Sequence record: NC_052655.1
Length of the DNA stretch: 64,000 nt
Source of the DNA: Escherichia phage alia
Strand: one strand, 5' to 3'
The translations under genes and the position numbers were made by a program. Below are positions 1-64,000 of this stretch, piece by piece. Numbering within the stretch: position 1 is the first letter of the stretch; each line of letters opens with the position of its first letter. The notes below the pieces were generated by a model. That model saw only the letters and a list, made by a program, of their open reading frames with translations. It was not told the DNA's origin and made no database searches.

Positions 1-49
1 TTGTATATAGTGACAATATAATCTCAATAAAACATATATGAGGCAAGAA

Positions 50-451
50 ATGAAAAAATTATTGATCGCTGGTTTAATCTCTTTTGGCATGGTTGGAACA
101 TCTAGCGCGGCGATATCCTCCACAGTAGCAGAATTAAGCGCCGTTGATGCAATGGAAAACGTCATGCTTATTAATAATGCGATCCCCGATGAAATCATGG
201 AGGATTCACACATGATCGCTTATGGTGCTGTTACACAACTAACGGCAAAAATAGATAAATCTATTGCTAATGGCTTAAATGAAGATGTACCATGTGAAAT
301 TATTACCAGTGTGCTAACGACTCAAAATTTTACGCCGTGGTTAAAAAGTATTCAAAAGGTACACAGCACCGCCGCAGATCGTAGCAATGAAAAACTGGTG
401 TCAGCACTTGCAACGTATACCCTAGCAAAATGCACCGAAATAAAAGATTGA
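50..451 (+). CDS. hypothetical secreted/periplasmic protein (N-terminal signal peptide)
   Basis: ORF track 38..451; start moved to ATG 50 (GAGG about 8 nt upstream). N-terminus MKKLLIAGLISFGMVGTSSAA has the charge/hydrophobic/AxA pattern of a Sec signal peptide. Confidence 0.5.
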   Translation: MKKLLIAGLISFGMVGTSSAAISSTVAELSAVDAMENVMLINNAIPDEIMEDSHMIAYGAVTQLTAKIDKSIANGLNEDVPCEIITSVLTTQNFTPWLKSIQKVHSTAADRSNEKLVSALATYTLAKCTEIKD

Positions 452-476
452 CAACATAGAAAGCACGTTATAAGAT
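448..476 (+). promoter_or_regulatory. sigma70-like promoter (TTGACA, 17 nt spacer, TAAGAT)
   Basis: TTGACA at 448-453, 17-nt spacer, TAAGAT at 471-476, followed by AAGGAG RBS and ATG 499. Confidence 0.5.
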
Positions 477-498
477 ACACACAACAAAGGAGAACTAC

Positions 499-801
499 AT
501 GAACGGCATAGCTAAAACGTTTTTTCTTTTTTCTGGTGTAAATAATCCATCAATAAAAGTCGATAGTGTAAAAGAAAACAATACTATCACCGCTAAATTG
601 TTTCAAGATGAAACAAATAACGTGCTAATCATTAATCTTAAAGAAATAACGAAAGGTTATTATACTATTGCTTACCATGCGATCTATCATGCGGGTACTA
701 GTGAGGAAGTGCAAACAAGCAACAACGAAAGCGCGGCGCTACCTGGTGATCTGGTGCTGGGTGTTATCAGTTTAATTGTCAATGATTTTTTTAAGGAGTA
801 A
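499..801 (+). CDS. hypothetical protein (100 aa)
   Basis: ORF track; AAGGAG RBS 7 nt upstream of ATG. Confidence 0.55.
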   Translation: MNGIAKTFFLFSGVNNPSIKVDSVKENNTITAKLFQDETNNVLIINLKEITKGYYTIAYHAIYHAGTSEEVQTSNNESAALPGDLVLGVISLIVNDFFKE

Positions 802-805
802 AACC

Positions 806-901
806 ATGCCCTATTTACATTTATTTTTCGGGATCTTATTGTCAGGATCTTTTTTCTTCTGTATACTTGTTTCTATTGTAAACCACGTTTTAAGACATTA
901 A
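806..901 (+). CDS. small hydrophobic peptide (31 aa), candidate membrane peptide
   Basis: Not in ORF track (too short). AAGGAG 7 nt upstream of ATG 806; translation MPYLHLFFGILLSGSFFFCILVSIVNHVLRH is a single predicted TM helix. Confidence 0.3.
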   Translation: MPYLHLFFGILLSGSFFFCILVSIVNHVLRH

Positions 902-910
902 GGAAACAGC

Positions 911-1030
911 ATGAAAATTATTCCCGTACAATATAGCGTAATAAATCCAGCATACGAGGAAGGAAGGAAAACAAGCATGGCTTTATGTTGTATTGCTACT
1001 ATAGCCATGTTGTTATGCATTGTGTTTTAA
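911..1030 (+). CDS. small hydrophobic peptide (39 aa)
   Basis: Not in ORF track. AAGGAAACAGC precedes ATG 911; translation MKIIPVQYSVINPAYEEGRKTSMALCCIATIAMLLCIVF has a hydrophobic C-terminus. Confidence 0.3.
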   Translation: MKIIPVQYSVINPAYEEGRKTSMALCCIATIAMLLCIVF

Positions 1031-1059
1031 TAGGTTTTATAGTTGTACGCTTTAAAGGC

Positions 1060-1088
1060 TTGACAATTTTTTGTTATGCTTTAAACTA
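1060..1088 (+). promoter_or_regulatory. sigma70-like promoter candidate
   Basis: TTGACA at 1060-1065; weak -10 (AAACTA/TATATC) 17-18 nt downstream. Confidence 0.35.
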
Positions 1089-1130
1089 TATCTTGAAAAC
1101 GGCAAAGGCCGCAAACAAAAGGGTAAAATT

Positions 1131-1454
1131 ATGAAATCTGTGATCGGTGTTTATTTGGATAACTCTGATTTTTTCTATCATCGTGCTCGTTTCCTTGATG
1201 CGATTGAAATGATAGAATCAGGCTTTAAAGAGTATCGCCTTGCACATGATGACCTGGAAGCATTACAGGGCAATAGTGTTTTTACATTGCAAGCTAAAGC
1301 ACTATGCAAAAGCCGGATCGACATTGCGAGCAAAAAGATAGAACGCGGCATGTCCTGGTTACGCACCGCAGAAATCAACATGGGGCAATGGTACGGCGAA
1401 AACTTAGAAAATAAACATGCTTTTGTCAATGTAGAAAATATTGAAGATTATTGA
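1131..1454 (+). CDS. hypothetical protein (107 aa)
   Basis: ORF track 1071..1454; start moved to ATG 1131 because the track start lies inside the promoter. Confidence 0.5.
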   Translation: MKSVIGVYLDNSDFFYHRARFLDAIEMIESGFKEYRLAHDDLEALQGNSVFTLQAKALCKSRIDIASKKIERGMSWLRTAEINMGQWYGENLENKHAFVNVENIEDY

Positions 1455-1516
1455 TTGACAGCACACCTGATAAGGAGTATATTGTATCTCATAGAGCGGG
1501 GAAATGGTTTCCCCGC
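1455..1516 (+). promoter_or_regulatory. promoter plus 5' stem-loop cassette
   Basis: TTGACA 1455-1460, 17-nt spacer, TATATT 1478-1483, then GC-rich hairpin GCGGGG-AAATGGTTT-CCCCGC (1497-1516) with no U-tract, then RBS and ATG 1537. Confidence 0.55.
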
Positions 1517-1536
1517 CTTAACAGAAGAGATAAGAT

Positions 1537-1821
1537 ATGAAGATCACAAAAGCACTTTCCAACTATGCAGCACGTCGCGGATTATGCTTATCCGTTGAAA
1601 ACTTAGGGAAAGAAGATTTTTTGTGCTTTTGGGAGCTTGAGAATGATAATGAGTGGATCTTCTCTTATTCTATCTGCGAAGATCAAAACGGTTGTTTATT
1701 AACCTGGCGCGGTAATATCTATCTACCGGAAGAAATCAAAGAAGAATTGCCAGGCACGATCATGACTGAGAAACAGCTTAAGGAAGTGATTAATTTTGTA
1801 GGGCAAAACATTAAAAAATAA
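1537..1821 (+). CDS. hypothetical protein (94 aa)
   Basis: ORF track; preceded by promoter/stem-loop cassette and purine-rich RBS. Confidence 0.55.
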   Translation: MKITKALSNYAARRGLCLSVENLGKEDFLCFWELENDNEWIFSYSICEDQNGCLLTWRGNIYLPEEIKEELPGTIMTEKQLKEVINFVGQNIKK

Positions 1822-1822
1822 T

Positions 1823-1882
1823 TTGACACTAGGCAAACAACGTAGTAAAGTTTATCACATAGGGCGGGAAATGGTTTCCCGC
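1823..1882 (+). promoter_or_regulatory. promoter plus 5' stem-loop cassette
   Basis: TTGACA 1823-1828, 17-nt spacer, TAAAGT; hairpin GCGGG-AAATGGTTT-CCCGC at 1864-1882, near-identical to the hairpins at 1497 and 3509. Confidence 0.55.
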
Positions 1883-1905
1883 TCACAACAGAAGAGAAAC
1901 ACATC

Positions 1906-2076
1906 ATGATCCCGACTATGTTTTACGTATCGCGCAAAGGTCACAATATTTTTTGGTCTGAAGATTTAAATGAAGCCATGACGTTTGCCCGTGATCGTGT
2001 TGCTATCGGTGGCGTTAACATTACCGTAACCGATGAAAACGGCATTGAATACTATAACGGCGACGATGAAGAGTAA
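1906..2076 (+). CDS. hypothetical protein (56 aa)
   Basis: Not in ORF track (<60 aa). ATG 1906 follows cassette and AGAAGAG RBS; translation MIPTMFYVSRKGHNIFWSEDLNEAMTFARDRVAIGGVNITVTDENGIEYYNGDDEE. Confidence 0.45.
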   Translation: MIPTMFYVSRKGHNIFWSEDLNEAMTFARDRVAIGGVNITVTDENGIEYYNGDDEE

Positions 2077-2084
2077 TTAATAAG

Positions 2085-2105
2085 GCGGGGGAGTATTCCC
2101 CGCCG
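2085..2105 (+). promoter_or_regulatory. intergenic GC-rich stem-loop without promoter (RNA processing/stability element or weak terminator)
   Basis: GGCGGGG-GAGTATT-CCCCGCC hairpin between stop 2076 and ATG 2124; no TTGACA upstream and no U-run downstream. Confidence 0.4.
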
Positions 2106-2123
2106 TCAATAAAGAGGTAAATC

Positions 2124-2393
2124 ATGAAAATATCTTTGGACGTTGCAATCAAGGCCATCGAATCCGGTTACACCCTGGTAAAAGATGATAAGGCTAAAAC
2201 CGTGCACCACGTTAACAAGGAAACAGGCGAAAGCATGATCACATATAAAGCCGCCTACTTTCTCCAATCAGTAGCAGATCCGCGCGTACAACGCCAGGTT
2301 ACAGCGGCTATTGCTAAAAAATTATGTGCTTTACAGGGCACAAGTTTTAACGAGATCGCCCCGTGTTTTGACTGGTCGAGCTTGAAAAAATAG
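2124..2393 (+). CDS. hypothetical protein (89 aa)
   Basis: ORF track; AAGAGG RBS upstream. Confidence 0.55.
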   Translation: MKISLDVAIKAIESGYTLVKDDKAKTVHHVNKETGESMITYKAAYFLQSVADPRVQRQVTAAIAKKLCALQGTSFNEIAPCFDWSSLKK

Positions 2394-2394
2394 T

Positions 2395-2452
2395 TTGACA
2401 ACAATTATAAATCGGGTAGAATGTATTTCGTAGGGCGGCAATAGTGCCGCTC
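2395..2452 (+). promoter_or_regulatory. promoter plus 5' stem-loop cassette
   Basis: TTGACA 2395-2400, TAGAAT -10 near 2417-2422, hairpin GGGCGGCA-ATAG-TGCCGCTC at 2433-2452. Confidence 0.5.
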
Positions 2453-2473
2453 ACAACTAAAAGAGAAATCAGC

Positions 2474-2668
2474 ATGGCGCTTAAAAAACTAACAAGCAAT
2501 ACTCGTTGGGATGAAATCGACGGAGAAGTTTACATTTTCGCCCGTAAACCAGGTGATCAAAAATGGTCAAAGGCTTTTACTTGCCACCCTGCAACAATAG
2601 ATCTAATAAAAAGTAAAGGTTTACGTGAAGCAGTAGCGAGAAGTTTACTGATCCCTTATAAAAAATAG
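2474..2668 (+). CDS. hypothetical protein (64 aa)
   Basis: ORF track 2444..2668 starts at GTG inside the hairpin; ATG 2474 (AAAGAG RBS upstream) chosen instead. Confidence 0.5.
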   Translation: MALKKLTSNTRWDEIDGEVYIFARKPGDQKWSKAFTCHPATIDLIKSKGLREAVARSLLIPYKK

Positions 2669-2669
2669 T

Positions 2670-2731
2670 TTGACAATATGCTGTTATCTGGTAAAGTGTA
2701 CGACATAGGGCGGGGCAATAAGGCAACGCCC
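2670..2731 (+). promoter_or_regulatory. promoter plus 5' stem-loop cassette
   Basis: TTGACA 2670-2675, -10 TAAAGT, imperfect hairpin GGGCGGGGCAATAAGGCAACGCCC at 2708-2731. Confidence 0.5.
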
Positions 2732-2749
2732 ATTAATGAGGGTAGAATC

Positions 2750-2854
2750 ATGTTAGAGAAAATTTTCACGGTTGTAATAGTGGGCCTGGCGTTATCGGTT
2801 GGATTGGTTGCAACTATGGCTAACATGATCCTATCTTCCCACGGTATTGGATAA
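2750..2854 (+). CDS. small membrane peptide (34 aa)
   Basis: Not in ORF track. GAGGGTAGAATC precedes ATG 2750; translation MLEKIFTVVIVGLALSVGLVATMANMILSSHGIG is one hydrophobic helix. Confidence 0.35.
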   Translation: MLEKIFTVVIVGLALSVGLVATMANMILSSHGIG

Positions 2855-2864
2855 GGTGAATCAA

Positions 2865-3080
2865 ATGATCACGAATAAGACAGGTAAAACAGAATTTTTA
2901 CGCGGCTTGCAAATAGGTAAACCTGAGATCTGGCATTGCACTAAATCCGCGCATAATGAAATGAAAGATTTTACCGCTACTTTACAACGTGTTAAAATAT
3001 CTATCACACAGAAAAAAGCCTTGTTAGTAGTAGAAAACGAGATCCCGCAAACCATTATTATTGTCGAGCGTACAGCATGA
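2865..3080 (+). CDS. hypothetical protein (71 aa)
   Basis: ORF track 2847..3080; start moved to ATG 2865 (AAGGTG 6 nt upstream) to avoid overlap with the small upstream ORF. Confidence 0.45.
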   Translation: MITNKTGKTEFLRGLQIGKPEIWHCTKSAHNEMKDFTATLQRVKISITQKKALLVVENEIPQTIIIVERTA

Positions 3081-3463
3081 AAACTGAAATCATTAACGAA
3101 ATGATCAACGGCTATAAAGAAGCCTTTATTTTTGCCGAACCAGCGACGGATCACAATGGGGAATATATTGAGAATCTAGACGATTATGATTTTTCTCCTA
3201 GCGCCCTGAAACGTATTACCAGCGATGTGACCGCCTTTTGTAGTGCCAATGTTGCCGCTATCTCTGAGGCAATGAGCGACGGCGCAACAGCAAACCAGAT
3301 CGGGAATGACTTACATTTCACCCGTAACGGTCACGGCGTAGGCTTTTGGGATCGCCCTGAAATATACACTACTAACACCGCCAACCGCCTAACAAATGCA
3401 GCTAAATTAATGCCATCGGTGCATGCTTACATTGGTGAAGATAATTTGATTTATATTGAATAA
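3077..3463 (+). CDS. hypothetical protein (128 aa)
   Basis: ORF track; start overlaps upstream stop (ATGA coupling). Confidence 0.55.
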   Translation: MKTEIINEMINGYKEAFIFAEPATDHNGEYIENLDDYDFSPSALKRITSDVTAFCSANVAAISEAMSDGATANQIGNDLHFTRNGHGVGFWDRPEIYTTNTANRLTNAAKLMPSVHAYIGEDNLIYIE

Positions 3464-3469
3464 AAAGTA

Positions 3470-3529
3470 TTGACACCGATCCCCAATATGGTATTATTTA
3501 CCACGTAGGCGGGAAATGGTTTCCCGCCA
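3470..3529 (+). promoter_or_regulatory. promoter plus 5' stem-loop cassette
   Basis: TTGACA 3470-3475, 17-nt spacer, ATTATT/TATTAT -10, hairpin GGCGGG-AAATGGTTT-CCCGCC at 3509-3529. Confidence 0.55.
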
Positions 3530-3551
3530 GGTAATCAAAAAGGTAAATACT

Positions 3552-3941
3552 ATGCGCAACCTGGTTTCTGTTTCTAACGTTGAAAAATTCCAATCTTTAC
3601 AGGGTATCGTTAACAACGTAGCGCCTTTTTTAGTAAACGGCTTGATTGCAAAGATGAAAAATAAACATCATGCGGCATGGTCTGCTTATTGCTTTGATAA
3701 TGATGAAAAAGCGGCTGAAATGATGTTAGATATGCTGTTAGATAGTGTAGAAACATCTTTACCGGAAAACATCGCAGAAGAGATCACCTATCGTTATAAT
3801 ATGGCGATCACTTACCAGGAGGTTGCGCAATTCAACATGATGGATGATGACGAACAACAGGATCAAGAAATGTTTTGGGAGTATGCAGATCGTCAATCGG
3901 CTTTTGATGAAAAGTTAGCGATGTATTATAACGAATATTAA
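3552..3941 (+). CDS. hypothetical protein (129 aa)
   Basis: ORF track 3516..3941 begins inside the hairpin; ATG 3552 with AAAAAGG RBS chosen. Confidence 0.55.
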   Translation: MRNLVSVSNVEKFQSLQGIVNNVAPFLVNGLIAKMKNKHHAAWSAYCFDNDEKAAEMMLDMLLDSVETSLPENIAEEITYRYNMAITYQEVAQFNMMDDDEQQDQEMFWEYADRQSAFDEKLAMYYNEY

Positions 3942-3955
3942 TACACGGTAAAAGA

Positions 3956-3982
3956 AAGGGGCGCACTAAGCGCCCTTTTTTG
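3956..3982 (+). terminator. rho-independent terminator
   Basis: GGGGCGC-ACTAA-GCGCCCC hairpin followed by TTTTTT. Confidence 0.6.
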
Positions 3983-4326
3983 TATTCTTTTTTCACGATG
4001 GAAACAACACGTAAAGAATAGGCGTAAAGGTGGCGTAAAACAGTCTAAAACCGATTATAACCGCTTAAACAAGGTAACAATGACTAATCACCTTGCCAGG
4101 ATGAAAAAGCTGTTAGAAAGCTGTTTAGAGCGTTTAAAGCACATAGGAAATAACTTGCTTTTTATCTTGCCTTTTATCCTGCTTTTGATTATTATTATGG
4201 AACGGGCGGCACCTGGGGACAGGGGAAGATAATCACCGGAAGATCTTATCATATATTGATAGCTTCCCCCTATCAAACAACAAAACATTAAAGAGATAAA
4301 CTATCAAATCTTTACAATCCTACCTA

Positions 4327-4361
4327 TTGACCGATAAATCACAACAGTTTAATATTGTTTT
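4327..4361 (+). promoter_or_regulatory. sigma70-like promoter (TTGACC, 17 nt spacer, TAATAT)
   Basis: TTGACC at 4327-4332, 17-nt spacer, TAATAT; about 40 nt upstream of ATG 4404. Confidence 0.45.
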
Positions 4362-4403
4362 TAGAGGTTAGAATATTCCCCAAACGAAAACAGGAAAAAG
4401 AAA

Positions 4404-4640
4404 ATGAAAGAAGTCATGATCCTCAAAAAATCACCTATTTTACGTGGCGGTTTTATCGCTTACTCTGATGATCTGTTAATTGCAACAGTTGCAAAAATAC
4501 TAAAATCAGAAGAGGATAGTAAAAACGGCGTTTATCGTATCTGTTTCACCCGTGGAAAATTACAAGGCAAGATCGCCTATGCCTTTGATTTACAAGATGT
4601 AAATGATAAAATCTGCGCTGTTATTGATTATGCAAAATAA
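4404..4640 (+). CDS. hypothetical protein (78 aa)
   Basis: ORF track; purine-rich leader (ACAGGAAAAAGAAA). Confidence 0.5.
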   Translation: MKEVMILKKSPILRGGFIAYSDDLLIATVAKILKSEEDSKNGVYRICFTRGKLQGKIAYAFDLQDVNDKICAVIDYAK

Positions 4641-4652
4641 TTAACTTTCTTA

Positions 4653-4681
4653 TTGACACCGGATCACGCTTACATTATTAT
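4653..4681 (+). promoter_or_regulatory. sigma70-like promoter (TTGACA, 17 nt spacer, TATTAT)
   Basis: TTGACA 4653-4658, 17-nt spacer, TATTAT 4676-4681. Confidence 0.5.
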
Positions 4682-4727
4682 TTATCACGTAGGGCAAATC
4701 ATTTTAAACGGTAAACGAGGAAACACC

Positions 4728-5111
4728 ATGAGCAATATCATCAACCTGGCGGCTACTGTAAACGGTAAAGATTTTAACGGCGCTGTAGATCGTGATCCTA
4801 TGTGGTGCTTATCAGTGTTTAAAGGCGATCTGGTTGAAGTTAGAACAACCGAAGGGTATAGCGATGATTATAAATGCGAGATCCATTTACATAACTGGTA
4901 CACGGGTAAAACTTATGCGCTGAATCATGCGTTTATCGGGAAAATTGAATATCGCGAGATGATCGACGAAGAAACGGGGCAAGATTTTAGCGAGCATGTT
5001 TATATTCGTTCAGAAACATTAGCCGAACGTTTGATCGAGAAAATGAAAGCAAAAAATAAAATTAATTTATCTCATTGGATTGATATAACAAACGATCCGG
5101 CTTATCAGTAA
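4728..5111 (+). CDS. hypothetical protein (127 aa)
   Basis: ORF track 4653..5111 begins inside the promoter; ATG 4728 with GAGGAAACACC RBS chosen. Confidence 0.55.
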   Translation: MSNIINLAATVNGKDFNGAVDRDPMWCLSVFKGDLVEVRTTEGYSDDYKCEIHLHNWYTGKTYALNHAFIGKIEYREMIDEETGQDFSEHVYIRSETLAERLIEKMKAKNKINLSHWIDITNDPAYQ

Positions 5112-5127
5112 ATAACATTTCATACAA

Positions 5128-5153
5128 GGGCGCTTATTGCGCCCTTTCTTTTT
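5128..5153 (+). terminator. rho-independent terminator
   Basis: GGGCGC-TTATT-GCGCCC hairpin followed by TTTCTTTTT. Confidence 0.6.
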
Positions 5154-5357
5154 ACCTAAATAAAGATGATAGCTTTTACCTATCAAAAACGTTCACCGAA
5201 AAAAGTGAATAGATCGCGGTATCGAGCTAATCAAGGAGCAGATGAACAACCATACCATGAAGATCATAAGGCGCTTACAGCGTGTTTTAGACCGCTTATT
5301 TTTAATTTCTTCATGTAACTATCTGGCAAAAACAGCCTTTTTCTTGTCTTTCCTCTT

Positions 5358-6488
5358 AAATGATAATCATTCTTATTTATAGCTGATTATTTATGCAATA
5401 AACTGCATAATGCAATAATGATAATCATTCTTAACTTAAGACCATCTAACTTATAAAATAATAAGTTATCTAACTAAATTAAAGCTAATTATCTTACTTT
5501 TATTTATAACATACTGTTACTATCTTATTGATAACCTTATATTAAACAACAATAATCAATGTAAATCATTACTAAGCTAACTATAATCTATCTAACCCTT
5601 AAAACTACAATTATAATCTATCAAATTGTTGCACAAAGTAACTATTAAATTGTTAGTAACATTGCTAAATAATTAATATCCTATCTATTTATGATCTAAT
5701 CTTTACCTCCCTATCTATTACCTAAATAACCATTTCATGTGGTAATCATTTCATACAATAACTATAACAAGAAATATAATTCGCAAGCGTATCATTAGCA
5801 GCCTATGCCGGACACATAGGCGGCTAATAATAACGCAACTACACACCCCACATAATAACCATCACCGATAGTTATTATTTGTGCTTATGTAGCTTGCAAC
5901 AATTGCAAGCGCAACAATATACATGGTATATTGTATCCCTTACATTGTTGCGGTGCGTTATTATTAGCTAATGTTTAGAACATTGGCTATAATATAAGCT
6001 AAGTAATAAGCTAGTCAATAATAAACATAATGAATAATGACATTAATGATCATAATGCGCCACCCTCCAGGGGGCGCTATGTGAACACAAAGAAATCATT
6101 CTTGTCAAGAAAAATATCACCCTATTGCGCAAAATTATTTATATCTGAATAGATGATTTTTCATACTATTGCCCCCTATAACATACCTCATTTGTTGAGC
6201 CTACTTTCTTAAAAGCGCAATAAAGTAGAATTATCTTGATTTTTAGTCGGTTTTATAGTACAGAAAGTATGCAAATGATAATCATTATCAGCTATCCTCC
6301 AGGGTGGCACTATTTCACGCCAGATCATTTCATTTGGCAAGGTGTATATAGATGTTTAGAAATGCCAAGCCATTGATTTACTTAGAATTTATCTGTTTTG
6401 TTGTGAGTAGTACCTTTCTTGCTTAGAAAATAATCAAAAGTCTTATAAGTCATTGAATGATAATGCAAATGATAATTATTCTCATTGA
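5358..6488. repeat. AT-rich non-coding region with iteron-like repeats (core AATGATAATCATT) and repeated CCTCCAGGG(G/T)G(C/G)CAC motif
   Basis: Copies of (A)AATGATAATCATT(C/A)T near 5358, 5415, 6269 and 6455 (degenerate copy near 5741); CCTCCAGGGGGCGCTAT at 6064 and CCTCCAGGGTGGCACTAT at 6297. No credible ORF. Confidence 0.55.
5803..5965. repeat. palindrome-rich segment (hairpin GCCTATG...CATAGGC; inverted TAATAATAACGCAAC / GCGTTATTATTAGC)
   Basis: Read directly from sequence: 7-bp inverted repeat at 5803-5826 and longer inverted repeat arms flanking 5830-5960 with the central TTGCAACAATTGCAA palindrome. Confidence 0.45.
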
Positions 6489-6604
6489 TATTTGAGGGGG
6501 ACGGTCGGCAGAAATCGGGGGGCGCTGAAAATCGCGTTAAGCACCTCTCGCAAGCGAGCAGTATTTTGCGGCAAGTTATTGATATTATTGACTTTACGCT
6601 TATG

Positions 6605-6711
6605 AAAAGGGGTGTGTCGAAATAAATCGGGTATACCGGAAAATTTTTTGTGGCATAGATATTTATTTGTCTATATTATGTACAAAGGGGTGTGTTAAAA
6701 ATAATAGGTAT
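6605..6711. repeat. direct repeat AAAGGGGTGTGT-(N)-AAATAA-(N)-GGTAT, two copies
   Basis: AAAAGGGGTGTGTCGAAATAAATCGGGTAT (6605-6634) and CAAAGGGGTGTGTTAAAAATAATAGGTAT (6683-6711). Confidence 0.5.
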
Positions 6712-6779
6712 ATATAGAATAATTGATAGGGAAATCCTATACTAAATCCTTCATTAATGATGTTCCTATGTTGCTGTTC

Positions 6780-6808
6780 TTGTAACAGATGAAAAGACGC
6801 TGTATGAT
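6780..6808 (+). promoter_or_regulatory. candidate promoter for the downstream plus-strand gene array
   Basis: TTGTAA 6780-6785, 17-nt spacer, TATGAT 6803-6808; lies upstream of the first gene of the array (ATG 6932). Confidence 0.35.
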
Positions 6809-6931
6809 GTGTAGCATGAGACGTAAATTTATAAGATGCAAATAATGCTTGCATTGAATAGAAATGTCTGTACACTGTGTTCCATAAGATATGCAATATC
6901 GCGCATAACAAACTACTAATGAGAGGTGTAA

Positions 6932-7249
6932 ATGAGAACCTTAGCTTTGTATATTGATCCTCACTCCATTCGAGAAATGCGAGATGTACAACAGGATTAT
7001 GAATTCTACCCAGAAATTTGTGAACGCTATGAAACTATTCTTAGTTCTGTAGAAGATCCAGATACTAGTGAAACAGGTGCTTCCCACTTACTGTGGATGT
7101 TGAATGAAATTCAGGATGGGTGTAATGATATGTCTGAAACCAAACGCCATCGTTGGCTAGGCTATATTCAGGGTGTTATGGTTATGAAAAACCTTATTAC
7201 AGTGAACGATGAACGTAACGCTACACGCCCCGTCTTTAATGGAGCATAA
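6932..7249 (+). CDS. hypothetical protein (105 aa)
   Basis: ORF track; GAGAGG RBS; first gene of a co-directional packed array. Confidence 0.55.
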   Translation: MRTLALYIDPHSIREMRDVQQDYEFYPEICERYETILSSVEDPDTSETGASHLLWMLNEIQDGCNDMSETKRHRWLGYIQGVMVMKNLITVNDERNATRPVFNGA

Positions 7250-7250
7250 C

Positions 7251-7466
7251 ATGAAAAGCATTCAGGTGTGTATTGAAAATAATTGTGGTTATCTGGGATT
7301 GACACACGTTGCTTTCCCTCTTATGTTAAATGCCGATATCGCTTACAGCGGAGTTGCTTATGTGTCATTCAAGACAATGAGCCAAGTACCTGGCTGGAAG
7401 TGGGAAGTAGTTGATGTTGTTGAAGGAGAAGACTATGTTTTCCTTCCACACGAATATACTGTTTAA
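7251..7466 (+). CDS. hypothetical protein (71 aa)
   Basis: ORF track 7209..7466; start moved to ATG 7251 immediately after the upstream stop (GGAG upstream). Confidence 0.5.
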   Translation: MKSIQVCIENNCGYLGLTHVAFPLMLNADIAYSGVAYVSFKTMSQVPGWKWEVVDVVEGEDYVFLPHEYTV

Positions 7467-7481
7467 AGAGAGGAAAAGCAG

Positions 7482-7664
7482 ATGGATAAACAAACTACTG
7501 TGTACTTAGTAACAAAGAATACCCTAGACTGGAACCAATGCAGCACTGTCCCTTACAAGATCTGTGCAACATTAGAACTAGCACAACGCGCAGAAGCAGA
7601 AGTGGATGCCATGCAAATGCAACACAGCTATGGTGAGATCATTCCTCTTACTCTTGAACAATAA
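7482..7664 (+). CDS. hypothetical protein (60 aa)
   Basis: ORF track; GAGAGGAAAAG leader. Confidence 0.45.
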   Translation: MDKQTTVYLVTKNTLDWNQCSTVPYKICATLELAQRAEAEVDAMQMQHSYGEIIPLTLEQ

Positions 7665-7675
7665 GGATTTGTGTA

Positions 7676-8128
7676 ATGTTTGAAATTGGTAAAGTGTATC
7701 GTTTTAAGAACCCATCTTATATCCGTAAGTTTGCTAACATGTCTGAGTGCAATAGCAGGATTGCTTCTTTTTTAGGTGATTCCTATTTTCGTGTATTAGA
7801 TGTGGATGATTGGTATGGTGTCACTGCTTTGCAATCCTTAGCAGGAGAACAAGAAATTATCGCTCAAAATGAAGGAGACTTTCTTCAGTGTTACACGTTG
7901 CTTGCAAAAAGTGAGTTTGAGTATTTTGTAGAAGTCTTAGAGGAAGCACCAAAAAGTAAACACGAAGAGAAATACCTGCTTGTAGTGGATGGAGTTCCGA
8001 TCATGGAAACCATCTCCCGTGAGGAAGTTGAAAAAGAGGCGAAACGTTACAAGCTGGATCGTACACAGAGTGTAGTTGAAATCTATTCTCTTATTGGTGT
8101 TGCAGATATTAGTGTGAACATCGTATAA
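7676..8128 (+). CDS. hypothetical protein (150 aa)
   Basis: ORF track; AAGGA leader; packed array. Confidence 0.55.
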   Translation: MFEIGKVYRFKNPSYIRKFANMSECNSRIASFLGDSYFRVLDVDDWYGVTALQSLAGEQEIIAQNEGDFLQCYTLLAKSEFEYFVEVLEEAPKSKHEEKYLLVVDGVPIMETISREEVEKEAKRYKLDRTQSVVEIYSLIGVADISVNIV

Positions 8129-8131
8129 TAT

Positions 8132-8344
8132 ATGTGTAATGACAGATACATTCTTCGTGTATCTGATAAGTCTCCTATGTTTGACTGGCGGGGCTGGTGG
8201 CTACTAGCTCCGATGCAAGGTCTGACAGACGTGGAAAAGGAGGCTTATGTGTATACAAAAGAAGAGATAGAAGATAGTCTTTATTTGACAGATAACATTA
8301 AGAATGGTATCTTTGAGTGTAAATTGAAAGGAGAGGAAGAATGA
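8132..8344 (+). CDS. hypothetical protein (70 aa)
   Basis: ORF track; abuts neighbours. Confidence 0.45.
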   Translation: MCNDRYILRVSDKSPMFDWRGWWLLAPMQGLTDVEKEAYVYTKEEIEDSLYLTDNIKNGIFECKLKGEEE

Positions 8345-8640
8345 CTGTTACAGAAAAACTGCGTTGTATTGCAAAGCAAAGTGGAGAAGGCTTATGGTTT
8401 CCTATTGATGAAGTTATTCAGGACTGTTATGATCAGGCTAAGACTGGCAAATATTCCAAAGCATTTAAACCATCTGTTTTCGGTTTGGATGACTATCCGA
8501 CAAATGAACAAGCAAAGAAACGCCAAGTTGATTTGATTGATCTTGCTATGGAAGCACTACGAGAGCGTGGACTTAGTAAGGTGTATGCTTTAAACACCAA
8601 AGAGGGTTTTGTAGATTCAGTGATCGTAGACTGGTATTAA
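8341..8640 (+). CDS. hypothetical protein (99 aa)
   Basis: ORF track; ATGA overlap with upstream stop; GGAGAGGAAG upstream. Confidence 0.55.
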   Translation: MTVTEKLRCIAKQSGEGLWFPIDEVIQDCYDQAKTGKYSKAFKPSVFGLDDYPTNEQAKKRQVDLIDLAMEALRERGLSKVYALNTKEGFVDSVIVDWY

Positions 8641-8649
8641 GGAGAAGTC

Positions 8650-9018
8650 ATGCAAGAAAATAATAAAGTGTGTAACATGAAAAGCAGCCCCTATTTGCTA
8701 CAATTTTATGAGTGGTGGTTAGAACAAGAAGATACAAACTTTAGCAAAAAGCATTATGGTCTTTGCACGTGTCTTGTAGACTTCTTATACAATATTGCTT
8801 GGATAAAAGATGTTGAGAGTGTATCAAAGCTCCAATCCTCTGTACGAGAGGAAATGAAGGAACAATTTAAGAAAGCGGGTTTGAACCATTTACATCCGTT
8901 TAATACGGATTTCTCGCACTACTTTACGGAAACAGAGCTAGGCATTGCACACCTTAATAAAGAACGTGTACAATGGGTGATTGATCGTATTCGTGATATG
9001 GAGGAATACAATGGTTAA
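8650..9018 (+). CDS. hypothetical protein, paralogue family A (122 aa)
   Basis: ORF track; shares LLQFYxxxL...LHPFN...HLNxxRxxWVxxRI pattern with the 9928..10512 product. Confidence 0.55.
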   Translation: MQENNKVCNMKSSPYLLQFYEWWLEQEDTNFSKKHYGLCTCLVDFLYNIAWIKDVESVSKLQSSVREEMKEQFKKAGLNHLHPFNTDFSHYFTETELGIAHLNKERVQWVIDRIRDMEEYNG

Positions 9019-9220
9019 GTTTAAAACTTTCTGTGCAATCACTGTTTGTCTTATTCTTGCATACGTGTTATTCTCTGGTATCGTTCGTTTAGGTGAGTAT
9101 ATGGCAAGAGAAGCTCGTGAAAGTGCAGCTAAAAAAGAACAGTGTATTGTGTTCAAGCATCAAAGAGATGCTGAAAAATTTCTTGAACAGGATTGTGGGC
9201 GCTATGTGAATTATAATTAG
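9011..9220 (+). CDS. hypothetical membrane-anchored protein, paralogue family B (69 aa)
   Basis: ORF track 8981..9220; start moved to ATG 9011 (GGAGG upstream). N-terminal TM helix plus C-terminal C-I-V-F-K-H...AE-F-L...C motif shared with 13379..13603. Confidence 0.5.
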   Translation: MVKFKTFCAITVCLILAYVLFSGIVRLGEYMAREARESAAKKEQCIVFKHQRDAEKFLEQDCGRYVNYN

Positions 9221-9229
9221 GAGGGAGAT

Positions 9230-9478
9230 ATGTTAGATATTTTTACCTTTGATCGTGTTGGTACACCGATTACCGAAGAAGAACGTACCAAAATTGAACA
9301 AGAATTGGATGCTTTACGTGCGTCTCTTACAGACACAGCCTCACTACAACGTGAAGCTGCACATCTCACAGAGATCACTGGTATTCAGTGGAGCACGGAG
9401 TGGGTTGTAATTACAATTGAAGCGGATATTTGGGGACATGAAGAGACGCTACGTACCGGAGTAGTAACGATTTGGTGA
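9230..9478 (+). CDS. hypothetical protein (82 aa)
   Basis: ORF track; GGAGGGAG RBS. Confidence 0.55.
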   Translation: MLDIFTFDRVGTPITEEERTKIEQELDALRASLTDTASLQREAAHLTEITGIQWSTEWVVITIEADIWGHEETLRTGVVTIW

Positions 9479-9524
9479 TAGATGTTATTCTTTTGTGTTT
9501 CTTGATATATAAATAGGAGGACTT

Positions 9525-9749
9525 ATGGTAAAACGTTTGGAATGGGATGCGTGTACTGCTCACGCTTGTCACTGCGATATTGTTGAAGATCCTAATGGAG
9601 AGATGGTGTATTATGAGGATTACGAAGCATTGCACAATGCTGTGATTGCTTTACTGGATGACATTAGCTCACGCTATCCAGGACAACAGTTTACGTGTCC
9701 ACATATCCAACTATTAGCCAAACTTACGGAGTATCCAAGTGTTCCATAA
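9525..9749 (+). CDS. hypothetical protein, paralogue family C (74 aa)
   Basis: ORF track; AGGAGG RBS; shares CDIVxDPxG...YV...DY motif with 14264..14527. Confidence 0.55.
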   Translation: MVKRLEWDACTAHACHCDIVEDPNGEMVYYEDYEALHNAVIALLDDISSRYPGQQFTCPHIQLLAKLTEYPSVP

Positions 9750-9750
9750 T

Positions 9751-9918
9751 ATGGGTGTCCCTGAACAACTGCTCTTTATTGTAGGATTAGTAGGCTTATT
9801 GGCGGCTGGCGCTAAAGCCGCTTCTCACACGCATCACATAATGTTAAGATTTCTATTCCTGCTCCCTTCTATCCTCGTACTACTAGTCATACTGATCGAT
9901 AACATTTTTCACAATTAA
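9751..9918 (+). CDS. small hydrophobic protein (55 aa), candidate membrane protein
   Basis: Not in ORF track. ATG 9751 directly after upstream stop; translation contains LLFIVGLVGLLAAGA and LFLLPSILVLLVILI hydrophobic stretches; no clear SD. Confidence 0.3.
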   Translation: MGVPEQLLFIVGLVGLLAAGAKAASHTHHIMLRFLFLLPSILVLLVILIDNIFHN

Positions 9919-9927
9919 GGAGAGGCT

Positions 9928-10512
9928 ATGAGTAAAATTATACCAAGCAGTTATGAATTATTGCAGTTTTATGTATATTACTTAGACTGGGTTAATAGAT
10001 CGAATGTTAAAGACAATGCGATGTTTAGTAAAAACATCTGTTTAACAGAAAGTATCTTCCGTTATTGGCACACAGGCAGAAAGTGTACACACAGTGAAGC
10101 TATGCGTATTGTAGGTGAATACCTGGAGCAATTGCAAAAAGCAGAACTTCCTGTCCTTCACCCATTCAATGAATCTAAAGAAGAATTAGAACAAGAGTGT
10201 AGAGAAGGTAAGTGCCATTTGAATGAAAAACGTATCGAATGGGTGAGGCAACGTTTAGCCGATGCAGGAAAGACTCCTAGTGACTCTGACTATACGTGGT
10301 ATGATGTAGAGGGTTTAGTTCAAGGTTTTGAGGCTTGTGCTATAGATAATACAAACTTTGCCAAAGTTTTATGCGAGGCGTATGACCTGGCAGATAAAAT
10401 CCGAAATCACGGATGGAAACAAGAGCATAAAGAATCATATGAACGCCTTGACAAGATTTTCAAACAGATCTATTCTAACCACAAGAAGATGTTCCAAATG
10501 GAGGATGTGTAA
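9928..10512 (+). CDS. hypothetical protein, paralogue family A (194 aa)
   Basis: ORF track; AAGGAGAGG RBS; paralogue of 8650..9018. Confidence 0.6.
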   Translation: MSKIIPSSYELLQFYVYYLDWVNRSNVKDNAMFSKNICLTESIFRYWHTGRKCTHSEAMRIVGEYLEQLQKAELPVLHPFNESKEELEQECREGKCHLNEKRIEWVRQRLADAGKTPSDSDYTWYDVEGLVQGFEACAIDNTNFAKVLCEAYDLADKIRNHGWKQEHKESYERLDKIFKQIYSNHKKMFQMEDV

Positions 10513-10578
10513 TGAAAGAGATTATGTTTGAAGGGCATCGCATTGAATTGCTAAAACACGTTAAATAAGGAGAGTAAT

Positions 10579-10983
10579 ATGTGGTCTGTTAAAATCAAAT
10601 ATAATGCGCAGTATTATGGTGGAAAGCCTTACGAAGTTGTTATTTGTGACTGTATCTCTAAAGAAGTTGCACAGCTTTGTGGTGCTGGTGTTAGTGAAGC
10701 TATGAACAAAATGCATAACTCGACTGTGCGTTACCTGGATCAAGATATTCCAGAAGATGTAAATGACTATGCTTACGAAGTTATTTACAGTGAAGGTAAG
10801 AAGCTCTCTATTGAAGATGCACTTAAAGCACTACCTGTTATGTGCAGCCCAACACCAGAAGCAGTTAAAGAGATTTTACCAGAATCCAACCCCGATGAAT
10901 ATGCTTCTATGGTTGCTTCAGATATGTGGAATCTCTGTCGAGAAACTATGATTAAAAATCTTGTGGAAATGGCGCATGAGTAA
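10579..10983 (+). CDS. hypothetical protein (134 aa)
   Basis: ORF track; AAGGAGAG RBS. Confidence 0.55.
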   Translation: MWSVKIKYNAQYYGGKPYEVVICDCISKEVAQLCGAGVSEAMNKMHNSTVRYLDQDIPEDVNDYAYEVIYSEGKKLSIEDALKALPVMCSPTPEAVKEILPESNPDEYASMVASDMWNLCRETMIKNLVEMAHE

Positions 10984-11194
10984 AACACACTTTATACATC
11001 CGTTTGATCCAAAGAACAAGGCGGTTATACACCGCCGTTGGACTGAAACGCGCATTACAAAATGTCCTGTGCCAGCAGCACAGGAATATAACAAAACATA
11101 TAAAGCAGAATTTGTGGAGTACACCTTTGTAAATAACAAAGGGAAGGAGGTTTATGTTCCAGAATACTGCCTTTGGATAAAATGGGAGGAATAA
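10976..11194 (+). CDS. hypothetical protein (72 aa)
   Basis: ORF track 10961..11194; start moved to ATG 10976 overlapping the upstream stop. Confidence 0.45.
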   Translation: MSKTHFIHPFDPKNKAVIHRRWTETRITKCPVPAAQEYNKTYKAEFVEYTFVNNKGKEVYVPEYCLWIKWEE

Positions 11195-11361
11195 TGCAAA
11201 CATTTTTTATCGACAAGTTCAATAAAAGTATGAACACGTGGATGGCAACATTCACTATGCAATTTGCGTCATTTAAAGAAGCTCAAGAATGGTGCGATCA
11301 ACACAAGGATTTTGATTTTTACTATCAAGTTAATGCAAACCTTTCTCCAGAGGAGAAATAA
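11194..11361 (+). CDS. hypothetical protein (55 aa)
   Basis: ORF track 11173..11361; start moved to ATG 11194 (GGGAGG 4-5 nt upstream). Confidence 0.45.
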   Translation: MQTFFIDKFNKSMNTWMATFTMQFASFKEAQEWCDQHKDFDFYYQVNANLSPEEK

Positions 11362-11362
11362 T

Positions 11363-11707
11363 ATGTTAGCTGATATTGAAATCCTTATGTACCGACAAGG
11401 TATGATCAAAATGTGGCTAGATTCTTTTAGCAACATATACTGCACAGTACGATCAGCAGACGAGCGTAAAACGCTTATTTTATCTGCTATTGTTGATAAA
11501 CAACGTTTCTTCAAAGAAATTTTGCAAACAGGCTTCTCCGATGCAGGAGTAGAGATTGCAACGCTTAGTCTTGGAGTGCTGTCTTACTTGGAATCCGTTG
11601 TTTTATATGTCTTCTCTTTAGAAGAACACTTGCAATTTGAAGCATTAAAACTTATCTTAGATGCTGCAATTGACATAGAACAAAATCGAATTGATTCTTT
11701 TGAATAA
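11363..11707 (+). CDS. hypothetical protein (114 aa)
   Basis: ORF track 11264..11707; start moved to ATG 11363 (AGAGGAGAAATAAT upstream), giving a non-overlapping chain. Confidence 0.5.
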   Translation: MLADIEILMYRQGMIKMWLDSFSNIYCTVRSADERKTLILSAIVDKQRFFKEILQTGFSDAGVEIATLSLGVLSYLESVVLYVFSLEEHLQFEALKLILDAAIDIEQNRIDSFE

Positions 11708-11723
11708 AAATAAGGAGGAAACT

Positions 11724-12182
11724 ATGCAAGAGGTTAAACATTATCCACATGGTCGTAGTTTTGTAGCTGTATGGCATGTTCCTGCTCGTAATGAACTATT
11801 TTGTGCATCTTTTCATTACAAAGATGGACAATATTTCACCTATGACGAAACGATGGATGATTTTATCCCAGAGTGCGATCATGGGTATACACCAATGTTC
11901 TTTAAACGTATGAAAGCTCGTTTCTTCGTTACAGATGTTGATGGTGAACCTACTTGGCACATCGAAGAAGATTGGCAAGATTCTGTGGATATTAAAGAAG
12001 CCCCAGAATGGGCTACATTACTGGTACACGTCAAAACCCCTACTCTTGACGTTATGGCGTGGGTTAATCATGATGATACCCATTACCAATACATAAATGG
12101 TAGCACAGAGATTTCTGGTGAGATTATTGGTCGTTGGAAGCCTACGAATCAGGTTGCTATTGTCGGGTATAAGACAGTATAA
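11724..12182 (+). CDS. hypothetical protein (152 aa)
   Basis: ORF track 11691..12182; start moved to ATG 11724 (AAGGAGGAAACT upstream). Confidence 0.55.
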   Translation: MQEVKHYPHGRSFVAVWHVPARNELFCASFHYKDGQYFTYDETMDDFIPECDHGYTPMFFKRMKARFFVTDVDGEPTWHIEEDWQDSVDIKEAPEWATLLVHVKTPTLDVMAWVNHDDTHYQYINGSTEISGEIIGRWKPTNQVAIVGYKTV

Positions 12183-12183
12183 T

Positions 12184-12378
12184 ATGAAAAATAATGTAGA
12201 TTGGGATGATTTATCCGATTTTGAAAAATGGTTCTTAGGTAGTGGTTGTTATGCAGACGGGGATCTCGAAAGAGATCCTTCTGGAAACTACACTATGCCA
12301 TTAACCCAAGGTTTTTATGAGTGCTGGTGCGCAGCACAAAACAACGTACTGAATAAGGAGACAACACAATGCAATTAA
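12184..12378 (+). CDS. hypothetical protein (64 aa)
   Basis: ORF track 12097..12378; start moved to ATG 12184 after the upstream stop; SD weak. Confidence 0.4.
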   Translation: MKNNVDWDDLSDFEKWFLGSGCYADGDLERDPSGNYTMPLTQGFYECWCAAQNNVLNKETTQCN

Positions 12379-12608
12379 ACATCGGACAACCAATTTTTGA
12401 TGCAGATACTGGTCAATATGCAGTGATTGTTGCTCGTATGAGCGGTGATGACCTTATTGTTTCAGAACTACTCGGATCAGATCCGCAACTGCGCGTAGTA
12501 TGTGACCTATATCTTCGAGACGAAAGTGATCGCATTGCACTGAAAGAAGATGGTATGCTCTACTACACCTGGACTAGAGATCCTGGAGTAACGGAGGTAG
12601 AGGTATAA
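12369..12608 (+). CDS. hypothetical protein (79 aa)
   Basis: ORF track; AAGGAGACAAC upstream. Confidence 0.5.
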   Translation: MQLNIGQPIFDADTGQYAVIVARMSGDDLIVSELLGSDPQLRVVCDLYLRDESDRIALKEDGMLYYTWTRDPGVTEVEV

Positions 12609-12907
12609 TGGTAAGGAATAGGGGTTTACATAAAAGAAGACACCTTACTTACTGGCATCGTAAAGTACATGAACCTGTATCAAAGAAAGAATGGCAATAT
12701 CTGCCTTATGGGAAGGAGCGAAGAAAGTATTTGTTAGCTCATTTAAGGGTACATGGTTCTCTTCCTGTTAACAGTAAGTGGCAATTGCAAACAGCTTATG
12801 ACGAAGATATGAAATATCTGTTAAAGAGAGGCATTATTTGCCTTGTTAAGATCGGACGATGGAAATCTCGTCAATCTTATATCGTACTTAAACAGGAGAA
12901 ACGATGA
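12608..12907 (+). CDS. hypothetical basic protein (99 aa)
   Basis: ORF track; GGAGGTAGAGG upstream; K/R-rich. Confidence 0.5.
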   Translation: MVRNRGLHKRRHLTYWHRKVHEPVSKKEWQYLPYGKERRKYLLAHLRVHGSLPVNSKWQLQTAYDEDMKYLLKRGIICLVKIGRWKSRQSYIVLKQEKR

Positions 12908-13155
12908 ATATCAAAGATGTTGTAGCATACGTAGAAGATGAAGTTAAAAACCATACAAGTTTACTGAAAGTAATGGTTGTGGTTAAAGATGGTATTGGAC
13001 AAGTAAACGTACAACATGTCTTATCTGACACTGTATATAATGTGTTTGAATGTAAAGAAACACCTCATGGAGTACGTGTGGTTTATATTGATAACAATTT
13101 CAAAGAATGTGTGAGACATACCTTAGAAAATGAACTAAGGATCACAATCTTATGA
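12904..13155 (+). CDS. hypothetical protein (83 aa)
   Basis: ORF track; ATGA overlap; CAGGAG upstream. Confidence 0.5.
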   Translation: MNIKDVVAYVEDEVKNHTSLLKVMVVVKDGIGQVNVQHVLSDTVYNVFECKETPHGVRVVYIDNNFKECVRHTLENELRITIL

Positions 13156-13325
13156 GTTATTATGTTGTACCTTATGCCAATAAGTGGAGAGTAAGAGAAA
13201 CTTGTTTTCTATTCTCCTGGTGGGCTACGTTCGGAGATGGTTGTGGAAATGATACAGGGAAGCCTGTAGAGTACGACACAAAAGAAGAATGTGAACAGTG
13301 GATAAAATTAACACAAAGATGTTGA
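13152..13325 (+). CDS. hypothetical Cys-containing small protein (57 aa)
   Basis: Not in ORF track. ATGA-coupled to upstream stop; translation MSYYVVPYANKWRVRETCFLFSWWATFGDGCGNDTGKPVEYDTKEECEQWIKLTQRC. Confidence 0.35.
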   Translation: MSYYVVPYANKWRVRETCFLFSWWATFGDGCGNDTGKPVEYDTKEECEQWIKLTQRC

Positions 13326-13378
13326 CACGATCTTAACTTCTTGTTAGTATCAATGTGTACTAACGATAAGGAGGGTTT

Positions 13379-13603
13379 ATGAAGTCTGTAAACAAGTTGC
13401 AACAATTTTTGTTATCAACAGCAATCTTTTTGCTTTTGTTAATTGGTATTCTGTATGGTGCATCTAATTTGTACAATCTACATAATGATGTAGAACAGAA
13501 CAAAGAGAAGTGCATCATTCTAAAACACAATAAACAAGCAGAAGATTTCTTAAAGAATAAGTGTTACAACTACATTGATTATGAGGAGACAAACAATGAT
13601 TAA
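13379..13603 (+). CDS. hypothetical membrane-anchored protein, paralogue family B (74 aa)
   Basis: ORF track; AAGGAGGG RBS; TM helix plus C-I-I-L-K-H...AE-F-L...C motif as in 9011..9220. Confidence 0.55.
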   Translation: MKSVNKLQQFLLSTAIFLLLLIGILYGASNLYNLHNDVEQNKEKCIILKHNKQAEDFLKNKCYNYIDYEETNND

Positions 13604-13838
13604 AGAATTAGGTATGCGAGTATACAGTGAGTGGACTCCAAGCAATGGCCCAGGAGTTGTTGCAGCTAAATGTATCAATGGTCGTATTGAGTACCTGGAA
13701 GGGTATGAAGATAATGAAGAGTTAGTAGATTATGCTAAATCTTTTATTGAAGATGATACAGACTTTATTGTATTATATGATACAGGAGAGTTAGAGTATG
13801 GATATGATGGAGATGGGGATATCTTTGAACTTCAATAA
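13596..13838 (+). CDS. hypothetical protein (80 aa)
   Basis: ORF track 13575..13838; start moved to ATG 13596 (GAGGAG upstream). Confidence 0.5.
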   Translation: MIKELGMRVYSEWTPSNGPGVVAAKCINGRIEYLEGYEDNEELVDYAKSFIEDDTDFIVLYDTGELEYGYDGDGDIFELQ

Positions 13839-14045
13839 GAGTAGTAAGTAAGGTATAAAGAGTATATAGTTAGTTATAGAGTTAGTAACATTACATATAC
13901 TCTTTCCATGTATAACATGGAATATTCTCTACCTCGCTATCGCTCGGTATATAAGATTAGGGTAGCATGTTTTTTACGAAAAGTAAAACTGTTTATACCG
14001 ATTGATAGCAGGTTTTTAATAGATTTTATCTATGAGGAGTAGAAA

Positions 14046-14264
14046 GTGTACAAATTATATAAAGCAAAAGATAAGTTTACGGGTAATACATCTGGTTTCT
14101 ATGTAACACCACGTGGTGTTGCTGTGTTTGATTGGATCTCTGGTACGCCAGATCGTGAAATGATCTCTCTTGTAAAACTGTCAGAACAAGATTATACTTA
14201 CGGTGACATTACAACGTTCTATTCTCGTGCAGAAAATCCAAAACTAATTGCGGAGTGGGAATAA
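14046..14264 (+). CDS. hypothetical protein (72 aa), GTG start
   Basis: ORF track; GAGGAG 7 nt upstream of GTG 14046; follows a 200-nt AT-rich spacer. Confidence 0.45.
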   Translation: MYKLYKAKDKFTGNTSGFYVTPRGVAVFDWISGTPDREMISLVKLSEQDYTYGDITTFYSRAENPKLIAEWE

Positions 14265-14527
14265 TGGTTACACGATATGGCTTAGAGGTGTACAGTCAAG
14301 GTGCTGCTGGTCAATGTGATATTGTACCAGATCCAGAAGGAGATTATGTTCTCCTTGCCGATTACAATAAGCTAGAAGAAAGACTTCTGGCTGTGTATGC
14401 TAAAGAGAACAAAACAATCTGTCCTTATTGCAGTGGCATGGGTTGGGTGGTTGCAGATGTTGGACAAATGTACGAATGTGTACCTTGTAAAACCACAGGC
14501 TTTATTGAAAAGGATACTAACAAATGA
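14264..14527 (+). CDS. hypothetical protein, paralogue family C (87 aa)
   Basis: ORF track 14255..14527 (GTG); ATG 14264 chosen. C-terminal CxxC...CxxC cysteine pairs; shares CDIVPDPEGDYV motif with 9525..9749. Confidence 0.5.
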   Translation: MVTRYGLEVYSQGAAGQCDIVPDPEGDYVLLADYNKLEERLLAVYAKENKTICPYCSGMGWVVADVGQMYECVPCKTTGFIEKDTNK

Positions 14528-14772
14528 CTGTAGCAGATAGAATGAGAGAACTAGCAGAAAACGCAGAACTTAACAAAGCAAAGGATAGTCTACAAAATAT
14601 CTACTCGTATATTGAGAGAGCAGCTAAAGATGGAGACAGAGAAGTTGCTATATACACGCTTTATCCAACTTTTGTAAAAGTTAACTTGGATGCTGAAGGT
14701 TTTTCAACTTTTATTGATACAGAAACATCTCATTACGACGAAAACTTTACTCGAATAGTTATTCGATGGTAA
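14524..14772 (+). CDS. hypothetical protein (82 aa)
   Basis: ORF track; ATGA overlap. Confidence 0.5.
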   Translation: MTVADRMRELAENAELNKAKDSLQNIYSYIERAAKDGDREVAIYTLYPTFVKVNLDAEGFSTFIDTETSHYDENFTRIVIRW

Positions 14773-14877
14773 ATTTCTGACATTTATGCGCCCTGGCTAC
14801 CTGGGCGTAATAAATTCAGCTTATATTTGATCCGCGCCTTCGGCGCTTAGGCAAAGCCACGCCACACAGGAGGGTTT

Positions 14878-15288
14878 ATGTTCAAATGGTTAAAAGGGTT
14901 TCTAACATCTTTGGCAGAACCTAAGCAAGATGTTATTAAAAGCTCTATCACAGGGAAACCGCTTGTTATAGTTACAGGCGGCTTTGGTCATGGGTTTTCT
15001 CTTAAACAAACAGATATAGGCTTACAGGGGTGTCTGATTAGTTTTAGAATCACTCAATTAGGAGATAATAGACAAACAATCTTAGATCTTTTCAATGGGG
15101 AGTTTGATGATTATTTATCTAAGAGTGATAAAGAACGTCTGATCGAGCATATAAAACACCGCTATGAGCGTGGTGGTTACTATTTAGAGACAAAACGTAA
15201 TTCACAAGGTGATCTTGACATAGTTAGCATAGCGTGGGATAATGAATTTAAAACTAAACTTGGTAAACTTCTGGAGGAGTTATGGTAA
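14878..15288 (+). CDS. hypothetical protein (136 aa)
   Basis: ORF track; AGGAGGG RBS; follows GC-rich hairpins at 14790-14850. Confidence 0.55.
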   Translation: MFKWLKGFLTSLAEPKQDVIKSSITGKPLVIVTGGFGHGFSLKQTDIGLQGCLISFRITQLGDNRQTILDLFNGEFDDYLSKSDKERLIEHIKHRYERGGYYLETKRNSQGDLDIVSIAWDNEFKTKLGKLLEELW

Positions 15289-15464
15289 ATATTAAAACAG
15301 GTGATATTGTACGTCTTGCCAGCGAAGAAATGTTAATGACTGTAATGGTATCTACTTACGATACTTGCGAAGTGGTGTGGTTTGATGTTAATGAGCAACT
15401 ACAGAAAGCTACATTTGATAAACGTATGCTTCGTAAAGTTGAAGAAGTGAAGGAGGAAGAATAA
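15282..15464 (+). CDS. hypothetical protein (60 aa)
   Basis: ORF track; GGAGGAG upstream. Confidence 0.45.
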   Translation: MVNIKTGDIVRLASEEMLMTVMVSTYDTCEVVWFDVNEQLQKATFDKRMLRKVEEVKEEE

Positions 15465-15465
15465 T

Positions 15466-15678
15466 ATGGGAATGTTGCTTCGTGTTTTTGTGTTTCTTAT
15501 GTTCTGGATTATCGTTGGTAACGGTATTGTATTTTTGATTTTTCCTGAAGTGATGACAGGTAATGAAAATAAGGCAGTGCCTTACATTATGCTTATCGGT
15601 TACGGTATTGGTACACTTGGACTACTGTTTGCTGATTGGTTAATCAATACTTTGTTCTCTAAGTACAGGAACAACTAA
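15466..15678 (+). CDS. hypothetical membrane protein (70 aa, two predicted TM helices)
   Basis: ORF track; translation has two hydrophobic stretches (VFVFLMFWIIVGNGIVFLIF and YIMLIGYGIGTLGLLFADWLI). Confidence 0.5.
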   Translation: MGMLLRVFVFLMFWIIVGNGIVFLIFPEVMTGNENKAVPYIMLIGYGIGTLGLLFADWLINTLFSKYRNN

Positions 15679-15679
15679 T

Positions 15680-15952
15680 ATGTCGGAAAACTTACCTAAT
15701 GTTTTCTTTTGTTTTGTAGATTGTGTTACACAAGAAATTATAGTTGACGAAGAAGGTATGTTTACTTATTTTGCATCTGAAGAAGAGGCAAAACTATCAG
15801 CTATGAAATGTATAAGCCAAATGTCAGTATCTGCTGTCAACAGGTTCGGTATTGCCCAGGTGTATAAAACAGTAACAGAGTTTACACCAGATCGAAAACT
15901 AACTTTTCTTAACGTTCACTTTGTTTGTAAGTTTAGTGAACTACGACATTAA
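15680..15952 (+). CDS. hypothetical protein (90 aa)
   Basis: ORF track. Confidence 0.5.
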   Translation: MSENLPNVFFCFVDCVTQEIIVDEEGMFTYFASEEEAKLSAMKCISQMSVSAVNRFGIAQVYKTVTEFTPDRKLTFLNVHFVCKFSELRH

Positions 15953-15966
15953 AAGCAGGAGTAAAA

Positions 15967-16566
15967 ATGAAAGAATATTGGAGTGGTGAGAAGGGCTTGC
16001 TAAAGCCAGGGATGCTTTTGCGAGTAAAGAACATGTTGATCACACAAGATTACATAATGCCTAATCCTGGAGCATTAGTAGAATTCCTTACTGCGCGAGA
16101 TCAACCTGGGGTTGGTGAAATGTGGATTGTAACGTGGATATCTCTCGATAGTAAATTGCGCGTTGCTCCTATTGACCCAAAACACTTGGAATCTCCTTAC
16201 GCCAGCATTGATTCTCGGATCATAGATTTGGCTAGAGTTTATAAGGCTAGGACTGGTGTAGAATTAGATGTAGAAATTTTAAATCAATGTATTGACTTCT
16301 TACCTGAAAAAGTGCATAATGCACAACAAGAAGATAGCAGTTTAGAAGTTATTCTTCTGAATGATGGGATGTTCTCTGGTTTGGCATCTGTAGATTTTCC
16401 AATAACATTAAGATTGTTACCTGGAGAATACGTACTAGATGAAGATACTATTGCTATATCCTCTAAAATTTTAGAACTCATTCCAGGTGCAAGGTGTGTT
16501 GGTGATACATCTTCCTTGCTGTTTACTCTGAATGAAGAAGCCGTTATAGTTAAAAAGGAGAAGTAA
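15967..16566 (+). CDS. hypothetical protein (199 aa)
   Basis: ORF track; AGCAGGAG RBS. Confidence 0.6.
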   Translation: MKEYWSGEKGLLKPGMLLRVKNMLITQDYIMPNPGALVEFLTARDQPGVGEMWIVTWISLDSKLRVAPIDPKHLESPYASIDSRIIDLARVYKARTGVELDVEILNQCIDFLPEKVHNAQQEDSSLEVILLNDGMFSGLASVDFPITLRLLPGEYVLDEDTIAISSKILELIPGARCVGDTSSLLFTLNEEAVIVKKEK

Positions 16567-16671
16567 ATGATGACGTTTATTGTTGGTGTTGTTGTTGGTT
16601 ATTTTGGTCACAAGTATCAGGATGTTATCATCGCTAAAGTTGACGAAGTAATCGAAAAATTTAAACACTAA
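16567..16671 (+). CDS. small membrane peptide (34 aa)
   Basis: Not in ORF track. ATG directly after upstream stop with AAGGAGAAG upstream; translation MMTFIVGVVVGYFGHKYQDVIIAKVDEVIEKFKH. Confidence 0.35.
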   Translation: MMTFIVGVVVGYFGHKYQDVIIAKVDEVIEKFKH

Positions 16672-16722
16672 TTTTCTAAAAGGCTGTACTATTGTGCAGC
16701 CTATCTTTCAAAGGAGAGTAAA

Positions 16723-16896
16723 ATGTTCAAAGATACCAATTATAAATGTGTACATTGTGGTAAATCTTTTGGTGATCACCAAGCTAAGACGTTCAATTGT
16801 CCACGAAAAGGGCGAGGTAGCTTTAAAGGTTTTAATCCATCCCACGTTTATTCTCCCAACTACGAGAAACCAGAAGAAGAAAAATTTGTAATCTGA
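16723..16896 (+). CDS. small Cys-pair protein (57 aa), possible zinc-ribbon
   Basis: AAGGAGAG 6 nt upstream of ATG 16723; translation MFKDTNYKCVHCGKSFGDHQAKTFNCPRKG... has CxxC plus a third Cys. Preferred over the overlapping track ORF 16694..16891 (different frame, no RBS). Confidence 0.45.
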   Translation: MFKDTNYKCVHCGKSFGDHQAKTFNCPRKGRGSFKGFNPSHVYSPNYEKPEEEKFVI

Positions 16897-16905
16897 GGAG
16901 GCAAT

Positions 16906-17193
16906 ATGGAACTAGTACAAGAAGTTTATGAAAAACTAAAAGAAGAGAATCTTGATTGGCCTGAACATGCTCTTATTGTCGTCAAAGATACTAATGGTGA
17001 AATAAAATTCTCAAGTGTAAGTGAAGACGATGTTGTTTTAAGTCCTACAGGATATTATATGAGAGGTGTTACGTGTCTATTCAACACCAAAGTGTATCCT
17101 GAAGTTAAACTTAGTTACGGTGAACCTGATCATCCAGAAATCGTTACACGTAATGAATATGAAAATTATTATTTTGCTCGTGAAAGCAAATAA
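16906..17193 (+). CDS. hypothetical protein (95 aa)
   Basis: ORF track; GAGGAGG RBS. Confidence 0.55.
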   Translation: MELVQEVYEKLKEENLDWPEHALIVVKDTNGEIKFSSVSEDDVVLSPTGYYMRGVTCLFNTKVYPEVKLSYGEPDHPEIVTRNEYENYYFARESK

Positions 17194-17201
17194 GGAAAAC
17201 T

Positions 17202-17525
17202 ATGCAAAAAATAAACACTGGTTCTCGTCCTAAACAGAAGCAAACAAAAGCAAGGGTATCTTATGTTGATAACTCTTGTTATAATTTTAAAAATGTTAAA
17301 GAAGTCATCATTGACGAAAAAGAAGGTTTGATTCACATTTCATCTGAACGTTTGAAAGGTAGTGTTACTCTTCGTGAGAATGTATCTATACCTATGAAAG
17401 TTGTGGTTACACTCTGTGTTGATAAGCCAGATGTTGTTAACTATTATGTGTTCCGTGATAGTTGTATTTCATCACATAATAAGATTTTTAAATCTTCGCA
17501 CGTTAAAACAAAACACATTGTATAA
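17202..17525 (+). CDS. hypothetical protein (107 aa)
   Basis: ORF track; AAGGAAAACT upstream; followed by terminator. Confidence 0.55.
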   Translation: MQKINTGSRPKQKQTKARVSYVDNSCYNFKNVKEVIIDEKEGLIHISSERLKGSVTLRENVSIPMKVVVTLCVDKPDVVNYYVFRDSCISSHNKIFKSSHVKTKHIV

Positions 17526-17531
17526 CACATA

Positions 17532-17553
17532 AACCCGCTTCGGCGGGTTTTCT
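17532..17553 (+). terminator. rho-independent terminator
   Basis: AACCCGC-TTCG-GCGGGTT hairpin followed by TTCTTG. Confidence 0.5.
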
Positions 17554-17610
17554 TGTATGTATGCTCTTTATCTGTTATAAACACTTTTAGCATAAACAAT
17601 AGGAGGTATT

Positions 17611-17832
17611 ATGTCTGTAGTTGTAGAAGGTAGTATTGGTTTCTTAGTAGATAATCCTCACCCTTTCGTGGTTAAGGTTCATATTCAAGAAAAGGTAAGC
17701 AACAATACGTGGCTGTGCTTGTTAGATAGTAAGATACACTCTTATACAGAGGTTTATCTTCACACTTGGCAAATTGGTACAATAACAGCAGAGGATGAAT
17801 TGATAATTGAACTATATGAACGAGATCTATAG
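17611..17832 (+). CDS. hypothetical protein (73 aa)
   Basis: ORF track; AGGAGG RBS. Confidence 0.5.
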   Translation: MSVVVEGSIGFLVDNPHPFVVKVHIQEKVSNNTWLCLLDSKIHSYTEVYLHTWQIGTITAEDELIIELYERDL

Positions 17833-17910
17833 ATGACTTTACTAGAGAGTATTGTAGTGTTAATCATCTTTATCATTATTGTCATAGGATATTTTACAGA
17901 AGACTAAAAT

Positions 17911-17946
17911 AAAGCCCCTAGAAGCGATTCTAGGGGCTTTTGTTTG
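17911..17946. terminator. bidirectional rho-independent terminator at the plus/minus strand switch
   Basis: GCCCCTAG-AAGCGATT-CTAGGGGC hairpin flanked by an A-run upstream and a T-run downstream; sits between convergent gene ends 17832(+) and 18008(-). Confidence 0.6.
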
Positions 17947-18007
17947 CATTAGGTAGGGAAACGTATTACTAGAATAAAAAGTGCGTTAGAATGCGTTACA
18001 GGAGGTT

Positions 18008-18265
18008 TTAAGAATGCATAAAATCTTCTTCAGGGCAGGTTGAGAGATAAGAGATGCACGTTGGGACAACAACAACATTATCTTTAAGGTTTTCAACCAA
18101 GCCTTTTGTAATCCCAGCCACTGCCCCGTTAATATCTGCTTGACGGATACCAAAGCCTTGTTGTGCGGATAGATAACAAAATCCCTCACCTTTCTGTTGA
18201 TTGTTATTGAAGTAATAAACGTAGTGCATCATAAAATGGTCTTTAACGATTTGCTCTGTGGTCAT
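18008..18265 (-). CDS. hypothetical protein (85 aa)
   Basis: ORF track; minus-strand AGGAG RBS upstream of ATG; last gene of the minus-strand block. Confidence 0.5.
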   Translation of the reverse strand: MTTEQIVKDHFMMHYVYYFNNNQQKGEGFCYLSAQQGFGIRQADINGAVAGITKGLVENLKDNVVVVPTCISYLSTCPEEDFMHS

Positions 18266-18282
18266 AATATTCTCCTATAAGA

Positions 18283-18300
18283 AAAGGGGCTTTCGCCCCC
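18283..18300 (-). terminator. rho-independent terminator (GGGGCTTTCGCCCC family)
   Basis: Minus-strand RNA would form GGGGGCGAAAGCCCC followed by UUUU; downstream of the Sir2-like gene. The same core recurs at 29567 and 42655. Confidence 0.5.
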
Positions 18301-18309
18301 TTGGTTAAG

Positions 18310-19122
18310 TTATTTAGTCAAATGATCTTCTATCATTTTTATGAAAGCAGGATTGCTAAAAGCATCTGCGGCTTTTTCTCGATAAACAAAGACTCCTCTA
18401 TCTTCGTAAAGAAGAGTTTCTTCGTAATTAATTCCTGGGTTAACAACAATCATTTTTGTACCCATATTAAGTGCAGGGAATAATTCCCAATTAAAATTAA
18501 TAACTTGGTTTGAACATCCTACTACAACAACCAAATCTTGCATGGTCAAAGTATCAAACAAGTGAGCCATATCTGCATACAAAGGTGCAGCCTCACCAAA
18601 AAATACAACATTAGGCTTCACCCAGTTATAATCATCTATGTTTATATTGTTGTAACCGATATCTACCAGTGTCTTGTAATCTCCAGGATGCATACGATAA
18701 ACTACTTCAGGAAGATATCCGTGCACGTGAATAACAGAATTTCTGTCTACACCTGCTCGCTCTAGTAGATCATCAACGTTTGTTGTCAAGTTTACTATTT
18801 GGTTAGGATATTCCTTAAACCACTTTGCTATTTGAATATGTGCAGCATTAGGTTGTACATCTTTAAGCTCAACACGTCTTTTGTTATAAAATTCGTGTGT
18901 TTTGGCATACAAATCCATACCGTTTTCGTCTACACCACCAACCACTGGAAGATCTGGAGATGTTCTCACACGATAACCTGCTTGGAAAGCTCCAATATCG
19001 CAGATCTCTTCTAAATCATATTCTTCCCATAAAGCACGACCACTATCTGTGTCTGTTCGGAATGTTCGAATCCCACTGTCTGCACTTAAACCTGCGCCAC
19101 TGACAAAAATTACTCTTCGCAT
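18310..19122 (-). CDS. Sir2-family NAD-dependent deacylase/ADP-ribosyltransferase-like protein
   Basis: N-terminus VIFVSGAGLSADSGIRTFR matches the Sir2 Rossmann signature GAGIS-x3-GIP-x-FR; 270 aa. Confidence 0.7.
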   Translation of the reverse strand: MRRVIFVSGAGLSADSGIRTFRTDTDSGRALWEEYDLEEICDIGAFQAGYRVRTSPDLPVVGGVDENGMDLYAKTHEFYNKRRVELKDVQPNAAHIQIAKWFKEYPNQIVNLTTNVDDLLERAGVDRNSVIHVHGYLPEVVYRMHPGDYKTLVDIGYNNINIDDYNWVKPNVVFFGEAAPLYADMAHLFDTLTMQDLVVVVGCSNQVINFNWELFPALNMGTKMIVVNPGINYEETLLYEDRGVFVYREKAADAFSNPAFIKMIEDHLTK

Positions 19123-19664
19123 TCAATATCCTCTTCGTAATCATCATACCAAGAAGATGCGTCGTAACGCTCTTCCTCTTCGAAATCCCAATTAATTTCT
19201 ACTCCAAAATCTAAAAACAATTTAACAATGTTTTCTGTAGAGTAGTATTTATCATAAGCATTAGCTAGTTCCCAATACTTATCACTCAATTTTTTATAAT
19301 TAGGATCATTGTAATCATGAGCTACTTTATCACCATAATCATACATCTCTTCTTCAGCTTTAAGCATAGCTTCTGGTGTAAGAAGATTAGGGAACGGACG
19401 ATTTCTTTCTTTTAACTTAGAAGCAATCCAGTTTGCAACATTCGCCACTTCACCATCTCGATTATCACCTAAACAACTTGCATAATCTCCATCTTCGTAA
19501 GTGCCTAAATCCCCACTGACTTCATGTACAATAGATGAATACGATCCACACGTTTCACAATCTGAAAAAGTGTCTACTGTTGTAATATCAATAGATAAAA
19601 CTGGTAAAGCCATAGCTTCTTTCACACAAGCCTCCTCATATAATAACATATCATCAAAACCCAT
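19110..19664 (-). CDS. hypothetical acidic protein (184 aa)
   Basis: ORF track 19110..19679 (TTG start); ATG 19664 with GGAGGA RBS chosen. Very acidic, Tyr/Asp/Glu-rich. Confidence 0.5.
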   Translation of the reverse strand: MGFDDMLLYEEACVKEAMALPVLSIDITTVDTFSDCETCGSYSSIVHEVSGDLGTYEDGDYASCLGDNRDGEVANVANWIASKLKERNRPFPNLLTPEAMLKAEEEMYDYGDKVAHDYNDPNYKKLSDKYWELANAYDKYYSTENIVKLFLDFGVEINWDFEEEERYDASSWYDDYEEDIECEE

Positions 19665-19682
19665 ATATCCTCCAGACAAATA

Positions 19683-19702
19683 AAGCCCCTGGTTGGGGCT
19701 TT
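19683..19702 (-). terminator. rho-independent terminator candidate
   Basis: AAGCCCC-TGGTT-GGGGCTT hairpin; minus-strand transcript has a U-rich tail; the RBS of the next gene follows. Confidence 0.4.
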
Positions 19703-19718
19703 GGTTAAGTTTTATGGA

Positions 19719-20330
19719 TTATACCAGACTTTTAAGGTACTTGTCAAGGGCTTCTTGATCACCTTGACAAACATAGCAACGGAAGTCTTGAGCAGAAGGT
19801 TCTTTATCCTCTTCCCAATCCCAATAGACAGTACCTTTATAGCGTGAGCCTGGGAACTCGAAGTATGCTACATGGGTAATATGGTGTGGGCCACCCCAAA
19901 ACTCTGTAAAAGTAAATTGAGGATACGCTGCTTTAACTGTATTTTCAAACCAAGTTTTACGATCTAATGCTTCGTTTATAAAATAAGCATGGCGTTCCAT
20001 TTCATCCCAATCTTTCCAAACGCATTTTTCATCCAGAGAAAAAACAAAATTCTCACTGTTAAAATCGTCTGTATCTGATTCCAAAATATCATAATCATGT
20101 GCGCTAGGTATCCACCATCCAGCTTCTAATAGGGCTTTCGCAGGTACAAAACCTTTTTCAGCGTATTGATCAAATTCTTTTACTCTACGTACAGTGCAGT
20201 ATTCATCTTCACCACCAATATCCAGTATACAAGCGCCTTTGCGTCTTGCTGCAAGACCATGTGTATCAAAAACTACAACACTACCTTCACCATCTTCACG
20301 ATCTACTTGATATGCAACTTTTTGAGTCAT
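19719..20330 (-). CDS. hypothetical protein (203 aa)
   Basis: ORF track. Confidence 0.55.
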   Translation of the reverse strand: MTQKVAYQVDREDGEGSVVVFDTHGLAARRKGACILDIGGEDEYCTVRRVKEFDQYAEKGFVPAKALLEAGWWIPSAHDYDILESDTDDFNSENFVFSLDEKCVWKDWDEMERHAYFINEALDRKTWFENTVKAAYPQFTFTEFWGGPHHITHVAYFEFPGSRYKGTVYWDWEEDKEPSAQDFRCYVCQGDQEALDKYLKSLV

Positions 20331-20453
20331 ATTACCCCCAATGTATATGGGAAATTAACCAAAAGATAAATTCCCAAAAACACCAACCAAGAAAAGTTAA
20401 TGGAATTATAAAAGCTATCAGAGCAGTCTTCCAGCCTTTCCACAATGTTTCCA

Positions 20454-21443
20454 TCATTCCTCCATACACTTAAGAATATGTGCAATGACAGGTATAGTCC
20501 AACCATTACCTAACATCTTATATGCTTGTGTGTTACTACTCACTTTAAAGTAATCATCAGGAACACCTTGCAAGCGGCAACACTCTTTAACCGTTAACTT
20601 TCTATAATGTACACCTTCACTCAATTTTTCAAAGGCATCCAGATATCTTCCAGGTGGAATGTAAGCTAATAGTACGTCTTTCGGCACAGTCGTGAGGCAA
20701 CGAGTTTTTTCACTGTCCTGAACTTCCAAGCAATGTACCAAACGATCAGTTTTAGATGTACTACGTTTGCCATTTTCATTAATTCTACGCCCATATATTG
20801 CTGCTGGATAAAAAACCAGTTGTCTGCGACTCTTTTCAAAATATTGTTCTATATTACCACCTTTGGCATAATTTGCATCTATGCAATAAGCCTTATCCCT
20901 GTCTACAATACTATCATCTTCAATGATATCTTGCAACACTTCATTGGTAATATCCCAAGGTTTTATTTCCCAATTGCACCAGTATAAACGTTGTCTATTC
21001 TGTGCAGTGAAATCTGCGGAGTTAATGAATACGGGATCAACACCTAAGTAACTTGTGATCACGTTTTCCCACTCCACCTTCATCTTAACGTTTTCAAGCA
21101 TGAACTTAACATTAGGGTTAAACTTTTTAATATGTTCAAGAATTTCAACATATTCAAAGAACAGTTTAGATCGCGGATCTTGAAAGTTCAAACCCTTACC
21201 AGAAGAAGAGAAGCCTTGGCACGGGCTACCACCTAACAAAAGATCAATTTCTCCCCACGGGATATCCCATTCTCTCCATTTTGTAACATCACCTAATTGA
21301 ATAATATCTGGAAAATTGGCTTGGCTTTCAGCTATGGCAAATTTATCCAATTCTGAGGCATAATACTTATCTACTTCAATACCTGCACTTTTTAGTGCAA
21401 GCATTCCTCCTGACATACCATCAAAAAGACTTAAAACTTTCAT
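20454..21443 (-). CDS. DNA cytosine-5 methyltransferase
   Basis: Motif I LSLFDGMSGG (FxGxG), motif IV GGSPCQGFSSSG (PCQ), motif VI ENV, motif VIII QNRQRLYW and motif X GNGWTIPV seen in order in the translation. Confidence 0.85.
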   Translation of the reverse strand: MKVLSLFDGMSGGMLALKSAGIEVDKYYASELDKFAIAESQANFPDIIQLGDVTKWREWDIPWGEIDLLLGGSPCQGFSSSGKGLNFQDPRSKLFFEYVEILEHIKKFNPNVKFMLENVKMKVEWENVITSYLGVDPVFINSADFTAQNRQRLYWCNWEIKPWDITNEVLQDIIEDDSIVDRDKAYCIDANYAKGGNIEQYFEKSRRQLVFYPAAIYGRRINENGKRSTSKTDRLVHCLEVQDSEKTRCLTTVPKDVLLAYIPPGRYLDAFEKLSEGVHYRKLTVKECCRLQGVPDDYFKVSSNTQAYKMLGNGWTIPVIAHILKCMEE

Positions 21444-21856
21444 TATTGCTTCTTCTCCTTAACACTAGCTGGTAATTCTGCCTTAAGGCAGAAGTTTAAA
21501 CGGTAAGCCTCATTTTCATTTAAAAGTACAGATTCACACGACAACCAGAACAAGAGATCCTCAATACTAGGACTGTGAAGCCAACAGTGCAGAAGAGAAT
21601 GTTGTTCTATATCAATGTAATTTAGCAACAAGCCTTGTAAGGCGTAACTAGTTCCTGTCGTTTTTGCTTTTTCAAGGATGATATTGTGTTTACTAACAAC
21701 CTTCTTTCTAAGACCAAACCATTTACTAACAACAACAGTTTCTTCTTGTAGTTGTTTTCTTATTTTCTCACATTCTTTAACTACAATCTGCATCTTATCC
21801 ACTGCTGATTGAAGTTGTTCTTTTGTTGGGTTTACAAAATAGTCACTATAATACAT
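21443..21856 (-). CDS. hypothetical protein (137 aa)
   Basis: ORF track; ATGA-type overlap with the MTase gene. Confidence 0.5.
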   Translation of the reverse strand: MYYSDYFVNPTKEQLQSAVDKMQIVVKECEKIRKQLQEETVVVSKWFGLRKKVVSKHNIILEKAKTTGTSYALQGLLLNYIDIEQHSLLHCWLHSPSIEDLLFWLSCESVLLNENEAYRLNFCLKAELPASVKEKKQ

Positions 21857-21879
21857 GCTAATCTCCTCTTCTGTTTTTG

Positions 21880-21935
21880 TGTAGTTTATTCGAAAAGACT
21901 GGTGTTGTCAACAAAAAACCCGCCGAAGCGGGTTT
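21880..21935 (-). promoter_or_regulatory. intrablock terminator hairpin followed by candidate minus-strand promoter
   Basis: Minus-strand AACCCGC-TTCG-GCGGGTT plus U-run (plus 21911-21935), then minus-strand TTGACA, 17-nt spacer, TAAACT within plus 21880-21910. Confidence 0.4.
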
Positions 21936-21938
21936 ATA

Positions 21939-22196
21939 TTATTCTACAGGAATTTCTTCACCAAGAGAAACTTCCAAACGGAATGCTTTACTTTCAATAC
22001 ATTCACTACCTTTTAAGAAATCGAATTGCACTATAGACTGACTTAATAGAATAGATAGAATCACATCGCAATCTTCACTAGGAGCCAGATGTTTGTATTC
22101 TTCCTTCAAGGTAACATCATAAAAACATAAATCCCCTACTCCTAGTTCATCCCATCCTTCCCACGCATCTACAAAGTTAAACTCTAAACCTTTCAT
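21939..22196 (-). CDS. hypothetical protein (85 aa)
   Basis: ORF track. Confidence 0.5.
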   Translation of the reverse strand: MKGLEFNFVDAWEGWDELGVGDLCFYDVTLKEEYKHLAPSEDCDVILSILLSQSIVQFDFLKGSECIESKAFRLEVSLGEEIPVE

Positions 22197-22717
22197 ACAA
22201 CCTCCTCGTAATTGTTATTGTGTTTTACTGTCTCAACATACAATAAAGATTCCATCTGTAAGACATTACCAGAAATAATAAACCCATAAGCCATTTCAGA
22301 TGTGTCTATATCATACGCCCCGTCTTCCGGTTTGGCAAAGTGTAAAACTATTTCATCTGGGTTTTCTTCATCCCATATTTTAGAAATTTTCCGAACCAGA
22401 ATATTAGCTAAAATAGTTGACATTCGGGATAAAGCTGTATCCTCGTATCTTTTAAAACCTAACCAATAGAGATTAAGAATTTCTACTTCTTCTTGTGTTA
22501 AGTTTTTGTCTAAAGTAATCAGATCTGTAGGATACATCGTTTTTGTTGAATCTACTATTACAAAACCTGGAGTGTTATGAAAAACAATCTTAACTTTATC
22601 ACGTATGAAGTTTAAACCTTGTGCCTCAACTATGTATTGTATTGTAGGTACAATATCGTTTGTTACATCAATAAAGCTATCTTTAATGACGCTTATATTA
22701 TTTCTGGACAAGACCAT
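22193..22717 (-). CDS. hypothetical protein (174 aa)
   Basis: ORF track. Confidence 0.55.
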   Translation of the reverse strand: MVLSRNNISVIKDSFIDVTNDIVPTIQYIVEAQGLNFIRDKVKIVFHNTPGFVIVDSTKTMYPTDLITLDKNLTQEEVEILNLYWLGFKRYEDTALSRMSTILANILVRKISKIWDEENPDEIVLHFAKPEDGAYDIDTSEMAYGFIISGNVLQMESLLYVETVKHNNNYEEVV

Positions 22718-23276
22718 TCTCCTCTAAAATAGGTTTAATAAATTCGAAGATTTGTTTTTTACTTTTACCTCGAATATTAAAACAAGGAACATTAAACTTT
22801 TTAGCCAACATCCAAGCTGTTCTTGTACCACCTAAAGGATCTCCATTTTTATCTGTATTTGCACAAGCTAAAAGAAAACAAGATGGTTTTGGATTCTCAA
22901 GATCTCTGCCAAGAACTTGGTGGATATTCCTTTGATGTAATTTTTTAGCACCTTGGGATAATCTGTCCCAAGCTGGATGCAATTCTTTTGCATATTGCAA
23001 AGTTAGAGCATAGTTCACACTGTCTGGTCTGTCAAGAACAATAACCTCTCCCTCTATCTCATTACCTTTAAACGAAGGCCAAGGAATGTATATTTCTTTC
23101 TTTGTATTGTTTCCACTATCATATACCCCGCATTCAAATGCGGAATCTGCACCTTCTGCTTTACCAGATCGCAAAATGAACCATGTAGATAACCATTTTG
23201 CAACAGCTACCATAGTGTCCCATTCTTCGTCTGTAATATCTCTGCTACCAACACCTGTGTAGAATAAATCGCTCAT
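22698..23276 (-). CDS. SLOG/DprA-like Rossmann-fold protein
   Basis: ORF track 22698..23393; start moved to the internal ATG (MSDLFYTGVGSRD...). GxGSR...SGxAxGADxA pattern resembles the DprA/Smf/LOG (SLOG) nucleotide-binding fold. Confidence 0.45.
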   Translation of the reverse strand: MSDLFYTGVGSRDITDEEWDTMVAVAKWLSTWFILRSGKAEGADSAFECGVYDSGNNTKKEIYIPWPSFKGNEIEGEVIVLDRPDSVNYALTLQYAKELHPAWDRLSQGAKKLHQRNIHQVLGRDLENPKPSCFLLACANTDKNGDPLGGTRTAWMLAKKFNVPCFNIRGKSKKQIFEFIKPILEENGLVQK

Positions 23277-23286
23277 GGTTTTCTCC

Positions 23287-23607
23287 TTAACAAGTAATAT
23301 TAGGAATAATACTGGGAGTAACAATTGGAGTAATAGGGTACGTAAACCAAGGGCTTCCAATTTCCCAAGGACTATAAGGTGTACGAGGATCAAATGGAGG
23401 CGTTACTTGAGGCTTTTTCCAAATCTCCGCTAGTTGTTTCTTCCATTTATCCCTTGCTGTATCGTTATCTTCATCCAACTGTTCGTCATTATCTTTTATT
23501 TCTGATTTTGGAAATAAAAGCTCTTTGACTAACTCAACGTCTTCCGTTTCAATAGTAGTTTCTTTCGTAATATTCCCTACCGTCTCTTTAATTGTGACTT
23601 TATACAT
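23287..23607 (-). CDS. hypothetical protein (106 aa)
   Basis: ORF track. Confidence 0.45.
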   Translation of the reverse strand: MYKVTIKETVGNITKETTIETEDVELVKELLFPKSEIKDNDEQLDEDNDTARDKWKKQLAEIWKKPQVTPPFDPRTPYSPWEIGSPWFTYPITPIVTPSIIPNITC

Positions 23608-24353
23608 TAGTCCTCCTCTAAAGTAGAATAAAATTGTAACGTATTTGAATCATCAAAATATGCAAAGGTTAAATTACCATTGAAGCAAGATCCTGTATCC
23701 ATATATACCCTATTACTGCTAATTACAGGTTTAGGAACATAAGAATGCCCGTGAAATACATAATCTACTCCTGAAACTCTAGGAAGAAGAATCCCTTCAA
23801 GGGCGCAATCTATCATATCACGATCCCACATTAAAGATTCTGTGAATCGAGATACTTGTTCTTTATTCATATTCGAACAAAATGGCAAAACTTCCGTCAC
23901 TGGTAGATGTTCCAAAACTGAAGGATATCCTCCGTGAATAAAGCCTAGTTTCATATTACGATAATTGACAACAAGTACAACAGGTAAGTCTTCTAGCATC
24001 AAAGCAAGAGCAGTTGCACCTTCTTCTCCACACTCGTTTAGAACTGTATGGCCTCCGTTCTGAAACCAACATTCGTAATATCGCCTATCACCTTCTAGCA
24101 ACCCTTTAATCATCATATCTTCGTGATTTCCACGAATAGCATAGCGATTTAGCTTTCTGGTGAATTCAACGGTACAACGAAAATTCTGCTTGCCGCGATC
24201 TGTAAGATCTCCTAAAGATACAACAACATCTTGATCTCGAATACCTAAAGTATTAACACCTTTCTGGTATAAATCAAAGCAACCATGTAAATCACCAATA
24301 ATAAACAGGTCTTGATCATCTTTTACACTAATTTCTTGATATACTAGCATCAA
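23607..24353 (-). CDS. Ser/Thr protein phosphatase (calcineurin-like metallophosphatase, PPP family)
   Basis: GDLHG, GDLTDRG and GNHE metal-binding motifs in canonical order and spacing. Confidence 0.8.
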   Translation of the reverse strand: MMLVYQEISVKDDQDLFIIGDLHGCFDLYQKGVNTLGIRDQDVVVSLGDLTDRGKQNFRCTVEFTRKLNRYAIRGNHEDMMIKGLLEGDRRYYECWFQNGGHTVLNECGEEGATALALMLEDLPVVLVVNYRNMKLGFIHGGYPSVLEHLPVTEVLPFCSNMNKEQVSRFTESLMWDRDMIDCALEGILLPRVSGVDYVFHGHSYVPKPVISSNRVYMDTGSCFNGNLTFAYFDDSNTLQFYSTLEED

Positions 24354-24676
24354 CTCTCCTCAAAATCCATAAGTATAAAGATATTAACTTTACCTTCTAT
24401 ATTATGTTCTACAACAAGATCTGCAAATTCTTTGTAGGCTTTTTCTTCTATTTGTTCAATGTGAGACGCTACATCTTTGTATATAGCGTCACCATCTACT
24501 TTAACAAGGAGGAATAGAGATCTTACCTCAATCTCTTTATTTTTGCGGGGTAGAAAATCGACGGCTTCTTGTATACGCCAGCCGAGATACCCTGGAGTCC
24601 TTTGAATATCCTCCAAATGACTTTCTAAGATTTCCCTTCCTTTGTCTATTAAAGCCTGTTCTGTCGTTATTTTCAT
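24350..24676 (-). CDS. hypothetical protein (108 aa)
   Basis: ORF track; ATGA overlap. Confidence 0.5.
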   Translation of the reverse strand: MKITTEQALIDKGREILESHLEDIQRTPGYLGWRIQEAVDFLPRKNKEIEVRSLFLLVKVDGDAIYKDVASHIEQIEEKAYKEFADLVVEHNIEGKVNIFILMDFEES

Positions 24677-24686
24677 CCCCTTCTCC

Positions 24687-25259
24687 TTAATGTGTTAATG
24701 AAACTGCGTAACTAAACACAGGTTCAGATATTACATCGGCTACAGTAATAAAAACGTCCTCATCTTGCGTTGTTTCTACACGACATACAGTTACACCATT
24801 TACTACAAATTCAACGCAATGTGGAATATCTTCACAAACGAATGTAGTGTAAGTAACACCCAAAGCATCATACAAAGATTTAACAGTATTTGCAAGTGCC
24901 GCAGTTTCTTCTTTTTCTGAGACAATGAATGCTGTAACAACAAGATTGTTTGCATAGTTTAGACTGTCCTCTATAGCCAATGATTTACAAGGTAGTAATG
25001 CAAAATATTTACCTGGTTTAATCAGACCTGCTTCCCATTGATTCAAAATTGCCTGGGATGGTTTAGTAATATAAAACAGATTTTCACTTGGGTTATCAAT
25101 ATTACTTCTGGCGATACAACGTGAAGGATTATTAATATCAAACACATGATCAAAATCTACACAAACTGGTAAACTGAAAGGTGTAAATTTTTTACCTAAT
25201 AATCCTACTGCTGACAATATGTTTGCTGTGCTTATCTTCCCGTTAAAAGCTAAACGCAT
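24687..25259 (-). CDS. hypothetical protein (190 aa)
   Basis: ORF track. Confidence 0.55.
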   Translation of the reverse strand: MRLAFNGKISTANILSAVGLLGKKFTPFSLPVCVDFDHVFDINNPSRCIARSNIDNPSENLFYITKPSQAILNQWEAGLIKPGKYFALLPCKSLAIEDSLNYANNLVVTAFIVSEKEETAALANTVKSLYDALGVTYTTFVCEDIPHCVEFVVNGVTVCRVETTQDEDVFITVADVISEPVFSYAVSLTH

Positions 25260-25270
25260 ATTTAACTCCT

Positions 25271-25474
25271 TTAACTAGCAACCGTAACTTCCGAACTTTC
25301 TTCTTTCGTACTGTCTACGATATGCCTGGTGGCAATATACGAGACTTGCCAGTTACCATCTGGTGTAGTCTCAATAAGTACCCTATCTACTTCGAGAAAA
25401 TGCAAAAATTCAACCATCGCTCGCTTCGATAGGAATTGTTTTTTAACAGTCTCCTCAAAAGATTGAACTGCCAT
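25271..25474 (-). CDS. hypothetical protein (67 aa)
   Basis: ORF track. Confidence 0.45.
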   Translation of the reverse strand: MAVQSFEETVKKQFLSKRAMVEFLHFLEVDRVLIETTPDGNWQVSYIATRHIVDSTKEESSEVTVAS

Positions 25475-25483
25475 GTTTCCTCC

Positions 25484-26146
25484 TTATTTAATATTCAATT
25501 TTGCACAAAGACGTTGTACCGCTTTGGCATCGAACAAACTCCCACGAATAGTTCTCTTTCCTGATTCATTCAGATGCTTTGCAATCGTCATATATGGCGT
25601 TTTACAAGCTCTGTATGCAACTAAAGAATCTTTTAAAGAAAGTGCAAACTCTTTTGAGCGTTTTGCTTCTTCCGTTTTCGTATAATCTGTTCTTTTGTAT
25701 TTAGGGTTTGCTGCACCAAGAAGCGTTCCCTTCGCTTTTGCTACCTTAAGGCTCTTCTTAACACGATCAGATATTGCACGAGCCTCTTCTTCTGCCAGAA
25801 CTGCTAAAATATTTATTATCATATTTTCAGCGGAGGGCATAGTGGCTATCCGTACATTAATCATCTCTAACAAGGTTGCAACAGAAGCTGTGTTACGTCC
25901 AAGACGGTCAACCTTAGCAACAACAAGTGTAGCACCTGTTTCTTTGCAAAGATTAACAGCTTTTACAAGCTCTCTACGTTGCTTCCAATCGCCTTTACCA
26001 GAATAAAACTCTGCAAAGCTACCTACAATAGTATAATTTTCTTGTGAATCCAGGAAGCGTTGGATATCTGCTTCCTGTGATTCTATACCATACTGGTTGC
26101 CTTGTTGTTTCTTCTTAGAAAGTCGATGATACAGTACAAACTTCAT
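25484..26146 (-). CDS. serine recombinase (resolvase/invertase family) with C-terminal HTH
   Basis: ORF track 25484..26200; start moved to ATG 26146 (AGGAGG upstream). Catalytic YHRLSKKKQ (Y-x-R-x-S) and ATLVVAKVDRLGRN motifs. Confidence 0.7.
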   Translation of the reverse strand: MKFVLYHRLSKKKQQGNQYGIESQEADIQRFLDSQENYTIVGSFAEFYSGKGDWKQRRELVKAVNLCKETGATLVVAKVDRLGRNTASVATLLEMINVRIATMPSAENMIINILAVLAEEEARAISDRVKKSLKVAKAKGTLLGAANPKYKRTDYTKTEEAKRSKEFALSLKDSLVAYRACKTPYMTIAKHLNESGKRTIRGSLFDAKAVQRLCAKLNIK

Positions 26147-26203
26147 AATACCCTCCTGTTCTGTTGCAGGAAGTATGCACGACCTTAACGCTAAAGTCAA
26201 CAG

Positions 26204-26407
26204 TTAAGTAGTGGTAATATCATCTTCTTGAATATCAGGGTCAACTTCTGCAAAGATAGCCTCTACAGGAATTTCTTCACCTGCTATTCTAGAAAGAAGC
26301 ACTGAACCAATAGCTTTTGCGTGTTCTTCGGATTCCGCATAAACATTAGTTCCTGTGTCTTTTTTCTTAGTTTCGTTAAAATATACCAGATAGTAATTGT
26401 ATGCCAT
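26204..26407 (-). CDS. hypothetical protein (67 aa)
   Basis: ORF track. Confidence 0.45.
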   Translation of the reverse strand: MAYNYYLVYFNETKKKDTGTNVYAESEEHAKAIGSVLLSRIAGEEIPVEAIFAEVDPDIQEDDITTT

Positions 26408-26658
26408 TATTCATCCCAATCGTTGTTGCGAGCACTTTCAAGAACCTTGACAACTTCTGCGTACTCTACAGCTAAACCAGCACACACTTCAGCTTGTTTT
26501 GCAATTGCTTGCTTAAAGAACATAGCGATTGCAACACTCTGTGTTGTGTGAATGTTATCTGCTTTAGTTGATACATGAAGATCAAAATCTTCTTCATCAA
26601 AGGTGAGTTCCATAGTAACAATAAATTTCTCGGTCATAAAAATGCTCCTCTTAAACAA
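26407..26658 (-). CDS. hypothetical protein (83 aa)
   Basis: ORF track. Confidence 0.45.
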   Translation of the reverse strand: MFKRSIFMTEKFIVTMELTFDEEDFDLHVSTKADNIHTTQSVAIAMFFKQAIAKQAEVCAGLAVEYAEVVKVLESARNNDWDE

Positions 26659-27160
26659 AATAGAAAGGTTGAGTTAAACCCAGCCTGTTTTTTGGGTCGT
26701 AGACGTACCAAGCATATGCTGTCTTATCAGTACCACCTGCAACAAAAGATGGTCGTTCAGAAAGAACAATCAAATTTGTTGGTGGGTTCTGTTTATGGAA
26801 TTCCCTTCGTTTAATAGACTCTAGGAATCCAAGACGCAACAAGTATATGCAAACGTCTGCTTCTTTTAAGCTCTTTTGCAAGAACTCAAGTGCAAGTCTG
26901 AATGGTGGATTTGTGATTATAATATCCGGCTTAGTATGCCATTCGTGGTTAAAATAATCCTTCCCCTCTTCTAACTCACAATATTCTGATCCTTCTGGAA
27001 AATGTTGATAAATTGCAGCAGCAGCGCCTTTACACGGTTCTGCAAAAATAAAACCTTCTTCTTTAAGGTTATTAAAATCTATTACACTAAATAATGCATT
27101 TATACATTTTTGTGGAGTAGGATAGTAATCAGTTGGTGGACGATCATACTTATTTGCCAC
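26651..27160 (-). CDS. DNA N6-adenine (or N4-cytosine) methyltransferase, small
   Basis: DYYPTP near N-terminus and TNPPF (D/NPPY/F catalytic motif IV) in a 169-aa protein. Confidence 0.65.
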   Translation of the reverse strand: MANKYDRPPTDYYPTPQKCINALFSVIDFNNLKEEGFIFAEPCKGAAAAIYQHFPEGSEYCELEEGKDYFNHEWHTKPDIIITNPPFRLALEFLQKSLKEADVCIYLLRLGFLESIKRREFHKQNPPTNLIVLSERPSFVAGGTDKTAYAWYVYDPKNRLGLTQPFYFV

Positions 27161-27578
27161 TACTTAAAATCTCCTCTTTTGTGATTTCAGGGTTTTCTTC
27201 AAAAACCATAATATCTCTTAAGAATGTTAATTCTTCCATAGATACTGGTATTGTATCTTCTTCTGTTTTTCGTTTACATAAGTCGTCAAGAAAGTTTTTA
27301 ACGCTTTCTGACACATCGTAAAATTTCAACAGTTGATAATCACAGGAGGAGATCCTATCTAGTTCTAACATTCTTTCTAAGATATTTTCTGTGTTGCCGT
27401 ACAACACACGAACTTCTCCGAAAGGGTTGACTAAATATTGTGAAGTTCTGAACCATCCCTTTTTAGATACAGTGTAACGCTGTTCTGCTAAACTTTCAAT
27501 AAAATTTTTAGCCCTTTTACAGTTTTGTTCTAAAGAGTAGTAGGCTTTTTCTACAAAGATTACAGGTACTGGTAACAT
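27150..27578 (-). CDS. hypothetical protein (142 aa)
   Basis: ORF track. Confidence 0.5.
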   Translation of the reverse strand: MLPVPVIFVEKAYYSLEQNCKRAKNFIESLAEQRYTVSKKGWFRTSQYLVNPFGEVRVLYGNTENILERMLELDRISSCDYQLLKFYDVSESVKNFLDDLCKRKTEEDTIPVSMEELTFLRDIMVFEENPEITKEEILSSGK

Positions 27579-27617
27579 ATCTCCTCCTAATAACCCCGTG
27601 AGGGGGTTTATGTTAGA

Positions 27618-28271
27618 TTAATTATCAGAGGATACTTTATCAAGTTTTTCAGAGACTGTCAATACTTTTTCTTGTGATTCTTTCATTTCTGCTAAAATAC
27701 TTTCAGCTTCATCACTATCAGGATCACCAGTCAACAGCATACTAATTAGTTGCTCCTTGCTGAAGTTCAGAATATCTTCCGCTGTTAGCTCCAGTTGTTC
27801 TTCGATCTCTTCGACAAAAGTTTCACCGCCTGAAAAAGCATCTCGTAGTTTTGCAACTTCCATCGCTTCTTCTGGGGTTGCCCCAGCGTCTAAAGCTGCT
27901 AAAGCAAAATCTGCCCCACTACCAACAGCATAGTAATCTTCAGTTAAAGGATATGCTCGCGTTGGATTATTACCCTCGTGCATATAAATTTTACCGTCTG
28001 GGTGAACAACCAATGCCACAAACTCTTCATCTTCTTTATCAGGATCTGACTGGATCACCAAACCTGGGATTGTCTCTTGTGCTGCCTGGCACTGTAAGTT
28101 TTGTTCGAACCAAGAAAAGAAAGTCAGGATAGAAGACAGACGTCCTGCACCACCAACAAGGTAATCCCCAATTTTACGCACTTTCTTGAAATTTAAAGTG
28201 TCTACTCGATTACCTACTGTTACTTTACCATCAGATAGAATTTTGTTATGTGTTGCAATAATTGTTGTCAT
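27618..28271 (-). CDS. HslV-like N-terminal-threonine peptidase with acidic C-terminal extension
   Basis: Begins MTTIIA (Thr2 as candidate nucleophile, as in HslV MTTIVSV); KKVRKIG and AVGSGADFALAA align by eye with HslV KKVRRL and AIGSGGPYAQAA; acidic tail of about 50 aa. Confidence 0.6.
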   Translation of the reverse strand: MTTIIATHNKILSDGKVTVGNRVDTLNFKKVRKIGDYLVGGAGRLSSILTFFSWFEQNLQCQAAQETIPGLVIQSDPDKEDEEFVALVVHPDGKIYMHEGNNPTRAYPLTEDYYAVGSGADFALAALDAGATPEEAMEVAKLRDAFSGGETFVEEIEEQLELTAEDILNFSKEQLISMLLTGDPDSDEAESILAEMKESQEKVLTVSEKLDKVSSDN

Positions 28272-28762
28272 TGTACTTCCTCCTGTAGTGTTTTAAGGAC
28301 TGCTTTACCACCGCTTACATACTTACGTAGGTAATCAATAGCTCTTAGTGTTTCTTTATCCACAAGAATCTTATTAGTTCTTGTCAATGGGTGATTCAGT
28401 AAGTCACTGCAATTTCTTACTAACATAGATTTCTTGTGAAAGATACTGCTAAGAAAAAGAAGTTTAGAATCTTCTTCATCAATCAGGAGTAGTTCTGAAT
28501 TAGACCCAGCTACATTTATTATACACTCAAACAAGCCTTCTTGACTATCAGATAATTCCTGGTAATATTTAGTTAGCCAATCCTCTCCTTTTAACCAACT
28601 AAAAAACATCTGAACTTTTTGCAAAGTTGTCATGTTCTCTAAACGAAGAGATATTTCTTTTTCAATCTTGTCAATATAAATCTGTCTAAACTCATTCGGC
28701 TTAACTAAGCCAGCTTGATAGCATTCATCAATACCATTGCGATCAATCTCAATTAGCGTCAT
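28268..28762 (-). CDS. hypothetical protein (164 aa)
   Basis: ORF track; ATGA overlap. Confidence 0.5.
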   Translation of the reverse strand: MTLIEIDRNGIDECYQAGLVKPNEFRQIYIDKIEKEISLRLENMTTLQKVQMFFSWLKGEDWLTKYYQELSDSQEGLFECIINVAGSNSELLLIDEEDSKLLFLSSIFHKKSMLVRNCSDLLNHPLTRTNKILVDKETLRAIDYLRKYVSGGKAVLKTLQEEVQ

Positions 28763-28798
28763 TTAACCTCCATAACAGGCATCCTTGCCTTGTAATTA

Positions 28799-29551
28799 TT
28801 AATATACTTCCGTGATGAACTGAGACAAACGGGAACGTTGGTTATCAGCAGTTGTCATTTCAACATAACCAATAAAATCTACAATAGCTTCCCTTTCTCC
28901 TTCTTCGTTAATAGGAACAACACGATCTAACAAATCACCTAACCCGTTAGCTCTTCGTTTAATTGCATATGTTTGATTAACATCACCCATAATGACAATA
29001 CGTGTATTAAGACCTGCTCGCTCAAGGAGAAGTTTTACTGTGTTTGGTGACATAAGTTGAACTTCATCAATAAGAATAATGCTGTTATCCCACGTAGCAC
29101 CTAGTGCATAGTTCGGAATATTAAGTTCAATTTTTCCACTTGCAATATCGTTTTCCAATTTATTTGCAGTCATAAACTGTTGGAAAATTCTTTTAGTTGA
29201 CTCGTAGTGTGCTGCTAGTTTATCAGTCTTATCTCCAGATAAGAAACCGATTTGGTCATCACCTACTTCTGTCGGGTTTTTAAGGAAAATCAACTTTCTG
29301 AAGTCACCAGCTTTAAGCATTTGCAATGCTTTCCATAGTGCTGTTGTCGTTTTTCCTGTTCCTGCTGGGGCATTAACAATGGTTAAATCATTCCAAACCA
29401 TGCTTCTTACAATAGCTTCTTGATTCCCAACAGGGGTAAATTCATCAAGACGGTAATCATCATTTCCTACTGCTTTAGCCGCATAACGACTGGCACGTTT
29501 GTCATCATTGGCTGCTGATTGACGACGAGCCTTTGCGGTTTTATTTCCCAT
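28799..29551 (-). CDS. phoH: PhoH-like ATPase
   Basis: Walker A NAPAGTGKTT, Walker B IILIDEVQ, and MGDVNQT motif typical of the PhoH family. Confidence 0.85.
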   Translation of the reverse strand: MGNKTAKARRQSAANDDKRASRYAAKAVGNDDYRLDEFTPVGNQEAIVRSMVWNDLTIVNAPAGTGKTTTALWKALQMLKAGDFRKLIFLKNPTEVGDDQIGFLSGDKTDKLAAHYESTKRIFQQFMTANKLENDIASGKIELNIPNYALGATWDNSIILIDEVQLMSPNTVKLLLERAGLNTRIVIMGDVNQTYAIKRRANGLGDLLDRVVPINEEGEREAIVDFIGYVEMTTADNQRSRLSQFITEVY

Positions 29552-29566
29552 GTTTGCACTCCTTAT

Positions 29567-29588
29567 AAAAGGGGCTTTCGCCCCTTTG
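29567..29588 (-). terminator. terminator hairpin (GGGGCTTTCGCCCC family) directly followed by RBS
   Basis: AAAGGGGC-TTTC-GCCCCTTT between lysozyme stop and phoH start; minus-strand U-run then AAGGAG RBS. Confidence 0.45.
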
Positions 29589-29589
29589 T

Positions 29590-30090
29590 TTAGTTATAAG
29601 CGTCTAATGTTCCAGTTTTAAGCACCTGAATTACACGCTCTGCGCGATTAGGCGTTTGGCGATACCATTTACTTTTACGTAAATTTATAGAGGCTTGAGT
29701 ATAATATGAATTACTCACTAAAGTCAAGCTATTTTTGAAAGATTCTGCACCTTTCAATCCCATTTGAAATACCATATTAATAATAGCCATTTTACGATTA
29801 GGACTTACTTTATCGTAAATAGGAGATAGTATGGTACTTGAATGGATTTGTTGTATCGCTTTCTTTACGTCACCCTCAAAGATTTTTCTAGCTTCCGCTT
29901 CAGTAATAACCCCATTAGTTTTTCTACCTACTAAGTTATCAAGAATGCGTATAGCTTCTGATTTATCTTTAAGTTTTGTCAGAAGGTGTCCAATACCAAC
30001 CGTCCAATACCCTTCGGTATCAGTATATACAGTTAGCTTTAGTCCTTCATCAAAACGTAACATATCAAACACATCAACTACTTTAGCCAT
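29590..30090 (-). CDS. T4-type lysozyme (GH24 endolysin)
   Basis: MLRFDEGLKLTVYTDTEGYWTVGIGHLLT and C-terminal KSKWYRQTPNRAERVI are near-identical in pattern to phage T4 lysozyme (catalytic Glu/Asp/Thr triad positions conserved). Confidence 0.9.
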   Translation of the reverse strand: MAKVVDVFDMLRFDEGLKLTVYTDTEGYWTVGIGHLLTKLKDKSEAIRILDNLVGRKTNGVITEAEARKIFEGDVKKAIQQIHSSTILSPIYDKVSPNRKMAIINMVFQMGLKGAESFKNSLTLVSNSYYTQASINLRKSKWYRQTPNRAERVIQVLKTGTLDAYN

Positions 30091-30102
30091 GTTTTCCTTA
30101 TA

Positions 30103-30246
30103 TTAGTCGCCCTCCCCATGATCTAGCTCTTGAAACAGTAGGTGTTCAGGAGACATTTCACGTTTAGGCTTCGTCTTTTTAGTTTGGGACTTAAGCTCTG
30201 TTGCCAAAGCACGAGAAAAGATCTTACGTTTCTGTTTACCTTTCAT
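30103..30246 (-). CDS. small basic protein (47 aa)
   Basis: Not in ORF track. Minus-strand GGAG RBS then ATG; translation MKGKQKRKIFSRALATELKSQTKKTKPKREMSPEHLLFQELDHGEGD. Confidence 0.35.
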   Translation of the reverse strand: MKGKQKRKIFSRALATELKSQTKKTKPKREMSPEHLLFQELDHGEGD

Positions 30247-30250
30247 ATTG

Positions 30251-30517
30251 TTACTCCGCAATCTGAGCCATGAATTCACGTAGTTCAGAAAAACCTCCTA
30301 CGTGGGTTAGCTGTTCACCATCTTCCACAAAAATCTGAGGGAATGTGCGTGGTAGAACACCTGTTTTCTCTAAAACCAGATTCTGAAGCTGATCTAAAGA
30401 ATAGTCTTCATCTAAGGTAAGATATTTAAAATCCTGTTCACGCTGTTCCAGTAGAATCTTAGCGTTAGTGCAGAAAGGACAATTTGGTTTACCGTAGATA
30501 ATAAAATTCATTTTCAC
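30251..30517 (-). CDS. glutaredoxin/NrdH-like redoxin
   Basis: Active-site CPFC at residues 13-16 in an 88-aa thioredoxin-fold-sized protein; located beside the nucleotide-metabolism genes. Confidence 0.8.
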   Translation of the reverse strand: MKMNFIIYGKPNCPFCTNAKILLEQREQDFKYLTLDEDYSLDQLQNLVLEKTGVLPRTFPQIFVEDGEQLTHVGGFSELREFMAQIAE

Positions 30518-31344
30518 TCCTTGTTTAAAAGTATAGTTAAAGTTCTTACAATACCGCTATCAACACTTCGCGGATTTAAAGTAGGATCTGTTTTTAAATA
30601 AGATGTTGCTGGTCTGACTGCTTTAGAATTATAGGTTGAAGCAGATACAGGATTAACTGTAACAGATAAATCTATAACAAGAAATATCTTACGTGCAAAA
30701 TCATACCAAGAAATATAATCTGCACCTGCATAGTGTACAATTTTACTATTTACACCATCTTTTACAAGTTTAAAAATTGTTTCTGCCAGATCAGGTGCAT
30801 AAGTAGGACATGATAAATGATCACATACTACATTAAATTCTTTTTGACCACCGTTGTAGCGTTCCAACATAGTTTTCAAAAAGTTATGTCCAAATTCACT
30901 ATAAACAGAAGCTGTTCTGATAATAAGTGCTGTAGGACAAACTGTTTGTACTAAAGTTTCACCTAATTGTTTACTGTAACCGTAGGTGTTCAAGGGGTTT
31001 GTTTCACTATCTTCTGTGCCAGCAACATGCCCATCAAAAACATAGTCTGTTGAAATATGTACAAACTGTATCAGTAAATCATTACATGCTTTGGCAATGT
31101 TTGTTGCACCGTATGCATTAACATTTATACAGGTGTTAACATCTTCTTCAGCTTTATCTACTGCTGTGTAAGCCGCACAATTCACAACAACATCAGGCAC
31201 ATGCTGTACAAGACTATTCATAACATCTTTAAAGTTGGTAATGTCTACATCACTTGCTTCAATCAAAATAACATCTTCGGGCGCAACTTTTGCCAAAGAC
31301 TGTCCTAATTGACCTTTTGAACCAAAGATTAAAAATTTTGTCAA
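30514..31344 (-). CDS. rmlD: dTDP-4-dehydrorhamnose reductase
   Basis: N-terminal FLIFGSKGQLGQ Rossmann motif, length 276 aa, last gene of the rmlB-A-C-D order. Confidence 0.8.
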   Translation of the reverse strand: MTKFLIFGSKGQLGQSLAKVAPEDVILIEASDVDITNFKDVMNSLVQHVPDVVVNCAAYTAVDKAEEDVNTCINVNAYGATNIAKACNDLLIQFVHISTDYVFDGHVAGTEDSETNPLNTYGYSKQLGETLVQTVCPTALIIRTASVYSEFGHNFLKTMLERYNGGQKEFNVVCDHLSCPTYAPDLAETIFKLVKDGVNSKIVHYAGADYISWYDFARKIFLVIDLSVTVNPVSASTYNSKAVRPATSYLKTDPTLNPRSVDSGIVRTLTILLNKE

Positions 31345-31895
31345 AATATGATCTCCTTTAGTGTTTTGGCTTGCTGATCTTTTTGTGACAAGATAGGTTT
31401 AAAATTAATATCATTAAAGATTAAATCAAAACCCCAATCTATATTGATATCTGGATCATTCCACGCAAGACTACACTCTGAAGTCGGATCGTAATATTCT
31501 GTACATTTATATTCAAAATCAGCAATGTCGCTAATCACAACAAAGCCATGAGCGAAACCAGGAGGAATCCAAAATTGTGTTTTATTCTTTTCAGATAAGA
31601 GAACACCTACCCATTCTCCAAATGTTGGACTACCAACCCTAATATCTACAGCAACATCATAAACTTCACCACGAACACAACGTACTAACTTCCCTTGTGG
31701 GTTTTTCTTTTGAAAATGAAGCCCACGTAGAACTCCTCGAATAGAACGTGAATGGTTATCTTGGACAAAGTTTTGTTTACCTATGTATTGATCATATAAA
31801 GCCTGATTAAAACTTTCTAAGAAAAAACCACGTTCATCTCCGTAAACGTCAGGTTGAATGATCAACAAATCTTCGATTTTTGTTGCTTGAATCAT
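31341..31895 (-). CDS. rmlC: dTDP-4-dehydrorhamnose 3,5-epimerase
   Basis: 184-aa cupin; ERGFFLESF and LRGLHFQ motifs characteristic of RmlC. Confidence 0.85.
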   Translation of the reverse strand: MIQATKIEDLLIIQPDVYGDERGFFLESFNQALYDQYIGKQNFVQDNHSRSIRGVLRGLHFQKKNPQGKLVRCVRGEVYDVAVDIRVGSPTFGEWVGVLLSEKNKTQFWIPPGFAHGFVVISDIADFEYKCTEYYDPTSECSLAWNDPDINIDWGFDLIFNDINFKPILSQKDQQAKTLKEIIF

Positions 31896-31906
31896 TTAAT
31901 TCCCCC

Positions 31907-32776
31907 TTATTTTAATTTAAGTAAATACTTACCGTAGTCTGTTTTACTTAAAACCTCTCCAGAACTTTTTACAGAGTCTAAAGTAATCCATTCATTTTTA
32001 AAAGCAATCTCTTCTAGGCATGCAACCTTCATACCTTGTTGCTTTTCTATTGCATGAACAAATTGAGATGCTTCCATAAGACTTTCATGTGTTCCTGTAT
32101 CCAGCCAAGTGAAACCTCTTCCTAGTTTACAGACACGTAAAGCCTTTTCTTTCCAGTACATCTCATTTATATCTGTAATCTCTAACTCCCCTCTAGCAGA
32201 AGGTTTAACGCTCTTAGCTTTCTGTATAACAGAATTATCGTAAAAGTACAAGCCTGTAATTGCATAGTTGCTTTTTGGTGCTTTTGGTTTTTCCTCAATA
32301 CTCACCACTGTACCTTCAGAATCAAACTCAACAACACCAAATCTTTCAGGATCATTTACGTGATACCCAAAAATATTAGCTCCACCATTCTTTTCAATAT
32401 GTTCTTTAGCAGAATCTAAAATGCTACCAAAACTCTGACCAAAGAATAAATTATCACCTAGCACAAGTGCTACAGAATCTTCACCAATAAAGTTCTCACC
32501 AATAATAAAGGCTTCTGCTAAACCTTTTGGACTGTTCTGTACTGCATACTGTAGGGAAACACCAAAAGAAGAACCATCACCTAAAAGATTTACAAAATTA
32601 ATTTGATCTTCTGGTGTTGTAATTATTAGTATTTCCCTAATTCCAGAAAGCATTAGGACAGAGAGTGGATAATAAATCATAGGCTTATCGTAAATTGGTA
32701 ATAGTTGTTTACTAACCCCTTTAGTAACTGGGTAAAGTCTTGTTCCGCTACCACCTGCTAAGATAATACCTTTCAT
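31907..32776 (-). CDS. rmlA: glucose-1-phosphate thymidylyltransferase
   Basis: N-terminal [18 protein letters not shown] (G-x-G-T-R-L nucleotidyltransferase signature), 289 aa. Confidence 0.9.
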
Positions 32777-32784
32777 ACTCCTCC

Positions 32785-33774
32785 TTAAACTTTATTTTCC
32801 CACCACTCTTTGTTATCTACATACCAATCAATGGTTGAATAAAGTTTTTCTTCAAATGTGCCTTTAGCTTTCCACCCTAATTCCTTTTCGATCTTATAAG
32901 GATTCACTTCATATCTCAGATCATGCCCAGGTCTATCTGTAACCATCTCAATTAGGCTACAAGCATCTGTTTCAGATGGATACACCGCATCCATATAATC
33001 ACAAATCATATAGATTACATCAATATTAGTTCTAGGGTTTCTGCTCCCAATATTATATGTTTCTCCAGATTTGCCTTTAGTTACTACTAGGTGTAATGCT
33101 TCTGCGTGATCGTCAACGTATAACCAGTCTCTTACTTGAAGACCATTGCCATAAACAGGGATTGGTTTATTCATCAAGATATTTGTTATCGTTTTAGGTA
33201 TTAGTTTTTCTGGATGATGATATGCTCCAAAATTATTTGAACAATTTGTTAGAACTGTCGGAATACCATAAGTACGATGCCACGCTCTTACCAAATGATC
33301 GCTTGCTGCCTTAGATGCAGCATATGGACTACTTGGCTTATAAGGATTCTGTTCTGTAAACGGATAATCCCCCTCTTCCATATCACCATATACTTCATCT
33401 GTTGAAATATGATGGAACATTTTAAGATTTGATTTATCTCCCATTAAACGAACAGCTTCTAGGAGATTAAATGTCCCAACAATATTTGAATTTATAAAAA
33501 CACTCGGTGATGCTATTGAATTATCTACGTGACTTTCTGCTGCAAGATGCATTATATAATCTGGATTAACATCTGCCACAATCTTAGCAGTTAACTGCGC
33601 ATTTGTCAAGTCAACACGACAAAACTTTACATTGGGTGTTTCTGATAAATTTCTAGGGTCTGAAGCGTAACCCCATTTATCTATAACGTAAATATCATTT
33701 TTAGTATTTTTAGCCAGGAAACGAACTACCGCACTTCCAATAAAGCCTAAACCACCTGTTACTAAGTATTTCAT
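32785..33774 (-). CDS. rmlB: dTDP-glucose 4,6-dehydratase
   Basis: N-terminal [12 protein letters not shown] Rossmann motif; SDR Tyr/Lys catalytic pair (YAASKAA); 329 aa. Confidence 0.85.
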
Positions 33775-33968
33775 TTAGTCTCCTTCCAATTATTCCCTTC
33801 AGTAAAAATAATACCTTCATAAAACAACCATCTGGAACCTTTTTCAACAGGAACAGGAATCTCTTCTTCAGTAAAGTTATAAACCTCTCTAGCATCTTCT
33901 AAAAGTGATGCAAATGTTTTTGGACTTACTGTTACGCGAGGAGCATTGATCAGTTGATCTAGCATCAT
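33771..33968 (-). CDS. hypothetical protein (65 aa)
   Basis: ORF track 33771..34061; start moved to the internal ATG-ATG preceded by minus-strand AAGGAGG. Confidence 0.4.
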   Translation of the reverse strand: MMLDQLINAPRVTVSPKTFASLLEDAREVYNFTEEEIPVPVEKGSRWLFYEGIIFTEGNNWKETK

Positions 33969-33981
33969 TCTACTATCCTCC

Positions 33982-34308
33982 TTACCAAACGTGTTGAGAA
34001 ATAATAGTTTCCGTTTCAATGTTATATTTTTCAAGAAGTTGTGCGTAGGCTTCTTTTGCATTCTTATTTAGTTGCTCAAGATCTACAGCTATACTTCCTT
34101 CGCCACCTTCTAAATAAATGCCATATATGCAATAAGATTCATCAGCATCATAGAAAGGAGAGATACGGCTTAAATCAAGACCTTCTTGTAAGAACCAATT
34201 AAGATCTCCATCAAATTCTTCTTCAATTCTAGGATCTTCTCCTACAGCCTCTTCCCATTTATTAAAAGGTGCACCCTGTAACATACGCCATGCAATATCA
34301 ACCCCCAC
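33982..34308 (-). CDS. hypothetical acidic protein (about 100-108 aa)
   Basis: ORF track (GTG start at 34308); the alternative in-frame ATG at 34284 would remove the overlap with the small upstream ORF. Confidence 0.45.
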   Translation of the reverse strand: MGVDIAWRMLQGAPFNKWEEAVGEDPRIEEEFDGDLNWFLQEGLDLSRISPFYDADESYCIYGIYLEGGEGSIAVDLEQLNKNAKEAYAQLLEKYNIETETIISQHVW

Positions 34309-34443
34309 TATCTTCCTCCTCTTCTTTTTCTTCTATATGAACGAAACCTAAACCGTTACAATTCCAACAAGGAATAAATTGTTCCATACTAACAATAAAA
34401 TTCCCAGTGCCGCCGCAGATAGGACAAATACTTACATCGTCCA
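34297..34443 (-). CDS. small zinc-ribbon protein (48 aa)
   Basis: Not in ORF track. Minus-strand GAGGAG RBS then ATG; translation MDDVSICPICGGTGNFIVSMEQFIPCWNCNGLGFVHIEEKEEEEDSGG has CxxC...CxxC. Confidence 0.4.
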
Positions 34444-34446
34444 TTA

Positions 34447-34629
34447 TTAAAGCTCCTCAATCTTTTCTAACATCTGTTTTAACTCATTCTCTGTTAACAG
34501 AATTTCTGTGATACCATCATAAGTTTCTACCATCAGAGTAAAACATTTCTCTCCATCTGAACACACAAAAGCACCACCTTCATCTTCTGTTAAGTCAGAA
34601 TTAATATCTACATCAACAAAATCAATCAT
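34447..34629 (-). CDS. hypothetical protein (60 aa)
   Basis: ORF track 34447..34653; start moved to the internal ATG preceded by AAGGAG. Confidence 0.45.
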   Translation of the reverse strand: MIDFVDVDINSDLTEDEGGAFVCSDGEKCFTLMVETYDGITEILLTENELKQMLEKIEEL

Positions 34630-34840
34630 CTTTTTCTCCTTTGATAATTTCAAACTTGGCTACACCATTAACTATAATATGACCGCAAGACATAACTCCT
34701 AGCCAATGATCACCATTCTTTTTTAAACGTTTGCCGTAAACATCACAGAAACCATTCTGTAATTCGGAAGCCTCATAAGAGGCTCCCTTTTCGAAAACGT
34801 CTTTGAAGTCAGAAATTAATCCAACACAAAGTAGTTTCAT
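34622..34840 (-). CDS. hypothetical protein (72 aa)
   Basis: ORF track; start abuts the nrdB stop. Confidence 0.45.
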   Translation of the reverse strand: MKLLCVGLISDFKDVFEKGASYEASELQNGFCDVYGKRLKKNGDHWLGVMSCGHIIVNGVAKFEIIKGEKDD

Positions 34841-35925
34841 TAGAAGTCTAACTCCTCGTCATCACTTACATCTTTATTTGCTGAATTCAGTTTGTAAGCT
34901 GTAATTTGGATCTCTTGTGCTGCTGCTTGAATTTGGTCTGGATTTAACCAAACATCCATCCAAGGCAGTGGACTTTTCTTCGGTGCACGGAATTTGTGTT
35001 TCATTTTCAGTCTGCGATAGATAGGCGCAGCATTGAAGTAAACCCAAAGTTTGAACAACTCTGCGTTACCACCAACGATAATCCTTCCTTCACTAAACAG
35101 ATAGTCACACCAATCTTCCTCTTGTCCAACTACCGTGTCAAGAATTTCTGTCAGAACGTCGATATTATCTTCGTATACTTTTCTCCAGACAGGATCTTTC
35201 AGCAGTGCATCAATAATAGCATAATCCATTTTAACGTGCAATAGTTCATCCAACATAATTTTTTGAATGAGTTTAGCTGCACCTACAAACAGTTGCTGCT
35301 CTGCTAAGGCAAATGTTGCAGCAAAAGATGATATGAATTGAATGCCTTCCAGACCGATAAGTGCAATCATTCCTTTCAGAATCAGTAGACGAAGGTTATC
35401 ATCCTTCTCAATCAGACCTAGAGCATATTTATGTCCTGCCTCTGCCAGATCACTCATTATCTCTTCAACTATACCCATCCTCTGGAAGATTCTTTCGTTC
35501 TCCATAATCTGATCGATAACTTCATTTGGATTAGGGATACACTGACGAATAATTTCAGAATATGTCAAAGCGTGTAAAACTTCCATTTCTGATTGCTTCA
35601 TCATCATTGCACATGCTTCGTTGTTGCTTAAAAATGGTGCAAACAAAGTGATGATTGATTTAGCAAGTGAATCATTTTCCCATTGGAAGGATAGGTTTTT
35701 GATCATAACATCATAGTTGCTTTTAGAACAAGCTACGAAATCTTTTCGTGTCTGATCTAAGTTTACTTCGTTTTCATCCCAATCTTGCTGTTTTTGTAGT
35801 TTGTACAGACGATGCATTTCTGGGTATGTTACATTAATAGAATCAAAAATACCTAACTGTTCTCCCAAAAATACAGGATAGAAACCTTCTTTGTAAGTGT
35901 CGTTGTATAAATTAATCGCTGCCAT
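34840..35925 (-). CDS. nrdB: ribonucleotide reductase class Ia small (beta) subunit
   Basis: 361 aa; di-iron ligand pattern (EVLHALTYSE...; ExxH motifs) and acidic C-terminal tail (DDEELDF) typical of NrdB; directly downstream of nrdA. Confidence 0.85.
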   Translation of the reverse strand: MAAINLYNDTYKEGFYPVFLGEQLGIFDSINVTYPEMHRLYKLQKQQDWDENEVNLDQTRKDFVACSKSNYDVMIKNLSFQWENDSLAKSIITLFAPFLSNNEACAMMMKQSEMEVLHALTYSEIIRQCIPNPNEVIDQIMENERIFQRMGIVEEIMSDLAEAGHKYALGLIEKDDNLRLLILKGMIALIGLEGIQFISSFAATFALAEQQLFVGAAKLIQKIMLDELLHVKMDYAIIDALLKDPVWRKVYEDNIDVLTEILDTVVGQEEDWCDYLFSEGRIIVGGNAELFKLWVYFNAAPIYRRLKMKHKFRAPKKSPLPWMDVWLNPDQIQAAAQEIQITAYKLNSANKDVSDDEELDF

Positions 35926-36247
35926 TTAAATCCTCCACAATATCACACATTGCTTTTATTGTATCAATGTGTTTTCTCTCCATACCATTCTCTATGTAAG
36001 CCTTCTCTAATGCGTTCCATACACTCTTTGTGAGTAGTACAGTAACCTCTCCATCATATCTTGCCCTGGTTAAAGCATACCAGGTAGCTTCTGGATCATT
36101 GGAAGCCCATATTTCAACACTGGAAAATTGAAAACCTGCAATATGATGACAACACCAATCGAATGTAAAATCTTTACTATCTACCAGTGTATAATTGCCC
36201 CAACGCCTTTGTGGTGTTGCCCCAGGTAATACAACTAATGTAGGCAT
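35912..36247 (-). CDS. hypothetical protein (111 aa)
   Basis: ORF track 35912..36289; start moved to the internal ATG preceded by AAGGAGG and located after the terminator-like hairpin GGGGGCTTTGTCCCCC. Confidence 0.5.
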   Translation of the reverse strand: MPTLVVLPGATPQRRWGNYTLVDSKDFTFDWCCHHIAGFQFSSVEIWASNDPEATWYALTRARYDGEVTVLLTKSVWNALEKAYIENGMERKHIDTIKAMCDIVEDLNGSD

Positions 36248-36288
36248 ATTCCTCCTTAAGAAATGGGGGACAAAGCCCCCTAGCTTCA

Positions 36289-38550
36289 TTACATCTTACA
36301 AGCCTCACAACCGGATTCTTCATCCTCTTGAGCGAGTGAGGTTGCTGATTTTGTTCGACTATTTAGATAGTACAAAGATTTACCACCAAGTTTTGCAAAC
36401 TGAAGGATATATTGCATTTCTGATTTAATGGATAAACGACCACCTTCCATCTTAGAATAGTCAATCCACTTGTCACATGATGCACCTTGATCTAAGAATT
36501 TAGTCAACAGTCCATATGCTTCAGCCATATCTTTATCTGGCGTATCCCAAGCCGATTGGTAAATATCTTTTAGTTTATCGTAATCTGGCACAATAAACAA
36601 GACATTACCTTTTTGGCTTTGTTTATAAACTATAGTATCACGTACAGGATACACAGAGTTAGTCGTATTACTTACAAGACTACTGGACTCATTCGGAGCA
36701 ATAGCTGCTAATACACTATTTCGGATACCACCTTGTGCAATTATATCTTGTCGTAAACCTTCCCAATCCATTTTAAGTTTAAAATTGCCAATATCGTCTA
36801 CAGCTTTAGCGTAGGTATCAATAGGCAACCATCCTTCAGGCCATTTGGTTTTATGCATCCATTCTGCATTACCTTTCTCTTTTGCCAAACGAAGAGAAGC
36901 TCTTGCTAACCAGTAATAATGTCTTTCTGCTAATTCGTGAATTAGTTTTTTGCCGTAAGGATCTGAATAAGTAACAAAATTACTTGCCAGATAATGTGCC
37001 AGGTTTGTAATACCTACACCGATAGACCTACGTGCTTTAGCAGTGATTTCGTTATGTTTGAACGGATACTGCATTGTTTCAATAACATTATCAATAGTTA
37101 GAACGGTATAATATGCAACATCTTCATATTCTTCTGGTGTAACACGACCAGCTACAATAGAAGACAGGAAGCATAATGCCAATTCTTGATCTTCTGTATT
37201 CTCACCTGTGAAAAGATCAGTCATACTGTGAAATGCTTTCGTAGGTAAGAAAATTTCTTGGCACAAGTTTGACTGATAAATAACATCCTTAAACGGAGTA
37301 TGCTTATTAGCATTATCCGCAAAGAACATATAAATACGTCCTGTCTCTGCTCTTTGTGTAATAATTTCTGCCAGAAGATCTCGTGCTTTTACAAACTTCT
37401 TCTTAATTCGTTTGCGACTAACTTTTTCATATACTTCTTCAAACTCTTCCTCGCTTTTATAAAGCGCCTCATAGAGTTCTGGTGCTTCGTCATAACTGAC
37501 TAGCATCCAATCTTTGCCTTTTGCTGCACGGCGCAGGAAAGCATTGTTTACTACAATAGAGTAATCAAGTTTATCTACTCGTTTTTCACTAACAGTAGTT
37601 GGGTTTTTCAAACGTACCAGATCTTCAAAATCAGGTTCTAATATTGTAAACGTTACTGTTGCACTTCCACCACGACTTGCTTGTTTTGATGCTCCAACAC
37701 TTGTTTCCATCCATTTCAGATATGGTAAAAGACCACCGTGAACGATACGGTTGTTCTTAACACCTTGTCCTGTAGCACGGGTTTGTAGGTTAACACCAAT
37801 ACCTGCATTATTCAAGGTATATTCATGAGCAAGATAGTTAGCAATTGCTAAAGATTCTGCTGTATCATCTGCTCTAAACAGACAACAAGAAGCACTACCT
37901 TTAATCTTAGTACGCAAAGTTGTTAAATAAGGTGATGGTAAATTAATCTTAAGATCACTTACGTAGGTATATAGACGTTTAATGTCTTCTACTCTGCGAT
38001 CTTTTGGTTGGATTTCCATTACCTTCATTGCTACACCAATGAATAAAAACTGTGGTGATTCAAAAACCACATCATTGATCGCATCTTTCACAAGATACTT
38101 ATCAACCATCTGACGCAGTACGGAATAACCATAAGTTAGGTTTTTATCATGATTGATAATTTTACCAATCTCAATAATTTCTTCTTCTGTATAATCCATT
38201 TTCCCCCAATAGCCTTTACTTACAGACATATTGTAGAAATCCAGGAGGGAGGGGATATTGTGATATCCCCCATGAGCCTGTTTATAGATCATACCAAGAA
38301 GTAACCGACCTGCCATATCACTATATGCCTGATCTTTCTTATCAATACATGCTGCTATCATAGCTTTATGTAAATCACGAGTAGGCACACCGTCGTAACA
38401 ACGTTTAACAGCTTCGAGTTCTATTTCAGACCAATTTAATTTACCAGCAGCAAACTCTGACCATTTACGAAGTTTTTCTGGATTAAATTCTTCTTTCTTG
38501 CCGTTTGTTTTTGTTACATAACGGATAGATTTGCTTAGATACTGAGTCAC
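36289..38550 (-). CDS. nrdA: ribonucleotide reductase class Ia large (alpha) subunit
   Basis: 753 aa; N-terminal ATP-cone-like region (VTKTNGKKEEFNPEKL), active-site Cys/Asn/Glu context (NLCQEIFLP) and C-terminal redox cysteine pair (SGCEACKM). Confidence 0.9.
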   Translation of the reverse strand: MTQYLSKSIRYVTKTNGKKEEFNPEKLRKWSEFAAGKLNWSEIELEAVKRCYDGVPTRDLHKAMIAACIDKKDQAYSDMAGRLLLGMIYKQAHGGYHNIPSLLDFYNMSVSKGYWGKMDYTEEEIIEIGKIINHDKNLTYGYSVLRQMVDKYLVKDAINDVVFESPQFLFIGVAMKVMEIQPKDRRVEDIKRLYTYVSDLKINLPSPYLTTLRTKIKGSASCCLFRADDTAESLAIANYLAHEYTLNNAGIGVNLQTRATGQGVKNNRIVHGGLLPYLKWMETSVGASKQASRGGSATVTFTILEPDFEDLVRLKNPTTVSEKRVDKLDYSIVVNNAFLRRAAKGKDWMLVSYDEAPELYEALYKSEEEFEEVYEKVSRKRIKKKFVKARDLLAEIITQRAETGRIYMFFADNANKHTPFKDVIYQSNLCQEIFLPTKAFHSMTDLFTGENTEDQELALCFLSSIVAGRVTPEEYEDVAYYTVLTIDNVIETMQYPFKHNEITAKARRSIGVGITNLAHYLASNFVTYSDPYGKKLIHELAERHYYWLARASLRLAKEKGNAEWMHKTKWPEGWLPIDTYAKAVDDIGNFKLKMDWEGLRQDIIAQGGIRNSVLAAIAPNESSSLVSNTTNSVYPVRDTIVYKQSQKGNVLFIVPDYDKLKDIYQSAWDTPDKDMAEAYGLLTKFLDQGASCDKWIDYSKMEGGRLSIKSEMQYILQFAKLGGKSLYYLNSRTKSATSLAQEDEESGCEACKM

Positions 38551-38561
38551 TTCCTCTCCTA

Positions 38562-38822
38562 TTAATTGTGCATGTTTAGAACATCTACATCATAACCGCC
38601 ACGCATCTCATTATATAAGCCATTTGCGTATAGAAAACCTTCAAAATGATCTATACCTTCAAAACCTTTTGCCTTTGCTTTGCGGTCTGCTTCTTGTCTT
38701 TTTGGGGATAATCTTTTAGATGTATCAAGGATAACTGTTACATTGCAACCTAATGTTTCATCAAAATAGACTTCAATTTCACAGCCTTCATATTTATTAC
38801 TTTCTGTCATTTGGCCTCTCAA
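38562..38822 (-). CDS. hypothetical protein (86 aa)
   Basis: ORF track. Confidence 0.5.
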   Translation of the reverse strand: MRGQMTESNKYEGCEIEVYFDETLGCNVTVILDTSKRLSPKRQEADRKAKAKGFEGIDHFEGFLYANGLYNEMRGGYDVDVLNMHN

Positions 38823-39233
38823 TTAGAATTCAGAATCATCATCTCGTGATGGATCATGTTCATTTCCGAAGTCTTCCATTTTGATATGAGAGCTACCCCA
38901 ACCTGTAAAATCTTCTTCTCCAAAGTGCAAAATATCTACACCTTGATAGATTCGCTTATATTTATAGTCTTGTCGAACTGGGAAAGTATACAATGTAGTA
39001 TTTGCAAACACCACACGTCGATTATTGTTACTACGAATATTAACACCACGTTCTACTGTATAATGTCCATCGGTAGACATACCAAGCATTACTAATGCTG
39101 CTCGCAATGTAGTGTTATGATACTCGTGAGGAATTTTTCCTCCGTGCTTTTTAGCCATTTCTTTCCAGATCGGTGTAGCCTTAATGGTAGACATACTTAC
39201 GGTCGCCCAAATGGTTGTATTAATTAGTGACAT
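38823..39233 (-). CDS. hypothetical protein (136 aa)
   Basis: ORF track. Confidence 0.5.
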   Translation of the reverse strand: MSLINTTIWATVSMSTIKATPIWKEMAKKHGGKIPHEYHNTTLRAALVMLGMSTDGHYTVERGVNIRSNNNRRVVFANTTLYTFPVRQDYKYKRIYQGVDILHFGEEDFTGWGSSHIKMEDFGNEHDPSRDDDSEF

Positions 39234-39330
39234 AAATTCTCCTTCTCTCTTTTAAGGAGAGCATAGCTCTCCTAACGTTAGCCTATACTACACGAATCTC
39301 AATTAAAAGTCAACTATAATTTTAAGTTGA

Positions 39331-40302
39331 TTACCATTTTGTATGGTTAGTCAAAAGTTGACGATGTTGAATCCAACCACAGAAGTTTCCACTCCACAAA
39401 CGATGTTTACGATCCATATGTGTAATACCTTCTTCCCAAGAAGTAGGGAACGGAGGAATATTAATACCACCTTTCTGTTGTTTTAATCCTGACAAATCCA
39501 TTTCTTTCATTGGCGTTGCCTGGTGTTCAAACGGAGATGCATGTACCTTTTGTCCAGACAGCAAACGAGAATAGATATCCAATGCTTTATCTTTAGTATC
39601 ATTCAATTTACGATAACTTACCTGAGCGCAACAAGAAGCTGAAATAGCTTTTGCTTCCTCTTCTGTCAACATTTTCTCGTTGGAGAAGGTTTCACCTAAG
39701 AAATAACGGATCATACCAGTTTCTGGATCTCGATCACGATTAACGTAAGGTGTATGCCATTCCCCTGGGAAAAGAAGATATGGTTCAGAAGATTCATACA
39801 GTTTTTTAATTTCTTTAGCAAGAGCCTCAATAGTAGGATCTGCATCAGCATCTACGCGCAACCACAAGAAGTTTTCTAGCTCTGTAGCGGTGACTACAGT
39901 CTTCATACGCTGGAATGGTTCTAGTAGGCGGTTTGCAACCTGTTTATGATAACCAGCAAGGGCAAACTCTTCTGCAAAACGTGCAGCACTTAGTGCAGCC
40001 AAGTCCCACCATTCTTTTGCAGTGTAACCTGCATCAATCAGGGCATCGTGATCTGTGCCTTTATCTTGCATACCTGGTTGGTTAGCACCAAAACGATAAG
40101 GACGTGCTGGAGATTGCCGTACCATTTCAATTAGAGTTTTAACAGGGATAGCTCGACTTGATGCAGCATTACGAGAAAACAAACGATGCGTCATCAATTC
40201 AGAGTGAATGATTCGGGGATATTCAAGTTCAAAGGTAACAATATCCTTACCTTCAGATGTTTGAGAGTGTGCAATAATTTTTGCTGAAATAGAGTTTGTC
40301 AT
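39331..40302 (-). CDS. ThyX-like flavin-dependent thymidylate synthase family protein
   Basis: THRLFSRNAASSR segment fits the ThyX signature (R/T)HR-x7-S-x-R; 323 aa, longer than typical ThyX; lies next to tdk and nrdAB. Confidence 0.6.
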   Translation of the reverse strand: MTNSISAKIIAHSQTSEGKDIVTFELEYPRIIHSELMTHRLFSRNAASSRAIPVKTLIEMVRQSPARPYRFGANQPGMQDKGTDHDALIDAGYTAKEWWDLAALSAARFAEEFALAGYHKQVANRLLEPFQRMKTVVTATELENFLWLRVDADADPTIEALAKEIKKLYESSEPYLLFPGEWHTPYVNRDRDPETGMIRYFLGETFSNEKMLTEEEAKAISASCCAQVSYRKLNDTKDKALDIYSRLLSGQKVHASPFEHQATPMKEMDLSGLKQQKGGINIPPFPTSWEEGITHMDRKHRLWSGNFCGWIQHRQLLTNHTKW

Positions 40303-40311
40303 TATTTCTCC

Positions 40312-40902
40312 TTAAGGTAGTAAAATACTTTCAATTTCTTCCCACTGATTATCTAAACCAGTGATAATTACATTAGGAAGTTTCTTTAACTCTTCCAAGT
40401 ATGGATCTTCGTAAATAGTGTTGAAATATATTTTCAACGTTTCATCTGGAAATAGGACAAGATTTTCAGCCCTATCGTCAATAGTTACGTCGCAAGGTAA
40501 TAAGTATTTTTCTTTTGTTGCGAAAAAGCCATTACCAGATGTTCTACTAAAGTCCACTTTATCTAAAGATCGTGTTACGTGTCTATATTTAGAACTAAGG
40601 TGTCCACCCTTAGTGTGGCTTGCTATAGATATATTAGCTCCATTTGCAATTATACGATGAACAACATCTGTACTATTAGGTACTACTCCCATAGTATCAT
40701 ATAGATGTTGGTTATCCCAAAAAGAGTAAGGATCTACACCAAATTGCTTTTTAAAATCAGGAAAATATTTCGTAATATCATAATGCACAGTCTTTTGTGC
40801 CTTATCAAACTTGATATTAGATCTACTTACCGCATTTAACCAACTCAACCATTCTATATCGGCAGGAGCTATTACTAAATCCCAATCACATACTAGACGC
40901 AT
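40312..40902 (-). CDS. putative 5'(3')-deoxyribonucleotidase-like HAD-family protein
   Basis: ORF track 40312..41016; start moved to ATG 40902 to limit overlap with tdk. N-terminal LVCDWDLVIAPAD resembles the DxD nucleophile motif of HAD-type deoxynucleotidases. Weak call. Confidence 0.4.
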   Translation of the reverse strand: MRLVCDWDLVIAPADIEWLSWLNAVSRSNIKFDKAQKTVHYDITKYFPDFKKQFGVDPYSFWDNQHLYDTMGVVPNSTDVVHRIIANGANISIASHTKGGHLSSKYRHVTRSLDKVDFSRTSGNGFFATKEKYLLPCDVTIDDRAENLVLFPDETLKIYFNTIYEDPYLEELKKLPNVIITGLDNQWEEIESILLP

Positions 40903-41449
40903 TATTTCTCCTGTTATAACATTTTCTACACATTGTTTCGTAAATGTCTTCTCCTCCAATAACAATCTGTTCTTTAGAGTCGATAAGTCTAGCATTGAAA
41001 ATAGCTTTTCTTCCACATTTACAAATGCTTTTCAATTCTGTAATTGAATCTGCTATGGCTAATAACCGTTCAGAACCTTCAAACAATTCTGTAGCAAAAT
41101 CTGTTTTAAGCCCATAACAGAATACAGGAATATCGTAATTATCTACCACATCTCCAAGAATGTCAACCATATCTTTAGTTAGGAATTGTGATTCGTCCAC
41201 AAATACTGCATCTACTGGATTTTCTTTAAGCTGTGTATAAATTTCCAGCATATCTTCTTTTGTTTTAACTGGTTTTGCTTCCTCTTTAATACCTATCCTA
41301 GAAGCAATAGCACAACCAGATCTGGTATCTAAAGCTGAAGTTAAAAGAAGAACTTTCATATTTCTTTCTTTATAGTTCCAAGCTGTTTGTAGCAGATGTG
41401 TGCTTTTACCACTGTTCATCGGACTATATCGGAAATAAAGTTTAGCCAT
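40886..41449 (-). CDS. tdk: thymidine kinase
   Basis: MAKLYFRYSPMNSGKSTHLLQ (P-loop), VFVDESQFL, and C-terminal zinc-ribbon cysteines (CxCG...C..C) align position by position with bacterial/T4 Tdk. Confidence 0.9.
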   Translation of the reverse strand: MAKLYFRYSPMNSGKSTHLLQTAWNYKERNMKVLLLTSALDTRSGCAIASRIGIKEEAKPVKTKEDMLEIYTQLKENPVDAVFVDESQFLTKDMVDILGDVVDNYDIPVFCYGLKTDFATELFEGSERLLAIADSITELKSICKCGRKAIFNARLIDSKEQIVIGGEDIYETMCRKCYNRRNNASSM

Positions 41450-41494
41450 ATTTTCTCCTCTAACGCTCCCATTTGTGGGAGCGATAATACTTTA

Positions 41495-42070
41495 TTATTT
41501 CTCTTCGTCAAGAAGAATTTTTACTATTTGTTTTCTTCGCTTACTTACTGTACTTTCTGGTGAAATTCCGCGCTTCGTTAGCCAATTTTTATCCTTTTTA
41601 GACTGGCATAAAGCTATCGCTTCCTTCTCCGCTTTTGCTTCCCTGAATGTCATATCGTGCTTGTCAGCATAAGCCAGGATAGCGTTACACTGCTTACAAA
41701 CTACACGCAGGTCGTCTTCTGTTACATACAATAGGCGTAAAACAAAACTTGGGATATCTTCATAACAGGTTAATGTACCTGCTGCATTGATATGGTCTAC
41801 TTGAAAGTCTTTCATACCTCCTGTGTGTCCACACAATTCACACTTACAATTCCAAACCTGTTTCGGTTTGCCTGTTTTCTTATCTAAAACTACATTGCCA
41901 TCTTTGTCCAACCTATCGGCTTTAAATCGTACAGATTGGATCTTTTTTATCTTATTCGGGTGTCTCACCCATGCTTTCCTTAAGCAACCCCTTAAATATG
42001 TATAAAAGGCTGCTTGAGTTTTCCAAGGTGTTCCATCTCCCCAAATAACTTTAGGTTCTTTATTTTCCAA
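41495..42070 (-). CDS. HNH endonuclease family protein
   Basis: CKCELCGHTG...QVDHINAAG...CKQCN: the Cys pairs and His-Asn-His spacing of an HNH nuclease. Confidence 0.65.
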   Translation of the reverse strand: MENKEPKVIWGDGTPWKTQAAFYTYLRGCLRKAWVRHPNKIKKIQSVRFKADRLDKDGNVVLDKKTGKPKQVWNCKCELCGHTGGMKDFQVDHINAAGTLTCYEDIPSFVLRLLYVTEDDLRVVCKQCNAILAYADKHDMTFREAKAEKEAIALCQSKKDKNWLTKRGISPESTVSKRRKQIVKILLDEEK

Positions 42071-42254
42071 TAGTGCTCACCTTTTTAGCTACATAATCTC
42101 CAGGTGGGATGTTATATTTAAAGAAAAGCATACGGTCTAAACCAGCCTTACACATGTTTTCTGGGATTGTGATTGTATATAGGAGTTTATCTCCACGTTT
42201 ATTGTATATTTTATATACTTCACCCTCTCCGTATTGTTTACCGTGAGAAGCCAT
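42060..42254 (-). CDS. hypothetical protein (64 aa)
   Basis: ORF track. Confidence 0.4.
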   Translation of the reverse strand: MASHGKQYGEGEVYKIYNKRGDKLLYTITIPENMCKAGLDRMLFFKYNIPPGDYVAKKVSTIGK

Positions 42255-42639
42255 CTACACTCTCCTTCAATTGTTCAATAGCATCTGCTGCTTCAATGTA
42301 CTTACCTTTATACATTGCTTTTAAAGCCTTACGAACAAGATCATCGTCTGTGTATAAATCAATTAGCTGATTAGCTAACTCAATTTTTACAGGGTTTTTT
42401 AGATTAGGGTAGGCTTCATACAACATATTGTAATACTTATCACTTAATTCTTTTTCAATATGAATAACGTGAATCGCTTTGTTTAGGTTGATCACACGAT
42501 CACCTTTGTTTCGACAAGCATACTTAGCTAACTTAGTGAAACAAGGAGTTGCACCAATTAGATATGCAAGTTCCAGAGGTTGCATACGCATACGTTTGTA
42601 GTGATCACCATCAATTTGAATATCCAGTGCTGTAGTCAT
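42238..42639 (-). CDS. hypothetical protein (133 aa)
   Basis: ORF track. Confidence 0.5.
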   Translation of the reverse strand: MTTALDIQIDGDHYKRMRMQPLELAYLIGATPCFTKLAKYACRNKGDRVINLNKAIHVIHIEKELSDKYYNMLYEAYPNLKNPVKIELANQLIDLYTDDDLVRKALKAMYKGKYIEAADAIEQLKESVDGFSR

Positions 42640-42654
42640 AAATCCTCCAAAAAT

Positions 42655-42675
42655 AAAGGGGCTTTCGCCCCTTTT
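42655..42675 (-). terminator. terminator hairpin (GGGGCTTTCGCCCC family)
   Basis: AAAGGGGC-TTTC-GCCCCTTTT; on the minus strand it follows the stop of the exonuclease gene and precedes the RBS of the next gene. Confidence 0.45.
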
Positions 42676-42677
42676 TA

Positions 42678-43640
42678 TTAAATTCCAATAACAGTATTTA
42701 CACGCTTCTCTTTGCTACGCAAATTAACACGTCCACGAGACAGGCTATTACATGATGTGCATCTTAGCACTTGGAATGTACTAACCGCTGTTGTGTAAAC
42801 CTTACCAGGAACAACTTCAAGGTGCTCTTTACCGCAACGAGGACAACGAAGTTTTTCATCGTCATAGAATGCAGATACGTTAGGATGTTGTGGAATCCAT
42901 GCACGAAGTTTGATGTAAAGATCTCTAAGAGAAACAACATCACCATCATTGTATGTTTGCATACGGAAGAAGGCATGTCTATCTCCTTCACAACATGCTT
43001 TCCACAAAGGAAAACCTTCATTATCAAGTTTAAAGTTTTCTGTATCAAAATACAAACACATTTCTTTAAGCGCATTAGAAGGTAGTGCAAACTGCTTCTT
43101 AGCTGCCTTGAGTGTATCAATTACAACATAATGTGATGGTGGCTCCATACCGTGAAAAGCAAAACGTTGGTTAATATAAGCCTTATCAAACTTAATACCG
43201 TTGTGCGCGATCACAATATCTGCATCGTCAAGCAAGTGCCAGAGATCTTGACATAATTCCCAATCATCTGTATGATCTATGTCAAACAAAGGGTAATTAC
43301 TAAGGTTCTTACCTTCTACTTCCCCTGTTTCTAAATCAGCAGATGAATAGGAAAGCAAGTAACCTCGACGAATAACTTGTTCAGGCGCAATAAAGGCTTT
43401 GAAACGTGAGAAGCTATACACAATCTCCGGTGCTGTCTCTACGTCAATAATTTTAATTACTGGCCCACCTTTATCTTGCGGAGCACCTCGATGTGGTGAA
43501 TTTACACGAGCTAAGTAATCATTTACTGTGCTCTTCTTAGTAGAACTTCCCAACACCTCTTGTGCAATCTTACGCGAAGAATAACCTTGTGCTTTCATAG
43601 ATACAATCAAGGCTTTCTGTTCGTCTGTTAATTTACTCAA
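42678..43640 (-). CDS. DnaQ-like (DEDD) 3'-5' exonuclease with N-terminal HTH
   Basis: N-terminal HTH-like segment (GYSSRKIAQEV); Exo I IIDVETAP (DxE), Exo II IVIAHNGIKFD; C-terminal Cys cluster (CPRCG...CTSC). Confidence 0.6.
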   Translation of the reverse strand: MSKLTDEQKALIVSMKAQGYSSRKIAQEVLGSSTKKSTVNDYLARVNSPHRGAPQDKGGPVIKIIDVETAPEIVYSFSRFKAFIAPEQVIRRGYLLSYSSADLETGEVEGKNLSNYPLFDIDHTDDWELCQDLWHLLDDADIVIAHNGIKFDKAYINQRFAFHGMEPPSHYVVIDTLKAAKKQFALPSNALKEMCLYFDTENFKLDNEGFPLWKACCEGDRHAFFRMQTYNDGDVVSLRDLYIKLRAWIPQHPNVSAFYDDEKLRCPRCGKEHLEVVPGKVYTTAVSTFQVLRCTSCNSLSRGRVNLRSKEKRVNTVIGI

Positions 43641-44671
43641 TGTTCCTCCTGCTCTGAAATATATGCTTGTAGCATACTTTCAAAAGTTGTTTCATCATTC
43701 GCCCAACGTTTCATATATACCAACTGAAAAATTGTCTCTATCCATTCATCAGTTGTCATTTCTACTTCTTCACCATCCCAAGAAGTAAATTTAACGCCAT
43801 CTGGGAACCATTCATAATACTGATCTTTAACTGTCTGAAAAAGTTCAGCCTGTGTTTTACATTTGGAAATAAGATTAAAGCAAGTAATATCTCCAAACTT
43901 AACATCGAAATCTTGGTAAGGTCGAATACTATCTGTCTTATCGCCCATTAGCATTTGATAAGCTAACCAGTAACTACCCCAACCCTTAACTTCTTTTTTC
44001 TTACCTTTTTCTACGATCCAGATATCACCGATAGATTCATCAATCAGAATAACACAAGGATTTTTATAAACACCATCCTCTTTATAAAAGTTAAAGAGTA
44101 AACTTGGTGTGTGTAAGCTATCTTTGTCGATAGATGCTACAATATGAGAAAACTTACCAGTTTCCTTGTAGGCTTTATACCCTGCATATCCATAGATTTC
44201 TAAAGCATCATCTGCCTCAATACCAGTAACAACGTCACCGTTATGTTTTTCAACTAGATAATCTTTAGTATCTGATAATTGGATTGGTCTTAAATCTGAT
44301 CGTTCTGATTTATATTCTTTTGGCATTTTGAAAGAATGCCGGAAGGTTTTTCCTACCCCGATGACACCGCAATACTTTTGAAGTTTTAGGTGATCCACCA
44401 TCTGGGTTATTTTTGTCTTTGCAGCTTGAAACGTAAAAGAAATATTCTCTGGGACTATTTGAACATCTTTTATTTCAAAATCTTCCTTGGAGAACAACTT
44501 CTTACCAGCAGCTTCGCGTTGCGCGTTAAGTGCTCCTAACCATCCCCCAATATTTTTTGAAGATTTACCCCAAAAATCTGTTCTTGTTTCAAACTCTTTT
44601 ACATTACCGGAAGCCTTGTGTACAGCGTGGATTTTTCTTTGTTCTAAAGCTGAAGATGCTTGGAACGCCAC
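43637..44671 (-). CDS. 5'-3' exonuclease / flap endonuclease (FEN/RNase H-like)
   Basis: VTGIEADDALEIYGYAG matches the G-x-EADD motif of Pol I-type 5' nucleases and phage RNase H/FEN; 344 aa. Confidence 0.65.
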   Translation of the reverse strand: MAFQASSALEQRKIHAVHKASGNVKEFETRTDFWGKSSKNIGGWLGALNAQREAAGKKLFSKEDFEIKDVQIVPENISFTFQAAKTKITQMVDHLKLQKYCGVIGVGKTFRHSFKMPKEYKSERSDLRPIQLSDTKDYLVEKHNGDVVTGIEADDALEIYGYAGYKAYKETGKFSHIVASIDKDSLHTPSLLFNFYKEDGVYKNPCVILIDESIGDIWIVEKGKKKEVKGWGSYWLAYQMLMGDKTDSIRPYQDFDVKFGDITCFNLISKCKTQAELFQTVKDQYYEWFPDGVKFTSWDGEEVEMTTDEWIETIFQLVYMKRWANDETTFESMLQAYISEQEEH

Positions 44672-44763
44672 TTGATCGTAGTCTATTGCAAGAATTGTGT
44701 TCTCGTCAACATATTTGTGCAGGTCTTCCGGTTGGATTAAAATGTAACCGCTAATATTACCTC

Positions 44764-44976
44764 CTATTCATCATCTGAACTCTCTGTTGAGAATGTTCGT
44801 GTGTAGGGACACTGACGACTTGCAGAAACCTCTATAACCTTGTCGTACATACCGTTAGAGTAAAAACAGTATTTTGTACTTCCAGAAACTTGTTCTCTAG
44901 AATTAATTAAAGTTATTTGACCAGCATAAGAATAAGAACTGATTACTAAAAGTAAACCGACAAGAAGTTTTTTCAT
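44764..44976 (-). CDS. small secreted protein (signal peptide)
   Basis: MKKLLVGLLLVISSYSYAGQ N-terminus; no Cys at the cleavage region, so probably not a lipoprotein. Confidence 0.5.
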   Translation of the reverse strand: MKKLLVGLLLVISSYSYAGQITLINSREQVSGSTKYCFYSNGMYDKVIEVSASRQCPYTRTFSTESSDDE

Positions 44977-45051
44977 TGGTGTGTCTCCTTAAAAGCCCAC
45001 CTAACTAAGTAGGTAGGCATATTAACACATATTAAATTAGTAAGTCAAGTA

Positions 45052-45936
45052 TTATTTTTGAATAGTTGACTTAATAAGGTCTTGCATAATACCACGGATT
45101 TCATTAAAGCACAGAAGGACAGATGCTTCAAAAGATCCTTCTTCATCGTTAAAGTATTTAGGGAATTTAATACCACTCAACTTAAATTCTTTATCAACAA
45201 TAAAGTTAACGAAACCGTCATATTCCAGGCCAATGGCAACAACGTGCTTACCATCTTCCATAAGTTCTACTGCACGAGATTCATAAAGGGATTCTTTACT
45301 CCATACAACCACACCTTCAGAATCTTCAAGTTTAATATAGTTACCAAGGGTCAGTCGTTCAGCCTCATGTTCTTCTAAGATGGTATCAAAACCTTTAATA
45401 ATGGCTTCTTCGTGTACACTAAACGGCAGGACTGGGAAAGTACCCAACACCTCACGAAGAAACACAGCAATATCTTCACTAATTTTCTTAGTACCATTAA
45501 GAACGTAGGTAATACTGTTTTCAGTGTCTACAACAACATAGTTATAGAAATCATCTGCCTCTGTTTCTGGGAGCAGAGAAAACACGATATCAGCCTCAAT
45601 TGCTTTTTTACTTTCTTTGTCCAAGAAGAACTCTTTAGTAGGATTTGCAGCAATAAACTCTTGTTCCATCTCTTGGAGTTTTTCATTAAGAATGCGTTTA
45701 ACTTTTTTCTTGTTAACTTTCTTAACAGATTGCCCTACTTTAATAACCTCTAAACCAGAGAACACTTTTACATAGGAACCATCATCTTCAAAACGAACAA
45801 GACCAATGGTATGTGCTTGTTGACCCTGTGCCACAACAAAATCCAGCGGTTTGTCTGTTACTGTGTTCAGTGCGGAAATAGACAGACCATCACCAGAAAT
45901 CAGGGTTACGCAAGATTTGAAATTTTTAGCAAACAT
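45052..45936 (-). CDS. rdgC: RdgC-like recombination-associated protein
   Basis: 294 aa; MFAKNF N-terminus and central LPETEADDFY...VVDTENS...GTFPVLPFSVHEE region parallel E. coli RdgC (MLWFKNL...IDTVNG...GSLPVVPLSMENP). Confidence 0.65.
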   Translation of the reverse strand: MFAKNFKSCVTLISGDGLSISALNTVTDKPLDFVVAQGQQAHTIGLVRFEDDGSYVKVFSGLEVIKVGQSVKKVNKKKVKRILNEKLQEMEQEFIAANPTKEFFLDKESKKAIEADIVFSLLPETEADDFYNYVVVDTENSITYVLNGTKKISEDIAVFLREVLGTFPVLPFSVHEEAIIKGFDTILEEHEAERLTLGNYIKLEDSEGVVVWSKESLYESRAVELMEDGKHVVAIGLEYDGFVNFIVDKEFKLSGIKFPKYFNDEEGSFEASVLLCFNEIRGIMQDLIKSTIQK

Positions 45937-45946
45937 AGTTTTCTCC

Positions 45947-46225
45947 TCAAATAATAACTACAAAATATTTTACACCATCATATTCGACAATATGATCAGG
46001 ATATTTAAATCCTTTATAAGATTTACCAAACAGACTAACAGCCTCATTAGCTTTGTTTTGCGGATTACTCAGCCACTGTTCTTCTGTGTAAAACTTAAAC
46101 TCTGTTCTCTTACCTTCTTTTTCTAAACCAACAATTTCCTGTGTGATATCTTCAATACCTGCATTCTTCAAGGATTTGATTACCTGACGCAAACCGTGTT
46201 TAAAGATATCTTCTGCTGTTAACAT
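45947..46225 (-). CDS. hypothetical protein (92 aa)
   Basis: ORF track; preceded on the minus strand by hairpin and GGAGG RBS. Confidence 0.5.
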   Translation of the reverse strand: MLTAEDIFKHGLRQVIKSLKNAGIEDITQEIVGLEKEGKRTEFKFYTEEQWLSNPQNKANEAVSLFGKSYKGFKYPDHIVEYDGVKYFVVII

Positions 46226-46261
46226 AATACCTCCAATAAGCCCCCGAAGGGGCTTTATTTC

Positions 46262-46984
46262 TTAAGCAATGATTGCTGCGATATTAGGTTTAACAAAGGT
46301 AGATGGTTTCATAATTTTACCTTTGTCATCAAAGAATACGTACACCTTTTGAACTTCGTTATATACAGCATGTACCCCAGTATAAGAACCTTCTGCACGA
46401 TCTTTGCTTCGCATCTCGATAGCATCGCACTCTTTTTCAAGAGCTTCAATAATATCCTTAGTTTCCCAAATAGCCAGGAGTTGCTTCTTGGTAGGATACT
46501 TGGACTCATTGCTATTCAACACTTCACGCATAACCTTCTTCTCGTTATAAACAGAACGCACCAAAGTATCTCGTGCCATACGGGTAAGTGTAAGAGACAT
46601 TAAGGCAAATTGCAAGTCATTTTCTACCATTTTATCAAATTCAATGATAACATCGTAAATGTTCTCTGCCAGAACATCTCCTGTCGGCATTTCCAGAGCT
46701 TTATCAACACCTTCTTTACCAAAGAACATAAACGCCAGGTAGGATGCTACCACAAAAATATCTGCTGCTGCATCAAGTAATTCAACGTGATCATTTTCCT
46801 GTGCTGCTGCTTGAAACTCTTTAAGTTCTTCTCGTACAAAAGAAAGTTGAGCTTCAAACATCTCTTGAGTAAATTCTGGAGTTACTCCACCACGCGCCTT
46901 AGCATTCCAAGCAACAATTTGATCGGCAGCTTTGATAAAGAAGCTATTGTCCACTTTTACTTGTTTGAAAAAATTCTCGATCAT
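46262..46984 (-). CDS. MazG-like nucleoside triphosphate pyrophosphohydrolase
   Basis: REELKEF...ELLDAAADIFVVA fits the EExxE-x(n)-ExxD metal-binding pattern of all-alpha MazG/dUTPase-like NTP pyrophosphatases. Confidence 0.5.
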   Translation of the reverse strand: MIENFFKQVKVDNSFFIKAADQIVAWNAKARGGVTPEFTQEMFEAQLSFVREELKEFQAAAQENDHVELLDAAADIFVVASYLAFMFFGKEGVDKALEMPTGDVLAENIYDVIIEFDKMVENDLQFALMSLTLTRMARDTLVRSVYNEKKVMREVLNSNESKYPTKKQLLAIWETKDIIEALEKECDAIEMRSKDRAEGSYTGVHAVYNEVQKVYVFFDDKGKIMKPSTFVKPNIAAIIA

Positions 46985-46993
46985 TGTTTCTCC

Positions 46994-47200
46994 TTATTTA
47001 AAATATTGTTCTAACAAAACACTAATGCGAACTACCGATTCGCCCATATACGCCCCAGCACAAAGGAAAACAACAAATCTACAAAAATTGCAGTACCATT
47101 TGTCCACTGGAAACGAGGCTAACATTATAATTGCAATAGCAATTAACATCATAAGAACTGTTACTAATACCATATTACCTCTTACTCTGCTGGTTCCCAA
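46994..47200 (-). CDS. hypothetical membrane protein (68 aa)
   Basis: ORF track; hydrophobic stretch VLVTVLMMLIAIAIIMLASF. Confidence 0.4.
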   Translation of the reverse strand: MGTSRVRGNMVLVTVLMMLIAIAIIMLASFPVDKWYCNFCRFVVFLCAGAYMGESVVRISVLLEQYFK

Positions 47201-48297
47201 GTACCTGGAATCATCTTACGTACACGTACCCCAACAGGTTTGGTAGGAATACCTTCGTCTGAAAATTCTTCGTACTCAATTTCAACAAATTGACCAATAA
47301 GTGTCAAAGCATTTTCTTCTTTACGATAGTTAATGGTTTCATCTGAATCCTTACGCATCAGGAATTCGACTACTTTACCATTTTCCATCTCTCCTGTCAA
47401 TACCCCGTCACCATTTTTATCACGCTTTGCACTTACCACTTTAACTTCAAGCGTCTGACGTGGTTTACGTTTAATAACATCATAAGAACGTTTATCGAAT
47501 TCGTAAACACCTTTTGCGTTACGATACACCACACCTTCCGCTTTCTCATGTAGGGCTTTTGCATAGAAAGCATCAAACTGTTCTTGGTTTTCAATGTACT
47601 CTGTATGTACTACACAAATAAGTTCATCTAAACCTTTATCTTCAACAACTTCTTTTAGAGCAGCCAAAACTTGAACCCTCTTCTCAAATGGTACAGATGC
47701 CACAGGAACATCATATACATAGTATTTAAGAAGCGGTGTGTTAGCATTATGCTTTTTCCACGCACTATTAATTTGTTGAAGGCTAAGGACACCCAAGCCA
47801 GCAAAAACTTCACCGTCAAGAGGATGACCAACTACTTCTTTAATGAAGGTTGGAATTTCTTCCCAGTGAGGTGGAAGTTTATATACCTCCCCAGCTTTAG
47901 ATAAACATTCACCTTGCATGTTAATCATTGAACGTAGACCATTCAATTTATATTGTGCATAACCTGGGAACAAAACACGATCAGCATAATCTTTATAATC
48001 CTGACATTTCATGGGTGTGGAAGGAACATGGTTTTCAGCTTCCTCTTTTGTTTTATAATACCCATTCTTAAGTTGCTTTGTCCATTTGGCAAGAGCTTCT
48101 ATTTCAGCTTGTTCTTCTGCTGTTGTTTCATTTGAGCGACCAATATTTTTAGGTTCTGCTGTATAAGATTTGCTAGTAATTTTTCCACCTAATTGACCAT
48201 GAGCAACAGTTACAACACTACCTTCGGTATAGACTGACCACTGTTTAATTTTACCTGTAGAAGTTTTACCATATAATGTAGGATTAGTTTGTTTCAT
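47182..48297 (-). CDS. ATP-dependent nucleic acid ligase (likely DNA ligase)
   Basis: ORF track 47182..48345; start moved to ATG 48297 (GGAGG upstream). Nucleotidyltransferase motif I KLNGLR (KxNGxR), motif IV EGVVYRN, motif V-like VIKRK. Confidence 0.6.
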   Translation of the reverse strand: MKQTNPTLYGKTSTGKIKQWSVYTEGSVVTVAHGQLGGKITSKSYTAEPKNIGRSNETTAEEQAEIEALAKWTKQLKNGYYKTKEEAENHVPSTPMKCQDYKDYADRVLFPGYAQYKLNGLRSMINMQGECLSKAGEVYKLPPHWEEIPTFIKEVVGHPLDGEVFAGLGVLSLQQINSAWKKHNANTPLLKYYVYDVPVASVPFEKRVQVLAALKEVVEDKGLDELICVVHTEYIENQEQFDAFYAKALHEKAEGVVYRNAKGVYEFDKRSYDVIKRKPRQTLEVKVVSAKRDKNGDGVLTGEMENGKVVEFLMRKDSDETINYRKEENALTLIGQFVEIEYEEFSDEGIPTKPVGVRVRKMIPGTWEPAE

Positions 48298-48487
48298 CTT
48301 TAACCTCCAGTTGCGAAAGAACCCATTTAGCCATTTCAATTTCACCGTGCAGTCTGCCTAGTTCATAGGCATCATCAATATTACCACCAGTGTAATCATC
48401 CACCATAAAGTAAGGATCTTCGCTACTGTTAGGTGCGTTTGCAATTCTCGTTAGTTCTTCAATAAATGTCATAGTTACCCTTACCAA
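48284..48487 (-). CDS. hypothetical protein (67 aa)
   Basis: ORF track. Confidence 0.4.
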   Translation of the reverse strand: MVRVTMTFIEELTRIANAPNSSEDPYFMVDDYTGGNIDDAYELGRLHGEIEMAKWVLSQLEVKDETN

Positions 48488-48705
48488 TTATACACAAGAG
48501 TTTGAATCTCTTCCATCAAGTCTTCAAGATCTGTATCAACGTATTCAGAAGATGTTGCCATAAAGTATGTAATCATTGTGAACCCTTCCGAAGAAAGGGC
48601 ATCAAGGATATCATTAAACATATCTTCCATTTCAGTATTCTCACCAAATGAGAATAACATTTGTTGATCTTCGCTTACACCTTTAACATAGATAGCTGTA
48701 CTCAT
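48481..48705 (-). CDS. hypothetical acidic protein (74 aa)
   Basis: ORF track. Confidence 0.45.
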   Translation of the reverse strand: MSTAIYVKGVSEDQQMLFSFGENTEMEDMFNDILDALSSEGFTMITYFMATSSEYVDTDLEDLMEEIQTLVYNW

Positions 48706-48708
48706 ATA

Positions 48709-49029
48709 TTAATCCTTAAGACGTTCATTTAAATCTGCAATAACATCACCTAAATCTTCACATTCCAGTGTTAACTCTGAAACTTGTTCATTCAAACAAG
48801 AAACTTCTTCGTTTAGATCTGAAATAATATTTTCTAATGAATCTACTTGGTCATCATATGCACGTTTTGTTTCTTCAAGTTCTTCCGTAAGATCATTAAT
48901 CAAACGGAGCAAAGATAAGATATAGCCGTCTCCTGTCTCGTTCCTCCACTCACTTCCGTAGCGATAAATAATAATTTCACCATCATCGACTACTGTAAAA
49001 TACTTACCTTCACCAGAATAAATTTCCAT
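48709..49029 (-). CDS. hypothetical coiled-coil protein (106 aa)
   Basis: ORF track; C-terminal heptad-like acidic repeats (LEETKRAYDDQVDSLENIISDLNEEVSCLNEQVSELTLE). Confidence 0.5.
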   Translation of the reverse strand: MEIYSGEGKYFTVVDDGEIIIYRYGSEWRNETGDGYILSLLRLINDLTEELEETKRAYDDQVDSLENIISDLNEEVSCLNEQVSELTLECEDLGDVIADLNERLKD

Positions 49030-49038
49030 ACACTCTCC

Positions 49039-49443
49039 TTATTGTAGCTTAAGTGAACTGCGAAGACGTTTCTCTTGCTGATCACGAATATGTTGTGGAA
49101 CATCATGAATTGAGTCGTTACCGTGCCTATTTTCAACAACTAAAGAGATAACTTGATAACCAAACTCTTCAGCAAGAGTTAAATAAGGTTTAAGTTCTTT
49201 CTCTGTGGTTGAAGTGTTAGAGACAATAATCTTTTCAACACCATACTGCATATATTTTTGTACTTTGACACGACACCATTGGTGTGCTTTATGGATATTC
49301 TCTTCCTTCCACTCATACACACCATCTTCAGTGTAGTGGTATTGATCTGCCTCACAAATAGGCCAATGATTTTCAGAAATAATTTCTGCTACTGTAGATT
49401 TACCTGCACCTGAAACACCACGTAAAATGATAAGTTGTTTCAT
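49039..49443 (-). CDS. P-loop kinase, polynucleotide 5'-kinase-like
   Basis: ILRGVSGAGKSTVAE Walker A and IIVSNTSTT parallel the T4 Pnk kinase domain (ILTIGCPGSGKSTWA...VIISDTNL); 134 aa, kinase only. Confidence 0.65.
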   Translation of the reverse strand: MKQLIILRGVSGAGKSTVAEIISENHWPICEADQYHYTEDGVYEWKEENIHKAHQWCRVKVQKYMQYGVEKIIVSNTSTTEKELKPYLTLAEEFGYQVISLVVENRHGNDSIHDVPQHIRDQQEKRLRSSLKLQ

Positions 49444-50376
49444 TTAGCCTCCAAAGAAGTTTTCTATTTCTTTACGTCGCTCTTGTGGATCTAGAGCAGC
49501 CCATTGAACCTTCGTAAAGTTATTTCGAAGCCATTCTAGCAAAGTATAATATTCTTCGTCAACAATTTGTTTAGCATTGTTTGGGTTGTCCCAAATCATA
49601 TCCCACTTCTTATTGCCACCACGCATAAGGAATTTCTTAGCAAGATAGTATGGTGACTTAATCTTTAAGAGTAAGTTAAACGGATAGTTTGTTTCACGAA
49701 CAACAAAGCCTTCGTGTCTACAATGTTTAGACATTTCAACAACATCTGAAAATTTAATCATCGGATAAACTTCAGGACGTTTAAACTTTGTAACAGATGC
49801 AATCCCATCAAGAACACCTTCAGGTAACATGAAACTTGTCCCATCAAGATTTTGAATTCTTGCTCCAATTAAGTATGCGCCTGGTTCTTCTTCGACAATA
49901 TGTGGATCAGAAGGATCACAGATTTCAAAAAGGAAAGTTGCTTTTGCACTTTCTGTCCACTTAATGAAATACTCTATGTCGTCACACTCGGAAACAATAC
50001 GGTTCTTTGCCATAATTGCAAAATCTGATTCTAGGCTCCCTGTTGTTGATACAACAAGTTTCCCTTTGTACACACCTACAGATGCCATAAAACCGTTTAC
50101 TTTACGGACAGCATCTACAAGTTCATCTGCTGGAAGATCTGTACCATTCTCAAAACGATTAAAGATTTTAGTAAAAGGCCAAACAACAACATTGTCTTCT
50201 GAGTCAACAACCAACCCACGACAATCTAGAAGTCGTTTGTCAACGTTCCACAAATTATCCCAGAATACATTGTTTTTGTATTTAAGTACAGCAAGACCAG
50301 CATACTCTCCAGATTTAACTTCTTTTTTATGCACTAAACCTTTTGCAATCAGGTCATCACAATTGAACTTAGCCAC
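49444..50376 (-). CDS. RNA ligase (Rnl-type nucleotidyltransferase)
   Basis: Motif I RKVNGF (KxNG), motif IV EGFVVRE, motif V LLLKIK; 310 aa; immediately between the kinase and phosphoesterase genes. Confidence 0.65.
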   Translation of the reverse strand: MAKFNCDDLIAKGLVHKKEVKSGEYAGLAVLKYKNNVFWDNLWNVDKRLLDCRGLVVDSEDNVVVWPFTKIFNRFENGTDLPADELVDAVRKVNGFMASVGVYKGKLVVSTTGSLESDFAIMAKNRIVSECDDIEYFIKWTESAKATFLFEICDPSDPHIVEEEPGAYLIGARIQNLDGTSFMLPEGVLDGIASVTKFKRPEVYPMIKFSDVVEMSKHCRHEGFVVRETNYPFNLLLKIKSPYYLAKKFLMRGGNKKWDMIWDNPNNAKQIVDEEYYTLLEWLRNNFTKVQWAALDPQERRKEIENFFGG

Positions 50377-50377
50377 C

Positions 50378-50929
50378 TTAATCTCCTTTGATTATCTTAT
50401 GATGGTCTACAACAACAATATCACGTTTATCCATAATAGAGATGATTTCGTCAAAATGCAAGATTTTTCCGTGTGCATCCCAACCAACATCCAACATTTT
50501 CCCATACAAATGATCAGGGAATGATCCGTGAGAGTGTCCGTGTAGCATGATTGATCCATGCCCTTGTTTATTCCAGGCAGCCATAGGGTAATGGCTTAAG
50601 ACGAAAAACAGCTTCTGATATTTCACTTCGTCATAATAAATCACTTCTCCATACTCTGCAAGCACTTTTCTGTGTTTACTGTAATCATGATTCCCAACAC
50701 AGTAAGTAATATCCCCTTGGAGACGGGAAGCAATCTTACGGGTATCTTCTTCAGTCCCGAAACAGAAGTCCCCAAGATGGTACATCTTTACTCCTGGTGT
50801 TGTGGCACATTTATTCCATGCTTCGATCAGTGCTTCTGTCATATGTTCCATATCTTCCCACGGGCGATATTCAGGAGCAAACTCTCGAATACGTTTGTGC
50901 ATAAAATGCAAATCACTTGTAATAAACAT
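50378..50929 (-). CDS. calcineurin-like metallophosphoesterase
   Basis: DLHFMH...GDFCFG...GNHD...GHSH metal-ligand motifs; 183 aa. Confidence 0.75.
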   Translation of the reverse strand: MFITSDLHFMHKRIREFAPEYRPWEDMEHMTEALIEAWNKCATTPGVKMYHLGDFCFGTEEDTRKIASRLQGDITYCVGNHDYSKHRKVLAEYGEVIYYDEVKYQKLFFVLSHYPMAAWNKQGHGSIMLHGHSHGSFPDHLYGKMLDVGWDAHGKILHFDEIISIMDKRDIVVVDHHKIIKGD

Positions 50930-51288
50930 TAGTATAATCCCTCGCTGAATAGTTCACTGTCGTGACCATTTCTTTCATAGTTAATTTGTTTGGCGTTATC
51001 TGCAATGATATAAGCATCTTTGCGACTCCACCAATTATAATACTGATCAATAAACCCTTGATTATCAGGTAAGCAAAACAGTTTATCGATCAATCCTGCA
51101 TCTTTTAAAACATTAAGTTGTGCAGATAGTACAGGATTTGCATGCCTAACACAAGGAATAATTAACTCTTCGCCATTGTTGAGAATATACTTATTCGCAG
51201 CGCAGACTATAACACGTTGAGCATAGTGATCCTCACCAATCCAAGTAAGAGGTTGGTAACAAATATCATGTTGATTAGTAGCGCACAT
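50929..51288 (-). CDS. hypothetical protein (119 aa)
   Basis: ORF track 50929..51291 (alternative start); ATG 51288 chosen. Confidence 0.5.
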   Translation of the reverse strand: MCATNQHDICYQPLTWIGEDHYAQRVIVCAANKYILNNGEELIIPCVRHANPVLSAQLNVLKDAGLIDKLFCLPDNQGFIDQYYNWWSRKDAYIIADNAKQINYERNGHDSELFSEGLY

Positions 51289-51446
51289 CAATTTTCTCCA
51301 TACTCTTTTAATTTATCAGCGAAAAAACTGTAATCAGGAAGTAAAAGATCATTACTCGTATCGCTCCAGTTTTCTTCCTCTCTATAGATAAAATGCCCTT
51401 CATCCTCTTCTTGCTCTGACCAAACTGAGTAATGCATAACACCTAC

Positions 51447-51821
51447 TTAGTAGTTAACACGTTTAATTTCAACACCATAGGATGAAATAAAATTTTCCTT
51501 GGCTAACATATATTTACCAGCAGCAGAAGGATTTGATGTATGAACATAGATAGTTTTAAGAGCATCCCATTCACCCGCGTACAACATACATTCTACGTCT
51601 AAGAACGCATGATATCCTTCTTGATCTTCTCCAAGATCATTATCGAAGTGTATCTCTGAGATATTATTGAAATTATCTTCATCTGAAACAAAAGATGACC
51701 AATCCCCAAAAGATTTTAACCAAATGGCATCCTCATAACCATAATCTTTAGGATCTCTTAAATCGTCTAACCAAAGAATTTTAGCCACTATCAACCCCCT
51801 TCCTGTTTCTCTTCTTTCCAA
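51447..51821 (-). CDS. hypothetical protein (124 aa)
   Basis: ORF track. Confidence 0.5.
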   Translation of the reverse strand: MERRETGRGLIVAKILWLDDLRDPKDYGYEDAIWLKSFGDWSSFVSDEDNFNNISEIHFDNDLGEDQEGYHAFLDVECMLYAGEWDALKTIYVHTSNPSAAGKYMLAKENFISSYGVEIKRVNY

Positions 51822-51982
51822 GTTTTACCTTTATCTACCAATTGCTTAGAAACAGCAAATCTTTCTCCATTGACATAAAACAGATAAAGAATAAAGGATT
51901 TTCCTATAGTTACAGTATCTACTACTTCTACACGCTTTACACCTTGCATGTATTTGGCTTTACCTGAATAAATAAGGAACAT
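51791..51982 (-). CDS. hypothetical protein (63 aa)
   Basis: ORF track; overlaps downstream start by 31 nt. Confidence 0.4.
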   Translation of the reverse strand: MFLIYSGKAKYMQGVKRVEVVDTVTIGKSFILYLFYVNGERFAVSKQLVDKGKTWKEEKQEGG

Positions 51983-52260
51983 TATTTATTCCTTTTGTTG
52001 TTGATTACATCTAAAGCTGTGTAAGGTTTGTTTGTACCGCTGTATTCAAGAATAATTGGTGCATGTTCATAGACAAACTCAAAAGTACCATACACAGAAT
52101 CTGCAACTGAAATAAGCATTTCAGTGTCTTCATCGTTCTTAATTAATGAAAACCTTGCCCCTGGTTTATTGAGCACTTCATATTTCTTACCTGCTGTCAG
52201 CAAACCTGAATACCATTCATTTTGCACAACAGACAAACACTTCAGATAGGTTTTTCTCAT
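51982..52260 (-). CDS. hypothetical protein (92 aa)
   Basis: ORF track. Confidence 0.5.
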   Translation of the reverse strand: MRKTYLKCLSVVQNEWYSGLLTAGKKYEVLNKPGARFSLIKNDEDTEMLISVADSVYGTFEFVYEHAPIILEYSGTNKPYTALDVINNKRNK

Positions 52261-52598
52261 TTCTTTTTGCTCCTTCTTTTAGGCTTCTCGTATAAACCTA
52301 ACACAGCAGACTCTTTTGCACAGATAGGAACTGACTTCATTCCTCGTTTTTTGGCTTCTGGTAGATTCAAAACCCACCAGCCAAACCAATACAATTCATC
52401 TTCTGTGAAAGGATCTGCCATAGGATCTGCATCACGTTCTTCAAATTTAGCAAGAGCTTCTTCTATCTTTTCTATTGGAGTGTCAAAGACAAAAGCCTCT
52501 GTGTCAAATTTTTGTTTCTTAGGAGCGGCCTTTGCCGCCCCATCTTTAGATGCGTGCTTTGTTACGGATCGCTTCTTCGGTGTTTTCGCCATCAACAA
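52257..52598 (-). CDS. hypothetical basic protein (113 aa)
   Basis: ORF track; Lys-rich N- and C-termini. Confidence 0.45.
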   Translation of the reverse strand: MLMAKTPKKRSVTKHASKDGAAKAAPKKQKFDTEAFVFDTPIEKIEEALAKFEERDADPMADPFTEDELYWFGWWVLNLPEAKKRGMKSVPICAKESAVLGLYEKPKRRSKKK

Positions 52599-52785
52599 CC
52601 TCCATACGGTGTAAGAAATCTTGCTGGAATCGCCAATACTGTTGACCAGTCCTTACATCTTCGTAGATCACAACAGGATCAAACACTTTAGATACACCCG
52701 CTGGTTTAGGAAAACCAACTACACGATATAAACCACCTTTACTAATACAAGAATATGTTACATCAGTTAAAATTTCTTTTTTCAT
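52546..52785 (-). CDS. hypothetical protein (79 aa)
   Basis: ORF track. Confidence 0.45.
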   Translation of the reverse strand: MKKEILTDVTYSCISKGGLYRVVGFPKPAGVSKVFDPVVIYEDVRTGQQYWRFQQDFLHRMEVVDGENTEEAIRNKARI

Positions 52786-52979
52786 TTTTTAATAAACTCC
52801 AAAACAGGTACGTGATCAGCAGTCAAAGTTACACAATTGTAACTTACCTTTTCAACTTCAGAGAATGCTTCAACCCAAAGCAAGAAATTCTCTTTAGCTT
52901 CTTCATAATTCAATGTTGACTTAACAACATGGAACTCACCAAGAATTACTCTATAGATTGTTTGCATAGTTTGATTCAT
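52782..52979 (-). CDS. hypothetical protein (65 aa)
   Basis: ORF track. Confidence 0.45.
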   Translation of the reverse strand: MNQTMQTIYRVILGEFHVVKSTLNYEEAKENFLLWVEAFSEVEKVSYNCVTLTADHVPVLEFIKK

Positions 52980-53045
52980 TTATTTTTCCTTTGTTTAAAA
53001 TGTGTTAAACAATCGCAAATGCTTGTGACGCACTTTGTGATCCCA

Positions 53046-53414
53046 CTAATTAACGTCAGCACTATGATTGTTGAGAGTATAGGATACTCCATCGCCCAAG
53101 TCAACATGAATCTCAACTCCTAACTGTCTGTCTAATGGTAAACGTTTTGAGAATTGATAATTACAAAGTTTGCAATCTAAGTCAAGCAACTCATGTTTGC
53201 TTAGGCCTGGAATGATAACTTTGCTTCCCACTGTCCACTCAATACCTTCAAAGTTATCTCTTCTTTTCAAAATGTCAAGTAAGAAGATGATTTGTTGCCA
53301 TTCCGTAGACAAGTCTTCTTCATAGAATGCTGAACAAAAAGTTTTATCATCGTAGAAAGCATACATTATGCCTCCATCTATTGTTTCACTTCTAACGTAA
53401 CGTGTGACCCTCAT
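53046..53414 (-). CDS. hypothetical protein (122 aa)
   Basis: ORF track; first gene of the minus-strand block. Confidence 0.5.
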   Translation of the reverse strand: MRVTRYVRSETIDGGIMYAFYDDKTFCSAFYEEDLSTEWQQIIFLLDILKRRDNFEGIEWTVGSKVIIPGLSKHELLDLDCKLCNYQFSKRLPLDRQLGVEIHVDLGDGVSYTLNNHSADVN

Positions 53415-53545
53415 TATTCCCTCCTGTATGGCTCTGTAACGAGCTAATAGCCTCTAAGATATGCAATCACCTTACCTCACAGTAAAACTCGTTACAATCG
53501 TTTTTAGGAGGTTTAGGTTGTACTTAAAAATAATCCAAAAAGGTG

Positions 53546-53606
53546 TTGACAAACGCAAAAAAGTATGCTACCCTAACCCCCGAAAAACGCCGAGCGCAGC
53601 GAGGGG
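53546..53606 (+). promoter_or_regulatory. promoter plus 5' stem-loop with no downstream ORF
   Basis: TTGACA 53546-53551, 17-nt spacer, TACCCT; hairpin CCCCC-GAAAAACGCCGAGCGCAGCGA-GGGGG at 53576-53606; the next 150 nt are AT-rich with no ORF before the promoter at 53756. Confidence 0.35.
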
Positions 53607-53755
53607 GTGTTATCTAATCTTGTGATACATGATCTAACAGACAACTGAGTAGTCTACATATAGCACTATGTTATGTCTATAATACTAACATACGTACTCT
53701 ATACTAACAATAGATTCTTTATTAATTTTATTATTAATTAAATAATAAATATCTA

Positions 53756-53784
53756 TTGACTTTAGATCTATCTGTATGTAGAGT
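53756..53784 (+). promoter_or_regulatory. sigma70-like promoter (TTGACT, 17 nt spacer, TAGAGT)
   Basis: TTGACT 53756-53761, 17-nt spacer, TAGAGT; AAGGAG RBS then ATG 53824. Confidence 0.5.
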
Positions 53785-53823
53785 AGAGAACATAAAGTCC
53801 TAACTCAACTAAGGAGATAAACA

Positions 53824-54717
53824 ATGAAAGTTAGTATTCTACATGGTGTTGACTGTTATGTTACTGATGTAGACGTTAAAGTCTTTACATTCTCTGGTGG
53901 AGAACAACATGTTCAACTAGACACGAATCTATCAGGTTTCAATCATGCTACAGACAGAATCTTACTCTCTTTAGAAGTAAGATCTGCTAAAGACTTGATG
54001 ACTTTGGTTATGACTAAGAATGCATTGGACAATATGCTATATCATAAACCATATTGTGTTGATTTGCTCATGTTGTATGTGCCATATGCACGACAAGACA
54101 GAGTGTGTGAACCTGGGGAAGCATTCGGAGTTAAAGCATTTGCTTCTATAATTAATTCATTAAATTTCTCACGTGTTATCGTTGCTGATCCACATAGTGA
54201 TGTTACTCCAGCGGTGTTTGACAGACTCTGTGTAATACCTCAAGAAGAGATTGCTTACGAAACTTTAAAGTGGAAGTTACGTATGGAGAATTTTGCTCTT
54301 GTTAGTCCTGATGGTGGTGCTCTTAAGAAAATATTTAAATTATCTAAGAAAATGTCTTTAGATGTGTTCTGTGCAGAGAAGGTTAGAGATACTGCAACAG
54401 GTGCTATTGTTCGTACAGACATTTCTGTACAGGATTTCAATAAGCGTAACCTGATGATCGTAGATGATATCTGTGACGGCGGTAGAACTTTTATTGAATT
54501 GGCTAAAGTGCTACGTGCTCGTAACGCAGGTAAGATTGAGTTATATGTTACACACGGTATCTTTTCTAAAGGTCTTAAAGAGTTAAGTGAGCACTTTGAC
54601 TGCATTCATTCTCTTAATGTGTGGGAAGATAACATCCAAGAAGATTCCGGTGTTCTTGTTAAGAATCAGTCAGATTTGCAACAACAAATTGTATCTCCAT
54701 ACGTGTGGAATTTTTAA
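53824..54717 (+). CDS. ribose-phosphate pyrophosphokinase (PRPP synthetase)-like protein
   Basis: 297 aa; phosphoribosyl-binding loop MIVDDICDGGRT (compare Prs VDD-x-x-DTGGT); N-terminal half parallels Prs. Confidence 0.7.
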   Translation: MKVSILHGVDCYVTDVDVKVFTFSGGEQHVQLDTNLSGFNHATDRILLSLEVRSAKDLMTLVMTKNALDNMLYHKPYCVDLLMLYVPYARQDRVCEPGEAFGVKAFASIINSLNFSRVIVADPHSDVTPAVFDRLCVIPQEEIAYETLKWKLRMENFALVSPDGGALKKIFKLSKKMSLDVFCAEKVRDTATGAIVRTDISVQDFNKRNLMIVDDICDGGRTFIELAKVLRARNAGKIELYVTHGIFSKGLKELSEHFDCIHSLNVWEDNIQEDSGVLVKNQSDLQQQIVSPYVWNF

Positions 54718-54727
54718 ATAATAAGTG

Positions 54728-54762
54728 TTGACAATAGGGAGTATGCTTAGTAAGATACTCCC
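54728..54762 (+). promoter_or_regulatory. promoter overlapping a stem-loop
   Basis: TTGACA 54728-54733, 17-nt spacer, TAAGAT 54751-54756; inverted repeat GGGAGTAT...ATACTCCC (54737-54762) encloses the -10. Confidence 0.45.
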
Positions 54763-54788
54763 ACACTAACAAACAAGGAGACATAACT

Positions 54789-56522
54789 ATGAATATTTTT
54801 GCACCTTTTGCTACTGATTGGTATAAACCTGGTCACAAGCAGATGTACAACCAAAATACAAAACTTATTTTCTCTAATTTAACTCCTCGTAATGATAAAA
54901 ACTTTGCACACTATGCAGATCGTGAAGCACGTGGTGTAATTGTTTTAGGTATTCGTCGAGCAGTTACTGATGCTCTTGTAACTATGTGGGATAGCTTCTT
55001 TAAAATGTCTCGTAGTGCAGCAGTAAATAAGTTTTATCGTATGTCTAAAAATGCATTAGGTGCTTCTGCTCCTTCTGCTGAATGTTGGGGAGAATTGCAC
55101 GATTTAGGTTATCTTCCGCTGGAAGTTCGATCTCTGCCAGAAGGTGTTTTGTGTCCTATTGGTGTTCCTGTGTTTACTGTGCATAATACTTTAGAAAAAT
55201 TCTTTTGGTTAACTAACTATGTGGAAACACTATTGTCAGATGAAACTTGGAAGACAATGACTAATGCTACAGCAGCTTTTCAGTATAAGCGTATTGCTAT
55301 GGCATATGCGATGGCAACGTGTGATAATATTGATCACGTTAACTTCCAGTGTCATGATTTTAGCCTACGTGGTTTAAGTAATATCGAAGATGGTTATAAG
55401 AGTGGTATCGCTCATTTGGCATCTTTCACAGGAACAGATAACATTCTGGCTATTGAGACTGTGCATGATTATTATGGTATTGATTATGATCAGTTTGTTG
55501 CAGGTTCTATTCCGGCAACAGAACATTCAGTAGCAACGACTAACATTGGAGCTATTGTTGAAGATCTGAAGAAACATTTCCCACATCTTAAAGATGATGT
55601 TGATGGGCTTCGTTATGTAGCAGAGAAAGAGTTTCTTCGCCGCTATATCGAAGAAATTGTTCCAGAAGGTTTTTGTTCATATGTAGCAGATTCTTATGAC
55701 TACTGGGCTGTCTTGACTCGCATTCTGGTAGAATTGAAAGAATCCATTATGTCACGAAATGGTCGTCTTGTTATTCGTCCAGATTCAGGAGATCCGGTTA
55801 AAGTTGTTGCAGGATACAATGTTGAATCTTTTGATAACTATGAAGACCTTTTAAATAATGGTATTGCTACAGCCACTGAAGTAGTTCATTTGGCTGATGT
55901 TAATAAGTATTACAATGTTCTTCAGGATTGCAGTGTTGCTGATTGTATTGATGAAACTTATGAGATTCCTTATTGTGAAGCAGTAGGTTCTATTCAAATC
56001 CTTTGGGAAGTGTTTGGTGGTACTATCAACCGAAAAGGCTACAAGGTTCTTGATCAGCACATCGGTATGATTTATGGTGATTCTATTACTGTTGAACGAG
56101 AACACGAGATCTTACGCCGACTGAAGAAGAAAGGTTTTGCAGCTTCCAATATTGTATTTGGTGTTGGTAGTTATACTTATCAGTTCAATACACGAGATAC
56201 TTTTGGTTTTGCTGTTAAAGCAACAGGTAGTATCATCGGTGAACACGAAATTTTGGTAAGTAAGGAGCCTAAAACTGATCCTGGTAAACGTTCTGCAAAA
56301 GGTTTTATTAAGGTTGTTAAGGATACAAACGGTAAACTTTCTCTCGTGGATAATCTTTCTTTTAAAGATATTCAAGATGAAGACAATGAGTTAAAAGTTA
56401 TCTTCAGGGATGGTACGGTTATTACACCACAAGTAGAAGGACGTGATGAAACATTTACGGATATCCGCAACCGTGTTGATGTAGAGGTTCTTCGTACTAT
56501 GGGAACCATCCAGGTTGACTAA
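54789..56522 (+). CDS. nicotinamide phosphoribosyltransferase (NAMPT/NadV)-like protein
   Basis: 577 aa; N-terminal FATDWYKPGHKQMY parallels the NAMPT TDSYK-x-x-H motif; size and glycine-rich central segments are consistent with the type II phosphoribosyltransferase fold. Confidence 0.7.
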   Translation: MNIFAPFATDWYKPGHKQMYNQNTKLIFSNLTPRNDKNFAHYADREARGVIVLGIRRAVTDALVTMWDSFFKMSRSAAVNKFYRMSKNALGASAPSAECWGELHDLGYLPLEVRSLPEGVLCPIGVPVFTVHNTLEKFFWLTNYVETLLSDETWKTMTNATAAFQYKRIAMAYAMATCDNIDHVNFQCHDFSLRGLSNIEDGYKSGIAHLASFTGTDNILAIETVHDYYGIDYDQFVAGSIPATEHSVATTNIGAIVEDLKKHFPHLKDDVDGLRYVAEKEFLRRYIEEIVPEGFCSYVADSYDYWAVLTRILVELKESIMSRNGRLVIRPDSGDPVKVVAGYNVESFDNYEDLLNNGIATATEVVHLADVNKYYNVLQDCSVADCIDETYEIPYCEAVGSIQILWEVFGGTINRKGYKVLDQHIGMIYGDSITVEREHEILRRLKKKGFAASNIVFGVGSYTYQFNTRDTFGFAVKATGSIIGEHEILVSKEPKTDPGKRSAKGFIKVVKDTNGKLSLVDNLSFKDIQDEDNELKVIFRDGTVITPQVEGRDETFTDIRNRVDVEVLRTMGTIQVD

Positions 56523-56593
56523 ATAAAAACTTCGTGATAAGATTAAGGTAAGGAGAGCCTGCAACTGCCCTGGATGGGCTTCACGAAGGATTT

Positions 56594-56815
56594 ATGAAAC
56601 AACATAATTTTTATTTTCGTTGCCGAGCCTGTAACAGACACTTGACTAATCATTCCCGTAGAGACAGGAATGGTAATATTCAAGAGTCGGATCTATGCTC
56701 GATTTGTACAAGTTTGGCATTCGACGACAGTCCCGAAAGGGTTTATCAACATCAAAGTGTAACTGATCTTCTTCTAAATTACACAGCACCAGAGGAGGAA
56801 TTAGATTTCACATAA
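56594..56815 (+). CDS. small zinc-finger-like protein (73 aa)
   Basis: ORF track; CRACNRH...CSICTS Cys pairs. Confidence 0.45.
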   Translation: MKQHNFYFRCRACNRHLTNHSRRDRNGNIQESDLCSICTSLAFDDSPERVYQHQSVTDLLLNYTAPEEELDFT

Positions 56816-56828
56816 TTAAGGAAACAGT

Positions 56829-56936
56829 ATGTCTACAGAAATTATTTTTGGCTTATCTGTTTTTATTGCTATTGTATCTTTTGTATGCGGTTATACACTA
56901 GGTTACAGATCAAGAAAAAATATTGTAAAAAACTAG
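56829..56936 (+). CDS. small membrane peptide (35 aa)
   Basis: Not in ORF track. AAGGAAACAGT precedes ATG; translation MSTEIIFGLSVFIAIVSFVCGYTLGYRSRKNIVKN. Confidence 0.3.
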   Translation: MSTEIIFGLSVFIAIVSFVCGYTLGYRSRKNIVKN

Positions 56937-56966
56937 TTGACAACATAGCTAGTTATTTGCTAAGAT
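56937..56966 (+). promoter_or_regulatory. sigma70-like promoter (TTGACA, 18 nt spacer, TAAGAT)
   Basis: TTGACA 56937-56942; TAAGAT -10; AAAGGAG RBS then ATG 56997. Confidence 0.45.
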
Positions 56967-56996
56967 AAGCACAAGTTAAACAAAAAGGAGAAAACT

Positions 56997-57263
56997 ATGA
57001 CAGAAAAGACTTATGGTAAAGAATTGATTGAGAAGCACGTATTGATTGATAATAAAGGTGGAGCAATCTTTATTTTTGAACCTGAATCAGTTCTTACTGA
57101 AAACGAAAATGGTAGCGTTAGCCTTAAAACAGAAAGTTTGGTAATTGACTTCCTTGCTCTTCTGGATGAAATGGGGCTTCCTCACGAAGAAGAAGCAGCT
57201 ATTGCTTTGATTGCAGTTCTTCTGGAGAAACGCGAAGCTGGTGAAATGACCCAGTATGCTTAA
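56997..57263 (+). CDS. hypothetical acidic protein (88 aa)
   Basis: ORF track; AAGGAG RBS. Confidence 0.55.
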   Translation: MTEKTYGKELIEKHVLIDNKGGAIFIFEPESVLTENENGSVSLKTESLVIDFLALLDEMGLPHEEEAAIALIAVLLEKREAGEMTQYA

Positions 57264-57271
57264 TATTCAAG

Positions 57272-57347
57272 GTTCCATAGCTCACTGACGAGAGCGCACA
57301 CCTCATAAGTGTCGAGGGCAGGGATTGTAACCCTGGGGAACCACCAT
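57272..57347 (+). tRNA. tRNA-Met/Ile2 (anticodon CAT)
   Basis: Hand-folded cloverleaf: acceptor GGTTCCA/GGGAACC (one mismatch), anticodon loop CTCATAA, 3' CCA encoded. Confidence 0.55.
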
Positions 57348-57377
57348 TTAAAAGGAGGTGCTATGCATCTCCTATAT

Positions 57378-57463
57378 GCAAGTGTGGTGGAATTGGTGAT
57401 ACACATTGTGCTTAAAACGCAACGCTTAAATGCTTGAGGGTTCGAATCCCTCCACTTGCACCA
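57378..57463 (+). tRNA. tRNA-Leu (anticodon TAA)
   Basis: Acceptor GCAAGTG/CACTTGC, anticodon stem TTGTG/CGCAA with loop CTTAAAA, long variable arm, T-loop GGTTCGAATCC, CCA encoded. Confidence 0.7.
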
Positions 57464-57478
57464 ACACCTAAAAATATC

Positions 57479-57507
57479 TTGACATTTACTTAGTTTTTTG
57501 TTATAGT
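57479..57507 (+). promoter_or_regulatory. sigma70-like promoter inside the tRNA cluster
   Basis: TTGACA 57479-57484, 17-nt spacer, TATAGT. Confidence 0.5.
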
Positions 57508-57518
57508 CGTTATGAAAA

Positions 57519-57600
57519 CGGGGTGTATCTCACCTGACTTCTAATCAGGCGTTAACCGAGTAATTGGAGTATGCAGGTTCGAATCCTGTCACCCCGGCCA
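57519..57600 (+). tRNA. atypical tRNA-like gene (possible anticodon TCT)
   Basis: Perfect acceptor CGGGGTG/CACCCCG and T-arm GCAGG-TTCGAAT-CCTGT with CCA, but only one internal hairpin (CCTGA-CTTCTAA-TCAGG) and no recognisable D-arm; isotype uncertain. Confidence 0.4.
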
Positions 57601-57618
57601 AAAAGTTTTAAAAACTAC

Positions 57619-57647
57619 TTGACAAGCAAGATAGTTTTATGTTAGAT
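57619..57647 (+). promoter_or_regulatory. sigma70-like promoter inside the tRNA cluster
   Basis: TTGACA 57619-57624, 17-nt spacer, TTAGAT. Confidence 0.45.
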
Positions 57648-57663
57648 TTAAAGTATGATAACG

Positions 57664-57753
57664 GGAAGGTAGGGCGCAGCGGTGCGCAACCAGGTTTGAA
57701 CCCTGGCCCATTGTAGCGATACGGTGATGGTTCGACTCCATTATCTTCCTCCA
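57664..57753 (+). tRNA. tRNA-Ser (anticodon TGA)
   Basis: Acceptor GGAAGGT/ATCTTCC (G-U at pair 6), anticodon stem CCAGG/CCTGG with loop TTTGAAC, long variable arm, T-loop GGTTCGACTCC, CCA encoded. Confidence 0.65.
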
Positions 57754-57798
57754 AATTCAATTAGTAACAGATTCAGGTTGTTTTGAATAATTAAAAAT

Positions 57799-57884
57799 GG
57801 TAGATTGGTGAAATGGTAGCCACAACAGTTTGCTAAACTGTCGTCGGAAACGGCGTGTAGGTTCAAGTCCTACATCTACCGCCA
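57799..57884 (+). tRNA. tRNA-Ser (anticodon GCT)
   Basis: Acceptor GGTAGAT/ATCTACC, anticodon stem ACAGT/ACTGT with loop TTGCTAA, long variable arm, T-loop GGTTCAAGTCC, CCA encoded. Confidence 0.7.
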
Positions 57885-58054
57885 AGTTATCTTTAATGTA
57901 GCTTGTTGCTCTTAGTTGCTTGGTGTAACTTTTTGGAAGAATGGCTGCAACCATCTTACTTTAATAGAGTAAACTTTCGGCAGATGGCCCCCACCATCTT
58001 ACCGATACCTCATAGTCAGTGGTGCGAACACTGGCTATTTTAAAGATAATTTAT

Positions 58055-58129
58055 ACATCGTTAGCCAAGCGGTAAGGCACTTGACTTTTAATCAAGGGAG
58101 CGAAGGTTCGAATCCTTCACGATGTACCA
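58055..58129 (+). tRNA. tRNA-Lys (anticodon TTT)
   Basis: Acceptor ACATCGT/ACGATGT, anticodon stem CTTGA/TCAAG with loop CTTTTAA, T-loop GGTTCGAATCC, CCA encoded. Confidence 0.65.
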
Positions 58130-58134
58130 AACAC

Positions 58135-58221
58135 GTAGGTATCGCATAGCGGCAATTGCTGGAGACTGTAAATCTCCTGCCCTTCGGGGCTTCGTTGGTT
58201 CGAGTCCAACTACCTGCACCA
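58135..58221 (+). tRNA. tRNA-Tyr (anticodon GTA)
   Basis: Acceptor GTAGGTA/TACCTGC (one G-U), anticodon stem GGAGA/TCTCC with loop CTGTAAA, long variable arm, T-loop GGTTCGAGTCC, CCA encoded. Confidence 0.65.
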
Positions 58222-58228
58222 AATTAAA

Positions 58229-58313
58229 GATGGATTGGCCTAGTGGTTGGGCGACGGACTGTTAATCCGTGAACGAAAGTTCTAGCAAGGTTCAAATCCT
58301 TGATCCATCGCCA
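58229..58313 (+). tRNA. tRNA-Asn (anticodon GTT) with unusually long variable region
   Basis: Acceptor GATGGAT/ATCCATC, anticodon stem ACGGA/TCCGT with loop CTGTTAA, extra hairpin GAAC-GAAA-GTTC in the variable region, T-loop GGTTCAAATCC, CCA encoded. Confidence 0.55.
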
Positions 58314-58392
58314 AATAGTGCTTGTAGAGTTAATAGAAACCTCTAGAATTTTCTAGAATTGTAGGTATCAAACCCTACCAAGCAAATATTTT

Positions 58393-58467
58393 GCTCCTAT
58401 CGTATAACGGCTATTACGGTTGCCTTGTAAGCAACTTATCAGGGTTCGAGTCCTTGTGGGAGCACCA
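58393..58467 (+). tRNA. tRNA-Thr (anticodon TGT)
   Basis: Acceptor GCTCCTA/TGGGAGC (one G-U), anticodon stem GTTGC/GCAAC with loop CTTGTAA, T-loop GGTTCGAGTCC, CCA encoded. Confidence 0.7.
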
Positions 58468-58489
58468 ATTTAACTCTAAAGGAGTGTAT

Positions 58490-58813
58490 GTGACAGAAAA
58501 AGAGTTAGAGAAATATTTTAATATCAATGTTTTCGATGGTTTTGATGCTATTGAAGATGTTGAAAGATATTATGAAGTAGAGTTAGATAAGGATAACATT
58601 GTAATTCTTTCTGCCACTTATGATTGTGCATATTATGAAGGCGAATCTCACGTTTATTTCTATGATATGAAAACATCTTTGTTTTATGAAGTACACGCAT
58701 ATCATTGTTCTTGTTATGGCTTAGAAGGTCAGTGGGAACCTGAAGAAATAGGTGATTTGAGCTTTACGGTTGCATATCTAAACAGACGTGGCGCATCTAC
58801 TATTTTAAAATAA
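58490..58813 (+). CDS. hypothetical Cys-rich protein embedded in the tRNA cluster (107 aa, GTG start)
   Basis: ORF track 58391..58813 overlaps tRNA-Thr; start moved to GTG 58490, 5 nt after AAGGAG. C-terminal YHCSCYG cysteines. Confidence 0.5.
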   Translation: MTEKELEKYFNINVFDGFDAIEDVERYYEVELDKDNIVILSATYDCAYYEGESHVYFYDMKTSLFYEVHAYHCSCYGLEGQWEPEEIGDLSFTVAYLNRRGASTILK

Positions 58814-58827
58814 ATATTAAAAGCCTC

Positions 58828-58856
58828 TTGACAAAGGGGCTAATAATATGTTAGAG
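58828..58856 (+). promoter_or_regulatory. sigma70-like promoter inside the tRNA cluster
   Basis: TTGACA 58828-58833, 17-nt spacer, TTAGAG (TAATAT alternative). Confidence 0.45.
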
Positions 58857-58868
58857 TAATATTGTTAA

Positions 58869-58943
58869 GCGGGTATAGTGTTAATGGTAGCATATGAGGT
58901 TTCCACCCTCCAGGTGCAGGTTCAAGTCCTGTTACTCGCTCCA
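58869..58943 (+). tRNA. tRNA-Gly (anticodon TCC)
   Basis: Acceptor GCGGGTA/TACTCGC (one G-U), anticodon loop TTTCCAC, T-loop GGTTCAAGTCC, CCA encoded. Confidence 0.6.
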
Positions 58944-59042
58944 AGATTATTTAAATGGAATCGCTAGAGAAAATTTCTCTTTTCGCTCATGGTTTTCTCC
59001 TTCAAACTCTAGCGGTTCTTTTTAAGTGATTTTTAGTTTTAT

Positions 59043-59117
59043 TGGAGATTAGCCTAGTGGGAAGGCAACGGCCTTTGAAGTCGTGATGACTAGGTTCGAT
59101 TCCTAGATCTCCAGCCA
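59043..59117 (+). tRNA. tRNA-Gln (anticodon TTG)
   Basis: Acceptor TGGAGAT/ATCTCCA, anticodon stem ACGGC/GTCGT with loop CTTTGAA, T-loop GGTTCGATTCC, CCA encoded. Confidence 0.65.
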
Positions 59118-59124
59118 ATATTTA

Positions 59125-59200
59125 CAGTGCGTAGCGCAGTTGGTAGCGTGGGAGCTTTGGATGCTTCGGGTCGCAGGTTCGAGTCCTGCCGCACTGACCA
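59125..59200 (+). tRNA. tRNA-Pro (anticodon TGG)
   Basis: Acceptor CAGTGCG/CGCACTG, anticodon stem GGAGC/GCTTC with loop TTTGGAT, T-loop GGTTCGAGTCC, CCA encoded. Confidence 0.7.
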
Positions 59201-59205
59201 AATTT

Positions 59206-59280
59206 GCAGAGATAGCTGAGACGGATTAGTGCTACCCTGAAAAGGTAGAAAGGATGGATCGTTACCATCTCTCTGCACCA
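59206..59280 (+). tRNA. tRNA-Phe (anticodon GAA) with non-canonical T-loop
   Basis: Acceptor GCAGAGA/TCTCTGC, anticodon stem CTACC/GGTAG with loop CTGAAAA, T-arm GATGG-ATCGTTA-CCATC (not the usual TTCGAAT), CCA encoded. Confidence 0.55.
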
Positions 59281-59357
59281 AATAACACCATCCAAGGAGT
59301 AGACTTGGTTAACTGTCAATAGCACATTGAGGCTTCTTACAGTGGTGTACTTATTAT

Positions 59358-59442
59358 GGCTAAGTGGTGGAATGGTATACACGATACGCTTAGAACGTAT
59401 TGCCCCAAGGGATTGTGAGTTCGAGTCTCACCTTAGCTACCA
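59358..59442 (+). tRNA. tRNA-Leu (anticodon TAG)
   Basis: Acceptor GGCTAAG/CTTAGCT (G1-U72), anticodon stem ATACG/CGTAT with loop CTTAGAA, long variable arm, T-loop GAGTTCGAGTCTC, CCA encoded. Confidence 0.65.
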
Positions 59443-59457
59443 AATTATTACAGGTTT

Positions 59458-59536
59458 CGCGGGATAGAGGAGTCTGGTCGTCCTCGCCAGTTTCATATGC
59501 TGGAGATCATCGGTTCGAATCCGATTTCCGCCTCCA
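59458..59536 (+). tRNA. tRNA-Met/Ile (anticodon CAT), C1/C72 mismatch
   Basis: Anticodon stem CCAGT/GCTGG with loop TTCATAT, T-arm ATCGG-TTCGAAT-CCGAT, CCA encoded; first acceptor pair is C-C, and D-loop is long. Confidence 0.5.
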
Positions 59537-59613
59537 ATAAATACCTCCATTCTGGTGTAATGATTAAATTACATTGACACTTCAAGGAACTCATAGCCGG
59601 GTAGATTTAAAAG

Positions 59614-59680
59614 AGTATGGTACTCAATATGGCTCCAAACCATAGATCAGGGGGTTCGATTCCTCACCTTGCTGCCAATT
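59614..59680 (+). tRNA. degenerate or D-arm-less tRNA-like element (possible anticodon CCA, Trp)
   Basis: Canonical T-loop GGTTCGATTCC and 3' GCCA, internal hairpin TATGG-CTCCAAA-CCATA, but acceptor pairing is imperfect and no D-arm fits; only about 64 nt before CCA. Confidence 0.3.
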
Positions 59681-59682
59681 AT

Positions 59683-59758
59683 TGTGGTATCGTACAGATG
59701 GTTAGTACACTCGACCGATAATCGAGAAACAACGGTTCGACTCCGTTTACCACGACCA
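59683..59758 (+). tRNA. tRNA-Ile (anticodon GAT)
   Basis: Acceptor TGTGGTA/TACCACG (T1-G72), anticodon stem CTCGA/TCGAG with loop CCGATAA, T-loop GGTTCGACTCC, CCA encoded. Confidence 0.6.
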
Positions 59759-59869
59759 AACTCCGTGCCAGCGGTGTCTTCGAAGAACAAGCCTAGTTCC
59801 TTCTGAGATGGAGGGGTGCGACTCCTTAACGCACAACATACTACTACTAAATACTTATCAGGAGATATC

Positions 59870-60139
59870 ATGTATACTTTAAAAGTAATTCGCAAGTTTC
59901 CTCAAGAAGAGGAAGTAAGAATTTATAACACTGTACCATTCGTAGTAAATGAAGAAGAATTCTTTTATTGCTTAGAAGATGAAGTAATTATTCAATATCA
60001 TTGGGAAGGTTACGACAGACAAGATGGTGTTGTAGCTTCTGTGCTTGCTGGTGACAGAGTGTTATTCATTCACAAAACTGAATCAGCATATTTAATGAAT
60101 GATAAAGGACAAACTGTTAAAGTAATTAACAGACCATAA
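59870..60139 (+). CDS. hypothetical protein (89 aa)
   Basis: ORF track 59816..60139; start moved to ATG 59870 (CAGGAG upstream) to clear the tRNA region. Confidence 0.5.
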   Translation: MYTLKVIRKFPQEEEVRIYNTVPFVVNEEEFFYCLEDEVIIQYHWEGYDRQDGVVASVLAGDRVLFIHKTESAYLMNDKGQTVKVINRP

Positions 60140-60149
60140 AGAATTTTAT

Positions 60150-60176
60150 AAAAGCCTCCTTTTTGGAGGTTTTTTA
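60150..60176 (+). terminator. rho-independent terminator
   Basis: AAAGCCTCC-TTTTT-GGAGGTTTTTT. Confidence 0.6.
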
Positions 60177-60245
60177 TTATCTATAAAATAAAGATCTTTA
60201 CAAAACGTATAAAATATGTTATCCTTAAGTAAGGAGGTGCATATT

Positions 60246-60536
60246 ATGCCTAAATTGAAAAGAGGTCGAGGTAGACCTACAGCCGAAATGCAACAGATTT
60301 ATGCTATGGATGCTGCACAGGCGCAAGTAAAAGAAATTTTTGCTGGTCGTTATTTAGATGCTATGCGTTACATTGCAGATCTTGTTGTAGATGAAAAGGC
60401 TTCTGCTAATATTAAGTTGACTGCTTCTAAGATCATCAAAGAACAAGTAGAAGAATGGCTGGAAGAACATTATGAATCTATGGAAGAAGAAGATATTCTT
60501 CCAGAAAATTCTCCCCCTCAAAAAATCGTTATCTAA
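60246..60536 (+). CDS. hypothetical protein with AT-hook-like basic N-terminus (96 aa)
   Basis: ORF track 60216..60536; start moved to ATG 60246 (AAGGAGG 8 nt upstream). N-terminal PKLKRGRGRPT resembles an AT-hook. Confidence 0.5.
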   Translation: MPKLKRGRGRPTAEMQQIYAMDAAQAQVKEIFAGRYLDAMRYIADLVVDEKASANIKLTASKIIKEQVEEWLEEHYESMEEEDILPENSPPQKIVI

Positions 60537-60584
60537 TTCTCCTCTCTTGGGAACTTTGTTCCCCCTCTCCTTGTTAATTAACAC

Positions 60585-60612
60585 CCCTTTCCGAAAGGTT
60601 AGGGGGTTTTTT
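60585..60612 (+). terminator. rho-independent terminator candidate
   Basis: CCTTT-CCG-AAAGG hairpin then TTAGGGGGTTTTTTATTTT. Confidence 0.45.
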
Positions 60613-60674
60613 ATTTTATACCTATTGCTTTTATATATGTTTTTATGATATGATTAATACAGGAGGACTATAAA

Positions 60675-60848
60675 ATGAGAAACTATGTAGCTAAACACGA
60701 TTTTAATAGGGCTTCTTATCACAGAGATAAGAAGAACAGTTATTCGCGTAAATGGGATCTGGAGGAAGAGTTAGATTATGATTACAGAAGAACAATGGAA
60801 GGAGATTTTGGAGAATGCACAACCGATGGTAGTGAAGAAGATAGTTAA
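60675..60848 (+). CDS. hypothetical protein (57 aa)
   Basis: Not in ORF track. AGGAGGA 8 nt upstream of ATG 60675; translation MRNYVAKHDFNRASYHRDKKNSYSRKWDLEEELDYDYRRTMEGDFGECTTDGSEEDS. Confidence 0.4.
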   Translation: MRNYVAKHDFNRASYHRDKKNSYSRKWDLEEELDYDYRRTMEGDFGECTTDGSEEDS

Positions 60849-60883
60849 TAATTCACCAAATCTGCCTAAAGTAAAATTTAAAG

Positions 60884-61315
60884 ATGATGATACTGACTAT
60901 GTTAATAAACCTACTGAAGAATAAATGGGTTAGGTATTTTGTTCTTATTATAGCACTGTTTGGTGGTTTGTATGTTGGTTTAAACAAATTACACGATGAC
61001 GTGTATGCACAAGGCTACAACGCAGGTATTGCTAAACAAGAACAAATATTACAACAAAACCAAATTAAAGCAAAACAGCAATTCGATATCTTACAAGCAA
61101 AAGCAGATTCAGAAAGATCTAAATTGAATGAAAAAATTCATTCACTAACGAAAGAAAGAAATGATCTTCTTACACAACTGGATAAGAAGAGTAATAACAT
61201 AACACAAGAGAGAATAGATTATGCGAAAACATCTTCTGGCGCTATGTCTTGTTTTAGCCCTAATGATGACGGGTTGCGCATCATCAACAACAGCTTCCCA
61301 GCCTCTACTGATTGA
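60884..61315 (+). CDS. i-spanin-like (Rz-like) inner-membrane-anchored coiled-coil protein
   Basis: N-terminal TM segment (WVRYFVLIIALFGGLYVGL), then Q/K-rich coiled-coil region; the downstream lipoprotein ORF is embedded in its 3' end in another frame. Confidence 0.55.
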   Translation: MMILTMLINLLKNKWVRYFVLIIALFGGLYVGLNKLHDDVYAQGYNAGIAKQEQILQQNQIKAKQQFDILQAKADSERSKLNEKIHSLTKERNDLLTQLDKKSNNITQERIDYAKTSSGAMSCFSPNDDGLRIINNSFPASTD

Positions 61316-61550
61316 GCAGTGTAAAGCTGTAGCAACACAACAAATAAAAGCCCCTGATTCTGTCAGTATGGAAAAACCATCTACCCCTGTTTTATATACC
61401 CCTAATCAAATAAAGAAAGGAGTTACAAGATCAGAGGTAGTTGATAATCAAACTTTAAACAACGCTTTGTGGGAAAAAGATAGGATAAAACTTATCAGTT
61501 TACAAAACTATATTAAAACATTACAAAGTGAAGGAATAATTTCTAATTAG
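61221..61550 (+). CDS. o-spanin-like (Rz1-like) outer-membrane lipoprotein
   Basis: Lipobox LALMMTGC in MRKHLLALCLVLALMMTGCASS; starts 95 nt inside the i-spanin gene in a different frame. Confidence 0.6.
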   Translation: MRKHLLALCLVLALMMTGCASSTTASQPLLIEQCKAVATQQIKAPDSVSMEKPSTPVLYTPNQIKKGVTRSEVVDNQTLNNALWEKDRIKLISLQNYIKTLQSEGIISN

Positions 61551-61558
61551 GAGGAGAT

Positions 61559-63643
61559 GTGGCAAGGAAACCTGTCAAACAATCTTTTGAAAATGTAGAT
61601 ATTGAAGTTAAAGCCCAACCTGGCAAACAAACACTAGCTATGGATCTTATGCCTGAAGTAATGATTTATGGTGGTGCGGCAGGTTGTGTTTCAGCAGAAA
61701 CAGAATACCTAACAAGAGACGGTTGGAAACAAATAAGTGAATATGATGGTGAGGATATTTATCAATACAATCCAAGAAATAAACGTCTTGAATTAGTTAC
61801 ACCATCTTTTGTAGAATACGATGCTAAAGATAATCTGTATTGTATCACAAACGGAGTAGGTGTCTTCCAAGAATTAAGTATGGAACATCGCTTTGTTTTC
61901 TACAAGAAGAAAAAATCCAAAAAACATTTTGAAATTCTTGTTGGGGATCTTATTGCACTACAGCAAGCAGGACACCCATTACGAGGATATATTGAAAATC
62001 CTTTTGGTAAACGTGTTCCGTTTAACATTCAAGGTAAACCTAACACATACCTAAAAATTCATGAGGTAATGACAAGTGATGATAAGAAATATTGCTTTGA
62101 AACTCCAAGCAGTTATGTCGTGTTTAGACGTGGCGATCACATCTTCGTTACTGGGAATAGCGGCAAAAGCCGTCTGCTACTTCTAAAGGCACTTAAATAC
62201 GCATATAAAGATCCCCTGTTTGGTGGTATTCTTTTCCGTAAAAATACAACAGCTTTGCGTAAATCTGGTGGTTTGTTTACTGAAGCTAAAAAACTTTATC
62301 TACCATTAAAGCCTCACGTAAGAGAACAAGCTATGGAGATGGAGTTCAGAGCCACAAAAGGTGGTACACTTAAATTTGACCATCTTGAAAATGATAACGT
62401 AACTGCTGAAACTAACCATCAAGGTACACAGTATTCGATGGTGGGGTTTGACGAACTTACACATTTTACACAATATGAAATGCTATATCTGTTAGGGCGT
62501 ATGCGTTCCGAATCAGAAACGTCTTTTATGCTGTGTACTTGTAACCCTGATGCGGATAGTTGGGTGTTAAAGTGGGTACTTCCTTATTTGGATGAAGCTG
62601 GTTATCCACGAGAAGATATGTGTGGCAAACAGTTATACTTCCTTATTGTGCAAGATGAACCAGTATTTGCTGAAACAGCAGAAGAGTTGAAAGAAAAGTA
62701 TCCTGAAAACTGTTTTATGCAAAACCCAAACACAGGTGAAACAGTGGTTATTGAACCACAAACATTTGTGTTCATTGGTGGTACTATCTTTGATAACCCT
62801 GAACTAATAAGACTTAACCCTAAATACTTAGCTTCTTTGAAGGCTCAAACCGCCGTTAAGAGAGCACAGCTTTTAGATGGTTGTTGGTTTGCTCGTGCAC
62901 AAGAAGAGAGTTTCTTTAATAGAGAATGGTTACACGTTATCAAGTTTAAAGATTTACCAAACAATCTTAAATATATGCGAGCGTGGGATAAAGCAGTATC
63001 TGTTCCAACAGAATCTTATCGTTATCCTGACTACACAACATCTGTTAAAATGGCTAAAGACTCTGATGGAAATTATTACATTTTTGGTGATTATGATTAT
63101 GATGCTCACGATGAAGGTAGTAAAATTTTTGGTAGATTCAGAAGACTACCAGGTGATCGAGATAATTTAATTCTAAACCAATGTAAGATTGATGGAGATG
63201 AAGTTACAGTTGTATTGCCAAAAGATCCTTCTGGTGCTGGTTTGATTGAATATACAGAATCAGCTAAAAAACTAATTGCTGAAGGGTTTGTTGTTAAACC
63301 AGATGCTATGCCTGGTAACAAGAAAAAATTACAACGCTTTATGCCATTTAGTAGTGCTTGTCAAAATGGTTTTGTTTATATTGTAGAAGAATCTTTCCCT
63401 AACAAAGAAACTCTTGATCATTTCTATAAAGAGATGGAGTCATTTAATGGAGAAAGATCTACGGCAACATTAAAAGATGATATTCCAGATGCTGCTGCAT
63501 CTTGCTTTAATACTTTGTCAAAAGAACAGATGTTTAAAGCAGTAGCAATACCTTCTGCAACAAATGCATTAACAGGGTACGGTAAGATGGGTGGAAGATC
63601 AAGAAACTCTTTATCTTCTCCATATAGTATCAGAGGAAGATAA
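61559..63643 (+). CDS. terL: terminase large subunit (ATPase + nuclease), interrupted by a putative mini-intein
   Basis: Walker A split as YGGAAG | (158-aa insert) | SGKSRLLL; Walker B MVGFDELTHF; C-terminal acidic nuclease-like motifs. GGAGGAG RBS upstream. Confidence 0.75.
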   Translation: MARKPVKQSFENVDIEVKAQPGKQTLAMDLMPEVMIYGGAAGCVSAETEYLTRDGWKQISEYDGEDIYQYNPRNKRLELVTPSFVEYDAKDNLYCITNGVGVFQELSMEHRFVFYKKKKSKKHFEILVGDLIALQQAGHPLRGYIENPFGKRVPFNIQGKPNTYLKIHEVMTSDDKKYCFETPSSYVVFRRGDHIFVTGNSGKSRLLLLKALKYAYKDPLFGGILFRKNTTALRKSGGLFTEAKKLYLPLKPHVREQAMEMEFRATKGGTLKFDHLENDNVTAETNHQGTQYSMVGFDELTHFTQYEMLYLLGRMRSESETSFMLCTCNPDADSWVLKWVLPYLDEAGYPREDMCGKQLYFLIVQDEPVFAETAEELKEKYPENCFMQNPNTGETVVIEPQTFVFIGGTIFDNPELIRLNPKYLASLKAQTAVKRAQLLDGCWFARAQEESFFNREWLHVIKFKDLPNNLKYMRAWDKAVSVPTESYRYPDYTTSVKMAKDSDGNYYIFGDYDYDAHDEGSKIFGRFRRLPGDRDNLILNQCKIDGDEVTVVLPKDPSGAGLIEYTESAKKLIAEGFVVKPDAMPGNKKKLQRFMPFSSACQNGFVYIVEESFPNKETLDHFYKEMESFNGERSTATLKDDIPDAAASCFNTLSKEQMFKAVAIPSATNALTGYGKMGGRSRNSLSSPYSIRGR
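61685..62158 (+). other. putative mini-intein within the terminase P-loop
   Basis: Insert begins with Cys (CVSAETEYLTRDG, block-A-like), contains SMEH (block-B-like T/S-x-x-H), ends ...DHIFVTGN with Ser as the +1 residue; removing it restores GGAAGSGKS. No homing-endonuclease domain (158 aa). Confidence 0.5.
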
Positions 63644-63646
63644 ATC

Positions 63647-63708
63647 TTGACAAAACTATTTAAAATATGTTAAAGTAGCATTATATGTCTACCCCTTCAA
63701 TGGGGTAG
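63647..63708 (+). promoter_or_regulatory. promoter plus 5' stem-loop cassette
   Basis: TTGACA 63647-63652, 17-nt spacer, TTAAAG/TAAAGT; hairpin TCTACCCC-TTCAA-TGGGGTAGA at 63687-63708; then GGAGG RBS. Confidence 0.5.
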
Positions 63709-63740
63709 AGTCATTTGTCCAGCATTAGCGGAGGTTCTGA

Positions 63741-64000
63741 GTGTCTACAGGTAAGCGTAAGTACACTAAAAGATCGGATTACTGGAACAAAGGCTCAACT
63801 GAAAAAGCTGCACTGTCTCCAACACAAAGTGCAACTAAAGAGAAGAACTTGGTACTTTCACCAGAAATAGGTACTATTGGTCTTAATTCGATTAAAGCCT
63901 TTACGAACTTCATGCAACCGTATGAAACTCGCTTCCCAGAAAACATCCGAACATACAAAGAAATGGGTGAAGACCCTGACGTAGCTACTGCTCTTGATGC
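63741..64000 (+). CDS. hypothetical protein, 3'-truncated by window end (position after terminase suggests portal)
   Basis: GTG 63741 seven nt after GGAGG; open to the end of the window (86 codons). Functional guess is positional only. Confidence 0.4.
   Translation, partial: MSTGKRKYTKRSDYWNKGSTEKAALSPTQSATKEKNLVLSPEIGTIGLNSIKAFTNFMQPYETRFPENIRTYKEMGEDPDVATALD

What the first reader, a model, noticed from the sequence alone, without database searches (positions are those of the whole stretch)
57272..59758. Cluster of about 17 tRNA genes with internal promoters and several structurally atypical members
By hand-folding, the cluster encodes tRNAs with anticodons CAT (two copies), TAA, TGA, GCT, TTT, GTA, GTT, TGT, TCC, TTG, TGG, GAA, TAG and GAT, all with encoded CCA. 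Four promoters lie inside the cluster. Unusual members: an element at 57519 with perfect acceptor and T arms but no D-arm; tRNA-Asn with an extra hairpin in the variable region; tRNA-Phe with a non-canonical T-loop (ATCGTTA); a CAT tRNA with a C1/C72 mismatch; a D-arm-less CCA-anticodon element at 59614; and two gaps (57885-58054, 59759-59869) with hairpins but no tRNA fold. Some may be decoys, pseudo-tRNAs, or substrates tied to the RNA-repair cassette.
Basis: seen in the sequence. Interest (0 to 1): 0.5.

Follow-up and report, generated by a model that had tools for sequence, protein, structure and literature searches.

The report
Phage arginine tRNA with rewired core
The tRNA cluster is the known one of phi92-like coliphages, but its "D-arm-less" member at 57519 belongs to a large, apparently undescribed, phage-borne family of arginine tRNAs in which the two strands of the D-stem sit on either side of the anticodon arm, a fold that standard tRNA finders miss.

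Summary
The window is a phi92-like myovirus. At 57271-59758 it carries 15 ordinary tRNA genes plus two odd ones, all with encoded CCA. The cluster itself is already annotated in relatives.

The element at 57519-57600 is not a pseudogene. It belongs to a family of at least 134 distinct sequences on phage contigs, including Felix O1, wV8, PBECO4, Mydo and Streptomyces phage Yaboi.

- **Fold:** acceptor, anticodon and T arms are canonical. The D hairpin is replaced by a 3-bp helix (CNC 5' of the anticodon arm, GNG 3' of it), followed by a D-loop-like UAAUUGGA.
- **Covariation:** 97.5-97.7% of cells are paired. 18 of 20 and 20 of 20 pairs show compensatory changes.
- **Isotype:** 128 of 134 anticodons are arginine (UCU, ACG, CCU, UCG). 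The A20-equivalent base is A in 127 of 128 of these and U in all 5 isoleucine-anticodon members.
- **Detection:** ARAGORN misses 172 of 177 copies.
- **Codon demand:** the Felix O1 authors expected but did not find an AGA tRNA. AGA makes up 24% of Arg codons in this window.

The "CCA element" is an 8/4-type tRNA-Trp at 59595-59677. Three of the four claimed promoters are supported. No expression or charging data exist.

The parts
57271..59758 (+). tRNA gene cluster: 15 ARAGORN tRNAs plus two non-canonical tRNA genes, all with encoded CCA
   Evidence: Homologous and annotated in phi92 and ESCO32.
57479..57507 (+). sigma-70-like promoter (TTGACA, 17-nt spacer, TATAGT, TG upstream; 11 of 12 matches) ending 12 nt before the non-canonical Arg gene
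   Evidence: consensus scan only
57519..57600 (+). non-canonical tRNA-Arg(UCU) gene, 82 nt including CCA
   Evidence: Rfam RF00005 38.6 bits. Own covariance model R1 100.9 bits, next best hit in the window 24 bits. Family covariation.
57519..57525 (+). acceptor stem 5' strand CGGGGUG, pairing with 57590-57596 (CACCCCG)
   Evidence: 7 of 7 pairs with compensatory changes across the family
57526..57528 (+). connector UAU (U8, A9 and one extra U), invariant
57529..57531 (+). CUC, the 5' strand of the split D-stem equivalent. It continues through A57532 into the anticodon stem.
   Evidence: Pairs with 57558-57560. 100% and 99% of cells paired. Middle pair UA/CG/GC/AU = 38/20/11/3 and UA/CG/AU/GC = 25/19/12/10.
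57533..57549 (+). anticodon arm CCUGA-CUUCUAA-UCAGG; anticodon UCU at 57540-57542
57550..57557 (+). 8-nt linker CGUUAACC, bulged between the anticodon stem and the GAG strand (3-5 nt in most short-linker members, subtype B, and up to 12 nt in rare variants)
57558..57560 (+). GAG, the 3' strand of the split D-stem equivalent
57561..57568 (+). D-loop-like UAAUUGGA carrying the equivalents of A14, A15, G18, G19 and A20 (A20 = 57568)
   Evidence: TAA, GG and the following A are invariant. A after GG in 127 of 128 Arg members, U in 5 of 5 Ile members.
57569..57572 (+). GUAU, the variable-loop equivalent, ending in invariant U (U48 equivalent)
57573..57589 (+). T arm GCAGG-UUCGAAU-CCUGU
57597..57600 (+). 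discriminator G and encoded CCA
57619..57648 (+). sigma-70-like promoter upstream of tRNA-Ser(UGA)
57664..57753 (+). tRNA-Ser(UGA) that reads as an 8/4 tRNA (acceptor GGAAGGUA/UAUCUUCC, T stem AUGG/CCAU)
   Evidence: Fails Rfam tRNA and hits tRNA-Sec at 35.3 bits. 8th pair A-U here, G-C in PVP-SE1. Known class, PMC5389517.
58229..58313 (+). tRNA-Asn(GUU), 85 nt, with a variable-arm hairpin GAAC-GAAA-GUUC at 58271-58282
58828..58857 (+). sigma-70-like promoter upstream of tRNA-Gly
59206..59280 (+). tRNA-Phe(GAA) with T-loop AUCGUUA (A54/U58 instead of U54/A58)
   Evidence: Rfam 49.2 bits. Flagged pseudo in phi92.
59458..59536 (+). CAU-anticodon tRNA with an unpaired 1:72 position (C.C)
   Evidence: The mismatch is kept as A.C in Phapecoctavirus nieznany.
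59595..59677 (+). non-canonical 8/4 tRNA-Trp(CCA): 8-bp acceptor, 10-nt connector, 5-bp D hairpin with UGG loop, 4-bp T stem, G73, CCA
60150..60174 (+). intrinsic-terminator-like hairpin after the ORF that follows the cluster

Best explanation
Window 57519-57600 encodes a working arginine tRNA that reads AGA, with a rewired core.

Shown: acceptor stem (7 bp), anticodon arm (5 bp and a 7-nt loop CUUCUAA) and T arm (5 bp, UUCGAAU) are canonical. There is no D hairpin between the acceptor and anticodon arms. Instead, three bases 5' of the anticodon arm (CUC) pair with three bases 3' of it (GAG), across an 8-nt bulged linker. The GAG strand runs directly into a D-loop-like UAAUUGGA and a 4-nt variable-loop equivalent.

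Inferred: the 3-bp helix stacks on the anticodon stem as a normal D-stem does. The relocated loop supplies the equivalents of A14, A15, G18, G19 and A20, which meet U8, U48 and the T-loop as usual. [quoted passage not shown] Every new chain connection (9 to 23, 43 to 10, 21 to 45-48) joins residues that are neighbours in the canonical tRNA crystal structure (established knowledge of yeast tRNA-Phe).

Inferred: host ArgRS charges it through A20, C35 and U36. The gene is transcribed from its own near-consensus promoter. It supplies tRNA-Arg(UCU) for a phage whose genes use AGA about five times more often than E. coli does.

Why phages keep this topology is not shown. The most likely added benefit is escape from a host enzyme that recognises the canonical D-arm or core of tRNA-Arg.
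For: (1) One strong family member in the window: R1 100.9 bits, E about 1e-29. Canonical tRNAs score 24 bits or less.

(2) The family is large. There are 179 covariance-model hits and 134 distinct sequences in 162 sources (161 fetched loci plus this window). Cultured hosts of these phages span Escherichia, Salmonella, Klebsiella, Proteus, Vibrio and Streptomyces.

(3) Covariation is strong. In A4, 97.7% of cells are paired against 66.6% in shuffles, 18 of 20 pairs have double changes, and the score is 0.793 against 0.192 (0 of 500 shuffles reach it; slid registers 0.157 or less). The independent set A5 gives 97.5%, 20 of 20 and 0.877. All three pairs of the unusual helix show compensatory changes, and its middle pair uses all four Watson-Crick types. 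RNAalifold returns the same structure. A regex parse and a structure-only descriptor that used no model recover the same helices.

(4) Rival helices fail. The variable-arm hairpin is 61.5% paired. The vestigial D hairpin has its middle pair unpaired in 67 of 72 sequences.

(5) Isotype logic holds. Of 134 anticodons, 128 are Arg (UCU 92, ACG 19, CCU 12, UCG 5). The base after GG is A in 127 of 128 Arg members and U in 5 of 5 members with Ile anticodons. This matches A20 as the ArgRS identity base (established knowledge; reviewed in PMC9976931).

(6) Distribution is complementary. Of 161 loci, 98 have no canonical Arg tRNA nearby, 61 have one only with a different anticodon, and 2 have the same anticodon. 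The sister genus Phapecoctavirus carries a canonical tRNA-Arg(UCU) instead.

(7) Members sit inside tRNA clusters, with a mean of 8.7 canonical tRNAs per locus.

(8) AGA is 24.4% of Arg codons in 51 window ORFs. The Felix O1 paper expected a tRNA for Arg[AGA] and found none with tRNAscan-SE (PMC3185647). R1 finds the gene, unannotated, at Felix O1 25951-26029 (98.8 bits).

(9) A near-consensus promoter ends 12 nt upstream, and the gene has an encoded CCA.
Against: - No expression, processing, modification or aminoacylation data are available for any member.
- The unusual helix is only 3 bp long. For the window's own sequence the thermodynamic optimum is the rival variable-arm hairpin CCGA/UUGG, not CUC/GAG.
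- Alignments A4 and A5 were fitted to the model, which biases pair counts toward it. The slid-register controls, the independent parses and RNAalifold mitigate this.
- The L-shape and tertiary contacts are inferred from conserved bases, not modelled or measured.
- The first anticodon-stem pair (27:43) is unpaired in about a quarter to a third of distinct members.
- The anticodon loop is identical to that of E. coli tRNA-Arg(UCU) (own knowledge), so escape from loop-specific nucleases is not explained by sequence.
- The literature search covers open-access papers only and cannot exclude an earlier description.
Confidence: 0.72

Rival explanations
1. A tRNA-like decoy or regulator. The RNA is made and folds as described, but it is not used on the ribosome. 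It would titrate or distract a host factor, such as a tRNA-Arg-directed nuclease, a modification enzyme or ArgRS itself, protecting host or phage tRNA-Arg.
For: The phage carries an RNA-repair cassette, so attack on tRNAs is part of its biology. Host defences that cut tRNAs, including tRNA-Arg, are documented (retron Eco2, PMC12916289; PARIS, PrrC and retron systems). Irregular tRNAs that are charged but not used in translation have been reported (PMC5389517). The rewired core could be tolerated by a decoy more easily than by the ribosome.
Against: A decoy would not need to track anticodon slots. Yet members carry four different Arg anticodons and almost never duplicate a canonical Arg tRNA with the same anticodon in the same locus (2 of 161). 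The A20-equivalent switches to U exactly when the anticodon becomes Ile, which points to real aminoacylation identity. The acceptor/T domain keeps the 7/5 geometry that EF-Tu needs.
Confidence: 0.17
2. A decaying pseudo-tRNA: a former tRNA-Arg gene that lost its D-arm by deletion and gained junk in the variable region.
For: ARAGORN does not call it. It is unannotated in phi92, ESCO32 and Felix O1. phi92 annotators flagged neighbouring genes as pseudo or hypothetical.
Against: 134 distinct sequences from very different phages keep every helix through compensatory changes. The loops are invariant. Bit scores are about 100 against a model built from other phages.
Confidence: 0.02
3. A permuted or interrupted gene whose transcript is cut and rejoined, for instance by the phage RNA ligase, into a canonical cloverleaf.
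For: The segment GNG-UAAUUGGA looks like positions 10-21 of a T4-type tRNA-Arg moved downstream of the anticodon arm (compare nieznany tRNA-Arg). The phage encodes an Rnl1-type ligase. Permuted tRNA genes exist in a red alga (own knowledge).
Against: Restoring the canonical order would need two cuts and two ligations in a new order, for which no signal is seen. Selection acts on pairing of CNC with GNG in the gene order as encoded. Whether family members outside this window lie near an RNA ligase was not checked.
Confidence: 0.03
4. The conservation reflects a DNA-level element, such as a homing-endonuclease target or recombination site within tRNA clusters, and not an RNA.
For: HNH endonuclease ORFs lie next to or over the element in Felix O1, Roth37, tootiki and others.
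Against: DNA target sites do not produce strand-specific compensatory base-pair changes in four helices. Members lie in tRNA clusters, and in the window and in every annotated relative examined they are on the strand of the neighbouring tRNAs.
Confidence: 0.02

Closest known systems
Canonical phage and bacterial tRNA-Arg(UCU) (T4-type tRNA-Arg; E. coli argU)
   Same: The anticodon loop CUUCUAA and the T arm GCAGG-UUCGAAU-CCUG are the same. T arm and 3' acceptor are 97% identical to T5-like tRNA-Arg over 32 nt. The D-loop motif UAAU(U)GGA with A20 is shared. The role is also the same: supplying a codon that is rare in the host. The sister genus Phapecoctavirus carries the canonical version in its homologous tRNA cluster.
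   Different: There is no D hairpin between positions 9 and 26. The D-stem strands are separated by the whole anticodon arm, and the D-loop motif lies where the variable loop normally is. ARAGORN misses 172 of 177 members.
D-arm-lacking mitochondrial tRNAs (for example Ascaris mt-tRNA-Ser(UCU)), reviewed in PMC7609411
   Same: No hairpin between the acceptor and anticodon stems, only a short connector (here 7 nt).
   Different: Mitochondrial forms have lost the D-stem and the D-loop/T-loop contact and need adapted factors. This family keeps a D-stem equivalent, the GG motif, a full T arm and the universal tertiary-pair bases, and it occurs in phages of ordinary bacteria. The 2020 review does not mention phages at all.
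allo-tRNAs and (8/4) tRNA-Ser and tRNA-His of phages (Mukai et al. 2017, PMC5389517)
   Same: These are structurally irregular tRNAs found in phage tRNA clusters and missed by standard finders. The window's tRNA-Ser(UGA) and the Trp gene at 59595 have this 8/4 acceptor/T geometry.
   Different: The Arg family is 7/5, and its irregularity lies in the D region and its topology, not in the acceptor/T branch. The paper mentions neither tRNA-Arg nor tRNA-Trp.
Circularly permuted tRNA genes of Cyanidioschyzon merolae (own knowledge)
   Same: Segments of a tRNA are encoded in a non-canonical order.
   Different: There the mature RNA is a normal cloverleaf after processing. Here the covariation shows that the colinear transcript itself is the folded molecule.

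Membership tests
tRNA (Rfam RF00005) | Covariance-model score at or above the gathering cut-off | tested here: met
   57519-57597 scores 38.6 bits against 29. The Trp element has no RF00005 hit, only tRNA-Sec at 22.4 bits against 47.
tRNA (canonical cloverleaf) | 7-bp acceptor stem, 5-bp T stem with UUCRANY loop, 5-bp anticodon stem with 7-nt loop, U33 and purine 37 | tested here: met
tRNA (canonical cloverleaf) | D stem-loop hairpin located between position 9 and position 26 | tested here: not met
   Only 7 nt (UAUCUCA) lie between the acceptor and anticodon stems. The pairing partner of CUC lies 3' of the anticodon arm.
tRNA (functional) | Processed to tRNA size, CCA end, aminoacylated, used by the ribosome | not testable with these tools
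   CCA is encoded. No RNA or charging data are accessible.
tRNA-Arg isoacceptor (bacterial ArgRS identity set) | A20 in the D-loop, C35, U36 or G36, purine 73 | tested here: met
   C35 is invariant and position 36 is U or G in all 128 Arg-anticodon members. A follows G18-G19 in 127 of 128. The window has G73. Equating this A with A20 is an inference from the motif.
D-arm-lacking (mitochondrial-type) tRNA | Loss of the D-stem and of the D-loop/T-loop GG contact | tested here: not met
   A covarying 3-bp D-stem equivalent and an invariant GG are present.
allo-tRNA / (8/4) or (9/3) tRNAs | 8- or 9-bp acceptor stem with a 4- or 3-bp T stem | tested here: not met
   The Arg family is 7/5. The feature is met for the Trp gene at 59595-59677 (8th pair UA 5, AU 2, CG 1) and reads as met for Ser(UGA).
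pseudo-tRNA | Relaxed constraint: broken helices, no compensatory change | tested here: not met
   97.5-97.7% of cells paired, with compensatory changes in 18-20 of 20 pairs.

The most novel reading that the evidence does not exclude
Phages maintain a second, topologically distinct solution to the tRNA fold. Its D-stem is closed around the anticodon arm, yet bacterial ArgRS, EF-Tu and the ribosome accept it. On this reading it was selected because it is invisible or resistant to a host factor, a defence nuclease or a modification enzyme, that reads the canonical D-arm or core of tRNA-Arg. Together with the 8/4 Trp and Ser tRNAs and the variable-arm Asn tRNA in the same cluster, it would show that structural disguise of tRNA bodies, and not only anticodon-loop mutation, is a general phage counter-defence.
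Probability: 0.3. Interest if true: 0.9.

Novelty: new variant of a known kind. Interest (0 to 1): 0.8.

Why it matters
If the fold works as a tRNA, it is a natural and widespread exception to the statement that all known bacterial tRNAs are canonical cloverleaves (abstract of PMC11551756). It would show that the bacterial translation apparatus accepts a different chain topology in the tRNA core.

- **Annotation:** it would explain "missing" arginine tRNAs in well-studied phages. Felix O1 has lacked an AGA tRNA since its first annotation. Hundreds of phage genomes could be corrected.
- **Tools:** it exposes a blind spot of ARAGORN and tRNAscan-type finders.
- **Engineering:** it offers a ready-made scaffold for orthogonal tRNA design.
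- **Phage biology:** it gives a concrete test case for whether phages disguise tRNA bodies to evade tRNA-targeting immunity.

Tried and rejected
- **ARAGORN modes.** Intron mode added nothing. The lowered threshold gave the Trp candidate in a wrong register, plus antisense artefacts. Mitochondrial mode gave the anticodon-less element at 58318 as a false "Arg(tct)".
- **Rfam at E up to 10.** It found no other family for any spacer.
- **Rival helices for the Arg element.** The variable-arm hairpin and the vestigial D hairpin were both rejected by pair counts.
- **Other isotypes with the same architecture.** A structure-only descriptor over about 2 Mb of held phage loci returned only Arg, three Ile and one spurious hit. 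These loci were chosen because they contain the family, so absence elsewhere is not shown.
- **Bacterial genomes.** The pattern scan of 185,579 species genomes gave 40 matches. Only 8 are true members, all on MAG contigs and none on an isolate chromosome.
- **Tertiary covariation.** Mutual information among unpaired positions showed only subtype-linked length coupling.
- **Literature.** Nine searches, including one with literal sequence strings, found no description of the fold.
- **Fourth promoter and gap 59759-59869.** Neither is supported.
- **Trp family in IMG/VR.** A strict pattern returned only 5 loci, so that family rests on 8 sequences.

Full report
**What the window is.** The region 57200-59900 matches Justusliebigvirus genomes (phi92-like myoviruses of E. 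coli) over its full length. Identity is 98.5% to ESCO32 and 97% to phi92. In those records the tRNA cluster is annotated with the same order of genes. The cluster as such is therefore already known. Upstream on the same strand lie PRPP synthetase and nicotinamide phosphoribosyltransferase genes.

It is real: a P-loop kinase-like protein (AAA_33), an Rnl1-type RNA ligase (PF09511) and a metallophosphoesterase, at 49039-50929.

**Check of the observation.**
- Rfam's tRNA model passes 13 of them. It fails Met(CAU) at 57271 and Ser(UGA) at 57664. It adds 57519-57597 at 38.6 bits.
- All 17 candidates end in an encoded CCA.
- The variable-arm hairpin of tRNA-Asn, the AUCGUUA T-loop of tRNA-Phe and the C1/C72 mismatch of the second CAU tRNA are as described.
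- Three strong sigma-70-like promoters with TG extensions lie inside the cluster, at 57479-57507, 57619-57648 and 58828-58857.
- The fourth claimed promoter has a 22-nt spacer, is not called, and overlaps a tRNA acceptor strand.

**The element at 57519.** Its sequence reads CGGGGUG UAU CUC A CCUGA CUUCUAA UCAGG CGUUAACC GAG UAAUUGGAGUAU GCAGG UUCGAAU CCUGU CACCCCG G CCA.

Distant BLAST showed that this unannotated stretch is conserved at 80-90% in very different phages. These include Felixounavirus (wV8 and many Salmonella phages), the jumbo phages PBECO4 and 121Q, Proteus phage Mydo, Klebsiella phage Roth37, a Vibrio phage and Streptomyces phage Yaboi. It is labelled nothing, tRNA-OTHER, tRNA-Leu or tRNA-Val in these records.

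A seven-sequence alignment already showed compensatory changes in the acceptor, anticodon and T stems. It also showed compensation between the triplet CNC before the anticodon arm and a triplet GNG after it: CUC/GAG, CCC/GGG and CGC/GCG.

**Size and structure of the family.**
- Three pattern scans of IMG/VR gave about 165 loci.
- A regex parse found 118 distinct sequences, nearly all with 19-20 of 20 pairs formed.
- I built a covariance model (R1) from 16 sequences with the proposed structure.
- In the window R1 finds one member at 100.9 bits. Ordinary tRNAs score 24 bits or less.
- Over all loci R1 finds 179 copies, 134 of them distinct.
- Pair counting on the first set gives 97.7% paired cells against 66.6% in shuffles, 18 of 20 pairs with changes on both sides, and a covariation score of 0.793 against 0.192. 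No shuffle out of 500 reaches this, and slid registers reach at most 0.157.
- The second, non-overlapping set gives 97.5%, 20 of 20 and 0.877.
- The unusual helix is 99-100% paired, and its middle pair uses all four Watson-Crick types.
- RNAalifold returns the same structure.
- Two rival pairings fail. A hairpin inside the long "variable region" is 61.5% paired. A vestigial D hairpin has its middle pair unpaired in 67 of 72 sequences.
- One caveat remains. For the window's sequence alone the minimum-energy fold is the variable-region hairpin. The comparative evidence, not thermodynamics, decides for the CUC/GAG helix.

**What the fold means (inference).** In a normal tRNA the order is 8-9, D-stem 5' strand (10-13), D-loop (14-21), D-stem 3' strand (22-25), 26, anticodon arm, variable loop, T arm.

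Here the order is U8-A9-U, CNC, N, anticodon arm, linker, GNG, UAAUUGGA, 4-5 nt, T arm.
- CNC-N runs straight into the anticodon stem, as 23-25 and 26 do.
- GNG is followed by a sequence that matches positions 13-20 of T4-type tRNA-Arg (compare the canonical tRNA-Arg of phage nieznany).
- The invariant bases are the ones that make the universal tertiary pairs: U8 with A14, A15 with U48, G18-G19 with the T-loop, and U54 with A58.

From the known crystal structure of tRNA, residue 9 lies against pair 12-23, residues 44-45 lie against 26 and 10-25, and residue 21 lies next to 46-48. Each new chain connection therefore joins neighbours. I infer that the L-shape is kept with a different chain path. 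This could not be modelled here.

**Evidence that it is an arginine tRNA in use.**
- Of 134 distinct members, 128 have arginine anticodons (UCU 92, ACG 19, CCU 12, UCG 5). Five have isoleucine anticodons.
- The base after GG, the A20 equivalent and the main ArgRS identity base, is A in 127 of 128 arginine members and U in all five isoleucine members.
- Members lie in tRNA clusters.
- Of 161 loci, 98 have no canonical Arg tRNA in the fetched flank, 61 have one only with a different anticodon, and 2 have the same anticodon.
- Several contigs carry two members with different Arg anticodons.
- The sister genus Phapecoctavirus has a canonical tRNA-Arg(UCU) in its homologous tRNA cluster.
- In the window AGA is 24.4% of arginine codons, 9.9 per thousand. 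This is several-fold above E. coli (own knowledge).
- The Felix O1 genome paper found 22 tRNAs with tRNAscan-SE and noted that a tRNA for Arg[AGA] would have been expected (PMC3185647). R1 finds the gene in Felix O1 at 25951-26029 with 98.8 bits. It is unannotated and partly under an annotated HNH endonuclease ORF.
- ARAGORN misses 172 of 177 members.

**Distribution.** A scan of one genome from each of 185,579 bacterial and archaeal species gave only 8 true members. All are on MAG contigs and none on an isolate chromosome. The family is essentially phage-borne.

A structure-only search of the held phage loci found the architecture only with Arg and a few Ile anticodons. Those loci were selected for containing the family.

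**Prior knowledge.**
- Nine full-text searches, including literal sequence strings, found no description of this fold.
- The 2020 review of non-canonical tRNAs does not mention phages.
- Mukai et al. 2017 describe 8/4 tRNA-Ser and tRNA-His in phages but neither Arg nor Trp.
- A 2024 paper states that all known bacterial tRNAs are canonical (abstract).

The library holds open-access papers only, so an earlier report elsewhere cannot be excluded.

**The CCA-anticodon element.** It is conserved in Klebsiella phage FKP3, Citrobacter phage Tr1, Hafnia phage SarahDanielle and Pectobacterium phage DU_PP_I. In PVP-SE1 it is the annotated 81-nt tRNA-Trp.

It spans 59595-59677, with these features:
- an 8-bp acceptor stem (the 8th pair is UA, AU or CG);
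- a 10-nt connector;
- a 5-bp D hairpin with a UGG loop;
- a normal anticodon arm;
- a 4-bp T stem;
- G73 and CCA.

Across eight sequences, 93.8% of cells pair and 14 of 22 pairs show compensatory changes. A1-U72, G73 and CCA are the TrpRS identity set of E. coli (own knowledge). It is a new isotype of the known 8/4 class, with an unusual long connector.

The window copy has a C4.U69 mismatch that is shared by several lineages. tRNA-Ser(UGA) also reads as 8/4. That explains why it fails the tRNA model and hits the tRNA-Sec model.

**Other members.**
- The variable arm of tRNA-Asn is kept with compensatory changes under a constant GAAA loop in four genera: GAAC/GUUC, GAGU/ACUC, GUUC/GAAC and GAGA/UCUC.
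- The 1:72 mismatch of the CAU tRNA at 59458 is kept as A.C in Phapecoctavirus. That recalls initiator tRNA, but the anticodon stem lacks the three G-C pairs.
- The Met(CAU) at 57271 lacks GG in its D-loop and has the T-loop AUUGUAA. It has close relatives only.

**Verdict.** The cluster is known. The element at 57519 leads to a large, phage-restricted family of arginine tRNAs with a rewired D region, supported by strong covariation and identity logic but so far by no experiment.

Noticed in passing
window 58318-58386 (+); L221:1590-1670 (phage nieznany): A tRNA-like element between tRNA-Asn and tRNA-Thr. It has an acceptor stem, a D-arm-like stem and a T arm with an 8-nt loop, but the anticodon arm is replaced by a tetraloop hairpin and there is no CCA. 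It is conserved in Phapecoctavirus with compensatory changes in the acceptor and T stems. Folding z = -3.88. It is absent in Klebsiella phage KP2025, where the spacer is 7 nt.
   Followed up: partly
window 57955-58053 (+); alignment A7: A conserved 100-nt element of three hairpins (z = -4.12) immediately upstream of tRNA-Lys. It is 82-95% identical in Phapecoctavirus and in T5-like phages (Spc35, HildyBeyeler, vB_Sen-E22). In the T5-like phages and in Justusliebigvirus it lies directly upstream of a tRNA gene, and in Phapecoctavirus about 100 nt upstream of one. It was annotated as a feature in none of the listed records and has no Rfam match. Possibly a stable small RNA or a processing element.
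   Followed up: partly
window 57664-57753 (+): tRNA-Ser(UGA) reads as an 8/4 tRNA (8-bp acceptor, 4-bp T stem), the class described for phage tRNA-Ser by Mukai et al. 2017. Rfam's tRNA model fails it, and the tRNA-Sec model gives 35.3 bits.
   Followed up: partly
window 58271-58282 within tRNA-Asn 58229-58313: A class-II-like variable arm in an asparagine tRNA: a 4-bp stem capped by a constant GAAA loop. The stem covaries across Justusliebigvirus, Phapecoctavirus, PVP-SE1 and Klebsiella phage KP2025.
   Followed up: partly
window 58944-59042 (+): A long imperfect hairpin (z = -4.13) fills the Gly-Gln spacer. phi92 has about 330 extra bases with a small ORF (gp113) at this place, so this may be a footprint or target of a mobile insert.
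   Followed up: no
window 49039-50929 (-): An RNA-repair cassette split into three ORFs: an AAA_33 kinase-like protein (134 aa), a T4 Rnl1-type RNA ligase (310 aa) and a metallophosphoesterase (183 aa).
   Followed up: partly
L219:552-630 = Felix O1 NC_005282 25951-26029: The type phage Felix O1 carries an unannotated member of the rewired Arg(UCU) family (98.8 bits). Its 3' part lies under the annotated start of HNH endonuclease ORF45 (26003).
   Followed up: yes
L220:1348-1433 and L220:2536-2617 (Salmonella phage PVP-SE1): The annotated 86-nt tRNA-Lys has about 12 extra bases between the D-arm and the anticodon arm; ARAGORN calls it tRNA-??? with a 4-base anticodon. The annotated 82-nt tRNA-Met has an over-long D region. 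There are more irregular tRNAs in this phage group.
   Followed up: no
window 57271-57346 (+): Met(CAU) lacks GG in its D-loop (ACUGACGA), has the T-loop AUUGUAA and has an A7.G66 mismatch. Rfam gives no tRNA hit even at E = 10. phi92 calls it a hypothetical tRNA.
   Followed up: no
L059, L129, L150, L156, L171: Five family members have isoleucine anticodons (UAU, GAU), U instead of A at the A20-equivalent position, and discriminator A, as if the rewired scaffold had switched identity.
   Followed up: partly

Follow-up and report, generated by a model that had tools for sequence, protein, structure and literature searches.

Background

The closest characterised relative of the element described here is AceL NrdHF, which carries Ala1, Ser65, His68, Arg69, Met70, Cys124 (at position F:4) and Thr144-Gly145-Asn146 followed by Ser, and splices within minutes (PMC7891396). 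Cys124 is its obligatory branch nucleophile, and its block F is reshaped by a Pro-Gly kink (PMC7891396). Both F:13 and G:6 are without His; in fact, a His placed at G:6 (G145H) clashes with Arg69 and leaves the intein inactive, and R69A makes splicing slower, Arg69 being a residue that contacts the scissile carbonyl and partly replaces the missing His (PMC7891396). Operationally, class 3 inteins are defined by a position 1 without a nucleophile (PMC7891396; PMC2807308).

Inteins are known to cluster in P-loops (PMC4760082; PMC5050341), and 22 of those on record lie in large terminases of the Terminase_6 family, from Firmicutes, Fusobacteria and Proteobacteria (PMC4760082). Phage inteins are often without the penultimate His (PMC5050341), and according to a paper of 2024 reports of inteins from coliphages were lacking (PMC11162368).

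We hereby describe an insert in the large terminase gene (terL) of Escherichia phage alia, a phi92-like coliphage (Justusliebigvirus, Stephanstirmvirinae), found in a stretch of 64,000 nucleotides of record NC_052655.1 (the window). Judging from sequence comparison and structure prediction, this insert is very probably a functional cis-splicing mini-intein, excised to give a TerL with a contiguous P-loop.

Results

The interrupted terminase gene

TerL matches phrog_979 (terminase large subunit) over aa 27-691 with an E-value of 3.5e-221, and Pfam Terminase_6N matches aa 201-458 (E 1e-16), resuming right after the insert; the host is the large terminase subunit, as a sequence-only reading of this DNA had proposed. 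The protein has the architecture of a Terminase_6-type large terminase, an N-terminal Walker A/B ATPase and a C-terminal RNaseH-like nuclease, the match of Terminase_6C to aa 554-646 being below threshold (E 5.6e-4, 20.4 bits against a cut-off of 22.6 bits). It is 99.7% identical over its full length to the proteins of phages 92CQ, where it is annotated as terminase large subunit, and EC.P2; with gene_119 of phi92 the extein is 100% and the insert 99.4% identical. The AGGAGG motif preceding terL is the annotated ribosome-binding site (RBS) of gene_119 in the phi92 record.

The same reading had placed in the Walker A motif an insert of 158 residues that starts with Cys, ends with Asn and is followed by Ser, and the open reading frame confirms this to the base (Table 1). 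Cys43 is encoded by TGT at 61685-61687, Asn200 by AAT at 62156-62158 and Ser201 by AGC from 62159, so that the insert is exactly 158 residues long and in frame between Gly42 and Ser201. With the junctions marked by a slash, TerL reads MIYGGAAG/CVSAETEYLTRDGW...HIFVTGN/SGKSRLLLL; the Walker A motif is thus divided as GGAAG/SGKS, and with the insert taken out the protein reads ...MIYGGAAGSGKSRLLLL.

Table 1. Features of the terL locus of phage alia (positions in the window)
Feature	Position	Strand	Description	Basis
terL RBS	61549..61554	+	AGGAGG	read from sequence
terL precursor ORF	61559..63643	+	694 aa, 79.2 kDa, GTG start, stop included
N-extein	61559..61684	+	aa 1-42, ends in first Walker A half	alignment to intein-less TerLs
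First Walker A half (N-extein end)	61670-61684	+	GGAAG
Probable mini-intein	61685..62158	+	158 aa, 18.5 kDa, without homing-endonuclease domain
Block A (N1)	61685..61726	+	C1-V-S-A-E-T6-E7-Y-L-T-R-D-G-W14
Block B (N3)	61859..61900	+	G59...L64-S65-M-E-H68-R69-F70-V-F
Block F (C2)	62084..62134	+	K-K-Y136-C137-F138-E-T-P141-S142-S-Y-V-V-F-R148-R149-G
Block G (C1)	62138..62158	+	H-I-F-V-T156-G157-N158
Second Walker A half (C-extein start)	62159-62170	+	S-G-K-S
C-extein	62159..63640	+	aa 201-694: Ser+1, rest of ATPase domain, nuclease domain	Pfam and alignment to intein-less TerLs

Segments resembling intein blocks A and B had already been noticed in the insert; blocks F and G are present too, and all four are conserved in the family described below. 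Block A, CVSAETEYLTRDGW, opens with Cys1, the candidate N-terminal nucleophile, and in block B Ser65, His68, Arg69 and Phe70 occupy B:7, B:10, B:11 and B:12. Cys137 of block F lies at F:4, the class 3 branch-point position, and F:13 is without His. In block G Thr156 is G:5, Asn158 is G:7, and G:6 has Gly157 instead of the usual penultimate His, a residue that is typical of inteins and not obligatory. The other hallmarks of inteins are represented by Ser65 and His68 (block B [TS]-x-x-H), by the C-terminal Asn158 and by Ser201 (+1 Ser/Thr/Cys). The conserved cysteine at F:4 had been overlooked in the sequence-only reading.

In a search for a hidden endonuclease, out-of-frame and antisense reading frames within the insert reached only 42 and 53 aa; the intein is no longer mobile. 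A six-frame scan of the window with family HMMs found the terL copy and no second one, and RNR alpha and NAPRTase, the other two large ORFs of the window, show no interruption.

Distribution among terminase relatives

More distant TerLs have an unbroken Walker A motif at the position of the insert: VIGGAAGSGKSFLL in the rV5-like phage isim, IIGGAAGSGKSYLL in the Mydovirus KB57 and LYGGAAGAGKTAAL in the FelixO1-like phage AYO145A. The consensus of intein-less TerLs at this site, across rV5-like, Mydovirus and FelixO1-like phages, is GGAAG[SA]GK[ST], and alia TerL minus the insert aligns without gaps with these three proteins; removal of the insert does restore a GGAAGSGKS P-loop, as predicted from the sequence. 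Since more distant homologues are contiguous there, the insert is an optional, in-frame addition to a conserved host motif, and not an integral conserved domain of TerL homologues, which the sequence-only reading had named as the finding that would speak against it.

In close (Stephanstirmvirinae-type) records, about 131 of them, the insert is always present, with at least 95% identity in 54 and 80-90% in 77, which are phAPEC8-like. The G/SGKS junction is also occupied by an intein of this family, though a strongly diverged one, in Vibrio phages vB_CoeS_P1 and PWH3a-P1, whose TerLs have about 46% identity. A metagenomic TerL, P0149, has two inteins, an endonuclease-containing version at this site and another that follows its Walker B motif, FDELTH.

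Selection and inheritance

For dN/dS, alia terL was compared with ZCKP1 and KP13-26, two relatives in Phapecoctavirus. The intein gives 0.060-0.067 at a dS of about 1.4 and the extein 0.040-0.062 at a dS of about 1.9-2.3; amino-acid identity to the same relatives is 87-88% for the intein and 87-89% for the extein, and GC content is 34.8% and 36.8%, respectively. Because dN/dS, identity and GC are alike in the two parts, the intein was already there in the common ancestor of phi92-like and phAPEC8-like phages and has been inherited vertically. On these substitution estimates, selection constrains it as strongly as the essential enzyme that carries it, as expected if failure of splicing were lethal.

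These values also bear on the possibility that the interruption is removed as an RNA intron, or is an assembly artefact. A metagenomic relative does have a terL with two group I introns. In alia, the insert is in frame, free of stops, has a dN/dS of 0.06 and encodes a confidently predicted HINT domain, and an Rfam search of positions 56000-64000 of the window matches tRNAs only, none of them in terL. The absence of an Rfam match in terL, together with an in-frame coding insert under purifying selection, led us to reject an RNA intron; as for an artefact, an identical insert occurs in more than 50 independently sequenced phages. The probability left to either explanation is negligible.

An intein family specialised in P-loops

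With the insert as query, phmmer was run exhaustively against 1.84 billion protein representatives (50%-identity clusters), of which at least 687 match it at E<=1e-3. A word-index protein search had returned just 5, and then 18, mostly fragmentary proteins, and searches of Pfam, of NCBIfam and, by phmmer, of PDB with the single insert sequence gave zero matches, even at E<=10.

Most matches consist of two stretches, about residues 1-80 and 115-158 of the insert, with about 150 residues between them; they have the architecture of intein splicing domains around an inserted endonuclease. Pfam LAGLIDADG_3 matches the central part of the longer members (E 1.3e-6, 29 bits). Most members of the family contain LAGLIDADG, which the alia TerL intein does not; having lost this homing endonuclease, it is most likely a trapped selfish element whose function is retained because the phage would not survive without splicing. 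Pfam identifies RecD-like AAA_30, ResIII and SNF2 helicases among the hosts; flanking motifs point in addition to DnaB-like ATPases, RtcB, ribonucleotide reductases and MetK.

Residues were counted in 157 family inteins, and a mini-intein signature was drawn from 12 members. Cys1 is found in 155 of the 157, Thr6 in 153, and Glu7 and Trp14 in 156 each; position 65 (B:7) is Ser or Thr in 151, His68 (B:10) is present in 156 and Arg69 (B:11) in 103. Tyr136, Cys137 (F:4) and Arg148 each occur in 156/157, and Asp at F:4 in none. Thr/Ser156 (G:5), Gly157 (G:6) and Asn158 (G:7) are invariant (157/157 each), as is a Ser, Cys or Thr at +1. The Gly-Asn junction had been singled out as an uncommon variant: it is real, and unusual among inteins in general, but within its own family Gly157 and Asn158 are universal, so it is a family rule and not an oddity. 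The residue at -1 is Gly in 130 of 157 and most +1 to +4 motifs are [SCT]GK[ST], from which it follows that the family specialises in P-loops.

Predicted fold and nearest characterised relative

An alignment of 12 mini-inteins gave an AlphaFold2 model with a pLDDT of 94.3 and a pTM of 0.87. Foldseek ranks PDB 6ZGQ, the AceL NrdHF class 3 split intein, first for this model (TM 0.70), and 50 of the 50 matches listed are Hint domains (inteins, bacterial intein-like and hedgehog autoprocessing domains). On the predicted structure, the insert is a HINT-fold domain. The profile of the 12 mini-inteins also matches 6ZGQ (E 3.7e-12); comparison with intein profiles, which had been suggested as a check, succeeds with this family profile and fails for the single sequence in Pfam and NCBIfam. 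In the profile alignment Cys137 of alia falls on Cys124 of AceL NrdHF (C124A in 6ZGQ) and Pro141 on Pro128. By profile and structural similarity, by Ser65/His68/Arg69, by the Cys at F:4 and by Thr-Gly-Asn, the alia intein belongs to the AceL NrdHF-like "TGN" family. A mini-intein had been thought probable from the sequence, and a chance resemblance is as good as excluded by the predicted HINT fold, by a nearest solved relative that is an experimentally validated intein and by the matches to at least 687 family members.

It may be asked whether the HINT domain is degenerate, either remaining in mature TerL as an inserted domain or, like bacterial intein-like (BIL) domains, being capable of cleavage alone. 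In favour of this are the lack of the canonical penultimate His, the failure of curated profiles to match the insert and its presence in all of the about 131 Stephanstirmvirinae-type records. Nevertheless, a retained domain would leave the phosphate-binding loop split two residues before the catalytic Lys; moreover, no splicing residue has been lost, the +1 nucleophile among them, purifying selection acts on all of them, and AceL NrdHF, which has the same signature, splices within minutes. BIL domains generally sit in variable, non-conserved regions. Here the insertion is in Walker A, and the +1 nucleophile that BIL domains are missing (PMC4031507) is a conserved Ser. We consider such degeneration very improbable, and excision of a functional mini-intein is the reading followed below.

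Discussion

Proposed splicing and its chemistry

In the mechanism that we propose, the 79.2-kDa TerL precursor would be translated with its Walker A loop physically split and, because the split lies two residues before the catalytic Lys, would presumably be inactive. The HINT domain (18.5 kDa) would then excise itself, joining Gly42 to Ser201 and giving a 60.8-kDa TerL with a contiguous GGAAGSGKS P-loop, whose predicted tryptic junction peptide is QTLAMDLMPEVMIYGGAAGSGK. As splicing would restore the split motif, packaging ATPase activity would depend on it.

At the C-terminal junction, a branched ester on Ser201 would be resolved by cyclisation of Asn158, without His at G:6 or F:13, and Arg69 (B:11) would contact the scissile carbonyl instead of His, as in AceL NrdHF. 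The missing penultimate His of alia has therefore a published explanation, since the residues are the same as in AceL NrdHF, where the Arg at B:11 makes up for it and G145H does harm.

The N-terminal junction has two thiols at hand, Cys1 and Cys137, and the catalytic class is ambiguous because Cys137 occupies the class 3 branch-point position alongside Cys1. Of the usual accessory residues of class 1 (Asp F:4, His F:13, His G:6) the intein has none: F:4 is Cys137, G:6 is Gly157 and block F is without His; Cys1 is present where class 3 has no nucleophile. The WCT positions (B:12/F:4/G:5) are F70/C137/T156 in alia, two of the three agreeing with the Trp/Cys/Thr triplet, and M/C/T in the validated AceL NrdHF. 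We tentatively favour a relay in which the N-extein would move from Cys1 to Cys137 and then to Ser201; what speaks for it, over a pure class 1 or a pure class 3 route, is the conservation of both cysteines (about 99%).

The near invariance of Cys1 (155/157) would also fit a pure class 1 route, in which Ser201 would attack the Cys1 linear thioester directly and Cys137 would fill the usual role of Asp at F:4, that of positioning or activating other residues, without ever carrying the N-extein. AceL NrdHF itself is class 1-like at B:12 according to its authors (PMC7891396), and its structure is followed, among the structural neighbours of the model, mostly by class 1 inteins. Against this, AceL NrdHF depends on the homologous Cys as its branch nucleophile, and F:4 is Cys in 156/157 family inteins, with no Asp alternative; we hold this scheme somewhat less likely than the relay.

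In a pure class 3 route, Cys137 would attack the amide between Gly42 and Cys1, the block F branched thioester would pass to Ser201 and Cys1 would not be needed. WCT inteins with Ser1 or Cys1 reportedly splice by the class 3 route (Tori and Perler, in 2011). Three WCT inteins with Ser1 or Cys1 were noted already in 2010 (PMC2807308), and in the class 3 literature the N-terminal nucleophile is "not required", which is not to say necessarily absent (PMC5222942). Cys137, Thr156 and Ser+1 fit the class 3 signature, and the closest characterised relative, AceL NrdHF, whose first residue is Ala, takes this route (PMC7891396). At the NrdF site both Ala1 (P0152) and Cys1 (P0133) are found among family members. 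Ala1 in P0152 and in AceL NrdHF implies that the fold can dispense with Cys1, which by analogy may be dispensable in the alia intein too. Set against the conservation of both cysteines, a route that ignores Cys1 seems unlikely, and the relay remains our preferred, if provisional, scheme.

It is conceivable, though we hold it doubtful, that the P-loop-specialised lineage of at least 687 clusters cannot do without either of its two cysteines, which would form a thioester relay or, as a redox-sensitive Cys1-Cys137 pair, control the maturation of terminase. If this were true, the lineage would stand as a natural intermediate form between class 1 and class 3, the few members with Ala1 (AceL NrdHF, P0152) would have lost the first step secondarily, and at least one class 3 mechanism would have a divergent and not a convergent origin.

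Significance

Widely used coliphages (phi92, phAPEC8, and Bas61 and Bas62 of the BASEL collection) carry a terminase intein that was missed by the records inspected, none of which annotates an intein and in which the gene is called "terminase large subunit" or "hypothetical protein". The BASEL S5 table, which counts inteins, gives 0 for Bas61 EmilieFrey, whose TerL has an identical insert. Hundreds of related inteins are likewise undetected by Pfam and NCBIfam. In a phage that grows on K-12, packaging would have to wait for protein splicing, which would offer tractable genetics for the question of a selfish intein versus a conditional switch. The signature of Cys1, F:4 Cys and Thr-Gly-Asn stands between class 1 and the atypical class 3 AceL NrdHF, and compact relatives with a Gly -1/Ser +1 junction could be ligation tools and a clue to the origin of class 3 splicing.

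Comparison with known systems

AceL NrdHF and the alia intein have in common Ser65/His68/Arg69, with the same numbering of the N-terminal half, the F:4 Cys and Thr-Gly-Asn followed by Ser. They differ at position 1 (Ala1 in AceL NrdHF, Cys1 in alia) and at B:12 (Met and Phe, respectively). AceL NrdHF has 146 aa and occurs in nature as two parts with a GIY-YIG gene between them; the alia intein has 158 aa and is contiguous. Pairwise identity is about 20%, and the hosts are the RNR beta subunit and the TerL P-loop.

The mycobacteriophage inteins TerL1-a and TerL1-b also lie in the Walker A P-loop of a phage large terminase (PMC5050341). Their hosts, unlike alia TerL, belong to the terminase_1 family, and TerL1-a is inserted between Lys and Thr and TerL1-b one residue away, whereas the alia junction is G/SGK (PMC5050341). 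They are mostly LAGLIDADG-containing and of actinobacteriophages, and an F:4 Cys together with Cys1 is unreported for them (PMC5050341). The 22 Terminase_6 inteins come from prophages in bacterial genomes (PMC4760082) and are likened here to the alia intein by host family.

The intein of the Bethlehem gp51 RDF is a class 1 phage intein with the same Gly-Asn C-terminus as the alia intein, and restoring His there (G316H) impairs splicing, in parallel with AceL NrdHF G145H (PMC5050341). Its host protein is unrelated and, unlike the alia intein, it contains an endonuclease; the two are likened by their C-terminal residues. The canonical class 3 inteins (WCT: MP-Be DnaB, Msm DnaB-1 and MchDnaB-1) have F:4 Cys, G:5 Thr and +1 Ser/Thr, as the alia intein does; such inteins prefer helicase and terminase P-loops, and a phage origin was proposed for them (PMC2807308).

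Taken against these systems, the alia terL intein was previously unannotated, terminase P-loop inteins and penultimate-Gly phage inteins were already known, and its catalytic signature has one relative that is characterised both biochemically and structurally. Less ordinary are the co-conservation of Cys1 with the class 3 cysteine, the membership of a large family that is invisible to profiles and a host phage that is tractable in E. coli K-12.

Selfish elements in terL

Selfish elements accumulate at terL in this lineage, making the gene a hot spot for them (see table). In the metagenomic relative L012, a 67 kb Logan contig, terL contains a mini-intein (P0157) at the site of the window intein, with 59% identity, and it is called as three to four ORFs by gene callers because two group I introns interrupt the gene. 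Two inteins are present in P0149, a metagenomic TerL homologue of 855 aa whose ATPase domain is 52% identical; the one in the P-loop presumably contains an endonuclease, and the other has the junctions FDELTHY/C...SGN/TEYQF (slashes mark intein-extein junctions). In Vibrio phage vB_CoeS_P1, an ORF annotated as 'endonuclease VII' abuts terL directly upstream; its product may act as a free-standing homing endonuclease that partners an endonuclease-less intein.

Features of terL, its inteins and its neighbours
Feature	Location	Description
L012 terL	5001-8095	Logan SRR30563961 contig
L012 group I intron 1	5861-6111	Rfam, 86.6 bits
L012 group I intron 2	7173-7469	Rfam, 53.4 bits
P0149 intein 1	residues 38-362	325 aa; same family, P-loop site identical to that of the window
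P0149 intein 2	residues 461 to ~798	directly after the Walker B motif
Vibrio phage vB_CoeS_P1 TerL	L006 656-3477	diverged same-family intein, same G/SGKS site
Vibrio phage PWH3a-P1 TerL	L010 2414-4384	diverged same-family intein, same G/SGKS site
14 tRNA genes, cluster	window 57378-59755	Rfam; just upstream of lysis and packaging genes
Two overlapping ORFs	window 60884-61315 and 61221-61550	directly upstream of terL

Genomic neighbourhood and related records

The 14 tRNAs are also annotated at the corresponding place in related records, and the two overlapping ORFs match a pair that carries i-spanin and o-spanin annotations in Bas61, Bas62 and 92CQ. The second of these ORFs (61221-61550) has an N-terminus, MRKHLLALCLVLALMMTGC, that resembles a lipoprotein signal.

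The TerL insert is common to Bas61 and Bas62 (JohannJBalmer, a near-identical phi92-like phage), yet the BASEL S5 table (PMC8594841 supplement) lists one intein and one intron for Bas62 and zero of each for Bas61; Bas62 must therefore carry an extra intein and intron elsewhere in its genome. A second intein of the family was not found within the 64,000-nt window.

Two GenBank records of 146,366 bp, MG065639.1 and MG065689.1, are named 'Campylobacter phage A150/A110a', with C. jejuni as host. Their insert region is 99.4% identical to that of the window's phi92-like E. coli phage, which suggests that the host is mislabelled or that a coliphage was a contaminant.

Family inteins outside P-loops

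Inteins of the family also occur at sites other than P-loops, for example in the matched proteins P0010, P0016, P0055 and P0120; P0022, P0025 and P0056; and P0031, P0041 and P0044. Judged only by flanking motifs, these hosts resemble ribonucleotide reductase, MetK and RtcB: a putative ribonucleotide reductase has two family inteins per protein, at ...S/CGAGVGTT and ...C/CGFGGR[ML]L, while the MetK-like site is HGGGAF/SGKD and the RtcB-like site is VGVDIG/CGM.

A further site, in an NrdF-like ribonucleotide-reductase beta subunit (RDE/x...TGN/[SC][IV]HGYYIG), is shared by P0133, whose intein has Cys1, and P0152, whose intein has Ala1. The two thus display natural variation at the position that distinguishes class 1 from class 3 inteins, and the Ala1 of P0152 is the same as that of the characterised class 3 split intein AceL NrdHF.
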